A DNA stretch of 17,557 nt. It comes from Promethearchaeota archaeon. GTDB lineage: Archaea > Asgardarchaeota > Lokiarchaeia > Sigyniarchaeales > SOKP01. This document shows positions 1 to 17,557 of this stretch, piece by piece. The stretch is taken from contig JBHLNF010000025.1 in NCBI GenBank assembly GCA_048937405.1, forward strand, positions 1-17,557, given 5' to 3'. The translations under genes were made by a program, and so were the position numbers. Position 1 is the first letter of the stretch; each line of letters starts with the position of its first letter. Below the pieces are notes generated by a model, which was not told the DNA's origin, did not search any database, and was given only the letters and a program-made list of their open reading frames with translations.

Positions 1-228
1 ATTTTCAGAAAATATCTTAAAGAATCGAAATATGGAGCCATTTGGCGGAGGTTCAAGTCTTACTTTTCGCTTAGCAGCATCATTTTTATGCTTATTATCT
101 GCAGGTGAACTATCTGTGACCCACATCTCAAATAAGCTTCTTAATTTGATAGGGGGCCCGTCATAAGCTACAATTGATTTACCCTCGTCATTATGACCCG
201 TTATTACTCTTCTCAACTTATCTTCCAT
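1..228 (-). CDS. Cupin-domain protein, N-terminal part (runs off the left window edge)
   Basis: Not in the ORF track. Hand translation from ATG at 228: MEDKLRRVITGHNDEGKSIVAYDGPPIKLRSLFEMWVTDSSPADNKHKNDAAKRKVRLEPPPNGSIFRFFKIFSEN, open to position 1. RRV(V/I)TGH-x2-GK-x-(I/V)V...DG and PP-x-GS-x-FR are typical of a widespread cupin-domain family. A GGAGG RBS lies on the minus strand at 240-244. Confidence 0.75.
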   Translation of the reverse strand, partial: MEDKLRRVITGHNDEGKSIVAYDGPPIKLRSLFEMWVTDSSPADNKHKNDAAKRKVRLEPPPNGSIFRFFKIFSEN

Positions 229-469
229 AAAAGAAAAAACCTCCATTTACTGTTAAAAAGTATATACATTCATTTAAAACCATTTCTTTTCAATGACCTA
301 ATTATACACTATCTCTCAATATTAAAAGAAGAAATTCAGGTATTCAAAAATGTATTACCTTATTTGTAAAATTAGGCTACTTTTTAAAAAAAAAGATACT
401 TAAACATAATAATACTGTTGAAGAAAAACCAATATAACCTAATTAATACTAAGATTAAGTGTTTTAACT

Positions 470-592
470 ATGAATGAAAATTTAGAAAAGAAGGAAAAAA
501 AAGTATCATTAAAAGATTTCTCAACTTTCATTATAATGATCTCTACTTTTTATACAATCTCATTTTGTATAAATTTGTTCTATATTTCTTAA
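470..592 (+). CDS. Possible 40-aa membrane peptide or remnant of a degraded membrane-protein gene
   Basis: MNENLEKKEKKVSLKDFSTFIIMISTFYTISFCINLFYIS*: charged N-terminus, then a hydrophobic stretch. Hydrophobic coding-like sequence continues in other frames to about 713. No clear RBS. Confidence 0.2.
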   Translation: MNENLEKKEKKVSLKDFSTFIIMISTFYTISFCINLFYIS

Positions 593-887
593 TCTTTTTA
601 ATTGTTCAACACTTACGGGTATCTCTTTATTTGGATTATCATTTTTAATTTGTCTTAATAAGTTTCGACAAAATTCTAAAAGAAAATTAATATCATCTGG
701 TATTCGAATGTAATTATTCTCCAAATTACTCATCCTTCAATTTTGAATTTTACCTAAATTCTGTATATTGAAGTATATACAGTTGTATATTATTTGTATA
801 ATTGCATATTTAAATTTTTTGGTTCTAAGATTATTAATATGTTTATCCCCATATATTTATATATGATAATATACAAATAATATACAA
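549..887. promoter_or_regulatory. Array of TTGTATA/TATACAA boxes (candidate operator) between the divergent cupin and wHTH-Roadblock genes
   Basis: Exact boxes start at 551, 565, 783, 794, 870 and 881, with variants CTGTATA at 761 and TATACAG at 776. They form perfect inverted repeats 549-557/565-573 (9 bp), 761-768/775-782 (8 bp) and 783-800/870-887 (18 bp). Each 18-bp arm holds two boxes 11 bp apart. Confidence 0.55.
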
Positions 888-1017
888 GTAAAATAATATA
901 TAAGAATATATCACAATTATTAAGAAGAAATTATAAACACATACTAATCATAAGAGACTGATATTTACAATTGTCATTTAATAACCAAGAGGTCACAGTT
1001 AGGAGAAGTAAATTAAA

Positions 1018-1023
1018 AGGTGA
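1018..1023 (+). promoter_or_regulatory. Shine-Dalgarno AGGTGA for the extended wHTH-Roadblock ORF
   Basis: AGGTGA lies 6 nt before in-frame ATA at 1030. The same AATTAAA(A)GGTGA context precedes the GTG start at 16880 with 7-nt spacing. Confidence 0.6.
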
Positions 1024-1029
1024 GAAATA

Positions 1030-1854
1030 ATAACTGAATATGAACTCAGCAATAAAGATCGTATTTTAAATCTTCTTAAGTCTCAATCATTAACAAGTAT
1101 TGAGATATCAAAACAGCTCAGTTTAACTAAACAAGATACACGTACTTATCTTCTACGCCTAAAAAAACAAAATAAGATTCAAACTCTCGGAAAGAGAGGA
1201 AGGCAATATATCTACACCTATAAAGCTCCTGTAGACTCTGAAAAACCTCAGATTGATACCAATATACTAGTAGAAGTATTAAAAGATTATCTTGAGTCTG
1301 AACCAAGCTTTAAAAAAGAGGTCAAAAAGAAAATTGCTGAACTTGAAGCGAAACTTAATAGCCTAGCCTCCAAAACAAACGAAACTTATGATGAACTTGA
1401 AGAAGAACTTGAAATGTTACAACACATAGAACCACCTGGCAAACAAAAAGCAAAATTCCCTGAATTCTTAACTAGACAAGCATTTGAATCCCATGTTTTA
1501 GAAAATCTTGACAATATCTTAGAAAAATTAATAGATTCCATTCCAGAAGTAAATGCAGCAACCCTCGTTTCAACTGAAGGAGAAATATTAGCTTCAGTTA
1601 TGCCTAAGGATGTTGAGGAAACCACTATAGCTGTAATGATTGCAGCACTTCTTTCATTGGCCGAAAGCGCCATAACTTTAATTAATAGGGGGGAAATTCA
1701 GCAATTATATATTAAGGGAATAGATGGATACCTTCTCGTTTTACGAGCAGGTCCCAATGCTGTATTATCGCTCTCTGCCTCGAAAGATGTAAGACTTGGA
1801 GAGATTTTTCTCTATTGCATACGAACCTGTGAGAAAATCGCAAAATTAATTTAA
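1030..1854 (+). CDS. Winged helix-turn-helix + coiled-coil + Roadblock/LC7 (MglB-like) fusion protein, about 274 aa
   Basis: The frame of the tracked ORF 1414-1854 is open back to TGA at 1021-1023. The extension reads ITEYELSNKDRILNLLKSQSLTSIEISKQLSLTKQDTRTYLLRLKKQNKIQTLGKRGRQYIYTY (wHTH pattern), then ...EVKKKIAELEAKLNSLASKTNETYDELEEELEM (heptad coiled coil). The C-terminal ~120 aa are Roadblock/LC7 (LVSTEG..., IAVMIAALLSLAE, QLYIKGIDGYLLV, KDVRLG). Confidence 0.85.
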   Translation: MTEYELSNKDRILNLLKSQSLTSIEISKQLSLTKQDTRTYLLRLKKQNKIQTLGKRGRQYIYTYKAPVDSEKPQIDTNILVEVLKDYLESEPSFKKEVKKKIAELEAKLNSLASKTNETYDELEEELEMLQHIEPPGKQKAKFPEFLTRQAFESHVLENLDNILEKLIDSIPEVNAATLVSTEGEILASVMPKDVEETTIAVMIAALLSLAESAITLINRGEIQQLYIKGIDGYLLVLRAGPNAVLSLSASKDVRLGEIFLYCIRTCEKIAKLI

Positions 1855-1950
1855 AGATTTTTGAAACAAGTTTAGCTTTTCGTCAAATTATAAAATGAAT
1901 TTTGAGGGTAACCTACGTATAGTTTTTAAAAAACAAATTTAATGTTAAAT

Positions 1951-1995
1951 TAATCATCATCTAAGAAATCGAGGTCCACCACTCGCTTCTTTTTC
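1951..1995. repeat. Copy 1 of a direct repeat: orphan 3' end of the 2869-3303 gene
   Basis: 1959-1995 matches 2881-2917 at 36/37 nt, plus a shared TAATCATC. The minus strand reads KKKRVVDLDFLDDD* versus KKKQVVDLDFLDNDD*. An in-frame TAG lies just upstream and there is no plausible start with an RBS. Confidence 0.9.
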
Positions 1996-2028
1996 TGTTG
2001 ACTTCTTCTAAAGATGATCTATCTTTCT

Positions 2029-2430
2029 CTATTTCTCATTTCTTAAGATTTGTGCTATCTTATATAACACATTCTTGCAATCAAAGAAAACTACCCCCAT
2101 TTTCGCTTTTTTTGTAGTTGAAACTGTCAATACTGCTTCCTCTGCGTCTAAAATCAATATATAACCATCAATTCCTTTAATATACATCTGGTTAAATACC
2201 CCTAATTCCATATCTACAATAGTTCTTTCGGAGATAGAGAGTAATGTAGCAGTCATCGCAGCAATTCTTGGTAAATTATATCCTCGGGGTAATATGGAAA
2301 AAATTGGAAAACCTTCTATTGAAGTAATTATTGCAAATTTAATATCTCTATTATTATGTAATAAATCCTTCAACACAGCTTCTAGTTTCGCTGTTCTATT
2401 ATTTTCTATAATATTTTTTTCTATAATCAT
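2029..2430 (-). CDS. Roadblock/LC7 (MglB-like) domain protein, stand-alone, 133 aa
   Basis: AIITSIEGFPIFS, RIAAMTATLLSISER, QMYIKGIDGYILI and LTVSTTKKAKMG match the archaeal Roadblock pattern. It is clearly paralogous to the C-terminal domain of 1030-1854. Confidence 0.9.
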   Translation of the reverse strand: MIIEKNIIENNRTAKLEAVLKDLLHNNRDIKFAIITSIEGFPIFSILPRGYNLPRIAAMTATLLSISERTIVDMELGVFNQMYIKGIDGYILILDAEEAVLTVSTTKKAKMGVVFFDCKNVLYKIAQILRNEK

Positions 2431-2832
2431 AATCTTAGTAATTTTTTATTCTATTGAAATCTAAAAAGATCTAAATAAACTCAATTTCATCTTAGAACCT
2501 TTTATCATATTTATCTTTTATATCTTTCTTAATTTGGTTAATTACTTACTAATAATTTGTAAAACTCTTCAAAGAAAAATTGAGAAACATTGGAAGAAGA
2601 AGTTAATAGAATTGCTACTGTAATTGCTCAAATACCCCCTGATGGATTTCTACATAATAAAATTTGTATGAATACCAACTTGAAAATGAGAAGTCTTGAT
2701 GCATTATTCCAATATTACGGCCAATGAATCGCTTAAGTCGATTTGTATTTAGAAAATAACAACGATTTATTCTAATTTCTTAATATTTCTGCAAATAGTA
2801 ATTGGTTTAATTAAGGTATAGTGTATAATATT

Positions 2833-2852
2833 TAATTTTTTTAAAAAAATTA
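2833..2852. terminator. Palindromic T7/A7 tract (TAATTTTTTTAAAAAAATTA), candidate oligo-T terminator
   Basis: Perfect 20-bp palindrome about 17 nt downstream of the 2869 stop codon. A similar TTTTTAAAAAA lies at 1923-1933, after repeat copy 1 and between the convergent Roadblock genes. Confidence 0.35.
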
Positions 2853-2868
2853 GTAATTATATTGACGT

Positions 2869-3303
2869 CTAATCATCATTATCTAAGAAATCGAGGTCCA
2901 CCACTTGCTTCTTTTTCGGTGATACTTTTTTTAATGTCGAACCATGTTTCCCTAAATCGTTAATATTATCAAATCTAATATCAGGAAACATCTGATTCAT
3001 GAAATCTATCTCATCTTGAGAACCTTCCTTAAATAAATCTTCGAATTCTTTCAGCTGACCACCAAAATCTCCAAGCTTTTTTGAGGTAACTTTCCCAACA
3101 ACTTTACCAAATCTATCCGAAATTTTATTCATGAATTTTGAACTGCGAATACCTTTTGACTTCTGTCGCTCGCGTAATTCCTTTTGGATATATACACTCC
3201 ACTGATCTCGTGGAACTCCCATGAATCTGAGCTCATCCTTCATTTTCCGGATTAATTCTTTTTCTTCTTTTGAAAACGAGTGTTTCGGCTTTTTTCTACT
3301 CAT
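2869..3303 (-). CDS. Hypothetical protein, 144 aa, with basic N-terminus and acidic/hydrophobic C-terminal tail
   Basis: ATG start, helical charged composition, ends KKKQVVDLDFLDNDD. No family recognised. Confidence 0.75.
   Translation of the reverse strand: MSRKKPKHSFSKEEKELIRKMKDELRFMGVPRDQWSVYIQKELRERQKSKGIRSSKFMNKISDRFGKVVGKVTSKKLGDFGGQLKEFEDLFKEGSQDEIDFMNQMFPDIRFDNINDLGKHGSTLKKVSPKKKQVVDLDFLDNDD
2870..2917. repeat. Copy 2 of the direct repeat (genuine 3' end of 2869-3303)
   Basis: Differs from 1951-1995 by one substitution (2906 T vs 1984 C) and a 3-nt indel. Confidence 0.9.
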
Positions 3304-3503
3304 AACAATATAGATAACGATTTTAAAGTTATAAAAGCTCGTAAAATCTAATTAACATGGTTCTTAAATCTTTACTATTTCCAATTGAATAAATTTCTAA
3401 TTTAAATTACAGGCTAATTAGTAAATAAAAAAGAAGAAATTCTTTTATACAAGAGTGTAATTACTTATTTGTAATAATTCAAGCTAAAGCTTTTTTGATA
3501 AAG

Positions 3504-4445
3504 ATGAGAGAATTAAATAATGAGGAAGAACAATGGTTAAAATTGTTTGCACAGGATAATGAATTCTTCCATTCTCTTTTAGAATTTTATGAAAGAAATA
3601 ATTATTTATCTGATAAACAATATTCTTGCTTAGCTCGAGATATTTATAAGGCTCAAGAAGATGGTGATACAATATTAGATAAAGAAGAATTAAGATTTCT
3701 TAAGGAAAATGCTGATAACGATGAAGAATTGATGGAACTGTTGGAAATTTATGAAGATAATGGTTTTTTAGATGAATATGAGTATAGGTAATTTTTACAT
3801 TTAAAACATAAATCTAATAATAAAGAAAAATGGACAGAAGATTCTCGTATTCAAAAATCTGTTGAACTAAAAAATATTAAAATTAATCATAAAGGAGATC
3901 CTAAGAAAACTATAGTTAGAATTCCTTGTCCTCACTGTAATTCCCTTTGTTCCCCTCAAGTTAGATTCTGTGTAAAATGCGGAGAACCTTTACCTAAAGT
4001 TGAAACATATGAACAATCTAAAGATAAAGCATTAGTTAATAGTTTGAATTCTCAGAAACCTATTGAAAGTTTGAAATTTAAAAGAGTAAAGGATTTTTTA
4101 AATGAGTATTTTTTATCTAAAGACTTTAATTATGATGAAATAATTTATGTTTTAAAACTAGAAAATAATAAATGGTGGATTGGAAAATCAAAATACTTTT
4201 TAAAACAAATTGAAAGTATTAAAAAAGGTAAAACAAATAAGTGGATACGGGAAAATCCGGTTGTTTCCGTTAAAGAATTAATCGAGGATGGAGATATTGT
4301 GAGAATAACATTGGATTATATGGAAGAATATGGATGGGAAAATGTTCAAGGAAGTTGTTGGTATGATGGACAACTTGATAAATACATTCCTAATAAGATA
4401 AAACGATATATTTCAGAACAAAAGAATCTAATTATAAAAGACTAA
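3504..4445 (+). pseudogene. Helical-repeat + zinc-ribbon + degenerate GIY-YIG-like protein interrupted by one in-frame TAA (3789-3791)
   Basis: Tracked ORFs 3495-3791 and 4044-4445 share a frame. The gap 3792-4043 is stop-free and encodes CPHC-x10-CVKC (3927-3980). The C-terminal part has IYVLKLENNKWWIGKS...ITLDYMEEYGWENVQG, resembling the YVLxLxxxKYYVG...YGxxNVRG GIY-YIG subfamily. Confidence 0.75.
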
Positions 4446-4466
4446 CTTAAATCATCAAGATTTTTA

Positions 4467-5024
4467 TTAAGTTTTTCTCATGTATTTAATATATGTTTCA
4501 AATAATTTGTATAATTTATTAAAGAATGGCTTTGCTTCTTCTGCTTTTTTTCGATCCACTTTAAAATGTTCATGAACGATTTGATTCCTTATTATCCTCC
4601 ATTCATTTAATTCTCCTAATATTCCCGAATAAATATTCAAATTATCTTCTATCTCTTTTATAATTTCACTGAGATTTATCTGATCATTAACTTTTATTTC
4701 TTTATTTAATATTTCTTGATAAAAAGATTTATAGAAAATTTCAGCTCCTTTATATTTGAGCATTATATAATCACTGTACCGTCTGTCATCAAAAGCCCTC
4801 TGGGCATCCCTATTAATTTCATAGATATTAGCCATAAATGGAGGCAAATTTTGAGTTCCTATCTTAACACCATCAATTATTTTAGCGAGTATATCTGAAA
4901 CGCCTTGTACTATCTCTGTAGGATTTATTTTTGTGCCATCTTTATCCAAAAGCGGTATGACTTTCGAAATATTTCGAAAAAATCCAAAAACCTTATTGAG
5001 TAGTTCTTCTTCTTTTGAGTTCAT
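4467..5024 (-). CDS. HEPN-domain protein (DUF4145/Abi-like, predicted RNase), 185 aa
   Basis: All-alpha C-terminal domain with AQRAF...Y...AEIFYK (E-x3-K) and the R-x4-H motif RNQIVH (nt 4572-4589), followed by the typical terminal helix (KKAEEAKPFFNKLY). Confidence 0.75.
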   Translation of the reverse strand: MNSKEEELLNKVFGFFRNISKVIPLLDKDGTKINPTEIVQGVSDILAKIIDGVKIGTQNLPPFMANIYEINRDAQRAFDDRRYSDYIMLKYKGAEIFYKSFYQEILNKEIKVNDQINLSEIIKEIEDNLNIYSGILGELNEWRIIRNQIVHEHFKVDRKKAEEAKPFFNKLYKLFETYIKYMRKT

Positions 5025-5033
5025 TTTATGAAT

Positions 5034-5975
5034 TTAATCCTTTTTTATGTTTAGATTCTTTAGAATTGAATCAGAAATTCTAGATTTAAGGTTGCTTATC
5101 TTTATTTCATTAAAAAATCGCATTAAAAATAACCAAATTTCACGTCTAACATAACTTGGATCGAGAAAGTTAATCTCTTTAGGGATTTTAATTTCACTTA
5201 GATTTAAAGGTGTTAAGTGTTGAATAATAATGTATTCTAAAAACTCTACCATCCCATCATAGCAATTCAAAACTTCATCTTGATTTAGTTCATAACCATC
5301 ATGTACAGCCTTGTTTCTAAGATGATTCATGTTGATTAACTTTTCTTTAAGTTCATTTGGAAGATTCAATTCTTTAATTTTCTCTGGCATTTCTTTTTTA
5401 TTATTTTCATTTTTTTTTCGGATTTTATAATAACCATCTAAACTAGATATTAATCTAACAAAAAATTTAAAGGATTCAATCTTTTCTGCTTTCCAATCAT
5501 TTAGATCTTGACTCCAGGCATTTAAATTGATCTCATCTAAAGCGTTAATAATTTTATTTTTTATTTTATTAGTAAACCCAAGAAAATGCTCAGTATAGTC
5601 CTTATAAGGCTTAGGATAATTCTTGATGAAATATTTAAACTTTTTATTATATTCTGATAATCCGATATCATCTTCTGATATTCTCTTGATTGCTTCTTCA
5701 GCTATAAATCTACTAATATAGCTGCATTCTGGACATGTAATAATCCAATTCGTTAAGACTATATTATTTGGTTTGATGATAAATTGATCAATACCTTTAA
5801 ATACATTATTAGGGCTTCTAATCATTAGTTCTCCATTTTTTTCAACAATATGGCTTGATCTTGGGTATTTATGGATATTAATTACTTTTTCTTGGTTAAT
5901 TGATTCAGGAATAAACTGATTTTGGCAATTTGGGCATTTAAATTTATCATTTAAGGGTGATTTTTCTTTATTCAA
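5034..5975 (-). CDS. Zinc-binding (CPNC...CPEC) + HEPN-domain protein, 313 aa
   Basis: Two CxxC pairs in the N-terminal region and the R-x4-H motif RNKAVH (nt 5301-5318) in a LINMNHLRNKAVHDG context. TTG start. The 9-nt gap to the next HEPN gene suggests an operon. Confidence 0.75.
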   Translation of the reverse strand: MNKEKSPLNDKFKCPNCQNQFIPESINQEKVINIHKYPRSSHIVEKNGELMIRSPNNVFKGIDQFIIKPNNIVLTNWIITCPECSYISRFIAEEAIKRISEDDIGLSEYNKKFKYFIKNYPKPYKDYTEHFLGFTNKIKNKIINALDEINLNAWSQDLNDWKAEKIESFKFFVRLISSLDGYYKIRKKNENNKKEMPEKIKELNLPNELKEKLINMNHLRNKAVHDGYELNQDEVLNCYDGMVEFLEYIIIQHLTPLNLSEIKIPKEINFLDPSYVRREIWLFLMRFFNEIKISNLKSRISDSILKNLNIKKD

Positions 5976-6505
5976 ATTGATTCACTTTATAAACTTGTTA
6001 ATTTATATACATTTTTGGATATTCAACGTTTTCAAACAATTTTCTTAATCTCTCTATATTTTGAAATATTTCCTTTCTAGTAACTTATTTGATTCAAAAA
6101 TCTTAAAAATATTATTCTAATAATTTCCATTATAATTTAGCGCTATAACTCTTAGAATTCTTTTAAAGATATTCAATACTTCTTTTTAATTGGTTATTAA
6201 GGGTCTAGACTAAAATCTTGAATATTAGCTTTAAATAGCCAATTGTGTAATACATACCCAAAAGTAATATAAATTCACTTATAAAAATATATTTTCTTGT
6301 CTAACATTATTATATAGGGTATGCAGGGTAAATATACGTGAAATAACCCTTTCATTACAAAAAAAGTATAAATCTTATACTAAAATTGGAAAATATTTTT
6401 TCTTTAATTATCTAATTATTATTAATTCACTAAGAATATCTAATAAAAACATGGAAAATTGAATATAAATATAATATCTACCATTATTTTATATGAGACA
6501 ATATC

Positions 6506-8122
6506 ATGAATCAAAAAGACCTTAACGAATGGACAAAAGATAAACCAAAAAAGACTGTAAAAATGGAAAAGACAAATACAGGTAAAACTAAAAATAAAAA
6601 AAATAATTCCAAGGGACCTATTGGTTTTGAGGATAAATTATGGGAAGCTGCAGATAAAATGCGGAACAATATGGACCCGGCTGAATATAAACATGTTGTC
6701 TTAGGTCTAATTTTTTTGAAATACATATCAGATGCTTTTGAGGAAAAATATAATCAACTTAAAAGTGAAAAATATGCTGATCCGGAAGATCCTGATGAAT
6801 ATTTAGCTGAAAATATTTTTTGGGTTCCTAAGGATGCGCGATGGTCATTAATCAAAGATAATTCTAAAAATTCAAGAATAGGAATAATGATAGATGATGC
6901 GATGGATGCGATTGAAAAATCCAATAATTCTCTTAAAGGTGTTTTACCAAAAATTTATGGGAGTCCTGATTTAAATAAAATTATGCTTGGAGGACTTATT
7001 GATCTTATTAGTGATATTGGTCTAGGAGATCGTGAAAGTCAGTCAAAAGATATACTCGGGAAAGTATATGAATATTTCTTAGGGAAATTTGCTATGGCGG
7101 AAGGAAAAGGAGGTGGGCAATTTTTTACTCCTACTTGTATTGTTAGACTTTTGGTTGAGATGATTCAACCATATAAAGGTCGTGTATATGACCCTTGTTG
7201 CGGTTCAGGAGGTATGTTTGTCCAAAGTGAAAGATTTGTTGAAACTCACGGTGGTAAATTAGGAGAAATATCTATTTATGGTCAAGAATCTAATCCAACA
7301 ACATGGAAATTAGCAAAGATGAACTTAGCTATTCGTGGTATTGAAGCGAATCTGGGACCAAAACATGCTGATTCTTTTCATAATGATATGCATCCTTCAT
7401 TGAAAGCGGATTTTATTTTGGCTAATCCCCCTTTTAATGTAAGTGATTGGGGTGGTGAAAGACTTAAGGATGATATAAGATGGAAATACGGTATTCCTCC
7501 TAAGGGAAATGCTAATTATGCCTGGATTCAACATTTTATTCATCATCTAGCCCCGAATGGGATTGCTGGTTTTGTATTAGCAAATGGGAGTTTAACCTCG
7601 GAAACTTCAAATGAGTACACAATTAGGAAAGAAATTGTGGAATCAGATTTAGTCGATTGCATCATTAGTTTACCAGGACAACTCTTTTTGACCACTCAAA
7701 TTTCTGCAAGCTTATGGTTTATTTCTCGTTCGAAGTCGAAAGGTAAATTTAGAGATCATCAGAATGAAACATTATTTATTAATGCTCATTCATTTGGACA
7801 AATGATCGATCGTAAAACAAAGGAATTTTCAGAGCAAGATATTAGAAAAATCTCGGAAACTTATCAAGAATGGCGGAAGCTTAATAGTAACTATAAGGAT
7901 GAATCAGGATTTAGTAAATCTAGTACGTTAGATGAAATTAGAAATAATGATTATATTTTAACCCCTGCAAGATATGTTGGAATAAAAGAAGTAGAATATG
8001 ATGATTTTTTCGAAGAAAAATTACATAAACTCATAACTGTTTTAATTGCTCAAATGGAAGAAAGCAAGGAAATTAGTAGAGAAATAAAAAAAAATTTTGA
8101 GATTATAGGATTTAAAATGTGA
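6506..8122 (+). CDS. hsdM: Type I restriction-modification system M subunit (N6-adenine methyltransferase)
   Basis: HsdM N-terminal LWEAADKMR...EYKHVVLGLIFLKYISD, GQFFTP, SAM-binding motif I YDPCCGSGG, catalytic NPPF, C-terminal LTPARYVG. Confidence 0.97.
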   Translation: MNQKDLNEWTKDKPKKTVKMEKTNTGKTKNKKNNSKGPIGFEDKLWEAADKMRNNMDPAEYKHVVLGLIFLKYISDAFEEKYNQLKSEKYADPEDPDEYLAENIFWVPKDARWSLIKDNSKNSRIGIMIDDAMDAIEKSNNSLKGVLPKIYGSPDLNKIMLGGLIDLISDIGLGDRESQSKDILGKVYEYFLGKFAMAEGKGGGQFFTPTCIVRLLVEMIQPYKGRVYDPCCGSGGMFVQSERFVETHGGKLGEISIYGQESNPTTWKLAKMNLAIRGIEANLGPKHADSFHNDMHPSLKADFILANPPFNVSDWGGERLKDDIRWKYGIPPKGNANYAWIQHFIHHLAPNGIAGFVLANGSLTSETSNEYTIRKEIVESDLVDCIISLPGQLFLTTQISASLWFISRSKSKGKFRDHQNETLFINAHSFGQMIDRKTKEFSEQDIRKISETYQEWRKLNSNYKDESGFSKSSTLDEIRNNDYILTPARYVGIKEVEYDDFFEEKLHKLITVLIAQMEESKEISREIKKNFEIIGFKM

Positions 8123-8167
8123 ATAGGGATTAAAATTCCATAATTAAACCAAATAGAGATTTACTAA

Positions 8168-9454
8168 ATGAAAAATGTTTATACTTTTAAAAAAACTGAA
8201 ATTGGAATGATTCCAGAAGATTGGAGATTAGTCACTATCCCAGAAATAGCAGACAATTTTGACAAAATAAGGGAACCTTTAAGTTCTAAACAACGCTCTA
8301 AAATGAAAGGTAAATATCCTTACTATGGGGCGGCAAAGGTTATTGATTATATTAATGACTATAAATTCGAGGGAGACTATCTTCTTATAGCTGAGGATGG
8401 CTCAGTGACAAGCAATGGATCTAATCCCACTTTACAGCTAGCCCATGGAAAGTTTTGGGTGAGTAATCATGCTCATGTTCTACAATGTAAGTCATATGAA
8501 GATACTCTATTCTTATATTATCAATTAAAAAATACAGTAATTACTCCATTTATAACAGGAGCGGTTCAACCAAAGTTAAATCAAAAAAATCTAAACAGAA
8601 TTAAAATTGCATGGATTGATTCAGATTATGAACGGCATTTAATAACAAAAATTCTCTCTGATCTTGATAAAAAAATTGAACTTTACCATAAGATGAACGA
8701 AACCCTAGAAAAGATGACACAAGCGATCTTTAAATCTTGGTTTATCGATTTTGAACCTTTTCTAGATAAGGAATTCGAGGAAAGCAAGCTTGGAAGGATA
8801 CCAAAAGGGTGGAAAATTAAACCAATAGGAGAATTTGCAGATTTTTTAAGAGGTTTCTCATACAAAGGTACTGAAAAGTTTGATGCACCAAATGATTATG
8901 TTTTTATAACTCTAAATAATGTATTTGAAGGTGGAGGATTTAAACCAAAATACACTTGGTTAAAAAGTGAAAGGCTTAAGGAACGTTATTTTATAAAGGA
9001 AGGTGATTTAATAATTCCTAACACTGAACAAACTAAAGATGGCAGATTATTAGGATTCCCTGCGATTGTTTATTTTCCTTATAATTATAAAAAAAAGAAA
9101 GGTGTTTTTTCACATCACATAACTAAAATCATTCCAAAAAATAATAATCTTCTTTATTATTTATGCCTTGTATTGAAAATATTCCAAAAGGAAACCACTA
9201 CTTTTCATACTGGAACTACCGTATGGGGATTAGATATAAAGGGATTTAAAATGAATAAATTAGTAGCAGCTCCACCTGATCAGAAATTAAGTGAATTTAG
9301 TACTTTAGTTAAACCATATTTCAATAAAATTATTTCAAATTGTAAAGAAATTATGATTTTAGAAGAATTACGAGATCTCCTATTGCCACAATTAATGTCT
9401 GGGAGATTAAGAATTATAAATTCCCAAAAATTTCTGGAGGAGAACAGCAATTAG
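8168..9454 (+). CDS. hsdS: Type I restriction-modification system specificity subunit
   Basis: Two TRDs, each preceded by a conserved region ([10 protein letters not shown] / [10 protein letters not shown]). Helical spacers [10 protein letters not shown]...AQ-like TQAIFKSWF and [12 protein letters not shown]. Located between hsdM and hsdR. Confidence 0.95.
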
Positions 9455-12400
9455 GATTACCGAGAATGAATTAGAAGAAATGTCACTTGAAATCCTTCAA
9501 GATATTGGATATGAGACTATTTATGGACCTGACATTGCATGTGATGGAAAAAATCCTGAAAGAGAGTCTTATCAAGATACAATTTTAGAAGCACGTTTGA
9601 ATTCTGCTCTTAGTAGATTAAATCCAAGTATACCTAAAGTAGCAATAAAAGATGCTTTAAGAAAAATTCATAAAATAGATTCTCCCGATTTGATAATTAA
9701 TAATAAATCTTTTCATAAAATGCTTGTTGAGGGTATTGAGGTGAAATATCAATATGAAGGACGCCAAAAGGGAGATATTGTACAGATTTTTGATTTCAAT
9801 GATGTAGATAATAATGATTGGCTAGCTGTTAATCAATATACAGTAATTGAAATGAAAAACCAAGTTATCTTCAATCGAAGACCTGATATAGTTTTATTTA
9901 TTAATGGAATCCCTGTAGTAGTTATAGAATTAAAGAATCCTGCAGATGAAAATACTACCGTTAAACAAGCATATAATCAGATTGAGACTTATAAAAACCA
10001 AATCTCTTCATTATTTCGGACAAATGAATTATTAGTCATAAGTGATGGATTTGAAGCAAAAGTTGGAAGCCTGTCAGCTAATTGGGAACGATATATGCCT
10101 TGGAAAACTATTGAGGGAGAGATAGAAACTGGTAACACTAGCTTTAAAATAGTTACATTGATTAGAGGGATACTTGATCCTGCTCGTTTGCTTGATTATA
10201 TTAGATATTTTATAACTTTTGAAGATGACGGAAGCGATATAATTAAAAAATCAGCAGCATATCATCAATTTCATGCGGTAAATAAAGCTATTAACGAAAC
10301 CTTGCGAGCAACGAGAGAAGAGGGAGATAAAAAAATAGGTGTAGTATGGCATACACAAGGGTCGGGGAAAAGCTTAACAATGCTATTTTACACAGGAAAA
10401 TTAATACAATCACTAAAAAATCCAACTATCTTACTGATTACTGATAGGAATGACCTTGACAATCAATTATTTAATACATTTTCACTTTCTAAAGACTTAA
10501 TAAGACAAATTCCTAGACAAGCGGATAGTAGAGATCAAATAAAAGAATTACTTACTACTTCTGGAGGTGGTGTTATCTTTTCTACAATTCAAAAATTTCT
10601 TCCTGAGAAAGGAACAGAATATCCTCGTCTCTCAGATCGAAACAATATTATTGTTATTGCTGACGAAGCGCATCGTAGTCAATATTCATTCAAAAAAACG
10701 GTATCCGATAAGGGATTATTAAAAGAAGGATTTGCAGCCCATATTCGAGAAGCTTTACCTAATGCTTCTTTTATTGGGTTTACGGCTACTCCAATCGAAT
10801 TAGTAGATAGAAACACATTTCAGGTTTTTGGTGATTATATAAGTATTTATGATATTTATCAATCAATTGAAGATAAATCAACGGTTCCAATTTACTATGA
10901 AAGTCGTTTGGTTAAATTAAAGCTAAATGAAGCCACAATACCTACCTTAGATGAAGAATTTGATGAAATTACAGAAGATGAGGAGGAATATGCTCGAGAA
11001 AAATTGAAATCAAAATGGTCTAGAGTTGCTGAATTAGCAGGAGATCCTGATAGATTAGAAGAAATCACAAATGATTTAGTTGAACATTTTGAAAATCGAA
11101 CTGACGCGGTTGAAGGCAAGGCACTAGTAGTTTGTATGAGTCGAGAGATTTGCGTTGATTTATACAATCAAATTATTAAAATACGTCCTAATTGGCATTC
11201 CGATGATGATACTAAAGGAGAGATAAAAGTAGTAATGAGTGGTTCTGCTAGTGATGTTCAAAAAATGCAACCTCATATTAGACCAAAACATAGAAGGGAA
11301 TTAATTAAAAAACGGTTAGTTGATCCTGAGGATCCTCTTAGAATTGTACTTGTTAGAGACATGTGGTTGACTGGTTTTGATGCCCCTTGTCTACATACGA
11401 TGTATATTGATAAACCAATGCAAGGACATAATCTTATGCAAGCTATTGCCCGTGTAAACCGCGTTTATAAGGATAAACCAGGCGGACTTATTGTTGATTA
11501 TATTGGAATCGGATATTTTTTAAAGTTAGCTTTATCTATGTATTCTAGCCAACAATCGCGAGAACAAACAGGAATACCTATTGAACAAGCTCTGGAATTA
11601 ATGCTAACTTATTATGAAATTGTTTCGGATATGTTCTTTGGATTTGATTATTCAAACTTTTTTAATGGGTCTCCTTTACAAAGATTACAATTATTACCTG
11701 CTGCTATGGAACATATTCTTCAATTAGAAGGAAGAGATGGAAAAAAAGAATTTTTGGATAATTTAGCAGCATTAAACAAGGCATTTTCATTAGCAACACC
11801 TCATGAAGAAGCTCTAGCAATTCGAGATGATCTAGCCTACTTTCAAGCAGTTCGAGCTGGATTTGTGAAATCAACAACTCCTTCAGGCAGAAGAAAAGAA
11901 GATATTGATCATGCGATAAGACAATTAATTTCAAGAGCTGTTATTTCAGATGAGGTTATAGATATATTTGAAGCAGCAGGATTACCAAAACCAGAAATCT
12001 CAATTTTATCGGAAAAATTCCTAAAAGAAGTAGAAGGTCTGGAGCATAAAAATTTAGCTGTGGAATTATTGAATAAACTTTTAAACGATCAAATAAAATC
12101 ACGAGCTAAGAAAAACCTCGTTCAATCAAGATCCTTTGCAGAATTATTACAAAAAGCAATTATTAAATATCAAAATCGAACAATTGAAGCAGCAAAAATT
12201 CTTGAAGAACTTTTGGAGTTAGCAAGGGAAATCCAAAAAGCTCAGAGTCGTGGAGAAGATTTAGGTTTAAATGATAATGAGGTTGCTTTTTATGATGCTC
12301 TAACTACTAATAAAAGTGCGGTTGAGATTATGGGAGATGAGCCGCTTAAAAAAATAGCTAAAGAGCTGGTACGAGAAGTAAGGAAATCAGCTACTATTGA

Positions 12401-12563
12401 TTTTACAGTAAAAGCAAGTGTTCAAGCAAAAATGAGAATTACTATCAGGAGATTATTAAAGAAATATAAATATCCTCCAGATCAACGACCTGAAGCTGTT
12501 AGGTTGATAATGGAACAAGCTCAATTATTTGGTGAAGAATGGGCTATAGCTACTGTTGTTTAA
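9450..12563 (+). CDS. hsdR: Type I restriction-modification system R subunit (endonuclease/SF2 translocase); tracked start 9480, probable start 9450
   Basis: PD-(D/E)xK nuclease [20 protein letters not shown], Walker [36 protein letters not shown]3387-like C-terminus. The in-frame upstream [10 protein letters not shown] matches the usual HsdR N-terminus and follows GGAGG at 9436-9440. Confidence 0.97.
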
Positions 12564-12598
12564 ATTTGTAAAAATATAATATATATTTCATCTAAAAG

Positions 12599-12784
12599 TT
12601 ATTTTCCAAAAATTTCAAATTGTTCAAAAGACTTAATTTTACCAATAGTAATTTCACTTTTTATTTCTGTCGATTCATAAACATCAATTCTTTGTTTTGA
12701 ATTATCTGCTGTGATGTATATATAAGGACCAAATGATTTTATTAAACTATCTTCGTTATTAGATTTATAAATATTTTTTTCCAT
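12599..12784 (-). CDS. Small hypothetical protein, 61 aa, downstream of the SDH protease
   Basis: ATG start 17 nt after the protease stop, with purine-rich GAGATGA upstream and the same orientation. Confidence 0.5.
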   Translation of the reverse strand: MEKNIYKSNNEDSLIKSFGPYIYITADNSKQRIDVYESTEIKSEITIGKIKSFEQFEIFGK

Positions 12785-12801
12785 AATTTCATCTCTTTAA
12801 A

Positions 12802-13914
12802 TTAATCTTCATTTTTAAAGAATTTCCAACCCTGTGATATAGGTATCGTATTAACTTTTATATTCATGTCTGGCATCCGAAGCGCATTTATTTTTCCTTT
12901 TGTTTTATATTCACTTCTACATCTGGTGCTCTCTAAAATAGCAATAAAGTTTTCATATTCTACTGGAGGGATAGATTTAATATTTATAGATTGTATGATT
13001 TTTTGATATACATTTTGTAGTAGTTGGGGAGGTAGATTCTGAGGGATTTGAATTTGAGATACAGTTTCTATTAGTTTTGAGACCTCTTCATCTTTTAAAA
13101 TGATTTCTAATGGATTAAAAGGCCAATTACACTGCATTTCGTTTTCAATATCCTCCCAAACATTCCACATTAACTTTTCAAGATTATCATCTGGATCAAT
13201 TACTTTTAAACCTATAGATCTCGCTTCTGTTTTACCCAATGGATATCCGTGGTCATAAAAAGAAGTATTTAAAGATTCTACAATTGTTTCTACTTCATCT
13301 TCATCCTCCATATGCGTTTTTAATAATTTCTTGCTTAATGAAGATGATAGATGAGAAACACGTTTTGCTATTCCAATTGGAATAGATCCGACATCTTTAC
13401 ACATTATCTCAAAAGAATTTTGCAGTTGTTTTTGATCAGATATACCTACATCCTTTTTAATGAAATCTAGATAATATTTTAGATCTTCTGGACCAAAATG
13501 AAATTTTTGTGGAACTGCCTGCCCTGGTTCTTTTTTATAATAAGTTAATTGAGGATCAACTGGACCTAAATTGGAAAAGGGATGCATTATTATTTCATCA
13601 GCACCTAATGCTATCAGTGTGGCAGCACTATAAGCCGCGTATGGAAGCAATGCCCCAATTTTTTCAAATCTTTCTCTTAGCATACAAATTATGCGCCAAG
13701 AAACTAATGCATCACCTCCATTACTTATTATTAAAATATCAATTTCCTTTTTATCCTTTGGTATTTCAATAAGTTGCTTTGCAAGCTCAGAAACTATATC
13801 AGGTGCAATCAATCCTGATGCATTACTTCTAATACTAGTTACATATACTAATAAAGGTCTATTTCTTATATCTTCAATACTTTTATATAATTCTATTCGG
13901 TTATTGTAAGTCAT
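12802..13914 (-). CDS. SDH-family Clp-fold serine protease (ClpP/S49-like)
   Basis: IDILIISNGGD, AYSAATLIALGADEIIM (catalytic Ser), LGPVDPQ (Asp) and HGYPL (His), with EARSIGL downstream: the Ser-Asp-His order of the SDH_sah family. Confidence 0.88.
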   Translation of the reverse strand: MTYNNRIELYKSIEDIRNRPLLVYVTSIRSNASGLIAPDIVSELAKQLIEIPKDKKEIDILIISNGGDALVSWRIICMLRERFEKIGALLPYAAYSAATLIALGADEIIMHPFSNLGPVDPQLTYYKKEPGQAVPQKFHFGPEDLKYYLDFIKKDVGISDQKQLQNSFEIMCKDVGSIPIGIAKRVSHLSSSLSKKLLKTHMEDEDEVETIVESLNTSFYDHGYPLGKTEARSIGLKVIDPDDNLEKLMWNVWEDIENEMQCNWPFNPLEIILKDEEVSKLIETVSQIQIPQNLPPQLLQNVYQKIIQSINIKSIPPVEYENFIAILESTRCRSEYKTKGKINALRMPDMNIKVNTIPISQGWKFFKNED

Positions 13915-14106
13915 TAGATTTCATTATTCCTTTGTGTTGAATAATATATACATTATAATCTAGTAAAGAAAATATTATAATATTTGCGAAATCGTGAAAT
14001 AACCGTAAATATCTATTAGATTTTAAAATACGAAATAGAAGAAGAGGAGTCTACTCTAAAATTTAAAAAACAATGGTAAATATGATTTTTCTATAAAATA
14101 ATTAAA

Positions 14107-14535
14107 TTATTTTTTATCTAATTGGTAATTACATAGTTCATCGCAAATTTTAGTATAGGGATTTTCTCGACTCACATGAAAGAACTCTACCTTTTCATAT
14201 TTCTTACATAACTGGTACACTTTACTGCGCAATTCCATAAGGTGTGGGTAATTTACCTTCCATTTCTTGTTAATCTGCTGGACTGCTAATTTATTGTCAG
14301 AATAGATTTGAATTCGACCATTATGGAACTTTTCAGCTCCTTTTAATGCGTTGATAATTGCCGTATACTCTGCAGTGTTGTTAGTTGATGTTCCAATATA
14401 TCCAGAACCTTTATGAATAATTTTGTCATTATCAACAAATATAAAAGCATAGGCTGCTGGTCCGGGATTACCCCGTGCCGCACCATCAGTGTATATCTTT
14501 AGAGTATTTCCTCGTTTAATTGAGACACTACTCAT
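14107..14535 (-). CDS. rnhA: Ribonuclease HI family protein (archaeal-type)
   Basis: YTDGAARGNPGPA (D17), TNNTAEY (E56), YSD (D80), HVSRE and CDEL (D132) give an intact DEDD set. GGAG RBS upstream. Confidence 0.92.
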   Translation of the reverse strand: MSSVSIKRGNTLKIYTDGAARGNPGPAAYAFIFVDNDKIIHKGSGYIGTSTNNTAEYTAIINALKGAEKFHNGRIQIYSDNKLAVQQINKKWKVNYPHLMELRSKVYQLCKKYEKVEFFHVSRENPYTKICDELCNYQLDKK

Positions 14536-14668
14536 GTTTGATCTCCATCTAATTTCTTACAAATTCTGTTTCTTTCAATTCAATATTGTTTGTAATATAC
14601 TTTTGATATAAGAAATCATTGGTTGTTTACCCTTTTTTCATTTATAAACTATGAGAATAATTTGATCT

Positions 14669-14959
14669 ATGAAGAAGATGATAAAAAATCAAAAGTATAA
14701 CGAGAATCAACTCCACCTCAATCAATATTCTAACGGTCAATTAGCAGTATATTTACTTGGTCAAACAGGTGAACCTATAGCAGAACTCTCAATAATGCAC
14801 GATTCAGTGGAACTTGCTTTAAATGAATTTGTTTTGAAAGATTATTCTGAAAATAGTGATTTAGCTACAGAACTCTTAGAATCAAATCTTATTGTATCTA
14901 CTGATAGATATATTTTAATTGGATCACATCTATGTCCTATTTGTCAAGTTATATCCTAA
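14669..14959 (+). CDS. Hypothetical protein, DUF4313-like
   Basis: YSNGQLAVYL...GEPIAELSI...LALNEFVLKDYSEN...STDRYILIG...CPIC resembles the DUF4313 pattern (recognised from memory, not searched). It overlaps the convergent helicase gene by 4 nt. Confidence 0.55.
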   Translation: MKKMIKNQKYNENQLHLNQYSNGQLAVYLLGQTGEPIAELSIMHDSVELALNEFVLKDYSENSDLATELLESNLIVSTDRYILIGSHLCPICQVIS

Positions 14960-16728
14960 ACTTGTTCTGATTCTAAAGATTTTATTAGATCTGTATATCC
15001 AGTACCACTCAAAATTAGTCTTTTTCGAGATCTCGTCATACCTACATAAAGTAATTGACGATCCTTATTTGTTTTATACTTATCTAATTCAGGAATGATT
15101 ATAGTATCTGCTTCCAAACCTTTTGTACCATAAAGTGTCCCAATTAATAATCCTGGGGTTTCAAAATTATAATCTTCTAAGTCTCTCCATTGGAGATTGT
15201 TTTTTCTAAGATAATCGAAAAAACTTAAATCATAATTTCTTTTTGCCATATTATATTTAAAAAGAATTAAAATTTCATCAGGGTTTTTCAAATATCGAGC
15301 AACTTTTTCAGTTAGCTTCAAATACTCCTCTTGACGATTTTTTGATATCAAAATTTCTACAGTTCCATGTTCACCAGCAAAATCTTTTGTTGAGATGAAT
15401 TCATCAAAATGATCAAGTAGTTTAATAAGATTTTGAGGTATTGTTTTCTGAGCTATTGCACCAATTTCTATGGGAACACGATAAGATTTCTCAAATCTTT
15501 TTACTCTCCCTTTTGCTTGAATCCCAACATTAATCCAATAAAATTTCTTACGTGCATAGATACCTTGAAGACCATCACAAGTAATTAATAATGAATTGGT
15601 CTCAGGATTTAAAACTTGCATAATTGGGAGAAACCAATCTTTTTCGAAGTCTTGAGCCTCATCAATTAAAATCGCATCATAAATTACTTTATTCTCACCC
15701 AAGACTTTTAACATTTGCATAAATATCTTTGGAACAAAGTATTGAAAAAATTCAGTCATTATATTCTCCTTTTCAGCTTTTTTCTCTGCTTCATTGTATA
15801 TCTTAGTAAATTCATTATTAGCACTTAAAATGTAATTTCTTGCCCAGCTATGAAACGTATTAACCGTTATATTTGCTTCATAATCTTGGGGATTGAATAA
15901 TTGGAATAATAAATTTTTAAGCAATTTATTATAGCATAAGATTAAGATTTTCCAATCAGGATGACGTTTTGCTAAGATTCTGGCACGAGCTATCAAAAGA
16001 ACAGTTTTCCCACTTCCTGCAACACCAAAAATTAATCGATGACCTGCCCCTAATTCTCTTGCCATACGTTCTTGTTCTTGATCCAAAAGTTTGATTTTAT
16101 CTCCATCTGAAAAATATTTTAAAAGATTAGCTTGCTGAGGAGTTGGCAATCTACAGGTTGGAATTATATTAGCCCTTAGTAATTCAAATTGTTTATATGA
16201 AATCTTAAAATTCAAAGGGAAAATGTCATTACAAAATTCCGTAAACTTATCATTCCAATCAAATACTTCCTTAAAACATAAATGAATTTTAGAAGGCGCT
16301 ACGCTTTTAATTTGCTCAGCAACATAATCATCTTGCGAAATTTGACTAAAACCGACTATTCTAGTTATTGGAATATCAATCGGTTCAGAAAAGTTACAAT
16401 ATTCAATTCTATCTTTTATCGCACGCCAGTATTGATACAATTGATCAAACGGATTCTTGATTGGTATGGTATTGTCATCTTTTAATCGTTCCCATTTGCC
16501 CGATTTAGTTATTGTTTTAAGATATTCGCCAGAATAATCTTTAATTTCAACAACTACAACACCATATTTCAGAGAGATTAAAACAAAATCAGGATGGAGA
16601 TCTCCGATATATGGTTCAAAATAGCCAATTAGGTGGTTTTCATTAAGAAAAACTTGATCAATTCGCGAAAAGAATCTCTTTTCTCCATCAGTGGCAGTTA
16701 AAGGTGGTATACTAAGGAAATTTGCCAT
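14956..16728 (-). CDS. NERD nuclease + UvrD-like superfamily I helicase fusion, 590 aa
   Basis: NERD: GEKRFF, HPDFVLI...GVVVVEIKD, KNPFDQ. Helicase: GVAGSGKT (Walker A), TFHSW, DEAQD, KSYR, KGLEAD, LYVGMTRSR. Confidence 0.92.
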   Translation of the reverse strand: MANFLSIPPLTATDGEKRFFSRIDQVFLNENHLIGYFEPYIGDLHPDFVLISLKYGVVVVEIKDYSGEYLKTITKSGKWERLKDDNTIPIKNPFDQLYQYWRAIKDRIEYCNFSEPIDIPITRIVGFSQISQDDYVAEQIKSVAPSKIHLCFKEVFDWNDKFTEFCNDIFPLNFKISYKQFELLRANIIPTCRLPTPQQANLLKYFSDGDKIKLLDQEQERMARELGAGHRLIFGVAGSGKTVLLIARARILAKRHPDWKILILCYNKLLKNLLFQLFNPQDYEANITVNTFHSWARNYILSANNEFTKIYNEAEKKAEKENIMTEFFQYFVPKIFMQMLKVLGENKVIYDAILIDEAQDFEKDWFLPIMQVLNPETNSLLITCDGLQGIYARKKFYWINVGIQAKGRVKRFEKSYRVPIEIGAIAQKTIPQNLIKLLDHFDEFISTKDFAGEHGTVEILISKNRQEEYLKLTEKVARYLKNPDEILILFKYNMAKRNYDLSFFDYLRKNNLQWRDLEDYNFETPGLLIGTLYGTKGLEADTIIIPELDKYKTNKDRQLLYVGMTRSRKRLILSGTGYTDLIKSLESEQV

Positions 16729-16879
16729 TTTCTTATAATTATTTCATCTAATTCTAAATCATTGGTTTTATATAAATATAAATCATATATTTTCTATATA
16801 AAATTTAAGTGAATCAATCAATCTTTCAAAGTGAAAAATATGAAAATATTAATTCAATTTAATTAAAGGTGATTTCAAA

Positions 16880-17329
16880 GTGAATTTTGAAAATGAAGAA
16901 TTCATACTAACTTGGGATGAGTTAAAACTTTTAGTAGAGAATTCTATATCTTATATAAAACAAGGATTAAGTGAAGCAGGATATAACATAGATCAAATTC
17001 ATCAACGCCCGAATTTGAAAAAAATTTATGATCAAATTATACAAATAAAAGATAAATTCAATTTTGATGAAAAATTGATTCAATGGATGGAAAGACAAAA
17101 GAAAATTGTTAGGGAAGAAAACAAAAGAAGTGAAGAAGAAAGAAAACATAAGACATTGAATAAACTAAAAGAAATTAGTAAAAAATATCCAAGAATATTA
17201 ATTGATGAAATTGCTAATTTAGTTGGAGAGCAACCACCATATTTTATGACAATATTGAAGGAGTTAGAAGAAAAAGGAGAATTAAAATTTCAATATATTA
17301 AAAGTACACATGCAATCCTTTTTGAATAA
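16880..17329 (+). CDS. Coiled-coil + C-terminal PCI/winged-helix-like protein, 149 aa
   Basis: GTG start 7 nt after AGGTGA (16867-16872). The C-terminus KKYPRILIDEIANLVG...ILKELEEKGELKFQYIKSTHAILF fits the PCI-type winged helix common in Lokiarchaeia. Confidence 0.7.
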   Translation: MNFENEEFILTWDELKLLVENSISYIKQGLSEAGYNIDQIHQRPNLKKIYDQIIQIKDKFNFDEKLIQWMERQKKIVREENKRSEEERKHKTLNKLKEISKKYPRILIDEIANLVGEQPPYFMTILKELEEKGELKFQYIKSTHAILFE

Positions 17330-17404
17330 TAAAGACTTTTCTTTTTTATTAAAAGTACACATGCAATCCTTTTTGAATAATAAAGACTTTTCTTTTTTAT
17401 TAAA
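17297..17404 (+). repeat. Perfect 51-bp tandem duplication (17297-17347, 17348-17398, plus 6-nt partial)
   Basis: Unit ATTAAAAGTACACATGCAATCCTTTTTGAATAATAAAGACTTTTCTTTTTT. TATTAAA microhomology at 17296, 17347 and 17398. Confidence 0.95.
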
Positions 17405-17557
17405 TCTAACATATTTTCTTAGTTAATATTATTAAAATAATATCTTCATATATACTTCTATATTATTATTCTTCGTGAAGCGGTTATAAAATAATTTTAT
17501 TAATTCTTGAAGCCAAAACGTAATAGGATATAATTGTCTTAATAAAATTTGAACAAA

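Follow-up and report, generated by a model that had tools for sequence, protein, structure and literature searches.

A candidate autoregulating transcription factor joining a winged helix to a Roadblock domain behind a probable near-cognate start codon in a Promethearchaeota archaeon

The stretch of DNA analysed here (the window, 17,557 nucleotides of a Promethearchaeota archaeon contig) encodes at 1030-1854 a protein of 274 residues, in which a winged helix-turn-helix (wHTH) domain, a conserved middle helix and a Roadblock/LC7 domain follow one another in a single chain. Conservation and purifying selection extend over the entire frame, and the folds of both domains are supported. We propose, with a probability of about 0.55, that this protein is an autoregulating transcription factor of the one-component type, translated from a near-cognate start codon and composed of a winged HTH, a dimerising helix and a Roadblock input domain. 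None of the ingredients (Roadblock proteins, winged-helix regulators, near-cognate starts) is new in itself. The author of an earlier note on this DNA knew of no characterised example, and a literature search likewise found none; the three ingredients combined in one conserved protein with a locus-specific operator are undescribed in the literature searched. The parts of the coding region are the following:

1030 to 1854, plus strand: full coding sequence of the wHTH-helix-Roadblock protein, 274 codons and TAA at 1852-1854, frame open.
1051 to 1221, plus strand: winged helix-turn-helix domain, residues 8-64 (AlphaFold2 pLDDT ~90, order helix-helix-helix-β-β).
1258 to 1416, plus strand: conserved helical segment, residues 77-129, likely a dimerising coiled coil, ending at ATG 1414.
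1489 to 1848, plus strand: Roadblock/LC7 domain, residues 154-273, recognised by Pfam PF03259, PDB profiles and Foldseek.

In the AlphaFold2 model calculated on the family alignment, the N-terminal part consists of helices 8-18, 23-29 and 34-46 and a β hairpin at 50-64, with pLDDT values around 90; the N-terminal domain folded alone reaches a pLDDT of 90 and a pTM of 0.77. The earlier note had read a winged helix in this part of the sequence, and had proposed structure prediction of the 1030-1854 translation as a check; the prediction does produce an HTH fold for the N-terminal region, and the claim is further sustained by fold and profile matches. With Foldseek the domain matches CzrA, HlyU, MarR and Z-alpha at TM-scores of 0.75-0.78 (rmsd 1.1-2.2), and ZitR is also matched; superposition on CzrA gives a TMq of 0.77 and an rmsd of 1.1-1.4. 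The corresponding E-values are just ~2e-3, because the domain is small. Among the 25 family members, the Pfam profiles FaeA-like, HTH_11 and HTH_24 are found in 24 (best E 2.7e-7), 15 and 12 proteins, respectively, while the FaeA score of the window's own protein is 18.1 bits vs a cut-off of 20.7. In the region of the recognition helix, residues Q35, D36, R38, T39, Y40 and R43 are invariant in all the architectures in which the module occurs. As modelled, the protein would bind DNA through its wHTH.

For the middle segment, helices are predicted at 77-90, 92-117 and 123-129, with low pLDDT as a monomer. The earlier note had described this segment as a heptad coiled coil, a claim that is borne out in part: there is a conserved helix with 3-4 spacing of hydrophobic residues (I102, L105, L109, L112) over approximately four heptads, but the monomer model is of low confidence, so that a coiled coil is plausible only. 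This is the most constrained part of the protein (dN/dS 0.04-0.24, calculated by the Nei-Gojobori method against six orthologues without indels), and its IAELEAK(L/V)N motif is kept in all the sibling architectures. Judged from the sequence, the helix is likely to be a dimerising coiled coil.

The Roadblock domain had also been recognised in the earlier note, and here the profile and the fold agree. The match to PF03259 (residues 162-247) scores 50.8 bits vs a cut-off of 23 (E 1.4e-13), and all 25 aligned homologues match the same family. In the AlphaFold2 model the domain, which follows a linker, has helix 154-170, two strands, helix 197-219, three strands and helix 256-273, with pLDDT values of 70-84. 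Foldseek retrieves 9jue, 7f8m, 1j3w and 6hjm with a probability of 1.00 and TMt values of 0.73-0.75, and the best PDB profile matches are to 7f8m (a Thorarchaeota Roadblock, 3.9e-25) and 9jue (MK-D1 Roadblock3, 4.4e-18), with CvnB5 and MglB also present.

A search with the translation of 274 residues yielded 114 proteins. Several dozen of these are full-length homologues of 260-287 amino acids (query coverage 96-100%, identity 50-78%), in which the wHTH stays joined to the Roadblock, as was to be expected if the fusion read in the earlier note is a lasting one. The 24 homologues that were aligned share 53-78% identity over their full length, and in the resulting alignment of 25 proteins invariant residues are distributed all along the N-terminal part. 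The family is not spread throughout the Asgard archaea: of 399 genomes of the phylum, 25 carry the wHTH-helix module, and these belong to a single family and mostly to one genus, the window's own, where 20 of 53 genomes have it. The module is an invention specific to this lineage, young and patchy in its distribution. The NCBI records, whose phylum labels vary, fail to mirror this single-family distribution, and the orthologues are public only as 'roadblock/LC7 domain-containing protein', often truncated.

The region upstream of the gene, and the neighbouring genes, comprise the following elements:

560 to 733, minus strand: conserved gene for a 57-aa protein, divergent from the regulator gene, with 34-84% identity in nearly all orthologue loci.
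762 to 820, minus strand: mirror promoter facing the 57-aa gene, with an A-run, TATA box TTTAAATA at 807-814, TG, and tandem CAATTATACA/ATAATATACA at 784-804.
856 to 886, plus strand: candidate promoter/operator of the regulator gene, with TATA box TTTATATA at 856-863, TG, and ATAATATACA twice.
2029 to 2430, minus strand: stand-alone Roadblock gene, 133 aa, convergent (PF03259, E 3.2e-9).

The remainder of the window, with a type I restriction-modification system and helicases, has no relation to this locus. Two TATA boxes stand back to back in the divergent intergenic region, each followed by TG and by a tandem decamer of the ATAATATACA type. On the plus strand the two copies occupy 866-875 and 877-886, with a period of 11 bp; beyond the tandem of the minus strand there is in addition an inverted pair of ATATACA (762-768, 775-781). 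There are five ATATACA heptamers in 125 bp vs 4.3 expected for the whole window. The arrangement TATACA-N5-TATACA occurs only 2 times in the genome of 4.47 Mb, once in each of the divergent promoters considered here, and the exact plus-side block has a single genomic copy. In 14 of 15 orthologue loci this block hardly varies, while its flanks diverge and contain indels. At the spacing usual for archaea, the repeats span about −20 to +1 in both promoters, which is where archaeal repressors blocking polymerase recruitment bind.

The same repeat element also accompanies the wHTH module in variant architectures, both in L024, L025 and L027 and in L032 and L035, the last two having neither a 57-aa homologue nor the Roadblock. 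Since in the latter two loci the element is present without the 57-aa homologue, the winged helix is favoured over the 57-aa protein as its binder. Altogether, a repeat that is near-invariant, unique to the locus, placed after the TATA box in both promoters and travelling with the wHTH module argues for operator binding by the regulator. The conserved block could nevertheless belong in part to the core promoter (TATA, initiator) and not to an operator. For winged helices the usual targets are inverted repeats; the strongest repeats at the divergent promoters are direct ones. As in a one-component regulator, both domains lie in one polypeptide, and there is a conserved candidate operator in the promoter of its own gene.

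These observations can be combined in the following scheme. The initiator tRNA would read ATA 1030 as Met, and the weakness of the near-cognate start would keep the regulator scarce. The dimer would bind via its winged helices to the tandem ATAATATACA-type repeats directly downstream of both TATA boxes; occupancy of the repeats would block the recruitment of RNA polymerase, and the regulator would in this way repress both itself and the divergent 57-aa gene. In relatives, the repressed divergent unit would consist of the 57-aa gene plus the free Roadblock. The Roadblock dimer might act as the input platform, by docking a small GTPase of the Ras/Arf/Rag-like type in one nucleotide state, and such docking might in turn change the DNA binding of the regulator.

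With respect to this last part of the scheme, Roadblock dimers are GTPase-binding platforms in the MglB-MglA and Ragulator-Rag systems. We found no GTPase domain or gene in the window, and likewise none in most orthologue loci; small-GTPase genes lie just downstream of the regulator in about 3-4 of ~16 orthologue loci, including L014, L016 and L019. Two sibling proteins join the wHTH-helix module to a GTPase domain. In L032, which has the same operator element ahead of its gene, a Ras-family GTPase domain comes after the module (E 2.9e-36); in P0118 a Ras domain (E 3.3e-33) is found at the far C-terminal end of the chain. With only 22% identity between them and different places in the chain, these domains look like two separate fusions. 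Among the other architectures of the wHTH-helix module some carry a gelsolin repeat (L027, P0108), some are without a Roadblock (L025, P0079), and some have long N-terminal extensions (P0066, P0069, P0117). Because sibling modules are fused to Ras-like GTPase domains, the coupling of the Roadblock protein to a GTPase gains indirect support. The genome contains at least 62 Ras-like matches. The GTPase domain of L032 shares 68% identity with a stand-alone GTPase of this genome (contig C13, 307923-308525), which is the first candidate partner.

A broader interpretation, which we regard as tentative, is that the wHTH-helix module and the ATATACA-repeat operator constitute a lineage-specific family of Asgard switches with eukaryote-signature inputs, a Roadblock in the present case and a Ras-like GTPase or gelsolin in the siblings, in which the Roadblock dimer would read the state of a GTPase into promoter occupancy. 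If true, this would be a wire from GTPase to transcription in a prokaryote, with no kinases.

The main rival retains the reading as a transcription factor, and replaces the GTPase with the free Roadblock. According to this hypothesis, which we consider possible although somewhat doubtful, the fused Roadblock would pair with the one encoded at 2029-2430, perhaps together with the 57-aa protein, and the pairing would sequester or release the DNA-binding dimer, in a closed feedback loop of the three locus products. Both the free Roadblock and the 57-aa gene are found beside the regulator in nearly all orthologue loci, most of which encode no GTPase; in most relatives the stand-alone Roadblock gene comes next after the 57-aa gene, and in relatives both genes are under the shared, operator-bearing divergent promoter. 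The solved Asgard Roadblocks are, moreover, dimers (PMC10933270). The stand-alone Roadblock of the window is 35% identical to the fused domain. Against the pairing, it lies downstream of the regulator, in convergent orientation, and has no ATATACA repeat ahead of it; moreover, to judge from the GTPase-fused siblings, the module would have GTPases as its natural partners. For the fused and the free Roadblock, with the 57-aa protein as partner, complex prediction scored 0.01, which speaks neither for nor against.

It is unlikely, in our judgement, that the protein is not a transcription factor at all, its winged helix serving, like those of eS25 or Z-alpha, to bind protein or RNA, and the promoter repeats being bound by another factor, for example the 57-aa protein. 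The Foldseek and profile matches do include eS25 and Z-alpha alongside the ArsR and MarR repressors. The 57-aa protein belongs to no Pfam family, and neither a PDB profile match better than E 0.5 nor a look-alike in the Atlas was obtained for it; its β-helix-helix-like pattern recalls the ribbon-helix-helix repressors that bind repeat arrays, and one of 18 members of its family gives a weak match to RHH_3 (E 0.02). This hypothesis is challenged by the operator-type repeats that occur with the wHTH module in L032 and L035, two loci devoid of a 57-aa homologue, and by the invariance across all architectures of residues in the recognition-helix region. We favour, on balance, a DNA-binding regulator.

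We turn now to the reading frame and its start. As the earlier note had claimed, the ORF track shows only the last 146 amino acids of the protein, and 128 further codons are open upstream; translation confirms both statements. The stop-free frame extends from 1024 to 1854, opening straight after TGA 1021-1023; ATG 1414 is the first in-frame ATG/GTG/TTG, from which the ORF of 146 aa begins, and the 128 codons (1030-1413) that precede it belong to the same open frame. With 29% G+C in the window, the probability of a stop is 0.082 per codon, and 130 codons would be free of stops by chance with P ~1.4e-5; a value this low indicates that the long upstream frame of 1030-1854 is real. The earlier note had spoken of a hidden fusion, which is correct in that the ORF track misses the N-terminus; what hides the gene, however, is the non-canonical start codon alone, and not a lesion. 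Two elements define the probable start:

1019 to 1023, plus strand: Shine-Dalgarno (SD) sequence GGTGA, whose TGA (1021-1023) is the in-frame stop closing the frame upstream; invariant in 15 orthologue loci.
1030 to 1032, plus strand: proposed start codon ATA (near-cognate), 6 nt past GGTGA; ATH in all 15 loci.

We compared the 5' ends of 15 distinct orthologue loci, including the window. A common layout is recognised in 15 of 15: GGTGA with its in-frame TGA, two variable codons, and then ATH. At 6 nt after GGTGA, 13 loci have ATC, 1 has ATT and the window has ATA, while the codon just before varies (ATA, ACA, CTG, ATT, TTA or GTA). There is no canonical start before the winged helix in 10 of the 15 loci, and in the others the first ATG/GTG/TTG is not conserved. 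In the class with the longer N-terminus the ninth codon is ATG, GTG, CTG, GAG or ATA, at least 22 nt from the SD. What is expected of a near-cognate AUH start is found here: no canonical start codon, an in-frame stop just upstream, and a conserved AUH at SD spacing. The ATC at the start is not better conserved than other invariant Ile columns, of which 12-14 of 15 loci use one codon; for this reason the evidence consists in the codon being 'always ATH, never canonical', not in selection for C. Because the layout is constant across the 15 loci, ATA 1030 is the most likely start, and we conclude that translation very probably begins at this near-cognate codon, which is AUC in most relatives.

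Other features of the leader were considered and set aside. ATA 1027 is disfavoured as a start, since its homologous codon is ACA, TTA or GTA, and spacers of 3 nt are rare in the genome. An upstream ORF ending at the TGA of the SD is ruled out, since TAA 1009-1011 closes that frame and leaves 3 start-less codons. A regulatory RNA structure was rejected as well: RNAalifold, applied to the region −65 to +30 of the 15 orthologues, returned just a GUGA/UCAC hairpin of 4 bp (−1.9 kcal/mol) with no compensatory change. A simple pattern search of the assembly did not match the 3' end of the 16S rRNA, and the anti-SD pairing of GGTGA is based on general knowledge and on the spacer statistics given below.

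It is very improbable that only the 146-aa Roadblock from ATG 1414 is made, and that the 128 codons upstream are a decaying remnant whose start codon was lost. The lack of a canonical start codon upstream of 1414 would be in keeping with such decay, but the same lack before the winged helix is found in 10 of the 15 independent loci, the frame is intact in every one of the 15, M129 is not conserved, and there is no SD ahead of 1414. Furthermore, the dN/dS of residues 2-128 is 0.10-0.22, not above that of the Roadblock part (0.14-0.37), so that purifying selection acts on the codons ahead of M1414 no less strongly than on those that were called. Even less probable is an assembly error concealing a canonical start, whereby ATGGAA was read as ATGAA and ATG 1040-1042, one base out of frame, would come into frame if one base were missing (some homologues do begin with a Met at the position of Y4), because TTT, ATT or CTT stands in place of that codon in orthologues belonging to the same length class, which have no ATG there in any frame, contigs from two public runs show the same letters with no indel at 1017-1158, and ATG 1040 would sit 16 nt from the SD. 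Both readings are close to excluded. The public contigs, which derive from two sediment-metagenome runs, match 1017-1158 and 857-1296 letter for letter; the two runs may stem from the source sample. The out-of-frame ATG 1040 is particular to the window, its relatives having TTT, ATT or CTT in its place.

The near-cognate start does not appear to be peculiar to this gene. We scanned the genome (4.47 Mb) for frames of 120 or more open codons that lie 6 nt behind a GGTGA and lack a canonical start among their first 25 codons. These frames begin with ATA in 7 cases, ATT in 6, ATC in 1, CTG in 2, ACG in 1 and another codon in 1, so that near-cognate codons account for 17 of the 18 non-canonical cases at this spacer; canonical starts at the same spacer were ATG in 17, GTG in 3 and TTG in 11 cases. 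With control spacers of 3, 9 and 12 nt the codons were diffusely mixed, and spacers of 4-9 nt are those at which, in this genome, ATG most often follows GGTGA. In 4 of 10 such genes a Pfam domain starts before the first canonical start; the four encode a rubrerythrin (whose whole length precedes the canonical start), an M28 peptidase, an XPD-type helicase and a REC-Lrp regulator. These statistics strongly suggest that the gene studied here is one case of a widespread initiation at AUH, CUG and ACG in this genome. A literature search for near-cognate starts in Asgard archaea found nothing.

A practical consequence is that many genes of this lineage would start with AUA, AUU or AUC, and standard callers shorten or lose them. 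This agrees with the earlier note, according to which callers restricted to ATG/GTG/TTG miss the N-terminus: the products annotated for orthologues are cut to 196 or 262 aa. Depending on the locus, callers have chosen an internal TTG (262 aa; L007, L010), a late ATG (196 aa; the L012 contig) or the ninth codon (products of 271-274 aa), and public entries for the orthologues, often of 262 or 196 residues, are without the winged helix.

These results can be placed beside what is known of related systems. Among genes with a non-AUG start, bacterial infC has a conserved AUU. The similarity with infC-like genes lies in a near-cognate AUH start that is kept across species behind a good SD, the difference in that the autoregulatory logic of an initiation factor is not evident for the wHTH-Roadblock gene, which appears to follow instead a genome-wide habit. 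For residues 8-64, the best Pfam and fold matches are regulators of the FaeA/PapI type and of the ArsR/MarR type; these, however, are bacterial, have other sensor parts, and as a rule bind palindromes.

Expansions of Roadblock and small-GTPase proteins are among the hallmark eukaryote-like features of Asgard archaea, and a Roadblock fused to a DNA-binding domain offers a concrete output for the former. The system has few parts, namely a candidate operator of 125 bp and a locus of three genes, and comes with natural variants fused to a GTPase or to gelsolin. The closest solved relatives of residues 152-271 are the stand-alone Asgard Roadblocks, Thor-RB (7F8M), the RB of Prometheoarchaeum MK-D1 (7YH1) and Roadblock3 (9JUE) (Tran et al. 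2024, PMC10933270), with 31-32% identity, TMt values of 0.73-0.75 and the same α-β-β-α-β-β-β-α fold with both terminal helices; unlike the present protein, they are single-domain homodimers, none with a DNA-binding domain. Fusions of GTPase to Roadblock and of GTPase to longin are described in the same study (PMC10933270), and wHTH-Roadblock is not among them.

In Thermus and Myxococcus, MglB, the Roadblock GAP of the Ras-like MglA (1J3W, 3T12, 6H5B, 6IZW), has the same fold (Foldseek E 1e-8 to 1e-6) and, as a dimeric platform that reads the state of a GTPase, provides the working model for the input domain considered here. It differs in that the identity is 16-21%, there is no adjacent mglA-type gene in our case, and the wHTH and the helix are additional. 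The Ragulator/LAMTOR heterodimers, which associate with the Rag GTPases, also have the Roadblock fold (5Y3A, 6EHR), and here too Roadblocks are paired at one locus; the eukaryotic complex, in contrast, is anchored to a membrane, acts on kinases and has no DNA-binding domain.

In the conservon of actinobacteria, which comprises the sensor kinase CvnA, the Roadblock CvnB, the DUF742 protein CvnC and the GTPase CvnD, CvnC is a putative DNA-binding protein, and CvnB5 (3LEQ) matches the Roadblock domain of our protein with E 1.2e-10. A REC-wHTH partner has been predicted for Group 3 MglA (Wuichet and Sogaard-Andersen 2015, PMC4316618). Both the conservon and the wHTH neighbours of Group 3 MglA are prokaryotic precedents for bringing together a Roadblock, a small GTPase and a putative DNA-binding protein; but the conservon consists of separate proteins of one operon that includes a kinase, while here there is a single polypeptide, with no kinase or GTPase in the operon. 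In the closest precedents, MglA-MglB, the conservon and the REC-wHTH neighbours of Group 3 MglA, the parts stay separate proteins, whereas in the regulator described here the winged helix and the Roadblock are joined in one chain.

In the whole genome to which the window belongs (G000), near-cognate starts placed 6 nt behind a GGTGA motif appear to be systematic. In a whole-genome scan, 17 of the 18 non-canonical cases with a 6-nt spacer after GGTGA carry a near-cognate codon (ATA, ATT, ATC, CTG or ACG), and in a rubrerythrin, an M28 peptidase, an XPD-type helicase and a REC-Lrp regulator the domain begins upstream of any canonical start. Example genes with a putative near-cognate start, on contigs C7, C15 and C19 of G000, are:

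C7:319918-320445, minus strand
C15:21986-23140, plus strand
C7:809970-811934, plus strand
C19:144157-145029, minus strand

The wHTH-helix module of the regulator (the wHTH-helix-Roadblock protein of the window) is also found attached to other domains. At locus L032 it belongs to the following sibling, whose open frame, too, starts with ATA directly behind a stop:

L032, 2470-5112, plus strand: N-terminal extension, wHTH-helix module shared with the regulator, Ras-family GTPase domain, zinc ribbon, plus one other conserved domain

This gene is preceded by an ATATACA-repeat promoter, as at the regulator, and a CDC48-N-like gene is divergent from it. The GTPase domain of the fusion is 68% identical to a stand-alone small GTPase of G000 (C13:307923-308525, minus strand), which is a candidate for the regulator's partner. 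In L027 (2362-3318, plus strand), L033 and the protein P0108, a gelsolin repeat (Pfam E of about 6e-4 to 8e-4, slightly below the cut-off) lies N-terminal to the regulator-type wHTH-helix module in one fused chain; upstream of these three are a candidate operator of the regulator type, the 57-aa gene and the free Roadblock gene. Two further Roadblock fusions, P0074 and P0076, occur in the regulator's own lineage: one of the pair, 313 aa long, has two Roadblock domains C-terminal to an ArsR/MarR-type HTH; in the other, of 457 aa, a Ras GTPase comes after two Roadblock domains.

A genome-taxonomy search places every carrier of a regulator orthologue in one family. The NCBI phylum labels of these MAGs (Promethearchaeota, Hodarchaeota, Thorarchaeota, Hermodarchaeota and Heimdallarchaeota) conflict with this placement. 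Part of the upstream region is shared by only some of the loci:

window about 905-975: leader block of about 70 nt, between the candidate operator and the SD

The block is found in the window, L007, L010, L014, L016 and L019, and is missing from L012, L013, L017, L009, L015, L018, L020 and L021.

Elsewhere, the window carries a complete operon:

window 6506-12563, plus strand: type I restriction-modification operon, hsdM, hsdS and hsdR

These three genes are followed by genes for a ClpP-like SDH protease, an RNase H and a NERD-UvrD helicase.

No known family fits the conserved 57-aa protein (window 560-733, minus strand); at L010 the called start of its gene falls two codons within the conserved N-terminus. 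One of the 18 family members gives a weak match to RHH_3. The pattern of the protein, a short strand-like YIRIP with two helices after it, recalls that of ribbon-helix-helix proteins.
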